NCBI GenBank assembly: GCA_963724825.1
Contig: CAVRWT010000005.1
Coordinates: 204,675 to 268,674 of the forward strand
Length of the DNA stretch: 64,000 nt
Origin: an uncultured Acidobacteriota bacterium
Lineage (GTDB): Bacteria > Actinomycetota > Acidimicrobiia > Spongiisociales > ZC4RG35
Reading direction: 5' to 3'
The notes under the pieces are model-generated. The model was not told the origin of the DNA. It searched no databases and saw only the letters and a list, made by a program, of their open reading frames with translations. Numbering within the stretch: the stretch's first letter is position 1; each line of letters starts with the position of its first letter. Below, piece by piece: positions 1 through 64,000 of the stretch. A program made the position numbers and the translations under genes.

Positions 1-806
1 TAGATCTGGCGGCGGGGCAGGCCGGTGGCGCGGCCGACCTCACGGGATGCCTCCGACGGCGTCGATCCTCCTGAAACCAGCAATCGAGCCCGCTCGACTG
101 CCTCGCCAAAGCTGATGACCGGCGGCTCGGCCGGGGCGAGAACGATGGTGAACTCGCCTTTCGGAGCACGTTGTGACCATTCAACGAGCGCTTCGCTGAT
201 GGTGCCCGCCCACACTTCCTCGTGAAGCTTGGTGAGCTCTCTGGTCACGACAAGCCGACGGTCCCCACCTGAGGTGGAGGCGAGGTCAGCGAGATCCGCC
301 TCGAAGCGGTGAGGGGTCACGAACAGGACCACGGGTCGCTCCTCGGCCGCGATCCTCTGGAGACGCTGCGCCCTGGCTTTGCCCTTCCTCGGGAGAAAGC
401 CTTCGAACACGAAACCTTCGCCGCCGAACCCGGCGACGGCCACCGCACTGATCACTGCACTCGGCCCAGGTATCACCGTCACCGGGAGGCCGGCCTCCCT
501 AACCCTCGTCACGGCCGAGGCTCCAGGGTCCGAGATTCCGGGCATCCCGGCGTCGCTGACCAGGGCCACGACCTTCCCCTCGAGGACGGCGTCCAAGAGC
601 TCCTCGGTCCGCGCCTCCTCGTTGCCCAGGAACAACGATCGGATCGGCGTCGACGCCCCCACGTGCGCCAACAGGACGGAGGTTCTCCGCGTGTCCTCGG
701 CGTACACCACGTCGGCCTCGTTGAGTGCGGATCGCAGCCGGTCGGAGACGTCGCCCAGGTTCCCGATGGGTGTCGCACAGAGGACGAGACGGCCCCGATC
801 AGACAT
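1..806 (-). CDS. rsmI: 16S rRNA (cytidine1402-2'-O)-methyltransferase, runs off the window start
   Basis: Manual translation from ATG 806: MSDRGRLVLCATPIGNLGDVSDRLRSALNEADVVYAEDTRR...VSDAGMPGISDPG. Not in the ORF track because its stop lies outside the window. Confidence 0.93.
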   Translation of the reverse strand, partial: MSDRGRLVLCATPIGNLGDVSDRLRSALNEADVVYAEDTRRTSVLLAHVGASTPIRSLFLGNEEARTEELLDAVLEGKVVALVSDAGMPGISDPGASAVTRVREAGLPVTVIPGPSAVISAVAVAGFGGEGFVFEGFLPRKGKARAQRLQRIAAEERPVVLFVTPHRFEADLADLASTSGGDRRLVVTRELTKLHEEVWAGTISEALVEWSQRAPKGEFTIVLAPAEPPVISFGEAVERARLLVSGGSTPSEASREVGRATGLPRRQI

Positions 807-1116
807 CGACGATCACCACGCCGGCGCCTTCCGGCGGCACCTCGGCACCCTCGGGGAGCTCGAGGATGAAACGGGCGCCGCGCTCTCGCACCATGCGGTT
901 CGGGGCCAGGGTCTGCACCCTCACCACCCGTCGATCGGGCCCGATCATCACCAGGGCGATCGATCGGCCCATTCCGATCGTGTGGATGCTGGAGGTTTCG
1001 AAAAGGAGGCGGGCATCGGCGGGCTGTCCGCGAAGCCCGCGAAATCTCTCGATGAAGGTCACCGGCCGGGACGCCTCGGAGGCCCAACCGTCGGAAACCA
1101 GTCGAACCCTCCTCAT
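799..1116 (-). CDS. DUF192-like small protein
   Basis: ERFRGL..LLF..SIHTIGM...FILELP pattern typical of DUF192; overlaps the rsmI start. Confidence 0.7.
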   Translation of the reverse strand: MRRVRLVSDGWASEASRPVTFIERFRGLRGQPADARLLFETSSIHTIGMGRSIALVMIGPDRRVVRVQTLAPNRMVRERGARFILELPEGAEVPPEGAGVVIVDV

Positions 1117-1161
1117 CAGACCGACGCTAGATGATGCAGCTGCCGGCCGGGAAGCGTGGCG

Positions 1162-2480
1162 TCAGGCCGACATCGCCTCGAGGATCAGTTGGCCAACGGC
1201 CTCCTCATCGGCGGCAATGAACACCAGCTGGCCGTCGATGACCTGAACCGATGCGTAGTCCTGCTCGAACACCGCCGCCACGTAGTCGGACAACGCCTGG
1301 CGCAATTCCTCGGTGTCACGGTTGGTGTCTCCCTCGAAGACGAGGAGCAGCGCGGCGTTGGTGCCGTCGAACCATTGCAAGTAGTAGTCGCCACCCCACC
1401 CATCAGCAGCAGTGACCCCCACCCCTTGGCCGAGCACCTGGTCGAGCATGACCCGGAAACCCAGCTCGCCCCATACCGAGGTTCGCTCCAGGTTGTAGCC
1501 GGGAACCGAGACCGCCTCGGGAGTGACCTCCTTCGGCAGGTCACGTTCGAAGTCGCTGGGCGTGATCACCTGTTCGGTCGAGCCGGGCAGTGGCGGCATC
1601 GTCGTGTAGGCGTCGTTGACGTCACTCCAGTCTCCGTCGTTGTCGTAGAGCTCCTGCGTGAACGCCAATCCCGAGTCGTAAGGGAATATCAGCGAGTCCT
1701 GGAGAAACTGAGGTGCGGCGTCGAGAGCGGTGGTATCGACCCCGAGGGCATCGGCGAAGAACTCCCCGAGCTCGGCCTGGGACAGAGTCTGCAGGTAATG
1801 AAGTTCGGCCAGGCTGGCATCGCCCTCGATGAGAGCCTGATAGGCGGAAGCCTGGTCGAGGCGGTCCTCGTCGAACATTGCATCGAACACCGGGTGGAAC
1901 TCGAACTGCTGATCGGTCAGCGCATGGGTCAACTCGTGAACCAGCGTTGCCTGCTGTACGACGCTGAATCCCTCGGTTGTGATCGGCACGACGAGCTCGC
2001 GGGTGTCGCCGTCGTAGTAGCCGGCAACCTGCTCCCCGTAGACATCGGTGAGCAGGGTCTGAAAGTCCACATCCCCGCCGAGAAGCCCGAGCAACTTGTA
2101 GAGCGCGGCATCGGCGGGATAGTCGGCAGCGTCCTCTTCGAATTGGGCACGAACCCGCTCCTCGAGCTCCTCCTCGGACACGACGGTGATGGTTGGCATC
2201 TCGGTGAATTGGAGCCCGCGCACCTCCTCGGTGACCGCGACCAGGTTCACCAACTCGTCGCGCACCTCGGGGGTCAGGTTCTCGGTGCCAGGAAGCGGGC
2301 CATTGGGCGACTGGCAGCTGCGGTGGTCGAGGTGGCTCCCTGCGAAGTGGTCGTGGTGTCGGCGGGGGCGGTTGTCGTCACCGGCGCCGCCGAGGACGTG
2401 GTGCTGGCTCCTTCGGTGGTCCCGGTGCAGGCGGCAATGACCAGCGCGAGCGCGAGCAAGGAGCAGAGACGCCGGATCAT
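1162..2480 (-). CDS. Lipoprotein with HExxH zinc-metallopeptidase-like domain (frameshift ~2285)
   Basis: ORF 2274..2480 has lipobox LVIAAC and a Thr-rich linker; ORF 1162..2265 has HELTH and a downstream ALIEGDA. Confidence 0.75.
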
Positions 2481-2573
2481 GTCGTCAGATTATCGGAGCG
2501 CCGGTGCTTTGAATTGACCCCCGCGTAATGGACGTGCGTGAGGGGTCATATCCGGACCCTTGCGTCCCCAATT

Positions 2574-4559
2574 TCAGGCTCCGCCCACCGGTGCCGACTC
2601 TTTTCGGTCGGCGCGCCGGAACCAGCCCCAGAGCCCTAGGGAGACCAGTGTGAAGAAGGCGAGCAGGCCGTAGGTCGTTGCCACGGGCACCAACGCAGTG
2701 TTGACGAGATACCCCGACTGCGGGTTGACCAGGACGTGGAAGAAGGCCAGCACAGACACCCCCCAAATCGCCACCCATACCCACCGTCGCTGTTCGAATA
2801 GGACCCGGCCCGGCATGCCATGAATCGGCAGCAACCCGAAGACCAAGGCTTCGAAGGCCGACACTGTGGTCATGGCAAGGGCTGCCTGAACCAAACCGGA
2901 CATGGGCCCGGTGCCCGCCGACCTCGCGGCGCCGAGGCCGAACCAGGCGGTCAGCGCGATCGCCAGAATCACAACCGAGGTGGCGGTGACTTCCTTGGCG
3001 GCAACTTCGTCACCGACCTCCACGGCAAAGACCAAGCCGAGGGCGACCCCGTAGAGGTAGCCGGGGAGGAACCCAATGAGGCGAGACAGCAAGACGCAGC
3101 CCACGCCGACCATGAGGGCGACCGGTAGGACTCTCAATCCTCCCCGCTCCTTGGTACGGGCCCGACGCAGAACAAGGGTGGGCACCGCGAATCCAATAGT
3201 CGTGATGAGGACGCCGATGAGCAGCCCGCCGAAGATTGGGATCGATGCGCTGTTCAGGCCAAAGCCAGGATCGAGGAATCCATAGAGCAGCGCCATGGCG
3301 ATCAGGCCCAGGATCAATGCCCAGGGCTTCTGCCATAGACCCCCACCCTCCTTCTTCCGTCGGAACCAGGACCGGATCTGATCGTGATGGTCGACCAGCG
3401 TGTTGTTGAAGATCTCAGCGGGGAAGGGAACGAGGAACAGCAATCCCGCCGTCAGGGCAACTGAGGCTGCCACCACCACCGGGTCGAGGTTGATGGCATC
3501 GGGTGACGGAACCGAGCCCACCAGGCTGCCCACTTCGGCCGCTCCAGCGGACTGATATAGGTAACGGCCGTCTTCGACGAGGATGAGCAACTCGTCCTCG
3601 TTGGTGAGGGCGATCCGGGTAGGCGCCGAGAGTTGGGTTTCAAGCGGCGGGAAGCCGGTCCCCGGGTTGGTGCCGCCACCGAGGACAGTGGTGATCACTC
3701 CCTGGTCGATCACCCACACCTTTCCGACGAGGCGCGGGATCACATAGAGACGGTCGGCGCTGTCGACCGCGACCCCGAGCTCGGCCGACCCGTAGTCGAT
3801 GTCGGCGGCTGCATCACCGTCGACCGCCTCGGTGAACGGGATCGCCCCGCCCCCGAACACGGTCGAAACCACGCCGTCTGGGCCGATTCGCCTCACATCA
3901 CCGAACGCTTCGTCGGCGACGAAGATCGCTCCCGAAGAGTCGATGGCGAGGTCGGAAATGCTCCCAAAACGGGCATCGCTGGCCGGCCCACCATCACCGA
4001 CTCCCGGCTCGGTCGCCGTTTCATCCGATCCGGCGATGAGCGTGGTGGTCCCGTCCTCTTCGACCCGATCGAGACGGGGAAGACGCCCACCGGCCACGTA
4101 GAGAGCGCCGTCCGGTCCCACCGCCAGCTTGGGGCCATAGACCTGAGACCCCGCCTCTTCCGCAAGCACTTGGGCGATCGTCCCCTCCGAAGAGATGGAC
4201 ATCACCGCCTCCCCCGTTGTGAAGAAGACCGTCCCGTCTGCGGCTACCGCCACCCCGGCGAAGTCGTTCTCATCGGCGCTGAAGTCGCCCCGATAGGCGA
4301 CGGTGAGGATCCCATCGCGGATGCGGAGCAGCCGCGCGCTGTTGTAGTCGGCGATGTAGATGTCGCCGTTGGGGGCGACCGCCACATCCTCTGCGTTGTT
4401 GAGCGCGGCGTCAGCGGCCGGCCCGTCCTCACCAACCGTCCCGACTGCTGGAGGCGGAAGCCCGGCGATGTGGACGACCACGCCGCCGGAGGTGGCGGCC
4501 ACGATCAAGGCTGCGATTGCGAGGAGAGGAGAGCGAACGAAGAGTGGTTTTCTGCTCAC
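2574..4559 (-). CDS. NHL-repeat (beta-propeller) + FGLLP-motif multi-pass membrane protein
   Basis: C-terminal part of the 1075-aa ORF: signal-like segment after GTG 4559, GDGGPA/DVAVAPNGDIYIAD NHL repeats, many TM helices, VFGLLP motif. Confidence 0.75.
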   Translation of the reverse strand: MSRKPLFVRSPLLAIAALIVAATSGGVVVHIAGLPPPAVGTVGEDGPAADAALNNAEDVAVAPNGDIYIADYNSARLLRIRDGILTVAYRGDFSADENDFAGVAVAADGTVFFTTGEAVMSISSEGTIAQVLAEEAGSQVYGPKLAVGPDGALYVAGGRLPRLDRVEEDGTTTLIAGSDETATEPGVGDGGPASDARFGSISDLAIDSSGAIFVADEAFGDVRRIGPDGVVSTVFGGGAIPFTEAVDGDAAADIDYGSAELGVAVDSADRLYVIPRLVGKVWVIDQGVITTVLGGGTNPGTGFPPLETQLSAPTRIALTNEDELLILVEDGRYLYQSAGAAEVGSLVGSVPSPDAINLDPVVVAASVALTAGLLFLVPFPAEIFNNTLVDHHDQIRSWFRRKKEGGGLWQKPWALILGLIAMALLYGFLDPGFGLNSASIPIFGGLLIGVLITTIGFAVPTLVLRRARTKERGGLRVLPVALMVGVGCVLLSRLIGFLPGYLYGVALGLVFAVEVGDEVAAKEVTATSVVILAIALTAWFGLGAARSAGTGPMSGLVQAALAMTTVSAFEALVFGLLPIHGMPGRVLFEQRRWVWVAIWGVSVLAFFHVLVNPQSGYLVNTALVPVATTYGLLAFFTLVSLGLWGWFRRADRKESAPVGGA

Positions 4560-4606
4560 GGCCTGATCGCGGGCGATGCTATCGGCCGGGGTCGCTTCGG
4601 CGAGGC

Positions 4607-5801
4607 CTAAGCCCGGTGGGCGGCGTGAAGCAAGCGTGGCCCCGCTCACACCCTTGAGATCGACCGGGCCGATCTCCGTGAAAGATGCCTCGGCTTCCGG
4701 TGAAGCGTCCACCACAGCCTGGCTGACCAGGACCTCACCTGGTCGGGCGTACTCGGCGATCCGGGAAGCGAGATTCACGGTTTGCCCGTAATAGTCGCCC
4801 TCCTGGAACACCACCGGCCCGGCGTGCAAGCCGACATGGGCCGGTGGCAGCCCCGCAGCCACCACACCATCCACCATCTCCAGCGCCGCCACCACGCCAG
4901 GGCCCGGATCGTGGAACCAGAACATCACCCCATCACCCAGCCACTTCACCGGCCGACCCCCGTAGTGGATGGAGGTCCGCTGCACCAACCTGCCGAGTTT
5001 CTCTGCGAGATCAGCTGCGGCGGCGTCCCCGTGTTCCTGGGTCAGGCGGGTGTAACCGGTGATGTCGAGAAAGCACATTGCTGGTGGCCGATCCAGCCGG
5101 CTGTGAACGCCTGCCTGGATCAATGACTGCTCGAATCCTTCGAGGATGTTTCGGGTCCAAGCGTGGGCTTGCTGGGCGTGGTAGATCCCCAAGAGCGCCT
5201 GCTGCGACAACTCGCTGATGCGATCTGTGAATTCGACATCCACCACTACTTTGGCGTTGGGGCCGGTCTGCATGAGGGGGGTGACTTCGGAGTACCACCA
5301 GTCGCCCTCGCTGGCCGCAATCCGGCGCAAACTGTCACCGGTGGCCCGCAATAGCCGCTCGATAGCAACGGGCCTGAGACCGTGCTTCACCTGGAATTCG
5401 AGGAAGGGGACCACGGCGAGCTCGCTGTCCCGCACCCGATCTTGCGGTGCGGCCTGGGCCGAGCCTGAAGCCTCACGGACCACCAGGAGTAGATCGATCG
5501 GTACCCCGGTCTGTTCGCTCAGCTCCTGGAAGGTGATCGGGGCAAGCGCTGAGAAGCGCTCGTAGGCCTCAGAATCCATGAAGTCGAGTGACAGGTCGCC
5601 GCTGGTCATGGCCGCACCGAGGCCATCGAGCGGGACCCCGGCATCTTCGAGGGCCTGGACCATCCCTACCCGTCGGACGTCACCCGAGGAGAACCGGTCG
5701 TATTCGGTTGGCTTGAGGATCCCCAACTCCACCAGGCGGTCGAGGACCTCGATGCCGACTCCCGCTCGTTCGGCCGCCTCCTGGCGGGTGTAGGTGGTCA
5801 C
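4607..5801 (-). CDS. Class III adenylate cyclase with N-terminal HTH-like regulatory region
   Basis: FLDITGYT, VKWLGDGVM and GDYYGQTVNLASRI catalytic motifs. An alternative-frame ending LHAAHRA* (stop 4607-4609) suggests the fusion to the next gene is an indel artefact. Confidence 0.85.
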
Positions 5802-6289
5802 CCGCCGACCTTACCGAAGGCCGTATCGAGGACGAGTGTCATGCACACGCTGAATTCGCTCTTCCGATAGTCGGCAAAGGGCTCGCAGATCTCGAAGCCA
5901 AGCGACTGGTAAAGCGTTCGCGCCGGTGCGAATGCCTCCATGGAGCCGGTCTCGAGGCTCACCCGATCGCACCCACGAGAGCGAGCGACCGAAATGAGAT
6001 GCCCGACCATGGCCCGGCCGACACCCCGGCCCCTGGCGGCTTCCGCGGTGTGCATCGACTTGATCTCGGCGTGACGCTCCCCCAGCTGCTTCAAGGCGCC
6101 CACTCCAAGCAGCCGGCCGTTTTCACGGATGCTGAAGAATGAGACTTCCGGGGCAAGCAGCCGGTCCAAATCGAGCGCATGGACGTGCTCCGGCGGGCTG
6201 TGTTGATCGGCGTAGGCGAGATGCACAGCGAGAAGAGCTTGAACATCCTCGGCGCGGGGATCATCGACTTCGACAACGAACGCTTCCAC
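5798..6289 (-). CDS. GNAT family N-acetyltransferase
   Basis: EIKSMHT..AARGRGVG acetyl-CoA motif, VSLETG. Confidence 0.9.
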   Translation of the reverse strand: MEAFVVEVDDPRAEDVQALLAVHLAYADQHSPPEHVHALDLDRLLAPEVSFFSIRENGRLLGVGALKQLGERHAEIKSMHTAEAARGRGVGRAMVGHLISVARSRGCDRVSLETGSMEAFAPARTLYQSLGFEICEPFADYRKSEFSVCMTLVLDTAFGKVGG

Positions 6290-6334
6290 GTCGAAATCGT
6301 AGAGAGAGCAAACGAACGTCGAAGCGACCGCGAC

Positions 6335-7359
6335 CTAGCTTCGGCGATCCGAGCGGGCGACGATCGCACGCTGGACCACGATGAACACCAGGAGCAGCAC
6401 TCCGATGATGATCTGAGTCCACGACTGCTCGGCACCCATGATACGAGATGATGGTCTTGATGGTGCCGTAGACGAACACTCCGATCATCGAGCCCAGGAC
6501 ATAGCCGCGGCCGCCTGTCAACACGGTTCCCACCGATGACGACGGCGGCGATCACGTCCAGCTCGGTGCCGATCCCATTGCGGGGATAGCCGGCGCCTGA
6601 ATACGCGGTCAGGACCAGTCCGGCCAGGCCGCCGCACACGCCCGATATCACGTAGACGGACACGGTGGCTCGTGCCACCTTGAGACCCATCAATGACGCC
6701 TGACGATTGCCGCCGATCGCGTAGGTCGTCCGCCCGAAGCGGGTGTACTGCATCACATACGCTCCGACCAATACCACCAATAGCGCCAGGATGCCGGTCG
6801 GCGTGATGTACCAATCGCCGAGCCGCATTCGCGTCGATTGCAGTCACAACACCGCCTCCGTCTCGACCTTTGATCGACGAAAGACTCACCACGAAAGCGA
6901 GACCGCGGGCCAGGAACAGGCCGGCCAACGATGCGATGAAGGGCTGTACCTCGAAGTACTGCACCAGTATTCCGATGAGCAGGCCGACCAATGCGCCGCC
7001 CACCATGATCGCCGGCATGGCGATCGCCAGCGGCGTGCCCGCCTCGAGCAGCTTCGCCAACCAGATGCCGGTGAACGCCATCACCGAGCCCACGGATAGG
7101 TCGATGCCCCCGGTGACAATGACGAATGTCATGCCGACGGCAAGGATCAGCAGGTACGCGTTGTCCAGAAGGAGCGCCGAGATGTTTCTCGGCGTGATGA
7201 AGTCCCCCCGGAGGAAGATCTCGGCGCCGACGAAGAGCAGGATCAGGATGGCGACTGCCGCAAGCGTCGGCAGAGGAGCGAACGCGGCGGCTCATGAAAG
7301 TCTCGGTAGCGCCCGCTCAGGGTCGGTTGGGTCGCAACGGTGCTGTCGAGGCTGGTCAT
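6335..7359 (-). CDS. yjfF: Sugar ABC transporter permease, YjfF-like (several frameshifts)
   Basis: Fragments in ORFs 6518..7132, 6091..6828 and 6261..6533: TGGIDLSVGSV, TRFGRTTYAIGGN, ELDVIAAVVIGG. Confidence 0.8.
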
Positions 7360-8406
7360 ACCGAGCACCTCGGCGTCATCGGGCGAATCCTCGGTGGCCC
7401 CGCGCGAGCGCATCGACTGGGTGAGTCTCCGCACGAAACGATGCAAGCGTCGGCGACTGGATGACCACCACGAGCGACGACGACGATCGCGAAGAACACC
7501 GGGCTCTGCGCCGACGGTACCCCTAGGAAAAGGATCGAGGACTCGAGGGTTTGGAGGATCAAGCACGCCGACCACGGTGCCCGCGAGGCTGAACTTGCCA
7601 CCCATGAGCGAGGTGCCGCCCAGCACGACGGCGAGGATCGCATAGAGCTCGATGAACTGTCCCGCGGCGTTGGCGTCGGCCGCCTTGATATTCGAGGCAT
7701 AGATGAGGCCGGCGACGCCGGCGAGCAACGGCGCTGGCGGCATAGGCGCTCCAGATGATGCCCCGCGAGCGAACACCGGCAAGACGGCTCGCCTCGGGGT
7801 TGATGCCGACGGACTCGGTGAGCACGCCGAGCGCGGTCCGTCGCTCGATCAACCCCACGACCGCGACTGCCGCGACCCAGATGAAGAAGGCGAACGGGAG
7901 CAGCACCAGGTATCCGGTGGAGATGTACTCGAACGGCGTGCTGTTCACGGTGGTGATGAATCCCTCAGTGATGAGCAGGGCCATACCGCGGCCGGCGAGC
8001 ATGAGCACCAGGGTGGCGATGATCGGTTGTATGCCGAGCAAGGAGACGAGAAATCCGTTCCACAGGCCGAGCAGGAGCGACACCAGGAGTCGCGGCGACT
8101 ACGGCGACCATGACGGTGCCGCGTCGTTGGGATCGGCGGAGCCGTCGATGATGGTGAGCGCCACCGCTCCCGACACGGCCATGACTGCTCCGACCGACAG
8201 GTCGATGCCCCGAGTGGCGATGACGATCGTCATGCCCAGCGAGACCAGCATCAGCGGGGCGCTTTGACGCAGGATGTCGATCAAGGCGCCGTAGAGACGG
8301 CCATCCTGAACGGTGATGCTCGGCGAACTGCGGGCGGGCAATGGTGTTGATCAGGATCAGCGACGACCAACGTGACAATCGGCCAGAACAGCCGATGCTT
8401 GATCAC
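7356..8406 (-). CDS. ytfT: Sugar ABC transporter permease, YtfT-like (several frameshifts)
   Basis: Fragments: DGRLYGALIDIL, ATRGIDLSVGAV, IQPIIATLVLMLAGRG, ADANAAG..ELYAILAVVLGG. Confidence 0.8.
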
Positions 8407-8412
8407 AGCGCC

Positions 8413-9954
8413 TCAAGCTGCGCTCCCCTTGCCCTCGTTGGCAATGAAGTCGATCAGGCCGTCCAGGTCGACTTCCGTCGAGTCGAGCTCACCAATTCGC
8501 TTGCGATCTCTCATGACGACGATCCGCTGGGCGAGTCGCAGCACCTCTTCGAGCTCCGACGAGATGAAGATCACGGACAGACCCTGCTCTGACAACTCGG
8601 CCACCTTGCGTTGAAGGTCGGCCTTGGTTCCGACGTCGATACCTCGAGTCGGCTCGTCCAGGATCAGGAGCTCGGGTGCGGTGGCGAGCCAGCGTGCGAT
8701 GAGCACCTTCTGCTGATTGCCGCCCGACAGCAGTTCCCGGCGACCATGTCGGGGTTCGCCGGTCGAACGTCGAGCGCAGCCATGTACTCGGCCACGACCG
8801 ACTCCTGCTTCTCCCGACGGATCTTCCGGAAGCCCTTGCGCGCCTGAATGCCGAGCAGGATGTTCTCTGCCACTGTGAGGTCGGACACGATGCCCTCCGC
8901 ACGCCGATCCTCAGACGAGAAGGCGATGTGATGATTTATGGCATGGCGAGGGGAGGACATCTTCGCCGCCGAGCCCTCTACTTCGATCTGGCCGGAGTCC
9001 GCCCGATCGGCACCGTAGAGCAGCCGTACCAGCTCGGTGCGCCCGGAGCCCAGCAGACCGGCGATCCCGACGATCTCGCCCTCGAATACGTCGAGATCGG
9101 CTGGCTCGAGCACACCACGCCTTCCTAGATCGGTGGCTTTGATGACCGGTGTCATAGGCCGATCGATTTCTCGAGCCACGGTCGAGGCGATGGCCTCGAA
9201 CTCTCCGAGCCGATGACCGATCATCTTGGTCACCAGCTCCTCACGGGGCAGATCCTTGGCGAGGTACTCGCCAACGAGTTTCCCGTTGCGCAGGACGGTG
9301 ATCCGGTCTGAGATCTCGTAGACCTGGTCGAGGAAGTGACTGACAAAGAGGATGGCTGCACCCTTGCTTCCGCAGATCCCGGATCACGGCGAAGAGCTGT
9401 TCGACTTCGCCGCGATCCAGGCTGGACGTCGGCTCGTCGAGGATGAAGACTTTGGCATCGAACACCATGGCGCGGCTGATCGCGACCAGCTGTTGAATGG
9501 CGATCGAGTGGTTGGAGAGCATCGATCGGGTGTCGATGATGATCCCAAGGCCTTCGAGGTGCTCGGACGCCATGCGGTGCACGGCCTTCCAGTCGATCCG
9601 GCCGCCCTTTCGCGGCTCGTGGCCGAGCATCACGTTCTCGCCAACGGACAGGTTGGTGCACAGGTTGATCTCCTGGTACACGGTCGAGATGCCGGCGGCT
9701 TCGGCGTCGAAAGTGCTGCGGAAGACTCGGCTGCTGCCGATGACGTCGATCGACCCGGCGTCCACCGCGTAGACCCCGGTCAAGGCCTTGATGAGGGTGG
9801 ACTTCCCGGCGCCGTTCTCGCCCATCAGCGAGTGCACCTCACCGGGGCGAAGGAAGAAGTCGACGTTGTCGAGAGCAAGCACGCCCGGAAAACTGATTGT
9901 GATTCCCCGCATCTCGACGATGAGGGGGTCAGGGGCGCCAGCGGGCAAGGTCAC
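8413..9954 (-). CDS. ytfR: Sugar ABC transporter ATP-binding protein, two ABC domains, YtfR-like (frameshifts ~9350 and ~8730)
   Basis: GENGAGKST, ILDEPTSSL, GLLGSGRTE and LILDEPTRGIDVG spread over three ORFs. Confidence 0.88.
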
Positions 9955-10195
9955 ACCTTTGCTCTCGATCTATGAAGGAGTGTCCGACCGAGGCACCGGC
10001 GACGAACCGGGGCAACGGTCGGACACTCAAGCTATCCACTTGGAAGCGGATCGTGATTCCGCGCATCTCGACGATGGGAGAGTCAGGGCCAGCGGGCAAG
10101 GTCACACCTTTGCTCTCGATCTATGAAGGAGTGTCCGACCGGGGCCTCGGCGACGAACCGGGGCCAACGGCCGGACACTCAAGCTATCTACTTGG
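9895..10195. repeat. Diverged tandem direct duplication (~150 bp x2)
   Basis: Copy 1 ~9895-10043 and copy 2 ~10049-10195 share CAGCGGGCAAGGTCACACCTTTGCTCTCGATCTATGAAGGAGTGTCCGACCG...CGGACACTCAAGCTATC; each holds a GAGTGTCCG...CGGACACTC hairpin. Confidence 0.92.
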
Positions 10196-10224
10196 GCTAA
10201 CCCTTGCGGGTTAGTTCAAGCGAT

Positions 10225-11231
10225 TTAGTACAGACGATCGGGGAGGGCCTCTGCCGCCTGCTCCTGGGTGAAGGTCTGGTCGGTGACGTAGATCTTCTTT
10301 TCGGGGTTGTTCCCAGCGAGCACGTCATTGACGAGACCTGCCGCCAGCTCACCGAGGAGTGGGTTGCACTCGACGATGAAGTTGATCTTGCCGTCGATCA
10401 GCGCCTGCATGCCGTCGTGGACCGCGTCGATCGAGACGATCTTGATGTCCTCGCCGGGGACGCCGCCCGCGGCCTCGATGGCCTCGATGGCGCCCAGTGC
10501 CATGTCGTCGTTGTGGGCATAGACCAGATCGATGCCGTCGACACCGTACTTCTGGAGGAAGCCCTCCATGACGGTCTTGCCGCCGTCACGAGTGAAGTCA
10601 CCGGTCTGCGAGTCGATCTTCTCGATGGCGGTGCCGGCGGTGGCTTCGTCGAAGCCCTCGGCACGGTCATTGGCCGGTGCGGAACCGGTCGTGCCCTCGA
10701 GGACCACCATCTTGGTCGGGGTGTCGCCGAACTCGGTGGCGGCCCACTCACCAGCCATCACGCCCTCGTTGCGGAAGTCGAGACCCACCCAGGTGGCGTA
10801 CAAGTCCTCGGGAGCGGTGACGGTGCGGTCCTCCAGGATGACCGGAATCCCGGCGTCCTTGGCTTCCTGCAGCACGTCTTCCCAGCCGTCCTCGACGATC
10901 GGTGCGATCACGATCGCATCAACACCCTGAGTGATGAAGCTGCGGACCGCCGAATCTGCGCCGCCGGGACGTTGTCCGCTGCGTTGAAGATCAGCTCGAA
11001 GCCGTTCTCTTCCGAGAAGGCCGCCTTCATCGACTCGGTGTTGGCAGAGCGCCAGCCCGACTCGGAGCCGGTCTGGGCGAAGCCAACCGTCTTGAGCTCG
11101 CCTCCCGATGCTCCTTCCGCTGTGGTGGCGGTGCTGCCGTCCGTGCTGTCACCGCCGCAAGCGGCAATTGCCAATCCGAGCACGACCAGCAGAACCAGGA
11201 ATCGCGACTTCCGGTTACTCAGTGATTTCAT
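10225..11231 (-). CDS. ytfQ: Sugar (furanose) ABC transporter substrate-binding lipoprotein, YtfQ-like (frameshift ~10950)
   Basis: Lipobox LAIAAC, GFAQTGSESGWRSANT, SQTGDFTR, HNDDMALGA, VECNPLLG. Confidence 0.88.
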
Positions 11232-11424
11232 AACTCCTCCTCACTGTTTGGGGCTATTTCTCTTTCGTCGACGTGATGCTCGGGGTTTCCTCGCACCCGT
11301 CGGATATCTGTCTCCATCCGGTGCCGTGATCGTTCACGGCCTTGCTCCTCAGGTGTTCTGATCGTTGGGGTTCTCCTTCTCTGCTCATCCAGGCGGGGGT
11401 GTCTTTGTGGTGATCTTGGCCGAT

Positions 11425-11450
11425 TGTTATCGTTAACGGGAACGCTAACA
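11425..11450. promoter_or_regulatory. Putative LacI-family operator upstream of the ABC operon
   Basis: TGTTATCGTTAACGGGAACGCTAACA; its reverse complement matches 15432-15457 at 24/26 positions. Confidence 0.75.
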
Positions 11451-11524
11451 TCATGGAACTTTTCTGTCTACTCACTTTGGTTGTGTCTGTTTCGCGGGGC
11501 AGCCCTACTGCCTAAGCCACCATC

Positions 11525-13027
11525 TCATCTCGGCGTCACGCGGTGCGCGGCGTCATTCCAGAACAACTCCTTCTCGAGCTCTCTGAGATTGGTCCCGGCA
11601 TCGATCGTCACCAGCTCGACACCGAGGATCAGCGCCAGGTCCTCGAGATGCTCGACCTTCAGCGCCCTGCTGTGACCCGAGTGGTGAGAGCCCCCGGCGA
11701 GGATCCACGCCTCGGCTGCACCCCCTAGATCAGGCTCCGGCTTCCACACCGACCTCGCCACCGGGAGAGCGGGAGTGCTGGCGGGTGGGGCAACCACCTC
11801 GACCCGAGCCACGGTCATGCGGAACCGGTTGCCGAGATCGACGACCGACGCGTTGACACTTGGCCCCGGACGGGCATCGAAGACGAGCCGCACCGGGTCC
11901 TCCTTGCCGCCGATCGAGAGGGGGTGGATCTCGCATCGCGGGGTGCCGTCCGCGATCGACGGACACACCTCGAGCATGTGGGCACCGAGTGTCAGCGATC
12001 CATCAGGGTCGAGGTGATAGGTGTAATCCTCCATGAAGGTGGTGCCGCCCTCGAGCCCGTGTGCCATGACCTTCATGGCCCGGACCATCGCCGCGGTCTT
12101 CCAGTCGCCTTCCGCCCCGAACCCGTAACCGTCGGCCATGATCCGCTGGGCGGCTATGCCCGGCAGCTGCTTGAGGCCTTCAAGGTTCTCGAAAGTGTCG
12201 GTGAAGGCGACGAAGCCACCCTCCTCGAGGAGCGACCGAAGGCCGAGCTCGATGGCGGCAGCGTCCCGCAGCGATTCACGGCGGTCGCCGCCGGGCCGGA
12301 GCTCGGGCGCCACGTCGTAGGCGTCGTCGTACTCGACGCACAGCTTGTCGATCTCAGCGTCACCGAATTGGCCGATACGGGTCACCAGTTCCCCAAGCCC
12401 GTAGCCCTCGACGTCATATCCGAAGACGCGCTGGAACTCGACCTTGTCGCCCTCGGTCACCGCGACGCTGCGCATGTTGTCCCCGAAGCGGGCGATCCGG
12501 GCATCAGAGGCGTCGGCGACGGCGAAGGCCGCCCTGGCCCAGGTGCCGATCCTCTCGGCGACACCAGGCTCGGACCAATGACCGGCGACGACCTTGCGCC
12601 GGGAGCGGAGACGGCTGGCGATGTAGCCGAACTCGCGGTCACCATGTGCGGCCTGGTGGGCGTTCATGTAGTCCATGTCGATGGTCGCCCACGGAAGGTC
12701 GCGTGCGTACTGGGTGTGGAGGTGCAGGTAGGGCTTGTTGAGCTCCTCGAGCCCCCGGATCCACATCCGTGCCGGCGAGAAGGTGTGCATCCACAGGATC
12801 AGGCCGGCGCAGCGCCGATCGGCGTTGGCCTCGCGCACGATGGCTGTGATCGACTCACCACTGCTCATCACCGGTTTGACGACGATGTTGAGCGGGATGT
12901 GGGGGCTGCTGTTCAGCCCGGACACGATCTGGCGCGAGTTGTCCGCGACCATGGCGAGTGTCTCGTCTCCGTAGAGGAGCTGGCTTCCGGTGACGAACCA
13001 AAGTTCTGAGCCTCCGGGATCGATCAT
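11525..13027 (-). CDS. araA: L-arabinose isomerase
   Basis: FVTGSQLLYG, WMHTFSPA, GYGFGAEGDWK, FMEDYTY, GAHMLEVCPSI, AGGSHH. Confidence 0.97.
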   Translation of the reverse strand: MIDPGGSELWFVTGSQLLYGDETLAMVADNSRQIVSGLNSSPHIPLNIVVKPVMSSGESITAIVREANADRRCAGLILWMHTFSPARMWIRGLEELNKPYLHLHTQYARDLPWATIDMDYMNAHQAAHGDREFGYIASRLRSRRKVVAGHWSEPGVAERIGTWARAAFAVADASDARIARFGDNMRSVAVTEGDKVEFQRVFGYDVEGYGLGELVTRIGQFGDAEIDKLCVEYDDAYDVAPELRPGGDRRESLRDAAAIELGLRSLLEEGGFVAFTDTFENLEGLKQLPGIAAQRIMADGYGFGAEGDWKTAAMVRAMKVMAHGLEGGTTFMEDYTYHLDPDGSLTLGAHMLEVCPSIADGTPRCEIHPLSIGGKEDPVRLVFDARPGPSVNASVVDLGNRFRMTVARVEVVAPPASTPALPVARSVWKPEPDLGGAAEAWILAGGSHHSGHSRALKVEHLEDLALILGVELVTIDAGTNLRELEKELFWNDAAHRVTPR

Positions 13028-13728
13028 TGGTCCCCCTGTCCGTAGTAGGCGTTGGCGCCGTGTTTGCGTTCGTGGTGTTTTGCAAGAATCCAGTCTTCGA
13101 GCGGGACGGGCTGCGAGCCCGCCGCCAGCCCGGTGAGCACGGCCATGCGGGCACTCGCTTCCAGCGCGACGGCGTTGTCGACCGCGGCAGCCGCGTCACC
13201 GCCCCAGACGAATGGGGCATGGCCTGCTGCCAGCACCGCCGGAACGTGCAACGGGTTGATCCCGTGGGACCGGAAATGCTCGACGATGACGCGCCCGGTG
13301 TTGGCCTCGTATTCATCGGCGACCTCATCTGCGCTCAGGGGTCGGGTTACCGGCACCGGGCCGTTGAAGTGGTCGGCGTGAGTAGTGCCCAGACACATGA
13401 GGGGCACCCGTGCCTGGGCGAAGGCGGTCGCATAGGTGCTGTGAGCGTGGACCACGCCGCCGATTTCGGGGAACTCCCGATAGAGCTCGAGATGAGTTGC
13501 CGTGTCGATCGAGGGCCTCAATTCGCCGGCGACGATGTTGCCTCCGAGGTCGAGCACAACGATGTCCTCCGGCTTCATGCCGGCGTAGGGGACGCCGCTT
13601 GGCTTGATGCCGATCAACTCGTCGATACGCCCGCTGACATTGCCCCAGGTGAGCGACACCAATCCTTCTTCCGGCAGTCGGGCGTTTTGTGCGAGTACGT
13701 ACTCGCGGAGATCGGCAGCGTTGGTCAC
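13024..13728 (-). CDS. araD: L-ribulose-5-phosphate 4-epimerase
   Basis: LTWGNVS, IKPSG, GTTHADHF, KHGANAYYGQ. Confidence 0.96.
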   Translation of the reverse strand: MTNAADLREYVLAQNARLPEEGLVSLTWGNVSGRIDELIGIKPSGVPYAGMKPEDIVVLDLGGNIVAGELRPSIDTATHLELYREFPEIGGVVHAHSTYATAFAQARVPLMCLGTTHADHFNGPVPVTRPLSADEVADEYEANTGRVIVEHFRSHGINPLHVPAVLAAGHAPFVWGGDAAAAVDNAVALEASARMAVLTGLAAGSQPVPLEDWILAKHHERKHGANAYYGQGDQ

Positions 13729-15396
13729 TTGGTCACCTCACTTCGGATCCGGTGCAGATCCTTCATGACGTCATACAGGTCAGACCGGGCCCCGTTGGCC
13801 GAAGGCATCGTGGAGTTTCCGGTACATCTCGTAGAGCTCGGCATAGACACCAACAGCCTTCGGGTTCGGGTCGACAACTCTCTCCGGTTTCGGGACCATC
13901 GCCGCCTGAGCTTCCTCGGTTGTCTCGTAAATGCCGGCTGCGACGCTGGCGAGTATTGCTGAGCCGACCGCACAGGTCTGCGATGTCCCCGCCAGCTCGA
14001 CGCTTCGACCCGTTACATCTGCATAGATCTGGACGAGCAACTCGCTCTTCTTGGCGATCCCGCCGCTCAGCACGATCCGATGAATCGGCACTCCGTTCGC
14101 CTCGAACTGCTCGATGATGCGCTGGGCGCCGAAAGCGGTCGATTCGATCAACGCCCGGTAAAACTCTGCAGGCGTGGTCGTCAGCGTCATCCCAACCATG
14201 GCGCCGGAGAGCAGCGGGTCGACGAGGACCGACCGATTGCCGTTGTGCCAGTCGAGCCCCAACAGCCCGCTCGCTCCCGCCGGGATCGACGCGGCTTCTC
14301 TCGCCAGCTCGTCGAGCCTGGCCCCGGTGCCGTTCGCCCCCGGGGCGAGGGTGTCGGCAAACCAGTTGAAGATGTCCCCAACCGCCGACTGGCCCGCCTC
14401 GAGCCCGGCCATCCCAGGGATGATCGAATCAGGAACGCTTCCACAGAGACCGGAGATCAGGGGCCGGTCGCGACGAACCACCGTGGTGTCACAGGTGCTG
14501 GTGCCAATGATCTTCACCAACGTGCCCTCGGCAACCCCGGCGCCCACGGCTCCGGTGTGAGCGTCGAATGCCCCGGCAGCGATCGTGATACCGGGTTGGA
14601 GGCCGAGTTGCTCGGCAATCTCGTCGGTCAATCCCCCAACGGGAATGACCGCGGCCTGGGCGACGGTCGAGTAACGGAAGTCACCCATGCCGGGCTCGAT
14701 GCTGTCCAGGAACTCTGTCGAGGGCAGACCGCCCCACTCGGTGTCGTACATCGCCTTGTGGCCGGCGGGACAGATGCCGCGCGCCATGCTCGTCGGGTCG
14801 AGTCGACCCGCCAGATAGCCGGGGACGAAATCGGCGAGCTCGACCCATCCTCCTGTCGCCTCACGCACTGCGGGATCGGCGCTCCGCAAAAAGTGGGCCA
14901 GCTTCGCCCAGTACCACTCACTCGAATAGGTATCGCCACATGGGCCCAAGTAGGGCAGTCGGTCGGAGGAGACCCGTTGGTTGATCTCTGCCGTCTCGAT
15001 ATAGGAGGTGTGGTCCTTCCACAGCCAGGTCATCGCATCAGGTTCACCGGCGAAGCGCTCGTCGAGTGCCAGCGGCATCCCTTTGGAGTCGACCGGGATC
15101 GGGCTCGATCCAGTGGTGTCGACCCCGATGCCCACCACCTGGCGACGGTCGAAGCCGTTCCCCTCTGCTGCCGCCAGGGCCCGCTGTATCGAGACACGAA
15201 GCCCGTCGACGTAGTCCTCCGCCGATTGACGGGCCAGATGGGCCTGTCCGGGGACGGTGATGACGCCGTCGGTGCCGTGGGGGTAGGCGTACTCACCCTC
15301 GCCCAGTTCCTGACCATTCCCCGTGTCGACGACCACGGCCCTTACACTTGCCGTCCCATAGTCGACACCGATGATCACCTGGTTCGCTGCTTCCAT
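13725..15396 (-). CDS. araB: Ribulokinase (frameshift near C-terminus ~13790)
   Basis: IGVDYGT, GIGVDTTGS, LWKDHT, YSSEWYWAK, EAGQSAVGD, DWHNGNR. True end in the other frame (VMKDLHRIRSEVTK*). ATG 15396 has an SD; in-frame starts extend to 15432. Confidence 0.93.
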
Positions 15397-15431
15397 CGCC
15401 GATGAACCTTCCCTCTTCGACGGGGTCATCA

Positions 15432-15457
15432 TGTTAACGCTCCCGTTAACGATAACA
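15432..15457. promoter_or_regulatory. Putative LacI-family operator between araB and the LacI gene
   Basis: TGTTAACGCTCCCGTTAACGATAACA, near-identical inverted copy of 11425-11450. Confidence 0.75.
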
Positions 15458-15520
15458 TATGGCTATAGTGCGGTGATCGCGAAAGCCGATAATCGTTCGA
15501 TTCGTAGAGGGAGCTAGGCA

Positions 15521-16561
15521 GTGTTGGGGTCGAGCCACAGGGTCACGATCAAAGACGTTGCCGCGCGCAGTGGCGTGTCGACCCAGACCGTGTCTCGAGT
15601 CATCAACAACCGCCCGGATGTTGCTCCCGAGACCAGAGAGCGGGTCGAGGAGGTCATAGCCAGCCTCGGATACACGCCGAGCGCGATCGCTCGAACCCTT
15701 GTGGCCAGGCGCAGCAACACGATCGGCGTGCTCATCGCCGGGATGCGATACACCGGCACCGTGGCCACCCTGCGTGGCATCATCGATCAGGCAGCCAGTC
15801 TCGGGCTCACGGTGCTCATCGCCGAACTCCCCGAAGGCGACAGCCTCGACGATCCGCGTCCTGCCATCTCCGCCCTGGTCGAGCATCACGTCGACGGCAT
15901 CATCATGTCGGTGCCTGCCATCGGGCATGCGGTGGACCGCATCAAAGAGGTGCTTACCGATCACCAGGATCCGGTGGTGTTCGTCAAAGCAGGCGTATCG
16001 GACAGACACTCCAGCGTGCTGGTCGACAACCTCACGGCCATCGAGGATGTCGTTGACCATCTGGTGTCGATTGGCAGATCCCGGATCGCCCATATCTCCG
16101 GCCCTGCCAACTGGCAAGAGGCGGAATACCGCCGCGATGGGTGGGAGCGCGGACTCAAGAGGCACCATCTCGATCCCGACCCCGACTTGTGCGAAGAAGG
16201 CGATTGGTCGTCCGCCAGTGGGGCCGCCGCCATGAATGCCCTGCTCGACCGCGTCCCCGATCTCGATGCCGTGATCGCCGCCAACGACCGCATGGCGCTT
16301 GGTGCCATTCATATCTTGCGAGGCAGAGGGCTGAGCATCCCCGAGGATGTGGCGATCGCCGGCTTCGACGACATCGATGAAGCCGCCTGGTTTGCACCGC
16401 CGCTCACATCGGTTGTGCAGCCACTCACCGAGATGGGGAGACAAGCAGTGCAGCGTCTGTGGTCTGAGTTCAATGGCAGCGAGACCGCACCAGTCGCCAT
16501 CCCGCTCCGCGCCGAGCTGATCATTCGCGAGAGCACGGTCGGCGCGGCCGCCGACAACTGA
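15521..16561 (+). CDS. LacI family transcriptional regulator (arabinose locus)
   Basis: TIKDVAARSGVSTQTVSRVIN HTH; NDRMALG, GFDD, PPLTSV. Confidence 0.95.
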   Translation: MLGSSHRVTIKDVAARSGVSTQTVSRVINNRPDVAPETRERVEEVIASLGYTPSAIARTLVARRSNTIGVLIAGMRYTGTVATLRGIIDQAASLGLTVLIAELPEGDSLDDPRPAISALVEHHVDGIIMSVPAIGHAVDRIKEVLTDHQDPVVFVKAGVSDRHSSVLVDNLTAIEDVVDHLVSIGRSRIAHISGPANWQEAEYRRDGWERGLKRHHLDPDPDLCEEGDWSSASGAAAMNALLDRVPDLDAVIAANDRMALGAIHILRGRGLSIPEDVAIAGFDDIDEAAWFAPPLTSVVQPLTEMGRQAVQRLWSEFNGSETAPVAIPLRAELIIRESTVGAAADN

Positions 16562-16594
16562 GAAGCCTCGTCGGCGCCTTCTAACCTCGAGTCG

Positions 16595-17515
16595 GTGGAT
16601 CCCGACGTTCTCGACTGGCTCCTGCAAGGGGACCCAGCCATCGCCTGGCAGACCCAACGCGACCTGCTCGACGCTCCAGCGAAGGAGTGGGAAGCCACCC
16701 AGCGCCTCGTGGCCACCGAGGGTTGGGGGAGAAGGCTGATGTCGGAACGCGAGCCGGGAGGCCGCTGGGACGGTGGCCTCTACTCCCCTAAGTGGACCTC
16801 GACCACCTACACCCTCCTTCAGCTCTGGAGGTTGGGCCTGCCGTGTGACCATGCCCAGGCCCGAGAATCGGTGGCGCTTCTGATGAATGGTCGGATATGG
16901 GCTCCGGATCGCGGCGAAGAAGTGATCCTGGAGGAGTGTGTCGCCGGCTTCGCACTCGCGCTGTCGAGCTGGTTCACGATCGATGATCGAGAGAGGGACA
17001 GGCTGGTTACGGAGATCCTCGAACGTCAGTTGGAAGATGGAGGATGGAACTGTCGCGCAAGCAGGGATCGAGCTGTCACCCACAGCTCGTTTCACACGTC
17101 GATGAATGTGCTCGAAGGGCTCAACGAATATCGCCTTTCCGAGGGAAAGCACAGTGGCGCGGTCGAAGACGCCGAAGTCAGGGCAAGAGAGTTCTTCTGC
17201 CAGCACCGGATGTATCTCTCGCACCACACCGGAGCGGTCCCCGACGCTCGCATGGGCCGGCTCCCGTTCCCACCTCAATGGCACCATGACGTGCTGCGTG
17301 GGCTGGACTACTTCCGAGCCTCCGGGGCGGGGCGCGACCCTCGACTCGAGAGCGCGATCGATCGGGTCAACGGCTACCGGGACGAGCACGGCAAGTGGCC
17401 CATCCACCAGGGATACTCGGGCAAGGTCTGGTTCACCATGGAGGCGGGGCGGAGCCCGAGCCGGTGGAACACGTTGCGTGCTCTGCGTGTCCTGCGCTGG
17501 TGGGGATCCTCCTAG
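16595..17515 (+). CDS. Hypothetical protein with prenyltransferase/squalene-cyclase-type repeat motifs
   Basis: WLLQGDPAIAWQ, LYSPKWTST, QLEDGGWNC, PSRWNTLRALRVL; TAACCT 7 nt before the GTG. Confidence 0.7.
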   Translation: MDPDVLDWLLQGDPAIAWQTQRDLLDAPAKEWEATQRLVATEGWGRRLMSEREPGGRWDGGLYSPKWTSTTYTLLQLWRLGLPCDHAQARESVALLMNGRIWAPDRGEEVILEECVAGFALALSSWFTIDDRERDRLVTEILERQLEDGGWNCRASRDRAVTHSSFHTSMNVLEGLNEYRLSEGKHSGAVEDAEVRAREFFCQHRMYLSHHTGAVPDARMGRLPFPPQWHHDVLRGLDYFRASGAGRDPRLESAIDRVNGYRDEHGKWPIHQGYSGKVWFTMEAGRSPSRWNTLRALRVLRWWGSS

Positions 17516-17687
17516 CGAGGTCTACGAGTCGGCCCTCGTCCGATGGAGAACTTGACCGGTGCGTAAACGGCGGAGTCGGAAACAGCGGGCCGGCGACATC
17601 CGCGCGCCTCGACCTCGGAGTACCGTGGAGTGCGCGCGGGGTCTCGTCAGAGGCTTGGGACTCTGACAGCTTGCGAAGGAGTTCCCC

Positions 17688-18359
17688 ATGGGCGAGTCGA
17701 CGAACGGATCGGAATGGATCTCCGCGGCCGAGTTCCACCGAGCGCCGGGCGTCTCCGACTGGCGTGTCACAGGCACAGGCCCGCAGACCGTCTTCACCGC
17801 GACCTCCCTCTCCCACGCGGCAGACCTCATCGCCCCGGTCATCGCCGCCGCTGAGCGATTCGGCATACTGCCCGACGTCGACGTGCGTCCCGAGGGAGTG
17901 GTCGTGCGCATCCCGTACCGCAGCCCGGAGGGAATCCCTTCGGCCGCCGCGGAGTTCGCTGCCGTCGTGTCCCGGGCAGCCGCCGAGCTGCTGCTGACCC
18001 CCGCTCCATCGCTCGCGCAGTCGATCGGCATCTACGTCGCCCAGCACTCCCAGGCCGACGTGCGACCGTTCTTCACGGCCGCACTGGGCTACGAGGCGTT
18101 CGGCGACACGGATGCCGTCGATCCGCTGCGTTGCGGACCGCAGCTCGCCTTCAACCCGATCAGCGGCGACTCCTCGGCGAGAGGCAGGACGCATTTCGAT
18201 GTCTTCGTGCCGGCCGACCAGGCTCGGGCGCGGGTGGATGCCGCACTCGCCGCCGGAGGGAGACTCGCCGACGATTCGCACGCTCCCGCCTGGTGGTCGC
18301 TCGCGTCGCCCGACAACCACGGCGTGGACATCGCGTCCTGGACCGACACCTACGACTGA
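17688..18359 (+). CDS. VOC/glyoxalase-like protein with a pterin-dehydratase-like N-terminus
   Basis: PDVDVRP N-domain; RTHFDVFVP..ARARVDAALAAGG..WWSLASPDN; GAAGGAG SD. Confidence 0.75.
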   Translation: MGESTNGSEWISAAEFHRAPGVSDWRVTGTGPQTVFTATSLSHAADLIAPVIAAAERFGILPDVDVRPEGVVVRIPYRSPEGIPSAAAEFAAVVSRAAAELLLTPAPSLAQSIGIYVAQHSQADVRPFFTAALGYEAFGDTDAVDPLRCGPQLAFNPISGDSSARGRTHFDVFVPADQARARVDAALAAGGRLADDSHAPAWWSLASPDNHGVDIASWTDTYD

Positions 18360-18456
18360 CACCTACTCGTTGCCGTCGCCTTGGCCGCGGCGTTGGTTGC
18401 GGCTTTTCTCGAAGCGGGAGATCTCACCTAAATCGCGCCACCGTTGACGATTTCAG

Positions 18457-18499
18457 GGTGGAGCTGACGGATTTGAACCCGTGACCCCCTCGTTGCGAA
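18457..18499 (-). repeat. Duplicated 3' half of tRNA-Ala (att-like site)
   Basis: GGTGGAGCTGACGG-ATTTGAACCCGTGACCCCCTCGTTGCGAA matches 22351-22394 except for one missing G. Confidence 0.92.
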
Positions 18500-18592
18500 A
18501 GATGTGCTCAAACCGCTCACCATGGTCAATTCTCGCCGGGACGCCCGCTTCCTCAATTCTTGCGATGTGATCGCGGCGATGTCCCAAGAGCC

Positions 18593-20302
18593 TCACAGCC
18601 TGGGCTTCTCCTCGCCGAGGGTCGCGTCGATGTCGCTGAGGGCGTCCTCGATCGAGGCGTAGAAGTGGTCGCGGTCGAGGGTCTTGAGGAGCCCGTAGTC
18701 GTGCACGAGGTCACGGAGGCGGGTGCGCAGTTCGACAAAGGCGAGGTGTACGCCCTTGGCGTTGAGCTCGTTGTCGAGGCGCTCGAGCATCCCCGCCGCT
18801 GTGACGTCGATGTCGGTGATGGCCTCGCACTGCAGCACCACCCACGCCGGACGGCGCTCGTGCACCAGCTGGCGGACCCGTTCGGCGAACATGCCAGAGT
18901 TGGCGAAGAACAGGGGCGCCTCCCACCGGAACACCAGCACGTTGGGGTGCTCATCGATGCCGTCACCTCCGGGGTCGCTGTGCCAGCCCTCACGGCCGTT
19001 TACACGTCCAAGTACTTCGCCGTGCGGCCACCAGTTTCGTTTGAAGAAGAGCAGGATCGACAGCACGACGGCGACGACGATGCCCTCGAGGACCCCGAGG
19101 AAGATGACACCGGTGCTCGCAACGAGCGAGAGCACCACCGCAGACCTTCGGATCTTCCAGACTCGGAGGAGGACGGAGAAGTCGGTGAGGGAGAGGCCCG
19201 CAGCGATGACCACTGCGGCCAGCGCGGAGTTCGGCAGGTCTGCAAGGAGTCCGTTGAAGAACAAGAGCAAGAGCACCACGACAGCGGCGCCGACAACGCC
19301 TGTCAGCTGGCTCTTGGCCCCGGACTGTTCGGCCACGGCCGTGCGTGAGCTGCTGGATGAAACGGCGAACCCTTGGAAGAACCCGGCTGCGATGTTGGCC
19401 GAGCCGATGCCGATCATCTCCTGGTTCGGCTTCACCTGCTCGCCACGGCGGGCGTTGAACGAGGTGGACAAGGCGATGGTGTCAGTCAGTGACACCAGTG
19501 TGATGCCAACCGCGGCTACGAGCAGCGGCACGACGTCGCCCATGTTGGTCCATGGGACTTCGGGCGTAGGCAACCCCTCCGGCAGCGAGCCAACCGTGGC
19601 GATGTCGAGGCCGAAGACCGCGGTGACGACGGTGGCGCCGACCACCGCGACGAGGACGGCGGGGATTCTCCGGGTGATGCGTGGGAGCACGAGCAGTAAC
19701 GCGAGCGTGGTGAGACCCACGGTGAGGGTCGTGGCGTCACGCTGGTCGAAGTTCGTCACGAACTCGCGCACCTCCTCGATGAAGGTGTCAGCGTCCGTCG
19801 AGAACCCGCTGAGCTTGGGCAGCTGCCCAACGATGATGGTGATGGCCAGTCCATTCATGTAACCGATTTGGACCTCGCTCGAGAGCAGGTCGGCGACGAA
19901 ACCGAGCTTGCCGATACCCAGCCCGACCTCGATGAGGCCGACCAGGATGGCGAGCATGCCGGCCAGGGCGATGGCGGTGACGGGGTCGTCGCCGGCCACG
20001 ACGAGCGGGGTGATGGCGGCGAAGATCAACGGCCCAAGGGATGAGTCCGGGCCGAGTACGAGGATCTTCGACGGTCCCATGAGGGCGTAGCCGACGAGGC
20101 AGGCGATCGTGGTGTAGAGACCATTCACCGGGGGCAGCCCGGCGAGCTCGGCGTATGCCATGCCCTGTGGGACCAGGATCGCTGCCAGGACGATTCCGGC
20201 CACGAGGTCGGAGCGCAGCCAACCCCGCTGGTAATTGCGAAGAGACGCGATCCCGGGCACGTATCGTTCCACGGCGGTCAACCGCTTTGCGCTCTCAGCC
20301 AT
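18593..20302 (-). CDS. SulP family anion permease with STAS domain
   Basis: DLVAGI..VPQGMAYAELAGLPP..GLY, SSSRTAV, APLFFANS, IDVTA; ATG 20302. Confidence 0.93.
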   Translation of the reverse strand: MAESAKRLTAVERYVPGIASLRNYQRGWLRSDLVAGIVLAAILVPQGMAYAELAGLPPVNGLYTTIACLVGYALMGPSKILVLGPDSSLGPLIFAAITPLVVAGDDPVTAIALAGMLAILVGLIEVGLGIGKLGFVADLLSSEVQIGYMNGLAITIIVGQLPKLSGFSTDADTFIEEVREFVTNFDQRDATTLTVGLTTLALLLVLPRITRRIPAVLVAVVGATVVTAVFGLDIATVGSLPEGLPTPEVPWTNMGDVVPLLVAAVGITLVSLTDTIALSTSFNARRGEQVKPNQEMIGIGSANIAAGFFQGFAVSSSSSRTAVAEQSGAKSQLTGVVGAAVVVLLLLFFNGLLADLPNSALAAVVIAAGLSLTDFSVLLRVWKIRRSAVVLSLVASTGVIFLGVLEGIVVAVVLSILLFFKRNWWPHGEVLGRVNGREGWHSDPGGDGIDEHPNVLVFRWEAPLFFANSGMFAERVRQLVHERRPAWVVLQCEAITDIDVTAAGMLERLDNELNAKGVHLAFVELRTRLRDLVHDYGLLKTLDRDHFYASIEDALSDIDATLGEEKPRL

Positions 20303-20422
20303 GGAGCCACCTGGGTCATCGAGAATTCGTGGAGCGTACTCAAGCCCGCCTCGCAGCGATCGGACTTGATCGCATTGCACCCGTGACCTGAATCCCGGCC
20401 CCGCAGTGATCGTTGCCGACGC

Positions 20423-22168
20423 TCAGGACTCGGGTAGTCCCAGTGATCGCAATGATTCCGACAGGTGAGCCTGTCCCGCCGGGTCACGGTAGGCCTCGAT
20501 CTGCTCGAGCATGGCGATGGTGATCTCGGGGACCTCTTCCTGGGCGGCAGCAAGTGCCAGGCGGGCCTCATCTTCTTTCCCCAACCGATGCAGGGCCGCA
20601 GCGAGGTACAACCTGCTGACCACGGTGTGCACCGCTGCGGCCTGGAGTGCAACTACTGACTCTTGGTAGCGGTGGGCGCCATACAGCGAGGAGCCGTGGA
20701 ACCATGCATACCAGGCCGGATGGTTTGGGTTGAGTTTCATCCCCAGCTCCATCGACTGGACACCCTCATCGGCCATCCCCAGTCGGTTGGCGGTGGAAGC
20801 CCAGTTGGCGCGGACGTCGGCGAGGCTCGGATTGAGTTCGATGGCGCGGCGGTACTCGGCTTCGGTGCGCTCGTACTCGCCCTGTGCCATGTGCAGCTCG
20901 CCGAGTAGCCAATGCACTTCGGAGTCGAGATCGTCGAGCTCGGCGGCGCGTTTGGCCGCCTTCCACGCCTCGCGGAGCGAAATCTCAGGTGTCTCGGTCC
21001 AGCCCCAATACACCTCGAACAGCCATGTCCACGCCAGCGCCACATGAGCACGAGCGAACGCTGGGCGGTGTTCAAGAACCTGGAGGAGGGGCTGCCTCGC
21101 TGCGACGTTGGTTTCCGGCATGAAGCGGTGCTTCAGCTCGAGGCCACGCATGTAGGCCTCATAGTCGCCGAGCGACCCGGGGTCTTGGGCGACGGTCCGC
21201 TTCTTCTCGGTCAACACTAGGACGCCGTGGTAGCCGCTGAGCTGGGCCACGATGTCATCGGTGATCTCGTCGATCACGCCGAACACGTCTTCGACGTCGC
21301 GGTCGTACTTCTCGGCCCAGAGGTGGCCTCCCGTCGACCCGTCAATGAGCTGGGCGGTGAGGCGCGCTCGGTCCCCTGACCATCGCACGCTCCCCTCCAG
21401 GACGTAGCGAACGCCAAGCTTGGCGGCGACGGTGGTGATGTCCACCGGGGAGTCCTTGTATACGAACGTCGAGTTGCGGGCAATCACAAATAGGTCTCTG
21501 CATCGGGAGAGCCCGGTGATCAAGTCCTCGACGAGCCCGTCAGCGAACGCATCCCGTTGGGAGTCGCCAATGGTCTCGAAGGGGAGCACGGCGATCGACG
21601 GCCGGTCGGGCTTCGACTCGGTCCTGATCGGCGGGAAGTCCTCCATCAATCCATCGCCTGTCACCTGATACAAGCGCTCGGGACGGCTCAATCCGCGGAG
21701 ATAGTGGTCACCGAGGTCGCGGTAGCCGAGCAGGTCTGCGGCCTCGTCAACCAGCTCCCTGGTAGCCGCCGAGACGAGGATCTGGCCCCCATGCCCCGCG
21801 GCCTCGATGCGAGCCGCCTTGTTTGGTGCGGAGCCGAGGTAGTCGCCGTTCACTACCTGCCCCGATCCTGTGTGGATGCCCATCCGTACCGTGAAATCGG
21901 CGATCGCCGCCTCCCACGCCTCGGCGCCAAGCGTTCGCTGTGACTCGACCGCCGCCGAGACTGCCCCGGTTGGGTTGGCGAACACCGCCATGAACCCATC
22001 CCCTGTCTTTTTAACGACCGCTCCGGATTGAGATGCGATGGCCTTCTCGATGATCTCATCATGTCGGCGCATCGCCGGCTCCATGACGTCACCGGCCATG
22101 TCCCACTTGGTGGAGCTACCGACGACGTCAGTGAAAAGAAACGTGACGACACCGCTCGGAAGCGTCAT
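20423..22168 (-). CDS. Adenylate/guanylate cyclase with TolB-N-like and TPR domains
   Basis: FLFTDVVGSS, KKTGDGF, GDYLG..NKAARI, PSIAVLPF, LFVIARNSTF, TPR-like C-terminus. Confidence 0.9.
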   Translation of the reverse strand: MTLPSGVVTFLFTDVVGSSTKWDMAGDVMEPAMRRHDEIIEKAIASQSGAVVKKTGDGFMAVFANPTGAVSAAVESQRTLGAEAWEAAIADFTVRMGIHTGSGQVVNGDYLGSAPNKAARIEAAGHGGQILVSAATRELVDEAADLLGYRDLGDHYLRGLSRPERLYQVTGDGLMEDFPPIRTESKPDRPSIAVLPFETIGDSQRDAFADGLVEDLITGLSRCRDLFVIARNSTFVYKDSPVDITTVAAKLGVRYVLEGSVRWSGDRARLTAQLIDGSTGGHLWAEKYDRDVEDVFGVIDEITDDIVAQLSGYHGVLVLTEKKRTVAQDPGSLGDYEAYMRGLELKHRFMPETNVAARQPLLQVLEHRPAFARAHVALAWTWLFEVYWGWTETPEISLREAWKAAKRAAELDDLDSEVHWLLGELHMAQGEYERTEAEYRRAIELNPSLADVRANWASTANRLGMADEGVQSMELGMKLNPNHPAWYAWFHGSSLYGAHRYQESVVALQAAAVHTVVSRLYLAAALHRLGKEDEARLALAAAQEEVPEITIAMLEQIEAYRDPAGQAHLSESLRSLGLPES

Positions 22169-22350
22169 GCTGTCCTCCCGACGATTGCTCGATCCTATCG
22201 TGGACCACGCTCCCCAGCCATTGGGACCCTGCTGATCGCGACAGGGTGGAATGCTGGGATATCGATCCGTGGATCCTGAGGGGCAATGGATGACAGAGCG
22301 AGCAGCTGCAGCGCCACGCGATCCCGCGCAAGGCCCTGACCAGGGTATTC

Positions 22351-22426
22351 GGTGGAGCTGACGGGATTTGAACCCGTGACCCCCTCGTTGCGAACGAGGT
22401 GCTCTGCCAGGCTGAGCTACAGCCCC
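22351..22426 (-). tRNA. tRNA-Ala(CGC)
   Basis: GGGGCTGTAGCTCAGCCTGGCAGAGCACCTCGTT-CGC-AACGAGGGGGTCACGGGTTCAAATCCCGTCAGCTCCACC; G3:U70 pair; TACAAT -10 at 22441-22446. Confidence 0.97.
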
Positions 22427-22516
22427 TTGCGGGAGACCGGATTGTACCGGCGGCCCGTTGGTCAGCCAGAGCGACGTTTCCTTGTCGGCCCAGCGCCAGA
22501 TATGGCGCCACGTACC

Positions 22517-23129
22517 TCAGGTAAGCCGGGACAGGTCCTCGCGAAGGCGTTCTTGGACGACGGTCGCCGTGAGGTCGGAGCGGGAGCGTTCCACAAGGGC
22601 CCGGGCCACGTCGGTGGTGCGGCGCAGGCCGGAAGTCATCCCGTCGGGGTAGTCCATCGATGCCAGCAGGTCGACGATCTCGTCCATGGCCAGGAGCGCC
22701 TTCTCTGCGCCTTCGACGTCGCCATCGCGCAACAGGTCCAACATCCGACGACGCATCTCACCGACGGCTTCTCCCAGACCGTTGAGATAGGGCACCGGGT
22801 CGATCCCGAGCTCGAGTGAATCCCGGAACAGGCTCCTCCTTGAACAAGGCCTCCGTGATCCGCGCCTCGGCGTACTCCTTGGCCGCATCCCAGACGAAGC
22901 CGGCGTGGAGGATGTCCGGATGCCCGGCGAGCGTGTCCGTGATCTCGGCCAGCTGTGACCCGGCCTGTCCGATCAGCTCGTGTGCAGCCTCCCACTCCCC
23001 GCGGTGCAAGGCGCGGATGGAATTGGCGCAAGCCCTGATCACCTGCCGGGAGCCGGAATAGCCCTTTTCTCTGGCTGTGAACCGCTCGTCGAGAACCGAC
23101 CGAGCGTCGTCTGCGAAGTCCAATCCCAT
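22517..23129 (-). CDS. Translin/TRAX (C3PO)-family protein (frameshift ~22817)
   Basis: Joined ORFs: ARE...SRQVIR....I...HRG, KEYAEA, YLNGLGEAVGEMRR, GLRRTTDVAR - all-helical prokaryotic translin-like pattern. Confidence 0.8.
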
Positions 23130-23133
23130 CGCG

Positions 23134-23571
23134 TCAGTTGGCGATGACCCGGACCTGCGGTTCCTCCCACTCGGGCCGCTCGGAAACATGGCTCACCTTG
23201 AGACGCCACTGTCGGCGCTGCTTCATCTGCGCCAGGGCAGCCACGTAGAGGGCAATCAGCGAGTCGACGAAGAGATGGACCAACAACAACGGCATGGAGT
23301 TCTGCCACCAGGCGAGCCCCGCAGTGACCAGGGCGAGGGTGATGAGGAGTGCCATCGTCCGTCGCTGGCGAAGCCTGATGATGTCGCGGTGCCCGACATC
23401 GCCCTTGCTGTACGGCCGTTTCTGGACGTCGGCGATGAGATGGGTCCAGCGGTCGAACTCTTCAGTGGAGTTCAGAGGTGTGTTTTGGCGGTTGCCGAAC
23501 ACTGAAGGGAGGAGATACACACTCCATATTGCGGCTATTACCAGCAGACCGATGATGACGCTTGTTGTCAT
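23134..23571 (-). CDS. Membrane protein, GlpR/SepX-like
   Basis: N-terminal TM ending WSVYLLP, Arg-rich RLRQRR followed by a TM hairpin; conserved position after glp/moaC and before tRNA-Ala. Confidence 0.6.
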   Translation of the reverse strand: MTTSVIIGLLVIAAIWSVYLLPSVFGNRQNTPLNSTEEFDRWTHLIADVQKRPYSKGDVGHRDIIRLRQRRTMALLITLALVTAGLAWWQNSMPLLLVHLFVDSLIALYVAALAQMKQRRQWRLKVSHVSERPEWEEPQVRVIAN

Positions 23572-23624
23572 ACCCCGCGATCACTCCGTCCAAGGCTCAG
23601 CGTAGCGGGATGACTCTGTCCCAA

Positions 23625-24114
23625 TCAACGACTCAAATCCCGGGTCCACAGACCGGATCTTCCTCCGGACTTCTTCAACAATCTCACCGATTCCACGGTC
23701 ACTCCGCGCTCCACTCCCTTGACCATGTCGTAGATGGTGAGGGCCGCGACCGACGCCGCGGTCATCGCCTCCATCTCGACACCAGTGCGCCCCTGGGTGG
23801 AAACGGTAGCAAGCACCCGAATTCCATGCCCAGTCGGCTCGAGGCCTATTTCGACGGCACCCAACGGGATCGGATGGCACAACGGTATGAGATCGGGGGT
23901 CTTCTTGGCCGCCGCGATGCCCGCGATCCGGGCCACGGCCGCCGCTTCGCCCTTTGGGGAGATCACCTGCAAAGAAGCGGGAAACCAGCTCTTCTGACAT
24001 CGCCACATGGGCCTCGGCCACGGCCTCGCGGTCCGTGATCTCCTTGTCCCCGACGTCGACCATGTGGACCTCGCCTGCGTCGTTGAGGTGGGTCAGATCG
24101 CCCTCAGATCCCAT
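23625..24114 (-). CDS. moaC: Cyclic pyranopterin monophosphate synthase (frameshift ~23955)
   Basis: [37 protein letters not shown]. Confidence 0.93.
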
Positions 24115-25333
24115 CAGTCCACTCCCTTGTCTCCGGTGACTTGAACCTCTCGATCACTACCGAATCACCCGCCGCGACCGCACCTACGCCTCGCGGGATC
24201 ACCGCGAACGCATCCGCTGCCGCTGCCGCGGAGAGGATGTTCGACGACTGGCCGCCGGATGACACGACAACCGGACCACCAGCGCTCTGCTCCGAGATCC
24301 GCACCCTCACGAAGACAGTCTTGTCGGGATCGGTGTCGAACCGCTCCCCGGCGATCGCCGGCGCCTGATCCCGGAGAATCCTGGTCGCTCCCTGCATCCT
24401 GAGGAGCGCCGGGCGCAGGAACTGTTCGAAAGACACCAGGACCGACACCGGATTGCCGGGAAGGCCGAAGAACAGGGCACCGCCCACCCGCCCAAAGGCA
24501 AATGGCTTGGCCGGCTGGATCGCCACCTGCCAGAACCCGACCGATGAACTGCCCTGGAGGACCTTCTTGGTGACGTCGTAGTCCCCCATCGAGACACCAC
24601 CGGTGGACACGATCACATCGGAGGAGGAACCGGTTTCCAGGGCCTCCCGCAGTGCTTCGTCGTGGTCGGGAATGATCCCCAGATCGGTCAGTTCGGCTCC
24701 CACCTCCTCGAGCAGAGCCTTCACCATCGGTCGATTCGAGTCTCGGATCAAGCCTGGGGCCAGAGGGCCACCACCGGGAGGAACGAGCTCGTCACCTGTC
24801 GACATGAAGGCGACGCGGGGACGGCGATGCACGACGGGAGCGGCTACTCCGATGGTTGCCAAGACCCCGACATGCATCGGGGTGAGCCTGGTCCCGGCTT
24901 CGAACACGAGGCTCCCAGCCGCCACGTCGCCTCCGGCAGGCCGCACCGAGGTCCCGACCTCGACCGCGGTGACGACGGTCACCCGATCGGAGCCGCCGTC
25001 CGTGTCCTCGATCTTCACCACGGTGTCGGCGCCTTCGGGCATGGGTGCGCCGGTCATGATCTTCAACGCTTGGCCGGGGCCGACCCGGCTCTCTGCGACG
25101 GAACCCGCAGCGAGATCCCCGACCACTTCCAGCACCGCACCCGGCCTTGCCACGTCGGAGCCAAGCACCGCATATCCGTCCATCGCCGAATTGCGGAAAG
25201 GGGGAACGCTCTCGGCGGCGGTCACGTCTGTCGCCAGGACCCGACCCAGGGCGTCCCAGATCGAGACCGGTTCGCTCTCCAGCGTCTCAACCGAGCGCAA
25301 GACTTCGGAGCGCGCCTCCTCGAGTGGTCTCAC
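24104..25333 (-). CDS. moeA: Molybdopterin molybdotransferase / gephyrin-like Glp
   Basis: SAMDGYA, IMTGAPMP, STGDEL, STGGVSMG, GLPGNPVS. Confidence 0.95.
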   Translation of the reverse strand: MRPLEEARSEVLRSVETLESEPVSIWDALGRVLATDVTAAESVPPFRNSAMDGYAVLGSDVARPGAVLEVVGDLAAGSVAESRVGPGQALKIMTGAPMPEGADTVVKIEDTDGGSDRVTVVTAVEVGTSVRPAGGDVAAGSLVFEAGTRLTPMHVGVLATIGVAAPVVHRRPRVAFMSTGDELVPPGGGPLAPGLIRDSNRPMVKALLEEVGAELTDLGIIPDHDEALREALETGSSSDVIVSTGGVSMGDYDVTKKVLQGSSSVGFWQVAIQPAKPFAFGRVGGALFFGLPGNPVSVLVSFEQFLRPALLRMQGATRILRDQAPAIAGERFDTDPDKTVFVRVRISEQSAGGPVVVSSGGQSSNILSAAAAADAFAVIPRGVGAVAAGDSVVIERFKSPETREWTDGI

Positions 25334-26145
25334 GTCCCGGGCCGACCCTCCAGCCAGGTCGTGAACTCCTCGCCGAATTGGTCCTTCCCCAGCACGACCG
25401 AGGCTTCGAGAAGGCCGAGTGGAGTTCCAACATCGAGAAGATCGAGCGCCGCGACAAAGCCTCGCAACCGACCCGCCTTTCCCAATCCGTCGATGGCGTC
25501 GGTCAGTTGGATCTCGCCCCCGGTCCCTGGCGCCGTCTTGTCGAGGAGGCCGAAGACTTCCGGCGTGAACAGATAACGGCCGACCATCCCCAGGCGGGAA
25601 GGCGCCTCCTCGATCCCGGGCTTCTCGACTGCTCCCCCGAGCATCAAATAGCCCTCCTCCACCGCGGAGGAGGGAACCACCACTCCGTATTTCGAGAGAA
25701 ACTCGTCGTCGAGCTCGCGGAGACAGACCACCGACACCGTCCCGTCGCTGCTTCCGGCCGACAAGGAGGCAAGGACGTCCACACCGGGCCGAACGATGTT
25801 GTCGGCCAAGAGGACGAAGAAGGGCCGATCTCCAACCACGTCGGCCGCCTCGTTCACCGCGTGGCCCAGGCCCAACGGCTCCTCCTGGACAACCGGGCGG
25901 AGGTGGATCTCCTCCAGACCGGGAAGTGGTCCCTCGAGACTGAAATGCTGGGCGACGAGATGGCCGACGTCGAGGTCGACGATCACCACCGCCTCCTTGG
26001 CCCCCGCCCGCGCCGCCTCCTCCACTGCGTACTGGATCGCCGGCCGGTCGACCACCGTGAGCAGCGCCTTCGGCACCACCCTGGTCGCCGGGCGCATCCG
26101 GGTCCCCCGCCCCGCCGCAGGGATCACCGCGACATCGATGTTCAT
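25330..26145 (-). CDS. galU: UTP--glucose-1-phosphate uridylyltransferase
   Basis: AVIPAAGRGTRMRPAT...PK, Q.EPLGLGHAV, VEKP, GEIQLTDAI. Confidence 0.9.
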   Translation of the reverse strand: MNIDVAVIPAAGRGTRMRPATRVVPKALLTVVDRPAIQYAVEEAARAGAKEAVVIVDLDVGHLVAQHFSLEGPLPGLEEIHLRPVVQEEPLGLGHAVNEAADVVGDRPFFVLLADNIVRPGVDVLASLSAGSSDGTVSVVCLRELDDEFLSKYGVVVPSSAVEEGYLMLGGAVEKPGIEEAPSRLGMVGRYLFTPEVFGLLDKTAPGTGGEIQLTDAIDGLGKAGRLRGFVAALDLLDVGTPLGLLEASVVLGKDQFGEEFTTWLEGRPGT

Positions 26146-26759
26146 GTGGTCACCTTGTGCTCTCTGCCGGAAACCATGCGTTGGATGTTTCCCCGATGCC
26201 TCCAAACGATGAGGGCAATGATCAGGGCCACCCAGACCAGCGACGCACCGGGCACACCCTGCCAGATCAGGATCGGGATCGTCACCACCATGATCACCAG
26301 AGACGCTATCGACGCGGTCTTGGTCAGCTTCACGATGATCCCCCACAATGCCAGTTCGATCACCGCAGCCAAGGGCACGGTGAACAGGAGGACGCCGGCG
26401 CCGGTTGCCACCCCCTTGCCGCCCTTGAACTTGTGGAAGATCGGGTAGCAGTGACCGACCACAGCGGCGAAGCCTGCGGCAAACGCCCATGGTCCCATCG
26501 GGTCGGGAACTCCCGACGCGATCATCCCCATCGCTGCTCCCACCGTGCCTTTGAGCATGTCCCCGATCAGCACCATCGCTGCTGGGAGCCGGCCGACGGT
26601 GCGGAGCACGTTGGAGGTCCCCGGGTTGCCGCTGCCGGCCTCGTGGATGTCGACGCCATGCATCCGGGCAACGATCACCGCGAAGTCGATGCTTCCCACG
26701 ACATAGGCCGCAATCAGGGCCAGGGGGATCGCAAGACCGGGTGTCATCGAGGCGATCAT
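26142..26759 (-). CDS. plsY: Glycerol-3-phosphate acyltransferase
   Basis: GSGNPGTSN, GHCYPIF..FKGGKGVAT, RHRGNI. Confidence 0.95.
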   Translation of the reverse strand: MIASMTPGLAIPLALIAAYVVGSIDFAVIVARMHGVDIHEAGSGNPGTSNVLRTVGRLPAAMVLIGDMLKGTVGAAMGMIASGVPDPMGPWAFAAGFAAVVGHCYPIFHKFKGGKGVATGAGVLLFTVPLAAVIELALWGIIVKLTKTASIASLVIMVVTIPILIWQGVPGASLVWVALIIALIVWRHRGNIQRMVSGREHKVTT

Positions 26760-26838
26760 ATTGCCCGGGGTCGGAATGGAAGTGAGCGGTTGGCGGTTGT
26801 ACGATCGCGACCCACCCCTCTCCAGCGGTCAGATTTCG

Positions 26839-27154
26839 ATGCCTACCTACGAATACGTCTGCAAGTCGTGCGGCGACACCATCGAGAAGGTCCAGTCCTT
26901 TTCGGATAAGCCGCTGCGCCGTCACGAGAAGTGTGGCGGCGACCTCCAGAAGGTCTTCCATGCACGCGGCATCGTGTTCAAGGGCCCCGGTTTCTACAGC
27001 ACCGACGCTCGCGCCCCTTCAGAACGCCTCGAAGAAGAGCGAGGGCTCCAAAGCCAAGGAGACGTCCAAGTCCAAGGACGGTTCCGGATCCTCCACAAAG
27101 GAGCCTTCCAAGCCGTCCGTGCCCAGCCCCGCTCCTTCTGCCTCCAGCGACTGA
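26839..27154 (+). CDS. FmdB family zinc-ribbon protein (frameshift in low-complexity tail)
   Basis: MPTYEYVCKSCG...CGG, GIVFKGPGFYSTD. Confidence 0.9.
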
Positions 27155-27202
27155 ACAGCCAGCCCTCTTCCGGCGGCCGGGCGGCACTCGTACCTTCGAA
27201 GG

Positions 27203-27721
27203 GTGCTCTGGTTACAGACACCGCCCTGGGGACGCTGGCTGGCAGCCGGCCTCATCGTCCTCGGATCCTTGTGGGTTGAACTCGGTCCCGAGCCATCCGT
27301 CGAACACCCATTCGCGTCGGAGGCAATCCTCGCCGGAGCCGAGATCGGCGAATGGAACACCGTCCTCCGAAAGGTGCCGGCAGGGCTGTTGGAAACCGTG
27401 ACCCCAGGCGGGGTGGCGTTGACCGCCATCGCTCCCGGTGAGCCGCTTCTCGCTTCCTCAGTCGGAGAGCACGATCTCACGACTCCGGCCGGATGGTGGA
27501 GCATCGAGATGGCGCTCCCTATCTCGGCACGCCCCGGCGATGAGGCCCAGATCGTCCTTCTCGATGCCGGTTCGAGCGTGCCCGCGGTGGTAGTGACAGG
27601 TGCGGCCGACGACCCGTTGGGCTCCGGTCTCGGCACCGTGGCGGTCCCTGGAGACCATGCCGCCGAGGTCGCCGCGGCCGCCGTGGAGGGCAGGGTCGCG
27701 ATCATGATTGCAACCCGTTGA
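27203..27721 (+). CDS. SAF-domain membrane-anchored protein
   Basis: N-terminal TM, FASEAILAG, AIAPGEPL; follows fmdB as in other actinobacteria. Confidence 0.6.
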   Translation: MLWLQTPPWGRWLAAGLIVLGSLWVELGPEPSVEHPFASEAILAGAEIGEWNTVLRKVPAGLLETVTPGGVALTAIAPGEPLLASSVGEHDLTTPAGWWSIEMALPISARPGDEAQIVLLDAGSSVPAVVVTGAADDPLGSGLGTVAVPGDHAAEVAAAAVEGRVAIMIATR

Positions 27722-27737
27722 GGGTTACCGTGCCGCC

Positions 27738-28517
27738 GTGCTTGCCGTCGTCATCTGGGGAGTGATCCAGGGGATCACCGAATTCCTTCCGGTCTCATCG
27801 GACGGTCACCTGGTGGTCATACCCGCCCTCCTCAACGAGATGGGGCTCGATGTGCAGCCGCCCACGCTGGCCTCGACCGCGATCCTCCACCTGGGAACCC
27901 TGGCGGCGATGCTCATCTATTTCCGACACGACCTGGCGAAGGTCCTCCATTTCCGCGACGACCCCGAAGGACGAAAGATCGCACTGCTGGTTGCGATCGG
28001 GACTATCCCGGCCGTGATCTTCGGGCTACCCCTTGAAGGCGAGCTGAATGCGCTTCTCGACCACGATCTCGAACGTCGGCTGGGCACTGATCGGCAACGG
28101 GGTAATCCTCTATCTCGGCTCCCGGACTCGCCTTCGGCACCCGGCGCATCATGGACATGAAGATCCCCGACTCGATACTCATCGGCTTTGCCCAGGCCAT
28201 GGCCCTGATCCCCGGGATATCGAGGTCGGGCACGACGATCTCGGTCGGGAGCGCCCGTCACATCGAGCCGACAGAGGCCGCCCGATATTCCTTCCTGCTC
28301 GGGATCCCTGCGGTCACCGGCGCCGGGCTGCTCGAGCTCTACCGGGTGTCGGGCTCGGGGACCTTCGATCCGGTCCTGATCGTGGGTGTGATCGTGGCCG
28401 GGGTCACCGGGTACCTGGCGATCGGCTGGCTGATGAGCTCGCTGAAGCGGGTGGGGCTGCTCCCCTTCGCCATCTACTGCGTGGCGCTTGGGTGCGCTGA
28501 CAGTGATCGTCTTCTGA
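27738..28517 (+). CDS. uppP: Undecaprenyl-diphosphate phosphatase (frameshifted)
   Basis: QGITEFLPVSSDGH, LHLGT, ALIPGISRSG.T, YSFLLGIP. Confidence 0.92.
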
Positions 28518-28567
28518 AGCCCTCGCCGCGTGGCAGCGGCAGTCCCCGCGCCGCAGCGGCGACCTGT

Positions 28568-28626
28568 TCGCCCCGAGGAGCGGCAGCGACGTCGGGAGCA
28601 GTGAGCCCGCGAAGGGCTGAGGGGGC
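28568..28626. repeat. Degenerate copy of REP-like palindromic repeat
   Basis: CCCCGAGGAGCGGCAGCGACGTCGGG...GCCCGCGAAGGGCTGAGGGGGC resembles 35172-35225; lies between convergent uppP and dapB. Confidence 0.55.
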
Positions 28627-28667
28627 CATGGCGAACGTGGCCGGGGGCATGAGTCGGCGGCAAGAAA

Positions 28668-29418
28668 CTAGAGCACCGTGTCGAGACCCAGGTGCACACC
28701 AGGTGCCAGACCCACGCACCTTGCGGATCGCCAGCAAAGCACCCGCGGCGAAGGCCCCGTAATCGGTCGACAGATGCTCGATGGAGAGCACCTCTCCGGT
28801 GTTGGACAGAGCGACCTCCTGTTGGGAGATGAGCCCAGGAAGTCTCATCGCATGGACCCGAACTCCCTCCACCAGGGCCCCTCGAGCACCCTCGACTAGT
28901 TCTTCAGAGCCTTCGGCGGAACGGCCTCCTGCGGCGGATACCCCGATCGCAGTGGCCAGCGAGGTGCCCGACGGCGCATCCGGCTTGGTCGAGTGATGCC
29001 TCTCCACGATCTCGACTGCCTCGAAATAGGGCGCCGCCTGGGCGGCGAACCTCATCATGAGCACGGCGCCGATCGCGAAGTTGGGAACGATCAGGCAGGG
29101 CGGGCCCTCGGTTCCCCAGGACTCGCGGAGTTGAGCGAGGCGCTCCGGGGTGAAACCGGAGGTCCCGACCACGGCCGCCAGGCCGTTGGCTCGCCAGTGC
29201 CCAAGGTTGTCGAGGACGACGTCGTTGTGCGCCGTCTCCACCACGACATCGCCTTTCATCGCGCCGGGGTCGCCACTCACTGTCATCCCGTGCAGCATCT
29301 GCCCGGCCCGGTTGGGATTGAAGAAACCGGTCAGCTCCAGGTCGTCGGCGGCCACCACCGCGTCAGCGATGGCACTCGCCAGCTTCCCACCGGCTCCGGA
29401 GATAACCACCTGGATCAT
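28668..29418 (-). CDS. dapB: 4-hydroxy-tetrahydrodipicolinate reductase (frameshift near C-terminus)
   Basis: GAGGKLA, VVGTSGF, PNFAIGA, ERHHSTKPDAPSGT; ends GLDTVL* in the shifted frame. Confidence 0.93.
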
Positions 29419-30147
29419 GTGGTCACGATAGGTCGCGTGAAACGCTCCCAGCGTCCTGAGACTCCTGCGGCGGAAGGCTTGGCATTCAGTGGCCACCATC
29501 TGGCGGCGGCGGCGATGGCACCGAGGCTCACTATCAGTGACGCGAGGGCTTCCCCCCAAACGATGGTGTCCGAGCTGCACGAGCTGCGCGATCGGGCCAT
29601 CGGGCCCCGAGCTCCCGGTCCCCGAGGAAACTGAAGTGTCGGAGCCAAGGCGCCAGCCGGACCGATATCCCTGCTCCGCCGGATCGACTTGCACAACGGT
29701 GCCATCGGCCAGCGTCTCGGTGCAGACCGGGTCGAGGTGGACGAAGAGGACGAAGACGGCCAGGGCAGCAGTCATGCCCAGCGCCACGCCGGACCACCAC
29801 TGCCCTCTCGAAATCTCGACCTTCACCGGTCGACTCGACCAGGCGTACATCCAGATCAACGACGTCACGAAGGCGACAGGGAGCAGCACGATGCTGACGA
29901 TCCCGGTTATCAACGAGGCAAGGGCGGCGACGGGGAGCAGGCCCGACCGTCGGTCGAGGGACAGCCAGGCCAAAGAGGGAGCTATGGCTGCGCTGGTGGC
30001 GAGGGCAATCGAGCCCAGCCACTCCCCAGACTCGCTCTCGGTGTTGACCACCCGGATGACAAGGACAGCGAGTGCCATCCCGTATCCGAGAACGACTCCG
30101 ATCAAGATCCAGCGACGGTTTCTCCGAATGTCTTGATACAGGGTCAT
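29415..30147 (-). CDS. Hypothetical multi-pass membrane protein (frameshift ~29580)
   Basis: MTLYQDIRR followed by several TM segments and an extracellular loop flanked by two Cys; C-terminus in ORF 29415..29705. Confidence 0.65.
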
Positions 30148-30151
30148 TGCG

Positions 30152-31249
30152 TCACCTTCCGCAAAGGGGTTGGAACCAGTTCGTGAAGTCAAGAGCGAGC
30201 ACATTGACGACGTCAGGTGCTGCCTCCTCGATGAAGTCAACGATCTCCGTGGTCGGCCCGGTGACCACCAGGGAAGCCACTTGTGGGTCGCCCAGCTCGG
30301 AGCGGACTGATTCCGCCTCTTCTGGTGAGGAGTTGACGCCTTGGAGAAGATCGGGGTGATCGATCAAGTTGTCCACAGCTCGAAGCGTCTCAGCCAAGGC
30401 GTCATCGATCGAAGCCGGCTCGCCTGACGCAGCTGCCACTGCCACCGCCGCTCGCCCCTATGGCTCCCGAAATCTCGATCGATGCGGTAGCCGCAGGTCC
30501 CGTATCCGAGAACACCGAAGGACGCCAGCCACGAGCCATCACCAACCGCGAACCCGGCCCAGACCACGCGCACGTCGGCGTCACTTTCGAGCGTTCGCCG
30601 GCCGCCCCATGTCGAGTGGTGTCTCGTATCGACAACAACACAGTCGCAACCGTTCCGTCGTCGACGGCCTCCAGTCGATCCTGACCCCCGATTGCCTCGT
30701 CGTCGCCGGAATAGGAACGGGTAAAACCTCCCAGCATTGGCGTCTCCAAAGGCAAGTGGTCCAATCCTGGACTCGAGGCTGCCGAGCTCTTCGGCAGAGT
30801 CACCCAACGGCATCGCCATGGTCACTTCGGAGGTTCGCGACAGGAGATGGGAGTCGATAGGCGTATTCCGTCACGCTCGCGCCCGGATTGAACATGACGG
30901 CCAGATCGGCAGTAGCGATGGTGGCCGCTTCGGCCCGGCCGCCTCGATTGATGATCAAAGGATGTATCAAGGTCAAGGAGACGAGCCACGCCACCAGGGT
31001 CACCGCGATCACCAGGAGGACGACATCAACCGCGACCCGGAACATGGAGCGGCGAACCGCGCGTCGCATGTCACGTTGCGTCCAGGAGGAGGGCTCAACG
31101 GCGCCCAGGTCGACCGGAGCCACACCTTCGAGCACGGCCCGACACTCGTCGCAGGTAGCCAGATGGGCATCGACCTCTCGGCGCGTCGCTCGGTCGAGCG
31201 TCTCGTCGACATAGCCCTCGAGCAGGTCCTGAATCTCCTCGTGTGTCAT
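30152..31249 (-). CDS. Zinc-binding anti-sigma factor with TM and extracytoplasmic domain (frameshifted)
   Basis: HLATCDEC (HxxxCxxC) motif followed by a TM; continues in ORFs 30364..30825/30402..30803 and 30152..30445. Confidence 0.75.
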
Positions 31250-31761
31250 TGAGCGTCCCGTTCGTACGCAATCCGAAACCCTTGTCGGGCCCGATGGACC
31301 AGCACTCGTGACGCACCTTCGGAGATGCCGAGGGTCGCCGCCACTTCGGATCCGCTCAGCCCAATACGGTCGGACAGGATCAATGCGGTGCGCTGGCGCT
31401 CCGGGAGGGCTTCCGAGAGCGCGTTCGATGGCATCCTGCTCCACCGGGTCGCGCTCGGGAGGACCGGCAACTTCTATCTGCTCGGCGATGTCGGACGGCT
31501 TCCCTGTCGGCGTAGGTTGTCCAGGAAGACCGTACGAGCGATTGAGAACAGCCAGGCCTTCGGGCTGCCACCCCGGTACCCACCCAGCGCCCTCGTCGCT
31601 CTGATGAAGGTGTCCTGCATCAGATCCTCCGCCAGCCCGCGGTCACGGCATAGAGACACGAGATAGGAATAGACCTGACCAGCGTGGAGCCGGTAGAAGG
31701 TCTCGATGTCGTTGTTCTCGACCACACCGGTTTCCGTGTTTCTGTTGATCCAGACGGCCAT
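31246..31761 (-). CDS. ECF RNA polymerase sigma factor (frameshift ~31480)
   Basis: AEDLMQDTF, AWLFSIAR (region 2); LPERQRTALIL..EVAATLG..VHRAR (region 4). Confidence 0.92.
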
Positions 31762-31829
31762 GACATCGACAATGACGCAGCCGGAACCCAGATTGTTACG
31801 GACGGTTCAAGAATTCGTCCCCGGATCGG

Positions 31830-32266
31830 TCACGATAGGTCGAGGCTCATCCACACCGAATCCTCTTCGACGAACCCGTGTCGTTCGTAGAAGCGCCGGG
31901 CGGCCTCGTTCGCCTTCTCGGTTTCCAGGGTCAAACGGGCGAACGGCCTCTCGACCTCAGGTCGTCGAGAATCGCCGCCAGCAGCGAGGTCCCAACACCG
32001 GAGCCCCGATCCCGGATGTAGATCTCGTCGATGAGGGCGTCGCGCCCTCCGGACTCGAGGCTGTAGCCCCAGGTGACGATGGCATAGCCGAGAGCCCAGC
32101 CCTCCTCCTCCACCAGATGGACGACACCATGGTCATCGGAGGCGAGCAGCGGGACGAGGGCCGGTTTGACCCGGTCGGCCTCGAAGACGTGCCCGTCGAG
32201 GACACAGAACTCCTTGGACAGCTCCAGGACGACGTCCAGATCGCCAGGGACAGCCCGACGTATCAA
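31830..32266 (-). CDS. GNAT family N-acetyltransferase (frameshift ~31945)
   Basis: YSLESGG..IDEIYI..RGSGVG; LETEKANEAARRFYERHGF in the second frame; TTG start overlaps the upstream TGA. Confidence 0.8.
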
Positions 32267-33579
32267 GCGCCTGCCAGTGACTCCGAGAGCGATTCCTCGA
32301 ACACCTGGAGAGTGGTTGCCACGTCCTCCTCGGTATGGGCGGCGCAGACAAACCACGGTTCCAGTCCGTCGGGGCAGGGCATTACGCCCTTTCGAATCAT
32401 GCGGAACATGACATCGTCATATCGCTCATCGTCGTGCTTGCCCGTGTCTCGAAACTCGATGAGATCACCCTCACCGATGAAGACCGAGAACATCGCGGGA
32501 TCACCGATCGTCTTCCCCTCGACCCCCTGGTCGGCGAGGATCTTCTCCAGCCCTTCCATCAGGGCCTGGCCGGTCTTCTGCACCCGGGCCAGGGGCTCAC
32601 CGGTGCGAAGCAAGTCGAGGGTTGCGCCGGCCGCCGCCGATGCAATCCCTCCGCCTGAGTAGGTCCCGGCCTGGGCGATGCCGCCCCGTCTCCAACCCTC
32701 GGCGACCCAATCCTTGAAAGCGATCGCCGCCACCGGGAATCCGTTGCCCAGGGCCTTGGCGTAGGTGCCCATGTCGGGGGTGACACCGAAACGCTCATTG
32801 GCACCTCCCAGGGCAACCCGGAAACCGGTCTTCACTTCGTCGAAGATGAGCACCGTCCGGTACTCGTCGCAGATCCGGCGCAAACCCTCGAGGAACCCGG
32901 GCTGAGGGAGTATCCCGAAAGCGTTGCCGAGCATCGGCTCCACGATCACGGCTGCGATCCGGCCACCTTCGTCACGGAAAGCCCGCTCCACGAGCTCGAG
33001 GTCGTTGAAAGGAAGAGTTCGTATGTAGGAGCGAATCGACTCGGGGATTCCGGAGCTGGATTGGATCGGGATCGGCTTGAGCCGGGAGCCGAGCCCCCCC
33101 ACCGCAACCCCGGCCGTGGAGAACAAGACGTAGTCGTGCATCCCGTGGTACTGGCCCTCGAATTTGATGACCGTGTCGCGGCCGGTGACCCCGCGGGCAA
33201 GGCGTATCGCATGCATGGTCGCTTCGGTGCCCGTATTAGTGAACCGCATGAAATCGGGCCAGCCCAGGGTGTCGACCACCTTCTCCGCCGCTTCTATCTC
33301 ACGGCGCTGGGTCATCGCGAAGCTGGTTGCCTCACCAGCGGCCTCTGCCACCGCGGCCGAGACCGAAGGCTCACCGTGACCGAGGATGATCGGCCCGAAT
33401 CCGCACTGGTAGTCGATGTAGCGCTTGCCGTCCATGTCGAAGACATGGCCGGCCTTCCCGTGATCGATCACCATGGTGTCTTCGTCGCCCCAATATCGGA
33501 ACTGGCTGGAGACGCCGTTCACGAGGACTTTCGAAGCCCGCTGGTACCACTGTTTGGTCTTGTCTCCCTGGAGACTCAT
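32263..33579 (-). CDS. Class III PLP aminotransferase, glutamate-1-semialdehyde-mutase-like
   Basis: RFTNTGTEA, FEGQYHG, LIFDEVKTGFR, AKALGNGFP. Confidence 0.88.
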   Translation of the reverse strand: MSLQGDKTKQWYQRASKVLVNGVSSQFRYWGDEDTMVIDHGKAGHVFDMDGKRYIDYQCGFGPIILGHGEPSVSAAVAEAAGEATSFAMTQRREIEAAEKVVDTLGWPDFMRFTNTGTEATMHAIRLARGVTGRDTVIKFEGQYHGMHDYVLFSTAGVAVGGLGSRLKPIPIQSSSGIPESIRSYIRTLPFNDLELVERAFRDEGGRIAAVIVEPMLGNAFGILPQPGFLEGLRRICDEYRTVLIFDEVKTGFRVALGGANERFGVTPDMGTYAKALGNGFPVAAIAFKDWVAEGWRRGGIAQAGTYSGGGIASAAAGATLDLLRTGEPLARVQKTGQALMEGLEKILADQGVEGKTIGDPAMFSVFIGEGDLIEFRDTGKHDDERYDDVMFRMIRKGVMPCPDGLEPWFVCAAHTEEDVATTLQVFEESLSESLAGA

Positions 33580-33652
33580 ATCTCACTCCTCTCCCGGCAT
33601 CGTACTGAACAGTCGTTTAACCCGGGGGATGACCGGAAACTACCCTTGGCCC

Positions 33653-35293
33653 ATGGCGACCGATCTCAAGCTCTTCATCGCCGGCGAGTGGACCGAGGGC
33701 ACCGGTGACGACCATTACGAGGTGAGGTCGCCGTCCACCGGCGAGCACATCTACAACGTTCCCAAGGCCTCGCAGGCTGACATCGACCGTGCGGTCAAAG
33801 CGGCCCGCGAGGCGACGGAGGAGATGCGGCAATGGACCGCCTTCGAGCGGGCCGATCTCTGCCTCCGGATCTACGACCTCTGGCAGACCCACGTTGAAGA
33901 GGTTGCGCGCATCCTCTCCACCGAGCAGGGCAAGCCCTACGAAGCGGAGGCACTCGACGACATCTCCGAGTCAGGCGACTACTTCCAGATCGCGGCCGAG
34001 GACGTGAAGCGTCTCAAAGGCGAGCTGATTCCGACCACCAGCCGCCACCGACGCATGTTCACGATGCGCAAGCCGGTTGGGGTATGGGTGGCGATCACCC
34101 CGTGGAACTTCCCGGTGATGATCCCGATGGAGTACGTAGGGCCCGGGCTGGCCACGGGCAACGCAGTGATCGTCAAACCGCCTGAGTTCACCTCGTGGGC
34201 ACTCCTCGAGATGGCCAAGGTGTTCGAGGAGGCCGGCGCCCCCAAAGGTGCGGTCTCGGTGATTCCCGGCGCCGGCGACATCGGAACCGCTCTGGTCACC
34301 CACGACGGCGTCGATGCGGTCGGGTTCACCGGCTCGTCGGCCACCGGCAAGAAGATCGTCGCCGCCATGGGGTTGAAGCGCTCGATCATGGAGATGTCGG
34401 GCAACGGGCCGACCGTCGTCACCGCCGACGCCGATGTCGCCAAGGCCGCCCAAGCGGCGGTCTACGGCGCCTACTACAACGCGGGTCAGGTCTGTGTGGC
34501 CACGGAGCGGGTCATCGTGGTCGACGAGGTTCACGACGAGTTCGTCGAGGCCGCACTCAAAGCCGCACAGGTGGTGAGCCTCGGAGACCCCTTCGACGCG
34601 TCGACCAACATGGGCCCGCTCAACAACGAGCCCACCGCGGCCAAGATGGACCGCCATATCGCCGACGCGGTCGACCATGGCGCCGAGTTGCTGATGGGTG
34701 GTGGTCGGGCCTCCGGCTTCCCAACCGATCTCTACTACCAGTTCACGATGCTGGACCGGGTTAGCGAGGAGTCCGAGGTCTCACAGGAAGAGTCCTTCGG
34801 GCCGGTGCTCCCGATCCTCAGTGCCAAGGACGATGAGGATGCCGTGGGCGTCGCCAACCGGACCCACCTCGGGCTCCAGGCCGCCGTGTTCACCAATGAT
34901 CTGAGCAAGGCGTTCTGGTATGCCGATCGGATCCGCTCAGGCACGGTGATCGTCAACGACTCGACCGACTTCTGGGAGACCTTCCAGCCGTTCGGAGGCG
35001 CCGCCGGGACCGACACCGGCTGGGGTCGGCAACGGATCGACGAGTTCACCGACCTGCAGACGGTGGTGTTCGTTTTGAAAGAGGAACTAGACCTCCCGCG
35101 CAGTAGCCCCCTCCGGCTTCGCCGGCGCTCCCCCCAACGCTCACTTCGTTCGCTGGGGGAGAAACATTTCCTCCCCCAGGAGCGGAGCGACGTTGGGGGA
35201 GGTGGCCCGAAGGGCCGGAGGGGGCTGCCCGCGTCGGAGCGAGACCCTCCTATTCCCCCATGCTCATCGTCATCCCGACGAATCCTCCGCTGA
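33653..35293 (+). CDS. NAD-dependent aldehyde dehydrogenase (probable aminoaldehyde DH)
   Basis: ITPWNFP, FTGS, MEMSG, GQVC, EESFGP. Homology ends at ~35075; the ORF reads on through a REP-like repeat. Confidence 0.92.
   Translation: MATDLKLFIAGEWTEGTGDDHYEVRSPSTGEHIYNVPKASQADIDRAVKAAREATEEMRQWTAFERADLCLRIYDLWQTHVEEVARILSTEQGKPYEAEALDDISESGDYFQIAAEDVKRLKGELIPTTSRHRRMFTMRKPVGVWVAITPWNFPVMIPMEYVGPGLATGNAVIVKPPEFTSWALLEMAKVFEEAGAPKGAVSVIPGAGDIGTALVTHDGVDAVGFTGSSATGKKIVAAMGLKRSIMEMSGNGPTVVTADADVAKAAQAAVYGAYYNAGQVCVATERVIVVDEVHDEFVEAALKAAQVVSLGDPFDASTNMGPLNNEPTAAKMDRHIADAVDHGAELLMGGGRASGFPTDLYYQFTMLDRVSEESEVSQEESFGPVLPILSAKDDEDAVGVANRTHLGLQAAVFTNDLSKAFWYADRIRSGTVIVNDSTDFWETFQPFGGAAGTDTGWGRQRIDEFTDLQTVVFVLKEELDLPRSSPLRLRRRSPQRSLRSLGEKHFLPQERSDVGGGGPKGRRGLPASERDPPIPPCSSSSRRILR
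35105..35226. repeat. REP-like palindromic doublet
   Basis: Outer IR AGCCCCCTCCGGC/GCCGGAGGGGGCT enclosing inverted CTCCCCC(C)AACG..CGCT units; related copies at 37821 and 28568. Confidence 0.8.
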
Positions 35294-35465
35294 AGGCGCC
35301 GAGCAAGACACCGGGCATGATCGCCGTGGCGAGACACTCAGAGAGGTCGAGACCGGTGATCAGCCAAACGGCAATGGTCACGCCGACGATCCCCACCGGC
35401 ACCCCGATGATCGCCCCCCTGGCAATGGCCTGGCCGGACGGTTCCCCGGCGTCGTGTTCTTCCAT
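35250..35465 (-). CDS. Small two-TM hypothetical protein
   Basis: MEEHDAGEP...GAIIGVPVGIVGV...GAFSGGFVG. Confidence 0.55.
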   Translation of the reverse strand: MEEHDAGEPSGQAIARGAIIGVPVGIVGVTIAVWLITGLDLSECLATAIMPGVLLGAFSGGFVGMTMSMGE

Positions 35466-35484
35466 CACCGAATCTTGCCAGAAC

Positions 35485-36753
35485 TCAGGAGACGATTGTC
35501 GGCTCGGCGTTGACCACCCTGTCGGCGGCCAATCGCATCCTTCGCACCACAATCACGAACGGGAGGCTGAGGACGTAGATCACTCCAGCGACGATGTATC
35601 CGACCCCAAGGGAGTACACATCGGCGACCTTCCCCAGAACCGGCTGGGTGACGACACCACCGGCGCTGCCCGTCAGTGAGACAAACGAGAGCACGGTTGC
35701 CCTCTGCTCCGATGGGATGCAGTCGTTGAGCAGGGCCTGCTGCATCGGGTTGGCGAGTGCACCAACCAGCGAGAGGATGGTGAGCAGGGCGATCGCCACC
35801 CAGAACCCGGTCGGGATTTCCAACCATTCGGCGAGACCGGTGCCAACCAGGGCCAGTGATGCGATCATGACCTGGCCGGCCAGCACACTGGTCCGCGTGG
35901 CAAAGATCCTGCGCACCCACCTGACCGAGGACCCACCAATTATCTGGGCGAGGGCAAAGACTGCCGCCGCAATGCCGGAGAGATAGGTGGCGTTCGGATC
36001 GCCGAACAACTGGAGCAGGTAGGGCTGGAAGGCATAGAAGGCCCAGATCCCGACTCCGCTGGTGAATGGTGCCGCGAAGAGGAACATTCGCACCGGTGGA
36101 TTCCCGAAGCCGTGCTTCACCGAGTTGCGAAGGATCCCCGCCACCTGAGGCCTGATCGCAACCCCGCGCCTGGGTTCAAAGCCGAGATCATGCATCCACA
36201 GCCAGGCCGCGACCACCACCGCCAACAGCAGGAAGGATCTGAGCAGGTAGGGAATGGCGAGACTTATCTGACCGAGAAAGCCACCGGCGATGGTCCCGAC
36301 CAAGGTCGCGGCCCCACCCGCCGCCTGACCCTTCCCGAAAACCGTCTCGACCGACCCCGCGAAGCCAGTCGCTCTCAACGCGTCGACGAGCCAAGCCTCA
36401 GTGGCGCCGGAGAAGAAGGTGAAACCGAGGCCGATCAGGGCCGACACCAGGATCCACCACCAGATTCCCGCCTCCACGTACCAAAGGCCGAGATAGGCGA
36501 GGGTGGTCACCAGGAGCGTGCCCGCTCCGAGCATGAAGGAAAGCCTCCTCCCGAAGGCGTCAGCGATCACCCCGGTTGGGATCTCGAAGATCATCATCCC
36601 CGCGGTAAAGGCAGCGTTGGCGACGAAGGCCTGGGTCAGCGATAGCCCGGCGTCGAGGAGGAAGAGGGTGTTGACCCCCCAGATCAGAGAGGCGGCCAAT
36701 GTCTGGAGCAGCACCAGGGTGACGTATGTGCGTTGTACGACTTCGGGCGTCAT
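35485..36753 (-). CDS. MFS transporter
   Basis: FEIPTGVIADAFGRR motif A, FFSGA.EAW, about 12 TMs, RATVLS. Confidence 0.92.
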   Translation of the reverse strand: MTPEVVQRTYVTLVLLQTLAASLIWGVNTLFLLDAGLSLTQAFVANAAFTAGMMIFEIPTGVIADAFGRRLSFMLGAGTLLVTTLAYLGLWYVEAGIWWWILVSALIGLGFTFFSGATEAWLVDALRATGFAGSVETVFGKGQAAGGAATLVGTIAGGFLGQISLAIPYLLRSFLLLAVVVAAWLWMHDLGFEPRRGVAIRPQVAGILRNSVKHGFGNPPVRMFLFAAPFTSGVGIWAFYAFQPYLLQLFGDPNATYLSGIAAAVFALAQIIGGSSVRWVRRIFATRTSVLAGQVMIASLALVGTGLAEWLEIPTGFWVAIALLTILSLVGALANPMQQALLNDCIPSEQRATVLSFVSLTGSAGGVVTQPVLGKVADVYSLGVGYIVAGVIYVLSLPFVIVVRRMRLAADRVVNAEPTIVS

Positions 36754-36797
36754 GCCTCACCAACCTGGCGTCGAGTCCAGTTAGCGTACCGAGGGCG

Positions 36798-37976
36798 ATG
36801 TACACCCCCTACGAGCAACGCCAGAGCGAGATCCCCTTCGCCTCGGCCGAGTATCTCTCCTTCGCATCGCGCAACTCGTTCCTCGGCGTGCCCGCCGTGA
36901 AGATGGACGAGATGGGTGACGGCGACGTCGTCATCCTCGGCGCTCCCTTCGACTGGGGCACCACATTCCGACCCGGAGCGCGATTCGGGCCCCGGGCCAT
37001 CAGAAATGCCGACTACGGGGCAATGGACGGATACCGGCCGCATCTGCCGACCGGTCTCGATCCATTCGAGGTCCTGGGGGTGGTCGACATCGGCGATGTC
37101 TATGTTCGGCCCGGGGATCTGGAGCTTTCGATCGGCCGAATCGCCGACACTGTCGAACACGTCGCCCGCGCCGGCAAGGTCCCGGTCATCCTCGGCGGCG
37201 ACCACACCATCACCTGGCCGGACGCCCTCGGCGTGGCCCGGGTCCATGGCTTCGGAGAGATTGCCCTCATCCATTTCGACGCCCACGCCGACACCGGCTT
37301 CATCCAGAACGGCTCGCTTCATGGTCATGGGACCCCGATGCGCCGGCTCATCGAGTCGGGGGCGGTGCCCGGCCATCGTTTCGTCCAGATCGGCCTTCGT
37401 GGCTACTGGCCCGAGCCCGAGGTGATGCAGTGGATGAAAGAGCAGAAGATGCGCTCATTCCTGATGAATGAGATCGTGGACCGAGGGCTCCCAGATGTCG
37501 TCGACGAGGCAGTGGCCTATTCGCTGGAGGGTGGGGCCAAAGGAGTCTTCATCTCAGTCGACATCGACGTCGTCGATCCGGGACTCGCACCGGGCACCGG
37601 CACCCCTGAGCCGGGTGGCCTCAACTCCCGGGAGCTGCTCGACACCGTGCGTCGTCTGTCAAAGGATCTCGTGGTGCTCGGGGCTGACATCGTCGAGGTC
37701 TCCCCGCCCTACGACGGGCCCGGAGAGCAAACCGCCTATCTGGCGAATCGGGTGGTGCTGGAAGTTCTCAACGGGATGGCGGAGAGGAAGGATCCTCAGG
37801 CGAGGCTTGACGCCAGAAGCGCCCCCCTCCCCCCTACGGGGTACTCCCCCCAACGCTCACTCCGTTCGCTGGGGGGAGAAATGCGGGTTCTCCCAGACGA
37901 TCAGGGCGGCCCACCCATCGTCGGACTCGTCCTCGATGTAGTTCTCCAGCATCCCCCGCACCTCGAAGCCCTGTGA
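36798..37976 (+). CDS. speB: Agmatinase
   Basis: GARFGP, LGGDH, HFDAHAD, HGTP, SVDIDVVDP..APGTGTPEPGG. True end probably ~37810; the ORF reads through a repeat into the convergent gene. Confidence 0.88.
   Translation: MYTPYEQRQSEIPFASAEYLSFASRNSFLGVPAVKMDEMGDGDVVILGAPFDWGTTFRPGARFGPRAIRNADYGAMDGYRPHLPTGLDPFEVLGVVDIGDVYVRPGDLELSIGRIADTVEHVARAGKVPVILGGDHTITWPDALGVARVHGFGEIALIHFDAHADTGFIQNGSLHGHGTPMRRLIESGAVPGHRFVQIGLRGYWPEPEVMQWMKEQKMRSFLMNEIVDRGLPDVVDEAVAYSLEGGAKGVFISVDIDVVDPGLAPGTGTPEPGGLNSRELLDTVRRLSKDLVVLGADIVEVSPPYDGPGEQTAYLANRVVLEVLNGMAERKDPQARLDARSAPLPPTGYSPQRSLRSLGGEMRVLPDDQGGPPIVGLVLDVVLQHPPHLEAL
37821..37881. repeat. REP-like repeat, single unit
   Basis: CTCCCCCCAACGCTCACTCCGTTCGCTGGGGGGAGAAA is near-identical to 35128-35164. 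Confidence 0.85.
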
Positions 37977-38495
37977 CATCTGAAAGCTCAGCGTCGGGTC
38001 GGTCATCTCCCCGGCCACGACTCTGTCCACGTACTGGTGGATCGTCATCTCGCCCTTGTGCCCGTAATAGCCGGGGAGGGCGCCCCCAGCGATGATCCCC
38101 CGCTTGCCATCCCTGATCACCAGCGCCTTGCGAACCTCGTAGAGCATCTTCCCGATACCCCGGCCCCGGAACTCGGGCAGGACGGTCATGTCGGTGCCGT
38201 AGTACCACTCGCCGTTCGGGTCATGGTTGCCGCATTGATGGTCGCCGGTGATCTCGGCAATCGTGTGCTGGGGGTGGTCGAAGTCGAAGTCGAGATAGAT
38301 CCCCGCCCCCATGCCGACCGGGCGCCCGTCGACCATCGCCACGAAATAGCCTTCGGGAAAAGTGCGGGCGTAGGCGCGGATGTCCTCTTCGGAGAGCAGG
38401 TCGTTGGGATTCGCCATCGGAAAACAGGTCAGCTCGATGTGCTCGAGCTCGGGCGCCATCGCCGCATCGAGATTGACGATCGAGACCTCGGTCAA
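37857..38495 (-). CDS. GNAT family N-acetyltransferase
   Basis: FPEG, HDPNG..YYG.D..V.P.FRGRGIG, DPTLSFQ, W.NP. Confidence 0.88.
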   Translation of the reverse strand: MTEVSIVNLDAAMAPELEHIELTCFPMANPNDLLSEEDIRAYARTFPEGYFVAMVDGRPVGMGAGIYLDFDFDHPQHTIAEITGDHQCGNHDPNGEWYYGTDMTVLPEFRGRGIGKMLYEVRKALVIRDGKRGIIAGGALPGYYGHKGEMTIHQYVDRVVAGEMTDPTLSFQMSQGFEVRGMLENYIEDESDDGWAALIVWENPHFSPQRTE

Positions 38496-39523
38496 AGTTG
38501 GAAGGTCTCCCAGGGGTGATCACCGGGAACGCCCCACACCGACTCCATCCGGCGCTCCGCAGGGTGCATGATCACTGCTCCGCAGGTCGCAACCCCATGT
38601 GGCTCAGTCGTGCGCCTTGCGATGGATGGCTCTGAGAAGAAAGCATCCAAGTCCGAGGCGAGATCGTTGCCTCGCTCCAAACGGGTCTGGCTGCTCAGAA
38701 CGAACTCGGCAGCCCGCTCCGACTCCCAGCGTCGGTTGTCGGGGTCGAGGCAATGGTTCGAGTGCACAAACGGTTCGTCGGTTACCCGGGTCACCTGCAC
38801 CGAGCCCGGCATCGCCTCGACATTGGCACCCTCGCCATCAGGGCCCATCAACAGGAAGTTGTGGCCACCCGCCAAGTGCGCATCGAGGACGCAGTCGACG
38901 GCATCGTCGAGGTTGCTCTGCTGGAGGACCTTGCGCACCACGAAAGGCCAGGTCACACCGGGTGTTCCATATGAGGTGAGGTTGTTGATCCCAATCGAAA
39001 TCCCGGCCTCGTTCATCCCGATCTGACCCAGGCAACCGGCTGTGGTCTGCACGATCATCTCCGGGCCGATGACCGGGTCGAGTTTCAAGAACACCACGTA
39101 CTCACCGGCCGAAGCGTGCATGTCCCAGGTCTGGGCCAGGACCTTTTGCACCGGGTCTATCACAGCCGTGCAATCGTCCTCGACCGGGGCATCCCCGGTG
39201 TATGCCCGAACCACGTCGACGAGGTCGGTGAACCCACCAACGACGACCGCCTCAGCAGGAGTGATCCCGGCGGCCGCAGCCAACGATTCCATCTCCTCAT
39301 AGAGGCTGGGCGAGTAAGCCATGTGAAACGGAAGAGTCTCCTCGGCCAGCGTGAGCACCAGGTCCGTATCGGCGGTCCGACCTGCCCATGTGGCCTCGCT
39401 TGCGAGACCGAGCCGGTCAGCCAGATATGCCCTGATGAGATCGGCGCACTCGGTGCCGTGAAAGCGACCGAAATCGAGCGGATCACCGTAGATCTCGAGA
39501 ACGCGAAGCGGTCCGCCACTCAT
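38492..39523 (-). CDS. C45 family autoproteolytic acyltransferase/hydrolase
   Basis: DDC nucleophile site, AQTWD, GMNEAG, HSNH. Confidence 0.85.
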   Translation of the reverse strand: MSGGPLRVLEIYGDPLDFGRFHGTECADLIRAYLADRLGLASEATWAGRTADTDLVLTLAEETLPFHMAYSPSLYEEMESLAAAAGITPAEAVVVGGFTDLVDVVRAYTGDAPVEDDCTAVIDPVQKVLAQTWDMHASAGEYVVFLKLDPVIGPEMIVQTTAGCLGQIGMNEAGISIGINNLTSYGTPGVTWPFVVRKVLQQSNLDDAVDCVLDAHLAGGHNFLLMGPDGEGANVEAMPGSVQVTRVTDEPFVHSNHCLDPDNRRWESERAAEFVLSSQTRLERGNDLASDLDAFFSEPSIARRTTEPHGVATCGAVIMHPAERRMESVWGVPGDHPWETFQL

Positions 39524-39605
39524 GGGCACACGGTACCCCGGGAACCGATGACTCATCGTGTGCGTCCAACGGCCAAGCCCCACCGGGGCGATAAGAGAGG
39601 ACGAA

Positions 39606-40568
39606 ATGATGAAGAAACTCACATTGATCCTGGCACTGGGACTGGCGCTCGCCGCTTGCGGCGGGGATACGGCCGAAACCTTCAGCGAGGTCTCCTCGGG
39701 CCTCGACGGTGGGAGCGGGGCAGTCCCCGAATCGATGACCACGGTCGCCGCGGCCAGCGAGTCGCCAGATGAGCTGTCCTACGACGACGCGGTGACAGCT
39801 GAGCGCCAGGTGATCCGCAACGCCAGCCTCGAATTGCAGGCCGACGACACCAGAAAGGCCTTCGAAGACATCGTCGACCTGGTGGAGGGTGCCGGCGGCT
39901 TTGTCGCCAGCGCAACGGTCGAGCCGATCGACAGCGAGACCGACCAACCAGTGGTGAACATGGTGCTCCGCGTGCCGGCCGACGAGTTGCCGCGCATTCT
40001 CGACGCGATCAAGGATTCGGTGGAGGTCGTGATGACCGAGTCCCAGAACGCCGAAGACGTCACCGCGCAATTCGTCGATCTCGAGGCACGACTGCACAAC
40101 CTGGAGGCGCTGGAGACCGAGTTGGTGGCCCTGCTGGCGGAAGTCCGCGAACAGCCGGACGCCGACCCGGCCAAGTTGCTAGCGGTGTTCAACGAGGTTT
40201 CACGGGTCCGCGGTGAGATCGAGCAACTGCAGGGGCAGCTCAACTACCTCAACGACGTCGTGGCTCTGGCCACGCTTTCGGTCTATCTCTCCCCGACCCC
40301 GGCCGCGGTGCCGATCGTCGAGGACACCTGGGCGCCCCTCGAAGTCGCCCGTGAGTCGTTGCGCAATCTGGTGAGCGGGCTGCAGGACATAGGGGAATGG
40401 GGCATCAACTTCGTCCTGTACACCCTTCCCCTGCTGGTGCTCACCCTGGGGATCCCGTTGCTGGTCCTCTATCTGGCCTACCGATGGTGGAAGAAGCGCC
40501 GTCGGCCGGCACCCCCGGCGCCGGAGCCGATCCCACCGGTGCTTCCCGCCGCCACTGAGGGGAAATGA
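39606..40568 (+). CDS. DUF4349 lipoprotein
   Basis: Lipobox LAAC, VIRNASL, LRVP, EDVTAQFVDLEARL, C-terminal TM. Confidence 0.85.
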   Translation: MMKKLTLILALGLALAACGGDTAETFSEVSSGLDGGSGAVPESMTTVAAASESPDELSYDDAVTAERQVIRNASLELQADDTRKAFEDIVDLVEGAGGFVASATVEPIDSETDQPVVNMVLRVPADELPRILDAIKDSVEVVMTESQNAEDVTAQFVDLEARLHNLEALETELVALLAEVREQPDADPAKLLAVFNEVSRVRGEIEQLQGQLNYLNDVVALATLSVYLSPTPAAVPIVEDTWAPLEVARESLRNLVSGLQDIGEWGINFVLYTLPLLVLTLGIPLLVLYLAYRWWKKRRRPAPPAPEPIPPVLPAATEGK

Positions 40569-40598
40569 TGAACAGGGCTCCAAACGGAGCCCTGTTCT

Positions 40599-41723
40599 CT
40601 AACCCTTGGCGATGGCCAGATAGTCGGTGAAGTTGATCTCGTAGTCACCAGTGTCCTGGATGACCTCGAGCTTCGCCCCCTCCTCGGCGGACGAATAGAA
40701 CTCCACCACTTCAGGCTCCACGAACTCGAGAGCCGCTGCGTTAGGGCTGCCGTACCAGTTGAAGTTGGTGAGGGTTGCCCCGTTCTGGGCATCCAACAGA
40801 TAGTTCATGAAAGTGAAGGCGGAGCAGGGATGGTCGGCGTTGGCGGGGACCGTCATGTTGTCGACCCACAGGGTCGCCCCTTCCTCGGGAAGGATGTAGA
40901 CGAAGTCGTCGGGATTGGCGGCGTCCTCAAAGCCAAGGAGGATTGCTCCCGAGTATCCGTGTGCCACCGAGACCTCGCCGTTGGCCAGGGCCTCGTCATT
41001 CTGATCCGAGTCGAAGGCGGCGATCGTTCCCTTGGCAGCCGAGATCACGTCGGCCGCCTCCTGAAGGTGAGCCAGGTCTGTGTCATTGAGCGAATATCCC
41101 AGATACTCGAGCGCCGCCCCCATCGCCTCGCGAGGGTCGTTGAGCACCGAAACCCCGCCCGGGAAATCGGCTGTCAGCGCCGGATCGAACAGCAAGCCCC
41201 AGCTGTGTGGGAAGTCCTCGCCGACAAGAGCGGTGTTCACCCCGATGCCTGTAGTCCCGTACTGATAGGGGGCCGAGTACTTGTTGCCCGGGTCATATGG
41301 AAGTGTGGTGAAGCGCTCAGCGAGATTTGCGATATTGGGCACGACGGTGGGGCTGATCGGAGCCAACAGGTTCTCCTGGATCATGATCCCGACCATGTAG
41401 TCCGATGGCACGATCAGGTCGTAGTTCACACCTGCCTGAAGCTGGGCCAGCATCGCCTCGTTGGATTCGTAGAAGGACTCAACGATGTCGATGCCGTACT
41501 CGGTCTCGAATGCGGTGATCAGCCCGGGGTCCATGTACTCAGTCCAGTTGAAGAAGTTGAGGTCGCCGTCGACCTGATCCAGGGTGCAATTGGCGGCGCC
41601 GCCACCATCACCCCCATCGATCGCGGTGCCATCGACACCGTCTGTGGCATCGTCTCCGCCACACGCAGCCACCATCAGAGCGAGCACGCCAAGCGTGACC
41701 ACGAACCTCGCCATTCGTCCCAT
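40599..41723 (-). CDS. potD: Spermidine/putrescine ABC substrate-binding lipoprotein
   Basis: FFNWTEY, SNEAM, YDLIVPSDY, PEEG..WVDN. Confidence 0.92.
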   Translation of the reverse strand: MGRMARFVVTLGVLALMVAACGGDDATDGVDGTAIDGGDGGGAANCTLDQVDGDLNFFNWTEYMDPGLITAFETEYGIDIVESFYESNEAMLAQLQAGVNYDLIVPSDYMVGIMIQENLLAPISPTVVPNIANLAERFTTLPYDPGNKYSAPYQYGTTGIGVNTALVGEDFPHSWGLLFDPALTADFPGGVSVLNDPREAMGAALEYLGYSLNDTDLAHLQEAADVISAAKGTIAAFDSDQNDEALANGEVSVAHGYSGAILLGFEDAANPDDFVYILPEEGATLWVDNMTVPANADHPCSAFTFMNYLLDAQNGATLTNFNWYGSPNAAALEFVEPEVVEFYSSAEEGAKLEVIQDTGDYEINFTDYLAIAKG

Positions 41724-41804
41724 CTCTAGATCCTCCCTGATCTGGGTCATCCGAGGCTAAACCGACAACTCATCCTTTCGAAAGTCCTCCTACCCAATTC
41801 CAAG

Positions 41805-42686
41805 TCAATCACCGGACAACTCCAGGGCCAAGGCCTCGGGGTCAGCCAGCTTCTGACCGCGCGCCACCGCCCCCCTCTGGAATCCCAGAGAGATCCCCAC
41901 CAGGACCATCGAAGCCACGAGCATCACCGTGCTCACCGCGTTGATCAAGGGGGTGACCCCCACCCTGACCAGTCCAAAGACATAGACGGGGAGGGTGGTC
42001 GATCCGGGGCCGGAGACGAACGAGGTGACAACGACATCGTCAAGCGAAAGGGTCAACGCGAGCAGTGCGCCGCCGGCCACTCCCGGTGCGATCAATGGCA
42101 ACGTGACCCGGCGAAAGGCCTGCCATCTCCCCGCATAGAGGTCTGCCGCGGCCTCCTCTAACGAAGAGTCGAGCTGGGCAAGCCTGGCGCGAACCACCAC
42201 TGCCACAAACGAGATGCTGAAGGCGATATGAGCCAGGGTGATGGTGAGGATGCCGGTGTTGAGTTGGATCCCGAAAAGGTCATCGATGATCCCGAATGCC
42301 TGGAAGAAGAAGATGAGGAGCATCACGGCCATGGTGACGTCGGGGATGATGATCGGGAGGTAGGCGAGACCGTCCAGGGTGCCCCGCCCCCGGAACCGGT
42401 AGCGCTCGAGGCCGATCGCCAGCAAGGTGCCGATAACCGTCGAGACGATGGTGGAGAAGAAGGCCACGATCAGCGAGATCCGAAGCGCCGACATCACACT
42501 GTCGTTGCGAAACATCTCCCCGTACCAGCGCAACGAGGCCTCGGTCCATATCGCCACGTTGTTGTTGTCGTTGAACGAGAAGACGATCAGCACCAGGATC
42601 GGGGCGTAGAAGAAGATGTAGAGGACCCAGGCGTTGATCGCCAGGAGGCGATCAACGACACCCTTGGGAGCCGCACCGTTGCTCAC
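41805..42686 (-). CDS. potC: Polyamine ABC permease
   Basis: FSFN, LEEAAADL, LSLDD, TTLP. Confidence 0.9.
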   Translation of the reverse strand: MSNGAAPKGVVDRLLAINAWVLYIFFYAPILVLIVFSFNDNNNVAIWTEASLRWYGEMFRNDSVMSALRISLIVAFFSTIVSTVIGTLLAIGLERYRFRGRGTLDGLAYLPIIIPDVTMAVMLLIFFFQAFGIIDDLFGIQLNTGILTITLAHIAFSISFVAVVVRARLAQLDSSLEEAAADLYAGRWQAFRRVTLPLIAPGVAGGALLALTLSLDDVVVTSFVSGPGSTTLPVYVFGLVRVGVTPLINAVSTVMLVASMVLVGISLGFQRGAVARGQKLADPEALALELSGD

Positions 42687-43561
42687 AGCGTCTTCGCCCC
42701 CGCCCTGAAGTAGAAGATGGTTGCCAGCAGCATCACGAACATGACCCCGAAGGAAAGCGCCGACCCAAATGGCCAGTTGCGGGCGGCCAGGAACTGACTG
42801 ACGATGTAGTCGCCGATGCCAACTGTCCTCGCCCCACCGAGGAGGGCAGGGGTCACATAGGTCCCCAGCGACGGGATGAACACCAGGATCGACCCGGCTA
42901 TCACCCCGGGCAGCGACAGTGGCAGGGTCACCTTGCGAAAGGCGGTCCACCCATCGGCGTAGAGGTCGCGGGCTGCCTCCACCAGCCTCCAGTCCATCCT
43001 CTCGAGGGCGGCGTAGAGGGGCAGGACCATGAAAGGCATGAAGCCATAGACGAGGCCGATGAGCACTGCAGTGTTGGTGAACAACAGTCGGATCGGCTCA
43101 CCCCCCAAACTCTGGCTCAACTGCGACAGCGGGCCGTCCGAACCAAGCAGAATCCTCCAGGCATAGGTTCGAACCAGGAAGTTCGACCAGAACGGGATCA
43201 TCACCAGGATCAGCAGGATGTTTCGGGCGCGGGGCGCCCGGGTGGCGATATAGAAAGCCAACGGATACGAGAACACCAGGCAGATCGCGGTGGTGACCGC
43301 GGCCAGCACGAACGACCGAATGAAGATCGCCAGGACGTCAGCGGTGAACAGACGCTTGTACGAGTCGAGATTCCAGTCAGCGAGGACGGTCTGGCCCGTC
43401 GATGACCTGGTGGCAAACGAGTAGACGAAGACGAGAACCAGGGGGATCGCGAAGAAGAGGATGAGGTAGAAGGCACCGGGCAACGAGAAGAGAAAGCCCC
43501 GACGCGACTCGGCCCGACTCGCCGACTCCTCCAACTCAGGCGTGACCTGGGTGGCCGTCAT
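42683..43561 (-). CDS. potB: Polyamine ABC permease
   Basis: IPFWSNFLVRTYAW, PFMVLPLY, EAARDL, NWPFGSA. Confidence 0.92.
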   Translation of the reverse strand: MTATQVTPELEESASRAESRRGFLFSLPGAFYLILFFAIPLVLVFVYSFATRSSTGQTVLADWNLDSYKRLFTADVLAIFIRSFVLAAVTTAICLVFSYPLAFYIATRAPRARNILLILVMIPFWSNFLVRTYAWRILLGSDGPLSQLSQSLGGEPIRLLFTNTAVLIGLVYGFMPFMVLPLYAALERMDWRLVEAARDLYADGWTAFRKVTLPLSLPGVIAGSILVFIPSLGTYVTPALLGGARTVGIGDYIVSQFLAARNWPFGSALSFGVMFVMLLATIFYFRAGAKTL

Positions 43562-44640
43562 CAGGCGGTCACAAGGTTTGCCGCCTCCGGGCTCCACACC
43601 AGATAGGCCTCATCACCTACTTCGTACAGCTCCACGCCAGGCCGGTTCTCCTCCTTGACTTCGATCTGAGTGCCAAGTCCGGCATCGACGTCGTAGAAGT
43701 AGACGTCCCCGAAGTACATGCGTCGGGTCACCCGGACCCGAAGTTGGTTGTGACCGGCGGGAAGTTCCTCGTCGACATCGAACAAAGCCAGACGCTCCGG
43801 CCGCAGGGCGAGTGTCACCTCGGTACCGGGTGAGGCTTCACCACACGGGACGCCAACTTCCTGTCCGTTGCCAAAACGTGCGGCGTCGGGTCCGATGACT
43901 GTGACAGGGAGGAGGTTGATCTCCCCGATGAAGTCGGCGACAAACCGTGAAGTCGGCGTTTCATAGATCTCCTCGGGACGCCCGACCTGGAGAAGCTTCC
44001 CCTCACTCATGACCCCGATCCTGTCCGACATCGTGAGTGCCTCTTCCTGGTCGTGCGTCACGTAGATGAAGGTGATCCCGACCCTGGTTTGGAGATCCTT
44101 GAGCTCGACCTGCATCGCCTGGCGCAACTTGAGGTCGAGCGCACCAAGCGGCTCATCCAACAACAGCACCTCGGGCTCATTGACGAGTGCCCGGGCCAGG
44201 GCGACCCGCTGTTGCATTCCTCCGGAGAGCTGGTTCGGCCTGGCGTCGGCGCGTTTGCCGAGTTGGACCTGATCGAGCACCCGCTTCACACGACTCTCGA
44301 CCTCCGACTTCTCCACCTTCTTCATCTGGAGGCCGAACGCCACGTTCTCGGCCACTGTCATGTGGGGAAAGAGGGCGTAGGACTGAAAGACGGTGTTGAT
44401 CGGCCGCTCGTTAGGGGGATTCAACGCCATCTCCACGCCGTGGACTCGAATGCTGCCCTCGGTGGGAAACTCGAACCCGGCGATCATGCGCAATGTGGTG
44501 GTCTTGCCACACCCCGAAGGGCCGAGCAAGGAGAAGAATTCGCCGTCGTTGATGCTCAGATCCAGCCCGTCGACCGCCACCATGTCGTCGCCGAAGCGCT
44601 TGGTGACGCCACTCAACTCAACGGCCGCGTTGACCATCAC
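43561..44640 (-). CDS. potA: Polyamine ABC ATP-binding protein
   Basis: [34 protein letters not shown]-like tail. Confidence 0.93.
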
Positions 44641-46253
44641 TCCTCCTCGTAAACCACCTGCCCGCCCACAACGGTCATCGCGACCTTTGCATCTCGAATC
44701 GGCCCGGTCTGAAACGGATCTCGATCGAGAACCACGAGATCGGCGAGCATACCCACGGCGACCGTCCCCGAGTCGGCCTCACGGTGGTTTACCCAAGCCG
44801 AGCCTGAGGTGAACCCGGCGAGGGCGTCGAGCAGAGTGATGCGCTCCTCAGGGTTGAGCGGCGGATGGCCCGGCTCGGCCCAATTCAGCCGATTGACCGC
44901 CACGTCGCTCTGAGCCAGGACATTGGCGGTCGAGACCGCCCAGTCCGAGCCCATCGCCAAGGTGGCGCCGGCGCGCAGGAGGCTTCCGAACGGGTATTGC
45001 CACATCGTTCGCACCGGGCCGAGGAAGGGCTGGGTCAATTCGAGCTGGTCCTGGCCGTTGCCCGCCCAGAGAGCCTGGGCGCTGACCGCAACGCCCAGTT
45101 GTTTGAAACGATGGAGGTCATCGGGATGGATCACCTGAACGTGGCAAATCGTGTGTCTCGCCGATGACCAGCCGTTGGCCTTTCGCGCCGCCTCGACCGC
45201 ATCGAGTGAGTTGCGAACCGCGGCGTCACCGATCGCGTGGAAATGACAGGAGAGACCCCGCCCATCGAGGCCGACGACAATCGCCTTCAGCTCCTCGGGA
45301 TCGATGAAGTCGATCCCGCGAGTGCCCGTGGTTGCGCCGGTCCCGTCGAAGTAGGGCTCGAGCATGGCGGCCGTTTGGGTCTCGACCACACCATCGGTCA
45401 TCAGCTTCACCGCGACCGGTCGGTATCGACCAACGCCCTCACCCCTCATCCTCTCCAGGTCTTCGAGCTGTTCGAGCCCCCGGTGCCGATCCCACCACAA
45501 GGCACCCACCGCAGTGCCCCGTAGCTGGTCACGCTGGGCGAGCGCCCGATAGGCGGCATGGGCCAGCTGATCGACATGGGTGTCCTGCCAGCCGGTGATC
45601 CCCTTGGAGAGCATGTACTCCTGACCGGCGAGGATGCCCCGGAGCGCGTCTTCGAGGGTGTCCTTGGGTGAGGCGAGCTCGATGAGGTTGGCGGCGCCGT
45701 CATGCAGCGTGCCCTGGGGGGTGCCATCGGAGTTCCGCTCGATCCTCCCGTCGAAGGGGTCAGGCGTGGACGCGTCGATCCCGGCCAGCTCGAGGGCACG
45801 GCTGTTGACCCAGGCCCCGTGACCGTCGGCGTTGTACACGAACACCGGGCGGTCAGGGACAATCTGGTCCAGCAACTCCTTGGATGGGCAGGCTCGCGGG
45901 AACCAGGTCTGATGCCATCCTCCGCCGAGGATCCACTCCGTGTCGGGGTTGGCCCGGGCGTATTTGGCGACATAGGCGATGGCGTCGTCGGCGTTGTCGC
46001 AGCCGGCGAAGGAACATCTCAGGAGATCGAGGCCGCTGCTCCATACGTGGACGTGTGAGTCCTGGAACCCCGGGGTGAGCAGCCGGCCGCCGAGATCGAC
46101 CACCTCGGTGTCGGGACCGATGTGCTCAGCGATCTCGCCCTCAGAGCCAACCGCCACGATCCGGTCCCCGGTGACGGCTACCGCACGCGCGAAGGATCGC
46201 GACGCATTTGCCGTGAACACGGGACCGTTGACGAAGGCCAGGTCGGAAGGCAT
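44637..46253 (-). CDS. Amidohydrolase 3 family (YtcJ/N-substituted formamide deformylase-like)
   Basis: PGFQDSHVH, HAIGD, GSDW, G..ADLVVLD. Confidence 0.88.
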   Translation of the reverse strand: MPSDLAFVNGPVFTANASRSFARAVAVTGDRIVAVGSEGEIAEHIGPDTEVVDLGGRLLTPGFQDSHVHVWSSGLDLLRCSFAGCDNADDAIAYVAKYARANPDTEWILGGGWHQTWFPRACPSKELLDQIVPDRPVFVYNADGHGAWVNSRALELAGIDASTPDPFDGRIERNSDGTPQGTLHDGAANLIELASPKDTLEDALRGILAGQEYMLSKGITGWQDTHVDQLAHAAYRALAQRDQLRGTAVGALWWDRHRGLEQLEDLERMRGEGVGRYRPVAVKLMTDGVVETQTAAMLEPYFDGTGATTGTRGIDFIDPEELKAIVVGLDGRGLSCHFHAIGDAAVRNSLDAVEAARKANGWSSARHTICHVQVIHPDDLHRFKQLGVAVSAQALWAGNGQDQLELTQPFLGPVRTMWQYPFGSLLRAGATLAMGSDWAVSTANVLAQSDVAVNRLNWAEPGHPPLNPEERITLLDALAGFTSGSAWVNHREADSGTVAVGMLADLVVLDRDPFQTGPIRDAKVAMTVVGGQVVYEEE

Positions 46254-46299
46254 GGGGCGGCGAGGGTAGCCACGCATCACCCCGGCTAGCCTCCGCAAT

Positions 46300-47538
46300 A
46301 TGTCTTCCTTCTGGCATCCGTTTGGAGAAATGAACAAGGTGCAACATGCGCCTTTCATCGTCGATCGCGGCGAAGGGATCTACGTCTACGACGAGGACGG
46401 CAGGCGCTACCTCGACGCTGCCGCCTCCCTCTGGTACATGAACGTTGGTTATGGCCGTGATGAGATCGTGGACGCGATGTCGGAGCAGGCCCGCAAGCTT
46501 CCGGCGTTCCACGCATTCATCGACTACGCCACCCGGCCGCCGATCGAGCTGGCGGGCCGGATTGCCGCTGTCTCTCCTCACCCCGACTCCAAGGTCTTCT
46601 TCGGCTCAGGTGGATCCGACGCGGTGGACACTGCGGCCAAGCTCGCCCGTCGCTATTTCTCCGCAGTGGGTGAGCCGGATCGGACCGTGTTCATCTCACG
46701 GGAATGGGCGTATCACGGCATGCACACCTACGGCACCACCTTGGGCGGGATGGAGCCCAACCGCACCGGATACGGCGGCGACCTCGTAGCCGACGTCATC
46801 CTCGTGCCCTATGACGATGCCGAGGCCGTGGAGAAGGCGATCGACCACGTCGGCGCAGAGCGGATCGCAGGCATTTTCGTCGAGCCAGTGATCGGCGCCG
46901 GCGGGATCCGCCCCGTCCCCGCCGAATACCTGACACGGGTCAGAGAGGCGGTTCGCGTCGCCGGTGGCCTCTACATCTCCGACGAGGTGATCACTGGCTT
47001 TGGCCGATGTGGCGATTGGTTCGCGGCCAACATCTTCGAGCTGGAGCCCGACATCATCACCTTCGCCAAGGGGGTGACCTGTGGCTACGCCCCGCTCGGT
47101 GGCATCGTCGCCAGCCCGCGGGTGGCGGCTCCCTTCTTCGACACTCCGGGGCTCATGTTCCGCCACGGTTACACCTACTCCGGGCACAGCACGGCCTGTG
47201 TCGCCGGGCTCGTAGTCATGGACATCATCGAGCGCGAAGGGCTTCTCGCCCGCGGCGCCGCCCTCGAAGAGGAGATCTACCAGGCCCTCCTGCCCCTCGA
47301 GGAGCTGCCCGTCGTCTCAACGATCAGACGGGGAGTGGGGGCGTTGGCAGCAGTGCAGCTGGAGCTCGGCGACGATGAGACCCTTCCCTACCGGGCGGCG
47401 GCCGCCTGCCGCGAGGCGGGGGTCCTCACCCGAGCCGTCGCCGGCGGGGGCCTCCAGGTCTCGCCGCCGCTGATCATGACCCCTGACCAGGTCACGGAGA
47501 TGGCCTCCCTCTTCCGGGCAGGGCTAGCCGGACTGTGA
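46300..47538 (+). CDS. Class III aminotransferase (putrescine/omega-amine transaminase-like)
   Basis: SLW, AYHG, EPVIGAGG, DEVITGFGR, FAKG, HGYTYSGH. Confidence 0.9.
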   Translation: MSSFWHPFGEMNKVQHAPFIVDRGEGIYVYDEDGRRYLDAAASLWYMNVGYGRDEIVDAMSEQARKLPAFHAFIDYATRPPIELAGRIAAVSPHPDSKVFFGSGGSDAVDTAAKLARRYFSAVGEPDRTVFISREWAYHGMHTYGTTLGGMEPNRTGYGGDLVADVILVPYDDAEAVEKAIDHVGAERIAGIFVEPVIGAGGIRPVPAEYLTRVREAVRVAGGLYISDEVITGFGRCGDWFAANIFELEPDIITFAKGVTCGYAPLGGIVASPRVAAPFFDTPGLMFRHGYTYSGHSTACVAGLVVMDIIEREGLLARGAALEEEIYQALLPLEELPVVSTIRRGVGALAAVQLELGDDETLPYRAAAACREAGVLTRAVAGGGLQVSPPLIMTPDQVTEMASLFRAGLAGL

Positions 47539-48804
47539 AGCCGAGCCCTTTCTGGGTCGACGAGTTTCCGCGTCCTGAGGGCATCACGTCCGAGCTGCCT
47601 TCTGAAGTCGATGTCCTCGTCGTGGGATCCGGCCTCACCGGGCTCTCAGCAGCCCTCCGACTCGCCAGGGGTGGGAAGACGGTGGCCGTCGTCGATCAGG
47701 GGCCGATCGCCTCGGGCGCCTCTTCGATCAACGGGGGCATGGTCTCTCCCGACATCAAGGCCGGGATCAAGGTCATCTTCGACCGTTTCGGGCCCGAGCT
47801 GGGTCGTGAGATGTGGCAGGCCACGGTGCGGTCGGTCGAGATCGTCCCCGAGATCGCGAGGGCGGAGAACATCGACGCCAGGATCGTACGGGGCGGAATG
47901 GCGGCGTTGGGGATCCACGCCAAGTCCCGCGCAACCTTCGAGGCGTCCGTTGCCTGGTACGACAAGATGGTCGGCGTGGACTGGGAAGTTCTCGGACCAG
48001 ACCGCTTGTCAGAGGTCGTTGCGGGTGATCACTTCACGGCGGTTCTCTTCGAGCCGGAGGGACTCGGTATCCAGCCGGCGCGCTTCGTCTTCGGGGTGGC
48101 GGTAGCGGCCGCTTCGGCAGGTGCGCTGCTAGTCGACCAATGCGCCGTCCACGACGTCTCGCGGGACGGGCCGGGATTCAAGGTCGGCACCGACAAGGGC
48201 GCCGTGCGAGCAGGGGACGTGATCCTGGCCACCAACGGCTACACGACATCGGAGCCGAGTCCCCGAATTGTCGCGACGGGTGGTCCCGATCGGCTCCTAC
48301 ATCATCGTCACCGAGCCGTTAGGTGAGCGAGCGGCCCGGATATTCCCGAGAGGCTCGATGACCTACACCAAGCAACGTCTCCTCAATTACATGCGGAGGA
48401 CACCGGACGACCGAATCCTGATTGGCGGGAGGCGCAACCTCCACACCGGGCTCGATTTCCAGGAGTCGGGCGCCGACCTCCGGCGCCAGCTGCTCGGCTA
48501 TTTCCCGGACCTCGCCGACGTGGAGATAACCCATGCCTGGGGCGGGAAACTCGGTGTCCCCTTCGACCTGATCCCGCACATGGGACAGATCGACGGCGTC
48601 TGGTATGCCCTCGGCTACGCCGGTCACGGCGTCGGCCTTTCCACTTTGATGGGGTATGAGCTGGCAGGGATGATGCTTGGCGAGGATCCGCCGAGCTCGT
48701 TCACCAAGGTCCCCCATCCCACCCGCTTCTACTACCGGGGGAAGCCCTGGTTCCTGACTCCGGCTTCGATTCTCTATCGGACCCTCGACCGGCTGGGGCG
48801 TTAG
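47535..48804 (+). CDS. FAD-dependent amine oxidoreductase, PuuB-like (frameshift ~48265)
   Basis: VVGSGLTG, GASSINGG, ATNGY, GYAGHGV. Confidence 0.88.
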
Positions 48805-48813
48805 TTTCGGCCC

Positions 48814-49098
48814 ATGACGGTTCCGTCCGTTCCTGCCTACCCCGAAGCCAGTCAGGCCACAACCGCCTTGATCCTCGGGATCTTTGGGCTCATCTGTTGC
48901 GGGCTGCTGGGGATTGCTGCCTGGGTCATGGGCAACAACGAGCTGCAGGCGATCCGGTCGGGTCGCAGGGATCCGGCCAACGCGGGTACCGCCAAGGCGG
49001 CGCGCGTGATCGGAATCGTCGGAACCGTGCTGTTGGTCATTCCGGCAATCTTCGTCTTCGGCGAGAACTCGCCAACGCTGCCATTCTTGAGCCCATGA
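48814..49098 (+). CDS. DUF4190-like small membrane protein
   Basis: ALILGI..CC, G.AKAA..IG pattern. Confidence 0.7.
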   Translation: MTVPSVPAYPEASQATTALILGIFGLICCGLLGIAAWVMGNNELQAIRSGRRDPANAGTAKAARVIGIVGTVLLVIPAIFVFGENSPTLPFLSP

Positions 49099-49484
49099 CT
49101 CTCACCGGGTGGCGCGACCGATCCTTCGCAATGGCCCCGTTTCTGGGAGTTGCCGCCCTTCTGGCCATGAATCCCACCGACAGCGGCCCCACGATCTGCC
49201 CCATCGCCTTGGTTACCGGTGTCGCTTGTCCGGGATGCGGCATGACCAGGGCGGCGTCCGCGCTGATCAGGGGAGACCTCCCACTTGCCCTCACATATCA
49301 CCCGCTGATCCCGCTCATCGCAGTGCTCGCCATCGTCGGCTGGTCCTGGTCTCTGCTGCACAGGGCGGGCAGGGCGGGGCCGATACCCAGCCGGCTGCTG
49401 AACGTGGTCCTGATCGGAACCGGTATCAGCCTGGTGGCCGTGTGGATACTTCGGTTCGCTGCGGGGACGCTGCCACCGGTTTGA
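49095..49484 (+). CDS. DUF2752 membrane protein
   Basis: CP...TG..CPGCGMTRA...YHP. Confidence 0.85.
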   Translation: MTLTGWRDRSFAMAPFLGVAALLAMNPTDSGPTICPIALVTGVACPGCGMTRAASALIRGDLPLALTYHPLIPLIAVLAIVGWSWSLLHRAGRAGPIPSRLLNVVLIGTGISLVAVWILRFAAGTLPPV

Positions 49485-50299
49485 CCTGACGTCGCCTGAA
49501 GAGCCAGAAGGCAACGGCTCCCCAGGCCGCCACGAAACCCATTCCGAGCGGGATCAGCCATTTGGAGGTCGCCAACAATCCGAGTGTCTCGGCAACCGGA
49601 GCCCGACCCCCACCCGGGTCGAGAACCCACGCGCCGATGCGAAGGAAGATGGCGAAGGAGAGGGCCCCCAGCGAGAACCTGGTGAGAAGACTCCGGAATG
49701 CCCTGCGCCGGTCATCGGAAGCGGCCACGTAGACCCAGGTTGTGATCACCATGACCACCAGGGACAGAGACGACCGCGGTGCCGAGTTTCGAGGCGGCCT
49801 CGGATGCAGGTCCCACGTAAGGGACAGTCGACGGCTCGCGGACGACCAAAGGGTCGAGGTCGGTGACCGCCTCGGCAAGTTGCTCTTCGGACACAGGGAC
49901 CCCGAGTTCCTGGAGACGGACGGCGATGTCGGGAACCGCCGGCGAAATGGCTGACCTGGCATCCACCGTGGACCCGCCCGGATCCGGAGATGCCGCGGCG
50001 TCGACGATCTGGCCAAGCAACCCCTCGAGCGCCACCGACACCGAAGGGTCGTCCAAGACATTCTCGGCCGCCCCCTCCGCCGTGATCGGGTCCAGCCCTT
50101 CTTGAGTCAGCTCGTCGACCAACCAGGACGAAAAGCGTCCAGCCACGACATCGCTTGCCGCCATCGGCGCCAGCGATTCGGCCAACTGCCCGGTGTCGAC
50201 GACCACCGCCCGACCCCAAAGCGCCACCAAGAGAACTGAGGAAGCCAACCCGAAGAGCCAGGCTGCGCCGCCGCCGGTGGCCTTTCGCGCGTTGGCCAT
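49426..50299 (-). CDS. Hypothetical membrane protein (frameshift ~49770)
   Basis: N-terminal TM, soluble region, three C-terminal TMs in the shifted frame; coupled to the mrp stop. Confidence 0.6.
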
Positions 50300-51381
50300 C
50301 AGTTGATCACCAAGGCAGGGTTGGTCCGGATCCGGGGCCGCTTCTCGATCACTGCCCCGGCCAGTGCCTCGAAGGCAAGCTCTGCCTCGGAGCCCGGCGC
50401 CACCACTGCCACCGGGAGGCCCTCGTCAGCCCCGCGACCCATCGCCGGCAGCAGCGGAATCCGCGTCATGAGTTCGACACCGACTTCTTCAGCGAGTGCC
50501 GCCCCTCCGCCCGCGCCGAAGATCTCATAGTGCTTGCCGTCATCGCCCGTGAACCACGACATGTTCTCGACGATGCCGATCACCTGCTGGTCCACCTCGG
50601 CTGCCATGAGGGCGGCTCGACGGGCCACTCTCTGAGCGGTGGGCTGCGGGGTGGTGACCAGCAACACCTGGGCCCTGGGAAGGAACTGCGCCATCGAGAT
50701 GGCGATGTCACCGGTGCCCGGCGGCATGTCCACGATCAGGAAGTCGAGGTTGTCCCAGAACACGTCCTTCAGGAATTGTTCGATCGCTTTGTGCAGCATG
50801 GGGCCCCGCCAGATCACGGCTTTGTCGTCGCCGACGAAGTAGTCCATCGACATCACCTTCACCCCGTAGGAAACCGGTGGGATGATCGCCTCAGCCACGA
50901 GTAGCGGCGGTTGTGAGACCCCGAGCATCCGGGGCACCGAGAAGCCCCAGATGTCCCCGTCGACGATCCCGACCTTCTTCCCGGCCCGAACCAGGGACAC
51001 GGCCAGGTTGCAGCTCACCGAAGACTTGCCGACGCCACCTTTGCCGGAAGCGACCGCCACCACCCGGGTCGATGAGCCTGGCTCGCCAATCGGCGGACCG
51101 GCCATTTCGCGGAGACGGGCGATCAATTGGATCGCCGCCTCCTCGCTCATGACCTCGATGTCGACGTCGACGCCGCGACCATGGTCCTGGAGGGCGTCCT
51201 TGAGCCGCTGATCCAACAATTCGGAGGTGTGAGACGTTGGAAGAAGCAGGTCCACGCTCAGTTTCCCGGTCAGTGATCGGTCGACCTTTTTCACCGCGCC
51301 CAGCTCTCCGAGGGTGCGCCCCACGAACAAAGGGGATTCGATCGATGCGACCGCGTCGAATATCTGATTGTCCGCGGCCAT
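50299..51381 (-). CDS. mrp: Mrp/ApbC (NBP35) Fe-S carrier ATPase
   Basis: GKGGVGKS, WRGPM, DMPPGTGD, VTTPQ, ENMS. Confidence 0.93.
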   Translation of the reverse strand: MAADNQIFDAVASIESPLFVGRTLGELGAVKKVDRSLTGKLSVDLLLPTSHTSELLDQRLKDALQDHGRGVDVDIEVMSEEAAIQLIARLREMAGPPIGEPGSSTRVVAVASGKGGVGKSSVSCNLAVSLVRAGKKVGIVDGDIWGFSVPRMLGVSQPPLLVAEAIIPPVSYGVKVMSMDYFVGDDKAVIWRGPMLHKAIEQFLKDVFWDNLDFLIVDMPPGTGDIAISMAQFLPRAQVLLVTTPQPTAQRVARRAALMAAEVDQQVIGIVENMSWFTGDDGKHYEIFGAGGGAALAEEVGVELMTRIPLLPAMGRGADEGLPVAVVAPGSEAELAFEALAGAVIEKRPRIRTNPALVIN

Positions 51382-51416
51382 TGATTTCCCCTACGGCGAC
51401 AGTGGATAGAAGGCCC

Positions 51417-51434
51417 TCGAAACTATAGTTTTGA
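51417..51434. promoter_or_regulatory. Palindromic operator / bidirectional -10 between mrp and the regulator
   Basis: TCGAAACTATAGTTTTGA, 18-bp palindrome with one mismatch; contains TATAGT on both strands. Confidence 0.55.
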
Positions 51435-51450
51435 CCTGTTGGTACCCCTC

Positions 51451-52167
51451 ATGGACACAGAAACCCTCGATAGCCGGATCTCCGATCTCACCTCGTCGTT
51501 GGGTGATCCAACCCGTCGGGCGATCTACATCGCGGTGCGCGAATCGGTCGAGCCGCTGACCACCTCTCACGTGGCCGGTCTCTTCGACCTCCACCCCAAT
51601 GTCGCTCGCCATCACCTCGACCGTCTCGCCGATGACGGCTACCTCAAGGTGAGCCACCGTCGTTCTGAGGGCAAGAACGGCCCGGGGGCAGGTCGCCCTG
51701 CCAAGTGCTACGAGGCAACGGCCAAGGAGGTCTCGGTCCACTTCGCCCCGAGGCGATTCGAGATGCTGGTCGAGATGCTGATCCGGGTTCTCGACGAGGT
51801 GGCTCCCGAAAACGTCGCCCAGATCGCTGAAGATGTCGGAAGGGCATACGGCCGGGAGCTCGCAGCCGAGATCGGCCAGCCCGAGCAGCCTGGCTATGAC
51901 GGTGCGATCCAGGCGGTCGCCAGTGCGATGACCGGGCTCGGCTTCTCGATCGATCCCGACGTTCCCGGGCAGCGGCTTCTCACCTCGCATTGCCCGTTCG
52001 GAGAAGCCGCCACCAGCCACCCCGAAGTCATCTGCTCTCTCGACCGGGGAATCGTCGCCGGGATGTTCGGCGCCATGTCCTATCCCTGCAACCCGGTGGT
52101 CATCCCGCACAAGGCCCTGGAGGACGACTGCGTGACCCGGGTGCCGGTGACTATCGGAATCGCCTGA
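51451..52167 (+). CDS. ArsR-type HTH regulator with Cys-rich C-terminus (SufR-like)
   Basis: LGDPTRRAIY, RHHLDRL, GRPAK.Y, HCPF...VIC...C...C. Confidence 0.85.
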   Translation: MDTETLDSRISDLTSSLGDPTRRAIYIAVRESVEPLTTSHVAGLFDLHPNVARHHLDRLADDGYLKVSHRRSEGKNGPGAGRPAKCYEATAKEVSVHFAPRRFEMLVEMLIRVLDEVAPENVAQIAEDVGRAYGRELAAEIGQPEQPGYDGAIQAVASAMTGLGFSIDPDVPGQRLLTSHCPFGEAATSHPEVICSLDRGIVAGMFGAMSYPCNPVVIPHKALEDDCVTRVPVTIGIA

Positions 52168-52175
52168 GGCGATTC

Positions 52176-52246
52176 GTTCTCGGTTCTCAGTTGTCGGTTC
52201 AAGATCGCCCGGAGTTTTCTCCAACTGAAAACTGACAACCGATAAC
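52176..52246. repeat. Inverted arrays of 7-bp repeats forming a long hairpin
   Basis: GTTCTCG GTTCTCA GTTGTCG GTT ... AACTGAA AACTGAC AACCGAT AAC. Confidence 0.65.
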
Positions 52247-52295
52247 GACTAGCGGGCCTGAAGAGAGTGCCGCTCGCGCCGGTAGTCTTCGCTCC

Positions 52296-55010
52296 ATGAA
52301 CGGGTTCACCCTCGAAACGGCACTCGGGCCCCGCCAGATAGCCCGAATCGACGACATCGATGGTGCCGGGCGACTCCCCTATTCGATAAAGGTCCTCCTC
52401 GAGTCCGCCCTGCGCAACCTCGATGGCAAGAGCGTCAAGGAAGAAGACGTCCGGCGGATCGCTGCCTACGACGCGCGGAATGTGGGCGAGCAGGAAATCC
52501 CCTTTGTCCCGGGCCGGGTGGTGCTCCAGGACTTCACCGGGGTGCCGGCTGTGGTCGATCTTGCCGCGATGCGCTCGGCGATCGTGCGCCTGACCGGGGA
52601 CGAAGGAGCCGCCCAGAAGGTCAACCCGCTGATTCCCGCCGACCTGGTGGTCGATCACTCGGTCCAGGTCGACGCTTTCGCCCGCTCGGACGCCCTAACC
52701 ATCAACTCTCGCAAGGAGTTCGAGAGGAACCAGGAGCGATATGAGTTCCTCAAGTGGGGCCAGTCGGCCTTCGCCAACTTCCGCGTGGTCCCGCCGGCCA
52801 CCGGCATCGTCCACCAGGTCAACCTCGAATACCTGGCCAAAGTGGTCTGGGACGACGGGCACCAGCTCTATCCGGACAGCCTCGTGGGAACCGACAGCCA
52901 CACCACCATGATCAACGGGCTCGGGGTGGTCGGTTGGGGAGTGGGAGGCATCGAGGCCGAAGCAGCAATGGTCGGCCAGCCGATCTACATGTTGTTGCCC
53001 GAGGTTGTCGGGTTCCGCCTGACTGGAAAGCTCCCCGAGGGATCCACCGCCACCGACCTGGTTCTCCGCGTCACCGAAATACTCCGGGAGCATGGAGTCG
53101 TCGACAAATTCGTCGAATTCCACGGGCCGGGGCTTGCCGACATGCCGGTGGCCAATCGGGCGACCATCGCCAATATGGCCCCGGAATACGGCGCCACGGT
53201 CGGCTTCTTCCCCGTCGACGAGCAGACCCTGAAATACCTCCGGCTCACCGGCCGCGACGACAAGCTCATCGACACCGTCGAGCAGTACCACAAGGCCCAG
53301 GGCATGTGGCGGGACGACAGCCACGAGATCACTTACTCGGCCGAGCTCGCCCTCGACATGTCCACGGTTGAGCCCTCCCTGGCGGGGCCCAAGCGGCCAC
53401 AGGATCGGGTGGCTCTCTCTGCGATGAGCACCCAGTGGACGGCCGACCTCACCACCCTCTTCGGAAAGAACGGCGGCTCAAAGTCGTCCACGGTTGTCAG
53501 TTGGGAAGACGAGGGCGGTCAGCCGTCGGGGGTGGGGGCCCTGGAGGCGCAGGCCAAGGTCGATGTCGAGATGGACGGCGAGCACTTCGGCCTCGGCGAC
53601 GGGGATGTGGTGATCGCCGCAATCACGTCATGCACCAACACCTCGAATCCCGACGTCATGGTGGGAGCAGGCCTTGTCGCCCGCAAGGCCCGGGAGCGAG
53701 GGCTGACCCGAAAGCCCTGGGTGAAGACTTCCCTGGCTCCAGGCTCCAAAGTGGTCACCGAGTACCTCACCAGCTCGGGACTGCTGCCCGACCTCGAGGA
53801 GCTCGGCTTCTATGTGGTGGGTTACGGGTGCACGACCTGCATCGGCAATTCGGGCCCCCTGCCCGGACCGATCTCCGAGGCCATTCACACCGGCGACCTG
53901 GTCACCGCATCTGTGCTGTCGGGAAACCGGAACTTCGAAGGCCGCATCTCCCCGGACGTCCGAGCCAACTACCTGGCCTCCCCGCCTTTGGTGGTGGCCT
54001 ACGCCCTGGCCGGAACCGTGGCCTGGGACCCGATCACCGAGCCGTTGGGTGTCGACCAGCAAGGAGATGATGTGTTCCTGCGCGACATCTGGCCGACCCA
54101 GGAGGAGATCGCCGAGATCGTCTCCGCCCACGTCCGCCAGAGCCAATTCATCGACAAGTACTCCGACGTCTTTGCAGGCTCGGACGAATGGCGCGTCATC
54201 AGCACACCGGAATCCGACCTCTACCCCTGGAACAGCGAATCGACCTACGTTCAGGAGCCCCCTTTCTTCACGACGCTCACCCCACACGTGACACCACTCG
54301 CTCCTATCAACGGGGCTCGAGCCCTGGCGTTGCTCGGCGACTCTGTCACCACCGACCACATAAGCCCCGCGGGATCGATCGGGATCGACTCGCCCGCCGG
54401 CAAGTACCTGATCTCCCAGGGGGTACAGCCTCCAATGTTCAACTCCTATGGGTCCAGGCGGGGAAACGACCGGGTGATGACGAGAGGCACCTTTGCCAAC
54501 ATCCGGGTGAAGAACCAACTGGCCCCAGGAACCGAAGGCGGCTGGACGACCGACTTCCTGGACGGTCAGGTGAAATCGATCTTCGACGCCTCGATGCATT
54601 ACCAGGAGGAAGGGATCCCGCTGGTCGTCATCGGCGGGTCCGATTACGGGATGGGGTCGTCCCGGGACTGGGCAGCAAAAGGCCCGTTCCTGCTTGGGGT
54701 CAAGGCGGTCCTCGCCAGGTCGCTGGAGCGGATTCATCGGTCCAACCTGGTGATGATGGGGGTGCTACCCCTTGTCTTTGCCCATGGAGAGGACGCCACC
54801 AGCCTGGGTCTCGACGGATCCGAGACCTATGACATCCCCCTCACGGACGATCTGCGGCCCCGTCAGGAGATCACGGTGACCGCGACCGCGACCGACGGCT
54901 CGGTCAAGAGTTTCATCATGATCGCGAGGGTGGACACCGACATCGAGGTCGAGTACCTCCGCAACGGCGGGATCCTCCATTACGTCCTGCGGAGGATGGC
55001 CTCTGACTGA
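52296..55010 (+). CDS. acnA: Aconitate hydratase A
   Basis: [58 protein letters not shown]. Confidence 0.98.
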
Positions 55011-55536
55011 TCCCGCGGACGTCGCCGATCCGCTCCCCAGGCGATCCCTTCTACTCACAGGCGTCTTCGTCGGAGTGGTCATTGCCGGCCTCGCTCTCGC
55101 CTGGCTGTTGAGCGACCACAGCGCGGTGGCCGCCGTCGGGGACGAGGCGCCAAACTTCACCGTGGAACTGCTGGACGGTGGGTCCTTCACATTGCAGGAC
55201 CACCTCGACGAGGACGGCCGGACCCTCGTCCTCAACCTCTGGGCTTCGTGGTGCCTCCCCTGCCGAACCGAGATCCCCGACATTTCCGACTTCGCTTCCA
55301 CCCACCCCGACGTTGCCGTGCTGGGGGTGGCGGTCGAAGACGCCCGAGCCGACTCAATCGCGTTCGCGGAGGAGATGTCACCGTCATACCCGCTCGCCTT
55401 CGGGAGCCAGGAATTCCGCGAGGCCTATCCCTCGGTGGGCCTGCCTGCGACCTTCATCATCGAGCCGGACGGAACTGTGTCGAGCATCGTCAACGGCCTG
55501 GTGGATCAGGAGGCGCTCGAAGAGATGACGGGCTAG
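55003..55536 (+). CDS. TlpA/ResA-like thiol-disulfide oxidoreductase
   Basis: N-terminal [16 protein letters not shown]. Start uncertain: CTG 55003 with GGAGG upstream, or GTG 55075. Confidence 0.88.
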
Positions 55537-56216
55537 GAGATACCGACCAGGCGATCCTCGAGATCCTCGATGTACGCCAGATTCGGGCCCTCCACCATTT
55601 CAGCAGAGATGACCAATCGCTCGCGGGCCGAGAACTTGGGGTTGCACGTGGTGAGGGTCAGCCAGCCACCAGCCTTGTCGTCGGCGACCCAGACATCAGT
55701 CGGCGCCACGATGAGGCTCTCCCTGACTTCGTAGACATGGGTGCCGATCGAGGTCTCCACCTCGATGCGATCACCGGGTCGAAGCAGATCGAAGTCGAAG
55801 AACGGCCGACCATGGGTGGTTCGGTGACCTGAGATCACGGCATTGCCCGGCTGACCGGGGAGCGGGGTGTCGGGCATGTGGCCCGGGCCTTGAGCCAGTG
55901 CAACGCGGGTCACGCCCTCGAACACGACGACGTCGAGGCCGAGTTTGGGGACCCTGAGCCGGGCAAAGCTGGTGTTTTCCTCCGGTTCGTCCTCGGGGTG
56001 GAATTCGATCGGGGCACCTTCCAGGCTCTCGACCGCCTGAACCTGGGGAAGGTGCTCTCGCTCGACTTCGAAGAACCCGTGCAGATCATCCGATGCCTCG
56101 GCCTGGACTCGTCGGTTGACGATGTCGGTGCCGAAGAGCTGCCACCCCAGATAGCCGAATATGAAGACCCCGGTCCAGATCAGGGCCCAGCCGAGGATCT
56201 GGATGTTGCGCCGCAT
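55533..56216 (-). CDS. Class E sortase
   Basis: N-terminal TM, GPGH, SGHRTT, LTLTTCNP, R. Confidence 0.92.
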   Translation of the reverse strand: MRRNIQILGWALIWTGVFIFGYLGWQLFGTDIVNRRVQAEASDDLHGFFEVEREHLPQVQAVESLEGAPIEFHPEDEPEENTSFARLRVPKLGLDVVVFEGVTRVALAQGPGHMPDTPLPGQPGNAVISGHRTTHGRPFFDFDLLRPGDRIEVETSIGTHVYEVRESLIVAPTDVWVADDKAGGWLTLTTCNPKFSARERLVISAEMVEGPNLAYIEDLEDRLVGIS

Positions 56217-56361
56217 GCGGAGAGGCTAAATGGCGGTCGTTCCAACCAGATGTCTGGCCGACCGGCGTCTGTTCGCCCGAGGCCGTAATGCCGAACCAAC
56301 CGAGCCAACAGGCCACTGAGGGTTGGCCGAGGGCGAAGTCGGCCGCCATAACAAATCAGCC

Positions 56362-57129
56362 TCAACTCCCGAGCCAGCGGGGGTCACGCTTCTCGAGGAA
56401 CGCCGCGATGCCCTCCCGCGCGTCGTCGCTCATGGCCACCTCGGTAAGGCCGAGCTGGAGACGATCCAAGGCCGCATCGACACCGAGATCCGAGACTCCC
56501 TGGAAGACGTCGCGACCCAGCATCAGGGTGGCCGGGCTCAGCGACTGCAGCCGGGCCACGATGTCATCGACGGCCGCGTCCAGCTCGGACCGCATGACGA
56601 CCCGGGACACGGCGCCCAGCCGATAGGCCTCCTCGGCATCGATGGTCCGCCCCGTGAGCATCATCTCGAGCAGTGCCTTCCTCGGCATCGAGCGGGCCAG
56701 GGCCGCAGTGATCATCATCGGCCACAGTCCGACGTTGACCTCGGTGGTGCCCAGCCGGGCATCGTCGACACAGATGGTCATGTCGCAGGCAACGGCGAGC
56801 CCGAAACCGCCGGCGAGGGCGTGCCCGTTGACTCTGGCCACGGTTGGCTTGCCCGACCTCCACATGAGGCGAAAGAGGTCGGCGAACACTCCCCGCTTCT
56901 GATGGAGGCCAACGGCATCGTCGACAAATGACCCTGAAAGGTCTCCGCCCGCGCTGAACACCTCGTCGCCGGCCCCGGTGTAGACGATGACCTTCACCGA
57001 AGGGTCGGCCACAGCATGCTGTGTCGCCTCGAGCAACCCTGCCATGGTCTCGACCGAAATCGGGTTGCGGCGCTCCGGATCGTTGATTGTGATAGTCGCC
57101 CGGCCTTCGGACGCCTCGTAGTCCACCAT
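56362..57129 (-). CDS. Enoyl-CoA hydratase/isomerase family protein
   Basis: FSAGGDL, ALAGGFGL..ACD, E..VGL, EGIAAFLEKR. Confidence 0.92.
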   Translation of the reverse strand: MVDYEASEGRATITINDPERRNPISVETMAGLLEATQHAVADPSVKVIVYTGAGDEVFSAGGDLSGSFVDDAVGLHQKRGVFADLFRLMWRSGKPTVARVNGHALAGGFGLAVACDMTICVDDARLGTTEVNVGLWPMMITAALARSMPRKALLEMMLTGRTIDAEEAYRLGAVSRVVMRSELDAAVDDIVARLQSLSPATLMLGRDVFQGVSDLGVDAALDRLQLGLTEVAMSDDAREGIAAFLEKRDPRWLGS

Positions 57130-57178
57130 CGATTTTCGCTTTCTTGTCAACACCGGCCTGGCTATTACCGTCGGTCAC

Positions 57179-57769
57179 ATGTTATGGATGGCGATTGTCC
57201 TCTTTCTTTCGTTGGCTATCGCCGTCCTCAGAGGAGGTCGTCTCACCAACCTGGGAGACATCGAGCTGAAAGCCTGGTGGCTTCTGCCGCTTGGCTTTGC
57301 CCTCCAACTCGCCACCGACTGGCTCCCCGACGCCGACTGGACACACGGGGTTGCCCTGGCGATGGTTCTCGTCTCTTTCGGCCTCCTGATGATCATGGTC
57401 GTCCTCAACCGGCAGAAGGCGGGAATGTGGCTGGCGGGGCTCGGCGTCCTCATGAACTTCACGGTGATTGCCCTCAACGGCGGAATGCCGGTGCTCGCCG
57501 GGGCAGCCGAGGTGGCAAGCGGCTTCGTTGTCTCGGCCCCGGATCTCAGCGACTCCTACAAGCACGTGCTGCTCGACGAGTCGTCGCGACTGACTTTCTT
57601 TGCCGATGTGATCCCGCTGCGAATCGCCACCATCGGACAGGTGATCAGTCTTGGTGACGTGTTCCTGGCAGTTGGGCTGGGGCGCTTCCTGGAGCACGAG
57701 CTCCGGAGGCCGCGGCGTTGGTTCAAGCGGGGCGCCCACGCCCAGGCCGGCTCGGCATCCAAGCCTTGA
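57179..57769 (+). CDS. DUF5317-like membrane protein
   Basis: RGGRL.NL, G..MNF.VI..NGGMPV, KH, FADVIP, SLGDV; about 5 TMs. Confidence 0.8.
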   Translation: MLWMAIVLFLSLAIAVLRGGRLTNLGDIELKAWWLLPLGFALQLATDWLPDADWTHGVALAMVLVSFGLLMIMVVLNRQKAGMWLAGLGVLMNFTVIALNGGMPVLAGAAEVASGFVVSAPDLSDSYKHVLLDESSRLTFFADVIPLRIATIGQVISLGDVFLAVGLGRFLEHELRRPRRWFKRGAHAQAGSASKP

Positions 57770-57787
57770 TGCCTCAGGTCTGGCTGC

Positions 57788-59041
57788 TCACACCCTCGCC
57801 GGGCTGAGAACCCCTCTGGCTTCGAGGATTCTGCGCACCGAGGCGACCACCTCGGGGTCGTATTCGTAGGCAGCGCCGGTGTGCAGATTCTCCAGAGCCT
57901 GAAGTGGTGACAGGCCTTGCTGGTAGACCTGCCAGTCGTAGGCGGCGGTGACCTTGATGATCCTGGAGACGACCGAGACATCGGGGTCGGTCTGCTCACC
58001 GGGTCTCCGGTAGGACTCGTATTGACGTCTCACGTGCTCGGCGACCCGGTCCAGGTAGGGGGACTCGGCGATGATCTCGGCGCTCCAACGTGCGATGTCG
58101 TCGTTGGTGTAGCCCATCTTGATGATTTGGGGCTCGTTGAGACTGACCCGCCCGATGTCGTGCATCAGCCCGGCGTACTCGACGTCCTCGACCTGGGCCG
58201 GTCCCATTCCCATCTCCTTGGCCACCGCCGACGCCAGCTCGGTGGTGCGGTCGGCGTGACCGTCGACCCCGAGACCTGAGACCTCCGGGATGCGGGCCAA
58301 TGCCCTGATGGTCTGCTTGTAGGTGGCCTTGGTCTTCTGGAACCGCTTGAAGGCGGAGTGGGCGAAGGAGTATGGGAGCAGTGCGATCGGGAAGTGCCCA
58401 CCAGTGCCAGCTGCCGGCCAGAGCTCACCGAACAGGGCGCCGGTCAGGGTGAGCCCGAGGAAGACATTCAGGTCGTAGAGGGCGGATCTCGCCAGATAGG
58501 TGCGGGAAAGCTCCCCTGGCTTGAGGACGAGTGCGGCTCGCAGCAGCACCTCGACCGCGATCCAGGCCACCAGGGCCACTCCGAACGGGACCAGGTCCTT
58601 GCAACTTCCCGAGGTGTCGGCAAACGACCCGACACGCATCGCCGAGTAGACGGTGGCGTAGGTCACGTACCCCGCAAAGCGCCGGGTGAGCGTCGGGAGC
58701 AAATCGATGTGCTTCTCCCCACGGGCCAACCCGAAGGCCCAGACGACAGCCAAGCCGATGCCGTACGTGGCGATACAAGCCGCGAGATCGACCTGCCCGG
58801 TCTCCTGGTTGGTGAGCACGAACGGGATGGCCGCAGCCACCGCAAGCCCGGTGGTGAATCGGTTGCCCGAGCTGGAGGTCGCCACTCCAACCAGCGATCC
58901 GATCACCAGGGCGGTGACACCGACCGCGATGCTGAAGGGATCGGTCGAGGCCTGGCTGGCCGCATAGAGCCCGACTCCGCCCGCAAACAACGGGAACAAC
59001 CAGGAGACCGCAGCCACAGCGCGGGGATGCCAGTTAGCCAC
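57788..59041 (-). CDS. Membrane-bound degenerate HD-GYP protein
   Basis: Multi-TM N-terminus; GHADR and MHDIG retained; HHE/GYP and the later D ligand replaced (RQYE, TAAYD). Confidence 0.85.
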   Translation of the reverse strand: MANWHPRAVAAVSWLFPLFAGGVGLYAASQASTDPFSIAVGVTALVIGSLVGVATSSSGNRFTTGLAVAAAIPFVLTNQETGQVDLAACIATYGIGLAVVWAFGLARGEKHIDLLPTLTRRFAGYVTYATVYSAMRVGSFADTSGSCKDLVPFGVALVAWIAVEVLLRAALVLKPGELSRTYLARSALYDLNVFLGLTLTGALFGELWPAAGTGGHFPIALLPYSFAHSAFKRFQKTKATYKQTIRALARIPEVSGLGVDGHADRTTELASAVAKEMGMGPAQVEDVEYAGLMHDIGRVSLNEPQIIKMGYTNDDIARWSAEIIAESPYLDRVAEHVRRQYESYRRPGEQTDPDVSVVSRIIKVTAAYDWQVYQQGLSPLQALENLHTGAAYEYDPEVVASVRRILEARGVLSPARV

Positions 59042-60429
59042 GGAGAGTCAACTCCGGTTCCTCGGCGAGACGGCGGGCCATCTCCTCGTCGTTCACGTGC
59101 GGGGCGCCCCAGTTGCGACCGGTCTTGATGAGGGCCTTCTCGAAGGCGTCGACCACGTCGGGGTGGAACTGCCCGCCGGAGTGGCGGCGCAGCTCGCGTA
59201 GGGCATATTGCTGGGAGAGGGCCATCCGGTAGGAACGTGCCGAAGTCATGGCGTCGAAGGCGTCGGCGACCCCGACGATGCAGGCCTCCAGACTCGGGGT
59301 CTGGCCATCGGTGTGACCACGACCGCCGTACCCGGTGCCGTCGAAATTGCTGTGATGTCCGGAAGCGATCTCGACCATCGGCTGCAGGAAGTCGACCTCG
59401 GCGAGGATCTCCTCGACGAGATGGGCGTGGGTCTGCATCTCGGCGTACTCCTCGTCATCGAGACGGCCCCGCTTGCGGATGAGCTCGGTGGGGACCGCCA
59501 GCTTCCCCAGGTCATGGATCAAAGCGGCCCAGCGCACCTTCTCCAGCTGGGTCCCGGTGAATCCGAGCTCCTCACCGATCATCTGGGCGAAGACCGCGAC
59601 CCGCTCGGTGTGGCCCCGGGTGTACATGTCTTTGGCCTCGAGAGTCTTGACGAAGCCGCGGATCGACCCGATGTGGGATTCCCGGAGCTGGGAGAAGGCG
59701 TAGAGCGACATGTGCCCGATGGCGTAGACCCCGACGATGAGGACCAGCACCGCTTGCCGGTTGGCGATGAGAACGGCGGCGCCGATCAGGCCGTCCGAGC
59801 AACCCCATGGCGAACTGCCCGAGGAAGAGCACATGCATCTGCGACCAGGGCTGGAGGTTGTCCTTGCCGAAGACGGTCTTCACCGCTCGTCTGATGAGGA
59901 CGGTCTGGACTGTGGCGTAGGCAAGGGCCGCCAACGCCGAGGCCACCGCCACCCGCACCAGGACCTCGGCAGTGTGCTCGGTGAGATGACCGAGGTTGAC
60001 GTCGAGGAGGAACCCGGCAACCGCACCGGCGAGGACGAACTGGCCGAAATTGGCCAGGGGTTGGAACCAGCGCTTCTCCTTGAAGTCGAGCGGGGTGAAC
60101 AGCGCCATCCCACCCATGAGAGCCATGGCGAACATGGCGTCGGAGTCCGGGGTCATGGCGAAGATGACACCGGCGGTCATCGCCACCATCACCGACGACG
60201 ACTGGAGGAGACGGTCGTTGACCTCGACCGCAAAGAACTCGAGGAGGACGAAGAGGGCGGTGAAGGGAAGCCAGTACAGCCACACCGGCGGATCGGAGAA
60301 CATGTAGGTGAGGACCAGGGTCAGAATGCCCATGACCGAATAGGGCACAGCAATCTTGAGCTTTCGCTGCACCGTGGGGCGGAGACGGCCGAACCAGCCC
60401 CGAAGCGTTCTGTTCCTTCTCAGTTTCAT
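59034..60429 (-). CDS. Membrane-bound HD-GYP phosphodiesterase (frameshift ~59790)
   Basis: Multi-TM N-terminus; KDMYTRGHTERV, IHDLGK, HHSNFDGTGYG, VADAFDAMTSARSYR. Confidence 0.9.
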
Positions 60430-60467
60430 GGGAGACCCCGATGTGTGTGGTGAGCCGGCGCCTTACA

Positions 60468-60557
60468 TCAGCCGATTCGGGATGAAGCCGAGCCTGCGGC
60501 TATCACGGCAGCGAGGCTGGCGGCAGCAGCGAGAATTCGGACCAAACGGGCCTTCAT
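60468..60557 (-). CDS. 29-aa signal-peptide-like small protein (candidate signalling-peptide precursor)
   Basis: MKARLVRILAAAASLAAVIAAGSASSRIG*; SD AAGGTGA upstream; directly upstream of and co-oriented with the HD-GYP pair. Confidence 0.65.
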   Translation of the reverse strand: MKARLVRILAAAASLAAVIAAGSASSRIG

Positions 60558-60559
60558 GC

Positions 60560-60705
60560 TGTGACGCTCACCTTCGGTTCTCGTATTTGGCCGGCATTGT
60601 GTTGCCGCCCAGACGTTCCGCTCCGCTGGGGTAGATGGCGTCCAATTGCGTACAGGCCGACGTCTGACGCCGGTCTCACCCGGTTCCCGCTTTCGCGGGA
60701 ACTCT
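60560..60705 (-). ncRNA. Candidate structured leader RNA upstream of the peptide gene
   Basis: Stems GTTCCCGC-GAAA-GCGGGAAC, GGCGTC/GACGCC, CCCAG/CTGGG, CGGCA/TGCCG; no riboswitch class confidently recognised. Confidence 0.35.
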
Positions 60706-60892
60706 TCACATGTCAAAGAGGCCCCTGACTTCGCCCGCCACGGACCGAGGCAAACGGGTCAAAGACCTCGGTTGCCCCACGTACCCATGAATAGCTCCAG
60801 CGCCCCGCAATCTAGACCTGTTGATTACCGGGAACAAGGGGACGGGCGACTATCCCATATGGGGTTGACACCCGGTTGTACCCTGACCCGAT

Positions 60893-61513
60893 ATGGACGT
60901 AGTCGCATTTCAGGAGAAGATCGGCCGGATCGATGGTGTCGAGGCGGCGCGCGTGGTCTACGGAAACGGGCACATCTCAGAGATCCATGTCCTGGCCCGG
61001 CGTAACAAGCCGCCCAAGCAATTGGTGCGCGACGTCCAATCCCTCAGCCAGGCTCTCTATGGCCAGGAGATCGATCGGCGCGTCGTCTCCGTCGTCCAGT
61101 TGGCCGACGGCGACCTGGAAGGTGGGTTCCGCCCCGCACTGATCGATGTGGCCGAGACCCTGGAAGGCTCCCGAGCCGAGGTCACTGTGAGCCTCCGTTG
61201 GGAAAACGAGATCCTCTCCGGCACCGCCATCGGCGCCGCTGCCGCTTCGACCCGAGCCCGCCAGATCGCCGACGCCACGCTGGATGCGGTCCGGCAGGGG
61301 ATTCACAAGGAGGCGGCCCTGGCGATCAACTCCATGGACGTCCCACTCCTCGGGAATCGAAAAGTCGCCGTCGCCCAGGTGGTGGTGGTAACCGAGGCCA
61401 GCGAACGGATGCTGATTGGCTGCGCGTACGTGGAGGACGAGGAGGGCAGGGCCGTGGTGAGAGCTGTGCTCGACGCCCTGAACCGCTTCCTCCCCGACCT
61501 CAAACTGTCCTGA
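60893..61513 (+). CDS. Hypothetical protein with a C-terminal LeuA-regulatory-like ending
   Basis: EIHVL...KQLVRDVQS...IDRRVVSVVQ N-domain; AVVRAVLDALNR C-terminus. Confidence 0.75.
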   Translation: MDVVAFQEKIGRIDGVEAARVVYGNGHISEIHVLARRNKPPKQLVRDVQSLSQALYGQEIDRRVVSVVQLADGDLEGGFRPALIDVAETLEGSRAEVTVSLRWENEILSGTAIGAAAASTRARQIADATLDAVRQGIHKEAALAINSMDVPLLGNRKVAVAQVVVVTEASERMLIGCAYVEDEEGRAVVRAVLDALNRFLPDLKLS

Positions 61514-63060
61514 CGAACGCGGTCGCCACCCCCCACTATCTGTCAGCCGAGGCTGCCCGACGCGTTCTACTTGCTGGAGGCAACGCGGTGGATGCGGCGA
61601 TCGCCGCCACCGCCGCGCAGGGCGTGGTGGCTCCTGAGACCTGTGGCATCGGCGGAGATCTGTTCGCCCTGATCCATCGCCCGGGATGGGAACGCCCACT
61701 AGCTCTGAACGCCTCTGGCAAGGCCGGGTCCTACGCCGATCCGGAGGCGCTGCGTTCGCTCGGCGTGACCGAGATCCCGCGCGATCACCCTTTGACGGTG
61801 ACCATCCCCGGATGTGTCGACGGATGGGCGGCCCTGTCCACAGAGCTTGGAGTGTTGGGGTTGGGCGACTGCCTCCTGCCTGCGATCGAGCTCGCCGAAG
61901 GGGGCTTTGCGGTCTCCACCGAGCAGGCGAAGGCGTTTCGTCAAGCCGCAGCGATGTATTCAGCCCATCCGGCAGTTCACGAGTTCTATCCCGACGGTGA
62001 GGTGGTGTCGGCCGGCGACACCGTTCACCGAATCCCATTAGCGGCCACGCTGCGGGCTGTAGCGAAGGACGGCCGGGACGCCTTCTATCGAGGTGACCCC
62101 GCCTCCGAGATCGTCACCGAGCTCAGCGGGACGATCACCCTCGACGACCTCGCCCGTTCCCACGCCGATTGGGTGACGCCGATCTCATGCAATGTGGCCG
62201 GGATCACCGCCTGGACCATCCCACCGAATTCGCAGGGCTATCTCGGCCCGGCCACCCTCGCCGTCTTCGAGATGGTGGGCCCACCAGATGATCCGGGCGA
62301 TCCGGACTGGCTCCATCTCCTGATCGAGGCCTTCCGTGCCGTGGCCTGGGAGCGCGACGATGTCGTGGCCGACCCCGAGACCGCACCTCTGCCTGCTGAT
62401 CTGCTGCTGGACCGTGGTCGGCTGGGCCGGGCCGCGGCGACTGTCCATCGCGACCGGACCGGGATCTGGCCGCAGAGCATGGGCACCGAGTCGAGCACGG
62501 CATACCTTTGCGTGGTCGATGCCGAGGGGATGGCGGTATCGATCATCCATTCCAATTACTACGGGACTGGATCGGCCTTCGGAGCTCCAAGAGGCGGGTT
62601 CCTCCTCCACAATCGAGGAGGAGGATTCACTCTGACCCCGGGCCATCCCAACGAGCTGCTGCCGCACAAGAGACCGCTGCACACGCTGTCACCGACGCTC
62701 TGGACCGACGGCGACCAACCACGCTGGGTCATCGGGACCAGAGGTGGCTCAGTCCAGCCGCAGCTGGTCGCCCAGGTCGCCGCCCGGGTGGTGATCGCCG
62801 GCCAGGACCTCGACGAGGCCCAGGCGGCTCCCCGGTGGACCATCGCGGACCATGGCCCCTACTCGGCGCCGAGATCGGCAATCGAGCCCGGAGTGCCGTC
62901 GTCGACCCTGGCCGAGCTGCGACGGCGCGGCCACTCGATCGAGGAGCTCGCGAGCCGGCAGCCGGGTTGGGGCCCGGTTTCGATCATCGAGGTGAATGGC
63001 GGCGAGCGGCGAGCCGCCGCCGACCCCCGAGTGGACACCACAGCCGCGATCATCTTCTGA
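61510..63060 (+). CDS. Gamma-glutamyltransferase family protein
   Basis: GGNAVDAAIA, GIGGDLF, PPNSQG, Thr nucleophile STAYL, KRPLHTL, ADPR. No ATG/GTG start found; CTG overlaps the upstream TGA. Confidence 0.9.
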   Translation: MTNAVATPHYLSAEAARRVLLAGGNAVDAAIAATAAQGVVAPETCGIGGDLFALIHRPGWERPLALNASGKAGSYADPEALRSLGVTEIPRDHPLTVTIPGCVDGWAALSTELGVLGLGDCLLPAIELAEGGFAVSTEQAKAFRQAAAMYSAHPAVHEFYPDGEVVSAGDTVHRIPLAATLRAVAKDGRDAFYRGDPASEIVTELSGTITLDDLARSHADWVTPISCNVAGITAWTIPPNSQGYLGPATLAVFEMVGPPDDPGDPDWLHLLIEAFRAVAWERDDVVADPETAPLPADLLLDRGRLGRAAATVHRDRTGIWPQSMGTESSTAYLCVVDAEGMAVSIIHSNYYGTGSAFGAPRGGFLLHNRGGGFTLTPGHPNELLPHKRPLHTLSPTLWTDGDQPRWVIGTRGGSVQPQLVAQVAARVVIAGQDLDEAQAAPRWTIADHGPYSAPRSAIEPGVPSSTLAELRRRGHSIEELASRQPGWGPVSIIEVNGGERRAAADPRVDTTAAIIF

Positions 63061-63087
63061 CGGAGAGCTCGTGCGGGCGCGGAAGCC

Positions 63088-63203
63088 CTGGCGGACCGGC
63101 GCCTGTTCGCCCGTCCTTCGGACCCCGTGGGTCGACGGGCCGAAGTCGACCCCGACCTTTCCCGCACCTGCGGTCCGGGAGGCAGCCGGGCGAAGTCCGC
63201 CAG
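63088..63203. ncRNA. Long imperfect hairpin in a convergent intergenic region (candidate ncRNA)
   Basis: CTGGCGGAC/GTCCGCCAG, TTCGCCCG/CGGGCGAA, GGACC/GGTCC and GGGTCGAC/GTCGACCC nested stems. Confidence 0.35.
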
Positions 63204-63208
63204 CAATC

Positions 63209-63228
63209 AAAACCGCCGGGGATGGCGG
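63209..63228 (-). terminator. Possible intrinsic terminator of the LLM gene
   Basis: CCGCC/GGCGG stem followed by TTTT on the minus strand just after the stop. Confidence 0.4.
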
Positions 63229-63230
63229 CG

Positions 63231-64000
63231 CTACTTGCCCTGGATTTGCCTGATCACTTCGCTCAAGGCCTCCCGGTCGGTGTCCAGACCCGAGCCGATG
63301 GCGTAGAACCCGATCCGCTGCACCCGATCGCCGTAGCGCTCCCTGATCGCAGTCCCCAGCCGGTCGATCGGGGCGGCCACGCCTACCTCGAGCACCGCTT
63401 CATCGGGCACCACCGCCGCCATCTCCCCCCACTGGCCTCGCTTGGACATGGCGGTCAGTTGCTCGCCGAAGTCCCAGTCGTTCGACTCCAGCACCGGCTT
63501 GTAGGTGGGGGTCGATGCGTAGAAGGAGATCTGCTGTCGAACCGCGCCCATCGCCTCTTCGATTTGAGCGTCGGTGTCTCCCGTCATCACGAAGACCGTG
63601 GTCGCCAACTCGACATCGTCCAGAGAGCGCCCGGCCCGGGCCGCCCCTTCGGTGATCCCGGGAAGCACCACCCGGTCCAGGTAGCGGGTGGTGTGAAAAG
63701 GATGGACGTGGAACCCGTCGCACAGCTCGCCTGCCAGCCGGCTCAGATAGGGGCCAACGCCGGCGATGTAGATCGGGATGTCCGGATTGGGGATGGGCCC
63801 CGGATCGAAGAACGGTGTCATCAAAGACAGGTTGTAGAACTCGCCTTCGTACTTGAGCGGGGTCGAGTTCTGCCACGCCTCCCAGATGGCTCGACATGCC
63901 TGGATGTAATCCCGCAGCCGCGGGCCTGGCTGGTCCCAAGTCGATGCGAAGCGGCGAACGATATGGGCACGGACCTGCGTCCCCAGCCCCAAAAGGAACT
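63231..64000 (-). CDS. LLM-class (probably F420-dependent) oxidoreductase, 5' end outside the window
   Basis: LGLGTQVRAHIVRRF, LMTPFF, DGFHVHP, FYASTP.Y. Confidence 0.88.
   Translation of the reverse strand, partial: FLLGLGTQVRAHIVRRFASTWDQPGPRLRDYIQACRAIWEAWQNSTPLKYEGEFYNLSLMTPFFDPGPIPNPDIPIYIAGVGPYLSRLAGELCDGFHVHPFHTTRYLDRVVLPGITEGAARAGRSLDDVELATTVFVMTGDTDAQIEEAMGAVRQQISFYASTPTYKPVLESNDWDFGEQLTAMSKRGQWGEMAAVVPDEAVLEVGVAAPIDRLGTAIRERYGDRVQRIGFYAIGSGLDTDREALSEVIRQIQGK

Follow-up and report, generated by a model that had tools for sequence, protein, structure and literature searches.

A conserved 29-codon open reading frame embedded in a structured leader RNA upstream of paired membrane HD-GYP genes in uncultured Acidimicrobiia

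Comparison of related loci indicates that the 29-codon open reading frame at 60468..60557, on the minus strand of the window (the whole stretch of 64,000 nucleotides that was analysed), is a genuine conserved small gene, beyond what chance would preserve, and that it is embedded in a conserved, covarying leader of about 300 nt in front of two membrane HD-GYP genes. The locus is a variation on two known themes, the leader upstream open reading frame (uORF) and the operon-encoded membrane micropeptide. We propose a translated uORF with two roles, in which its translation would remodel the leader of a uORF-HDGYP1-HDGYP2 operon and its product would serve as a membrane micropeptide, a reading to which we assign roughly even chances. 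HD-GYP phosphodiesterases set c-di-GMP levels; to our knowledge the control of the membrane-bound members is largely unknown, and we know of nothing on it for uncultured Acidimicrobiia. The folded leader, the mini-gene and the two membrane sensor enzymes form a compact testable module present in well over 100 loci, with a natural experiment built in, as certain lineages keep the hydrophobic peptide and others the uORF alone. Coding and RNA structure both constrain the same 90 bases, to the point that synonymous sites covary.

The frame opens with an ATG at 60557-60555 and closes with a TGA at 60470-60468, and its product is MKARLVRILAAAASLAAVIAAGSASSRIG. A Shine-Dalgarno-like AAGGTGA (AAGGUGA in the RNA; 60568..60574, minus strand) lies 10 nt 5' of the ATG, and GGUGA is kept 8-12 nt 5' of the start in relatives. 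The original prediction had described this frame, its start, its Shine-Dalgarno sequence and its nesting within an 82-aa ORF, all of which the letters bear out; the enclosing ORF (60716..60468) starts at a TTG that is the UUG of the UUGACA box of the leader, and it is not a gene. The next gene starts 38 nt 3' of the micro-ORF, with the ATG at 60429 of a membrane HD-GYP gene.

This HD-GYP gene 1 (59034..60429, minus strand) encodes a multi-helix N-terminal domain of about 210 aa followed by an HD_5/HD domain (Pfam HD_5, E 3e-31). It is broken in the assembly by one extra base at 59793, located against locus L003, and its orthologues are open frames of 475-510 aa. The AF2 model of the membrane domain is an all-helical bundle (pLDDT 78, pTM 0.74) for which Foldseek returned 0 matches in the PDB at E <= 0.001. 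HD-GYP gene 2 (57788..59041, minus strand; Pfam HD_5, E 2e-11) comes third in the operon and has an 8-nt overlap with gene 1. By coordinate comparison, 41 relatives have gene 2 directly 3' of gene 1 on one contig and in one orientation, and we therefore take uORF-HDGYP1-HDGYP2 as the unit. The spacing from the micro-ORF stop to the HD-GYP start varies between 27 and 105 nt. Scans for sigma-70 promoters and intrinsic terminators found 0, and an adjacent sortase gene lies at 55533-56216.

Searching 60 relatives with the membrane domain alone, the N-terminal part of HD-GYP gene 1, gave 30 loci, 25 of which carry, just 5' of the HD-GYP gene, a frame that matches the micro-ORF in length and ends [KRS][IVL]G-stop. 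One of the other five frames is cut by a contig end, one locus is without upstream DNA and three are without the frame; the 29 testable loci thus hold 25 full frames and one partial frame. The reciprocal search, seeded with the peptide, returned 30 loci, and a membrane HD-GYP gene follows on the same strand in 27/27 of those with downstream DNA, which supports a genuine small gene that is conserved and linked to the HD-GYP pair. Three of the 25 loci with the frame come from unpublished genomes (G011, G039 and G050), on which the tallies of HD-GYP-seeded loci, the codon statistics, the class-wide profile search and the HDGYP2 linkage partly rest; two further unpublished genomes are counted in the polar-uORF sub-clade (G295) and in the census of HD-GYP genes in the second order (G584), both described below. 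The metagenome-assembled genome (MAG) of the window is 2.55 Mb, 89% complete and 64% GC, and the named relatives are uncultured Acidimicrobiia MAGs throughout, some of them mislabelled by their submitters.

The frame has the signature of coding sequence. Over 19 distinct nucleotide versions, entropy at codon positions 1, 2 and 3 was 0.89, 0.54 and 1.43, with the maximum at the third position, and the uncorrected pN/pS was 0.303/0.655 = 0.46. L15, A24 and G29 are invariant in these versions while the third codon positions of all three vary. Within the window's genus the region of leader and ORF is nearly invariant in nucleotides, and peptides are identical or one residue apart, whereas the adjoining membrane domain is only 83-88% identical. 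We infer that the micro-ORF is translated in vivo.

A class-wide profile search with the peptide, covering 301 genomes, gave hits in 52 of them at E <= 0.01. The solid ones all fall in the window's order, in families f1 (20/35), f2 (10/16), f12 (7/7), f5 (3/3), f6 (3/3) and f11 (2/2), and six marginal matches (E 0.0012-0.008) lie elsewhere in the class. The micro-ORF is single-copy, the seeming second copies in G052 and G283 being contig-end duplicates of one locus. Public protein sets contain 73 clusters at E <= 1, labelled 'hypothetical protein' or unnamed and with a Pfam domain in 0 of them; a search of 1.84 billion proteins gave 23 representatives at E <= 0.001, and the ESM Atlas holds unnamed 29-30-aa clusters only. 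Because the database match sits invariably at the extreme C-terminus, the longer entries are start-codon miscalls. The expectation that gene callers would miss the ORF holds in part only, with 57 of the 73 clusters being exactly 29 aa. Pfam and NCBIfam returned 0 hits above their cutoffs for the peptide, the HD-GYP membrane domain and a divergent 206-aa gene, and our literature searches found no paper describing an HD-GYP-linked micro-ORF or leader element. On these comparisons the peptide family and the RNA element are unnamed and belong to no named family, and the locus adds a micropeptide family as well as an RNA element absent from Rfam.

Sequence conservation across the order extends over the 200 nt before the micro-ORF and about 30 nt after it, and the parts of the leader, all on the minus strand, follow one another as given here. 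A 5' block (GGCGGGCGAAGUCAGGGGCC ... UUGACA; 60711..60740), conserved across the order in alignments, precedes hairpin P1 (GUUCCCGCG-AAA-GCGGGAAC; 60683..60702), whose stem is kept while letters of loop and stem change; in this helix 1, two of the four counted pairs have changes on both sides. Directly after P1 comes the 5' strand of a long-range helix, LH (GGGUGAGACCGGCGUCAGACGUCGGCC; 60655..60681), the 3' strand of which (AUCGGCUGA UGUAAGGCGCCGGCUCACC; 60449..60476) consists of codons 28-29, the stop and 19 nt beyond. LH, 20-28 bp long, encloses a domain of about 230 nt, and 11 nt separate its end from the HD-GYP ribosome-binding region downstream. Between the 5' strand and the uORF stands the box AGCGGAGCGGA (60617..60627), 63-79 nt 5' of the uORF start and with columns invariant in alignments A4 and A5. 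RNAalifold gives a candidate pairing of this box with uORF codons 6-11 (helices 4 and 5), in pairs that hardly vary. Hairpin P3 (helix 6; approximately 60588..60610) lies between the box and the Shine-Dalgarno sequence, and all of its pairs (7/7) are changed on both sides. Codons 12-24 of the micro-ORF form an internal hairpin (helix 8; about 60524-60487) with changes on both sides in 4/13 pairs, and within it the third positions of L15 and A21, both synonymous, covary (UA 10, GC 8, CG 5). The short ORF in the 5' leader overlaps conserved helix strands, with its stop in LH and with its own internal hairpin.

A consensus structure from RNAalifold, based on 38 leaders, was checked one column at a time. 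Its pairs were formed in 81.3% of cells, compared to 29-45% with slid partners, and its covariation score of 0.240 exceeded the slid controls (0.07-0.11), with 0/500 shuffles as high. Both segments of LH (helices 2 and 3) contribute, with changes on both sides in 10/19 pairs, and RNAduplex gave dG values of -36 to -58 kcal/mol for this helix, at z <= -2 versus shuffles in 36/38 leaders and with numerous compensatory changes between them. The fold of the window's own leader is -140 kcal/mol (z -2.45). The structure lies on the micro-ORF's own strand, as its frequent G-U pairs show. On alignment A5 RNAalifold found no base pairs, and the leader model R1 was for that reason built from sequence only; it matches its own genome once (E 6e-21) and 23/151 genomes of the class, essentially inside the window's order. 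A permissive scan of 59800-61300 against Rfam 15, including c-di-GMP-I and c-di-GMP-II, gave best E values of 1.4-9.5, far below gathering scores. A cobalamin riboswitch, an initial guess from the letters, was dropped after this null scan. Pairing of the micro-ORF Shine-Dalgarno sequence with the strand after the ORF was dropped as well, since it holds only in the window's genus.

Further HD-GYP-seeded loci (n = 80) comprised 34 with the hydrophobic 29-codon ORF, 40 without it and six without enough upstream DNA. The 40 form a sub-clade of the window's family (genera g13, g43 and g47 and related MAGs), in which the HD-GYP membrane domain is 59-75% identical to that of the window. The sub-clade retains the leader, the Shine-Dalgarno sequence and the start, and its uORF ends at AUCGGCUGA, as in the window, or 11-23 nt earlier. 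Its products are polar and show little conservation; they include a 25-aa MKAFLARN...VASL..VLAGTRIG form and 19-aa forms. Pooling the published loci gave about 103 distinct leaders, every one with a uORF having the same Shine-Dalgarno sequence and start: 58 hydrophobic 29-codon uORFs, 42 non-hydrophobic ones of 19-30 codons, one 8-codon uORF (L021) and one in-frame fusion to HD-GYP. Stops of the 42 non-hydrophobic uORFs are canonical in 27, 11-23 nt earlier in 12, 5 nt later in two and scored +16 in one. These results indicate that a frame at this place is universal and that the hydrophobic peptide is the majority state. Since the sub-clade encodes polar peptides, the hydrophobic peptide is dispensable and cannot be an obligatory subunit, and the retention of uORF and leader without it points to a cis-regulatory role of translating the ORF. 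The in-frame fusion (G001, locus L005) was considered as Rosetta-stone evidence of binding and rejected, because HD-GYP2 is split over three frames there, additional substitutions are present in the fused peptide and the positive-inside topology would be inverted.

When 401 genomes sampled from the phylum were searched with a membrane-domain profile, distant homologues turned up beyond the window's order, including one in G688, a genome of the same phylum and another class, where the AGCGGAGCGGA box lies 76 nt 5' of a 26-aa ORF, MTKRLFVALSALATLVLASGASASWA. The HD-GYP homologue is present in 38/95 genomes of the order of G688 (hereafter the second order), preceded by a 25-27-aa hydrophobic uORF in 24/24 loci with enough upstream DNA. 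The consensus of these uORFs is M-S/T-K-R-I-F-L-A-M-A-S-L-A-A-L-V-L-S-S-G-A-S-x-S-W-x-R, and with a peptide profile made from Acidimicrobiia only they ranked as the top 23 of 1,739 stop-to-stop segments (E 3e-5 to 0.3). The AGCGGAGCGGA box, with at most 2 mismatches, stands 68-76 nt 5' of the uORF in 19/19 second-order leaders, while the long helix was detected at z <= -2 in 0/19. In another order of the window's own class, G063 has a 29-aa MKKSFVRVTLLVSSAAALLLSGGAGMGWK together with a GAGCGGAGCG box and a long helix. The membrane-like character of the peptide has therefore persisted where the RNA around it is different.

The peptide carries K2, R4 and R7, a run of 20 apolar or small residues (positions 5-24, mean Kyte-Doolittle 1.9) and then SSRIG; no Cys was found in the 29 residues. 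Conservation was read from 130 distinct peptides, a set retrieved by profile and hence biased toward profile-like peptides. Within it, D, E, K, R, H, P, Q and N are absent from positions 8-24 in 127/130, K or R is kept at positions 2, 4, 7 and 27, and the small residues of positions 22-24 are frequent (G22 in 123/130, S23 in 113/130, A24 in 128/130). The n- and h-regions, signal-anchor-like in character, the small residues and the missing Cys bear out the original prediction. The tail is likewise conserved within the order ([KR] 128/130, [IVL] 128/130, G 126/130). At under 50 aa and with one predicted transmembrane helix, the product would be a 29-aa single-span membrane micropeptide, N-in/C-out, with a stripe of small residues and a 5-residue tail outside, and it would insert into the membrane. 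Part of this conservation is attributable to the RNA, as the conserved residues V6-R7, A10-A11, S14-A16, A21-A24 and I28-G29 coincide with RNA helices, the codons of the cleavage-like G22-S23-A24 forming part of a hairpin. The loop codons 17-20, which lie outside the helices, have T or C nearly always at the second position, and the hydrophobic peptide is probably not a mere shadow of the RNA, a point on which the second order is decisive.

In the proposed mechanism the uORF would be the first cistron of the uORF-HDGYP1-HDGYP2 operon, with its early codons, the hairpin inside it and the final two codons with the stop serving as strands of the conserved helices. A ribosome reading the uORF would have to melt these helices, and the translation state of the uORF would thereby set the fold of the leader and, through it, expression of the c-di-GMP phosphodiesterase genes. 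The exact step may be exposure of a ribosome-binding site, termination or processing. In folding models the ribosome-binding site of the uORF is mostly paired (unpaired probability 0.24-0.41). A modelled ribosome at the uORF stop moved the unpaired probability of the HD-GYP site from 0.25-0.60 to 0.32-0.60, a weak effect, and footprint modelling of eight leaders increased access to that site in six, left it unchanged in one and decreased it in one. The peptide itself would insert in the membrane and most plausibly act there on the multi-helix sensor domain of the HD-GYP enzymes or next to it, and a membrane regulator of the HD-GYP pair, the second option of the original prediction, is still a candidate reading. 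Operon linkage makes this sensor its putative partner, the peptide being encoded beside it in 27/27 peptide-seeded loci and in 24/24 testable loci of the second order.

Several other explanations were weighed against this dual-role uORF. A purely cis-acting leader ORF, in which the act of translation alone matters and a functionless peptide owes its hydrophobicity to GC-rich helices, is unlikely, with these points in its favour: a sub-clade with leader, start and stop encodes polar, poorly conserved peptides of 19-30 aa, the 8-codon version in L021 still ends R-V-G-stop, and conserved residues coincide with helices in which two synonymous third positions covary. It does not readily account for the unbroken apolar stretch of 127/130 peptides, which includes the non-helix loop codons 17-20, or for the hydrophobic peptide that the second order keeps with different nucleotides and without a detected long helix. 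An open frame persisting by chance inside a conserved non-coding RNA would fit a region that is conserved structured RNA throughout and nearly invariant in nucleotides within the window's genus. We find it scarcely credible given a length fixed at 29 codons in 57/73 database clusters, a conserved Shine-Dalgarno sequence and start, codon periodicity, invariant residues with variable third positions and a frame kept over two orders.

The two remaining alternatives give the peptide a different fate. It could be the precursor of a secreted peptide, as the original prediction had suggested, in which a 24-residue Sec signal is cut after G-S-A and frees [STN]-x-[KR]-[IV]-G, to be sensed outside, perhaps by the HD-GYP membrane domain. 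A basic n-region followed by an h-region and small residues at -3 and -1 of a putative cleavage site (G22 and A24) are present; the second order likewise has S-G-A-S or A-G-A-S ahead of a 4-6-residue tail, and the tail differs between the orders (KIG versus SW-x-R) along with the receptor domain. However, a conserved site with a variable tail had been predicted, and the tail proved nearly fixed within each order, unlike known pheromones, with [KR][IVL]G kept in 126-128 of the 130 peptides. The tail codons and the stop also contribute one side of a conserved RNA helix. Among the neighbours scanned, no gene for export, processing or import was noticed; the adjacent sortase has no LPXTG-type substrate here; and the NCBIfam AgrD model reached 12.8 bits where its cutoff is 19. 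A pheromone precursor is thus unsupported, and we regard secretion of the tail as very unlikely. Type I toxins such as hok and tisB have mRNAs held in an untranslatable fold, and a membrane peptide of this kind, locked by long-range pairing and occasionally expressed, would accord with a 29-aa hydrophobic product, a mostly paired uORF ribosome-binding site, a long-range helix closing the RNA and a clade that tolerates loss of the hydrophobic peptide. Such a toxin is nevertheless highly improbable here, as the element has one match per genome in strict synteny with one operon over two orders and is neither patchy nor multi-copy, the G-U pairs show a sense-strand structure, and the start of the downstream gene is only 38 nt away.

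The dual-role uORF has partial counterparts among known systems. In the Salmonella mgtA leader with mgtL, and in ermC with ermCL, an embedded short ORF decides between alternative leader folds. Like these, the micro-ORF is a short ORF in a long structured 5' leader and overlaps conserved helix strands, so that ribosome occupancy would have to change the fold. Unlike them, it showed neither a regulatory codon run nor a known arrest motif, its product is a conserved peptide of hydrophobic, membrane type, and its stop lies in the long-range closing helix; the genes concerned are c-di-GMP phosphodiesterases in uncultured Actinomycetota, and no relationship by sequence or Rfam was found. KdpF (first cistron of kdpFABC, about 29 aa), MgtR, MgrB and AcrZ are small single-span membrane proteins encoded with their partners. 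The micro-ORF product resembles them in being under 50 aa, in its one predicted transmembrane helix, in sharing an operon with a polytopic membrane protein and in a packing face of small residues, but it has no sequence similarity to named families, it was lost in one clade without an obvious change in the presumed partner, and its binding to HD-GYP is putative. Phr and AgrD are precursors of peptide pheromones with a hydrophobic export-like N-terminal segment and a very short C-terminal part. The micro-ORF product shares this short precursor shape, but its tail is conserved and not diversifying, a partner processing or import gene was not seen among the neighbours, and AgrD stayed below cutoff. 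The CD1980.2 family of C. difficile consists of 58-aa membrane-associated proteins encoded behind c-di-GMP-I riboswitches by multi-copy, stand-alone genes (PMC13724677). The likeness is that of a small, long-unannotated membrane-associated protein after a structured RNA in a c-di-GMP network, and the differences are that the micro-ORF has 29 aa, is single-copy, lies inside an RNA without an Rfam match and opens a phosphodiesterase operon as its first cistron, with no homology between the two.

A more speculative reading, which we consider distinctly unlikely, takes the leader as a new class of sensing RNA with dual function, marked by the invariant AGCGGAGCGGA box that two Actinomycetota orders have in common and using as its expression platform the translated uORF, which itself encodes a membrane peptide. 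Candidate ligands would be c-di-GMP or its breakdown products, and the helix-closed core of about 240 nt might accumulate as a discrete, possibly end-joined RNA. If this were true, a sensing RNA would set the level of two c-di-GMP phosphodiesterases.

The 1-kb stretch around the micro-ORF shares words with RNA-library runs of many studies; word shares of 0.15-0.19 in runs other than the four below are not evidence. Contigs were obtained from four runs of four studies, labelled groundwater, freshwater sediment and sediment, and those of 4/4 runs cover leader and micro-ORF, which attests to the presence of the sequence and is not proof of transcription, strand or ends. Contig X1 spans 60460-60820 with 0 mismatches, X2 spans 60385-60752 with 2 mismatches, X3 spans 60450-60685 with 0 mismatches and X7 spans 60467-60688 at a depth of 55.7. 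One RNA contig has a putative permuted junction. Attenuation or processing, as read from the contig ends, was set aside, since contig ends and uncovered parts prove nothing and loose ends are present. X1 and X7 stop 1-8 nt beyond the micro-ORF stop. Over the four runs, none of the contigs covers more than the first 44 nt of the HD-GYP coding region, and several of them end near 60448-60467 and 60685-60690.

In the second order, which lies outside the window's class and carries a uORF of 25-27 aa before homologous HD-GYP genes, loci L175-L203 contain a conserved C-rich motif, CCUCCCCCGC.CACCGCUCGC, approximately 35-45 nt past the uORF stop codon. Part of this motif, CCGCUC, has its complement in the AGCGGAGCGGA box, the leader element that precedes the uORF start in both this order and that of the window. 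This complementarity suggests, at the level of sequence, that another long-range pairing replaces in the second order the helix seen in Acidimicrobiia. Upstream of the HD-GYP gene in one relative's locus (L168, genome G067), the end of the uORF region displays a 15-nt tandem duplication, with AACACGAAGATCGGT present twice and the N-T-K-I-G ending thus doubled. It is one instance of how rapidly the body of the uORF turns over in genomes lacking the hydrophobic peptide.

Two RNA-library contigs placed on the leader have unusual joints. One contig from run X7 (290 nt, depth 55.7; window 60448-60690) is permuted: in the RNA sense, the uORF together with the long helix's 3′ strand gives way to 34 other letters, after which the leader hairpin P1 and the 5′ strand of this helix come again. 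A second small contig switches at 60448 to hairpin P1 of a relative in reverse complement. Possible causes of these joints are circular or end-joined RNA, cDNA self-primed from the paired 3′ end, or a mixture of organisms.

Compared with a relative's locus that is 97% identical (L003), HD-GYP gene 1 of the window (60429-59034, minus strand) carries a single surplus base at 59793 that breaks it into two frames, while its orthologues have open frames of 475-510 aa. Either an error of assembly or a true pseudogene in this MAG may lie behind the split. At locus L005 (genome G001, approximately 1381-1500), an 8-nt deletion close to the end of the micro-ORF shifts it into the reading frame of the HD-GYP gene, resulting in an open fused frame of 535 aa. 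The G001 operon looks degraded, or its assembly indel-prone, since HD-GYP2 in this genome is broken over three frames.

The divergently oriented 206-aa gene at 60893-61513 (plus strand), which has no Pfam or NCBIfam family, may also be conserved, judging from similar stretches (...EAVVRAVLDA) upstream of the leader in the loci of distant relatives. On the other side of the operon, a gene for a DUF5317 membrane protein (57179-57769, plus strand) is convergent with HD-GYP2 and ends 19 nt from it, and a sortase gene (55533-56216, minus strand) is located farther along.
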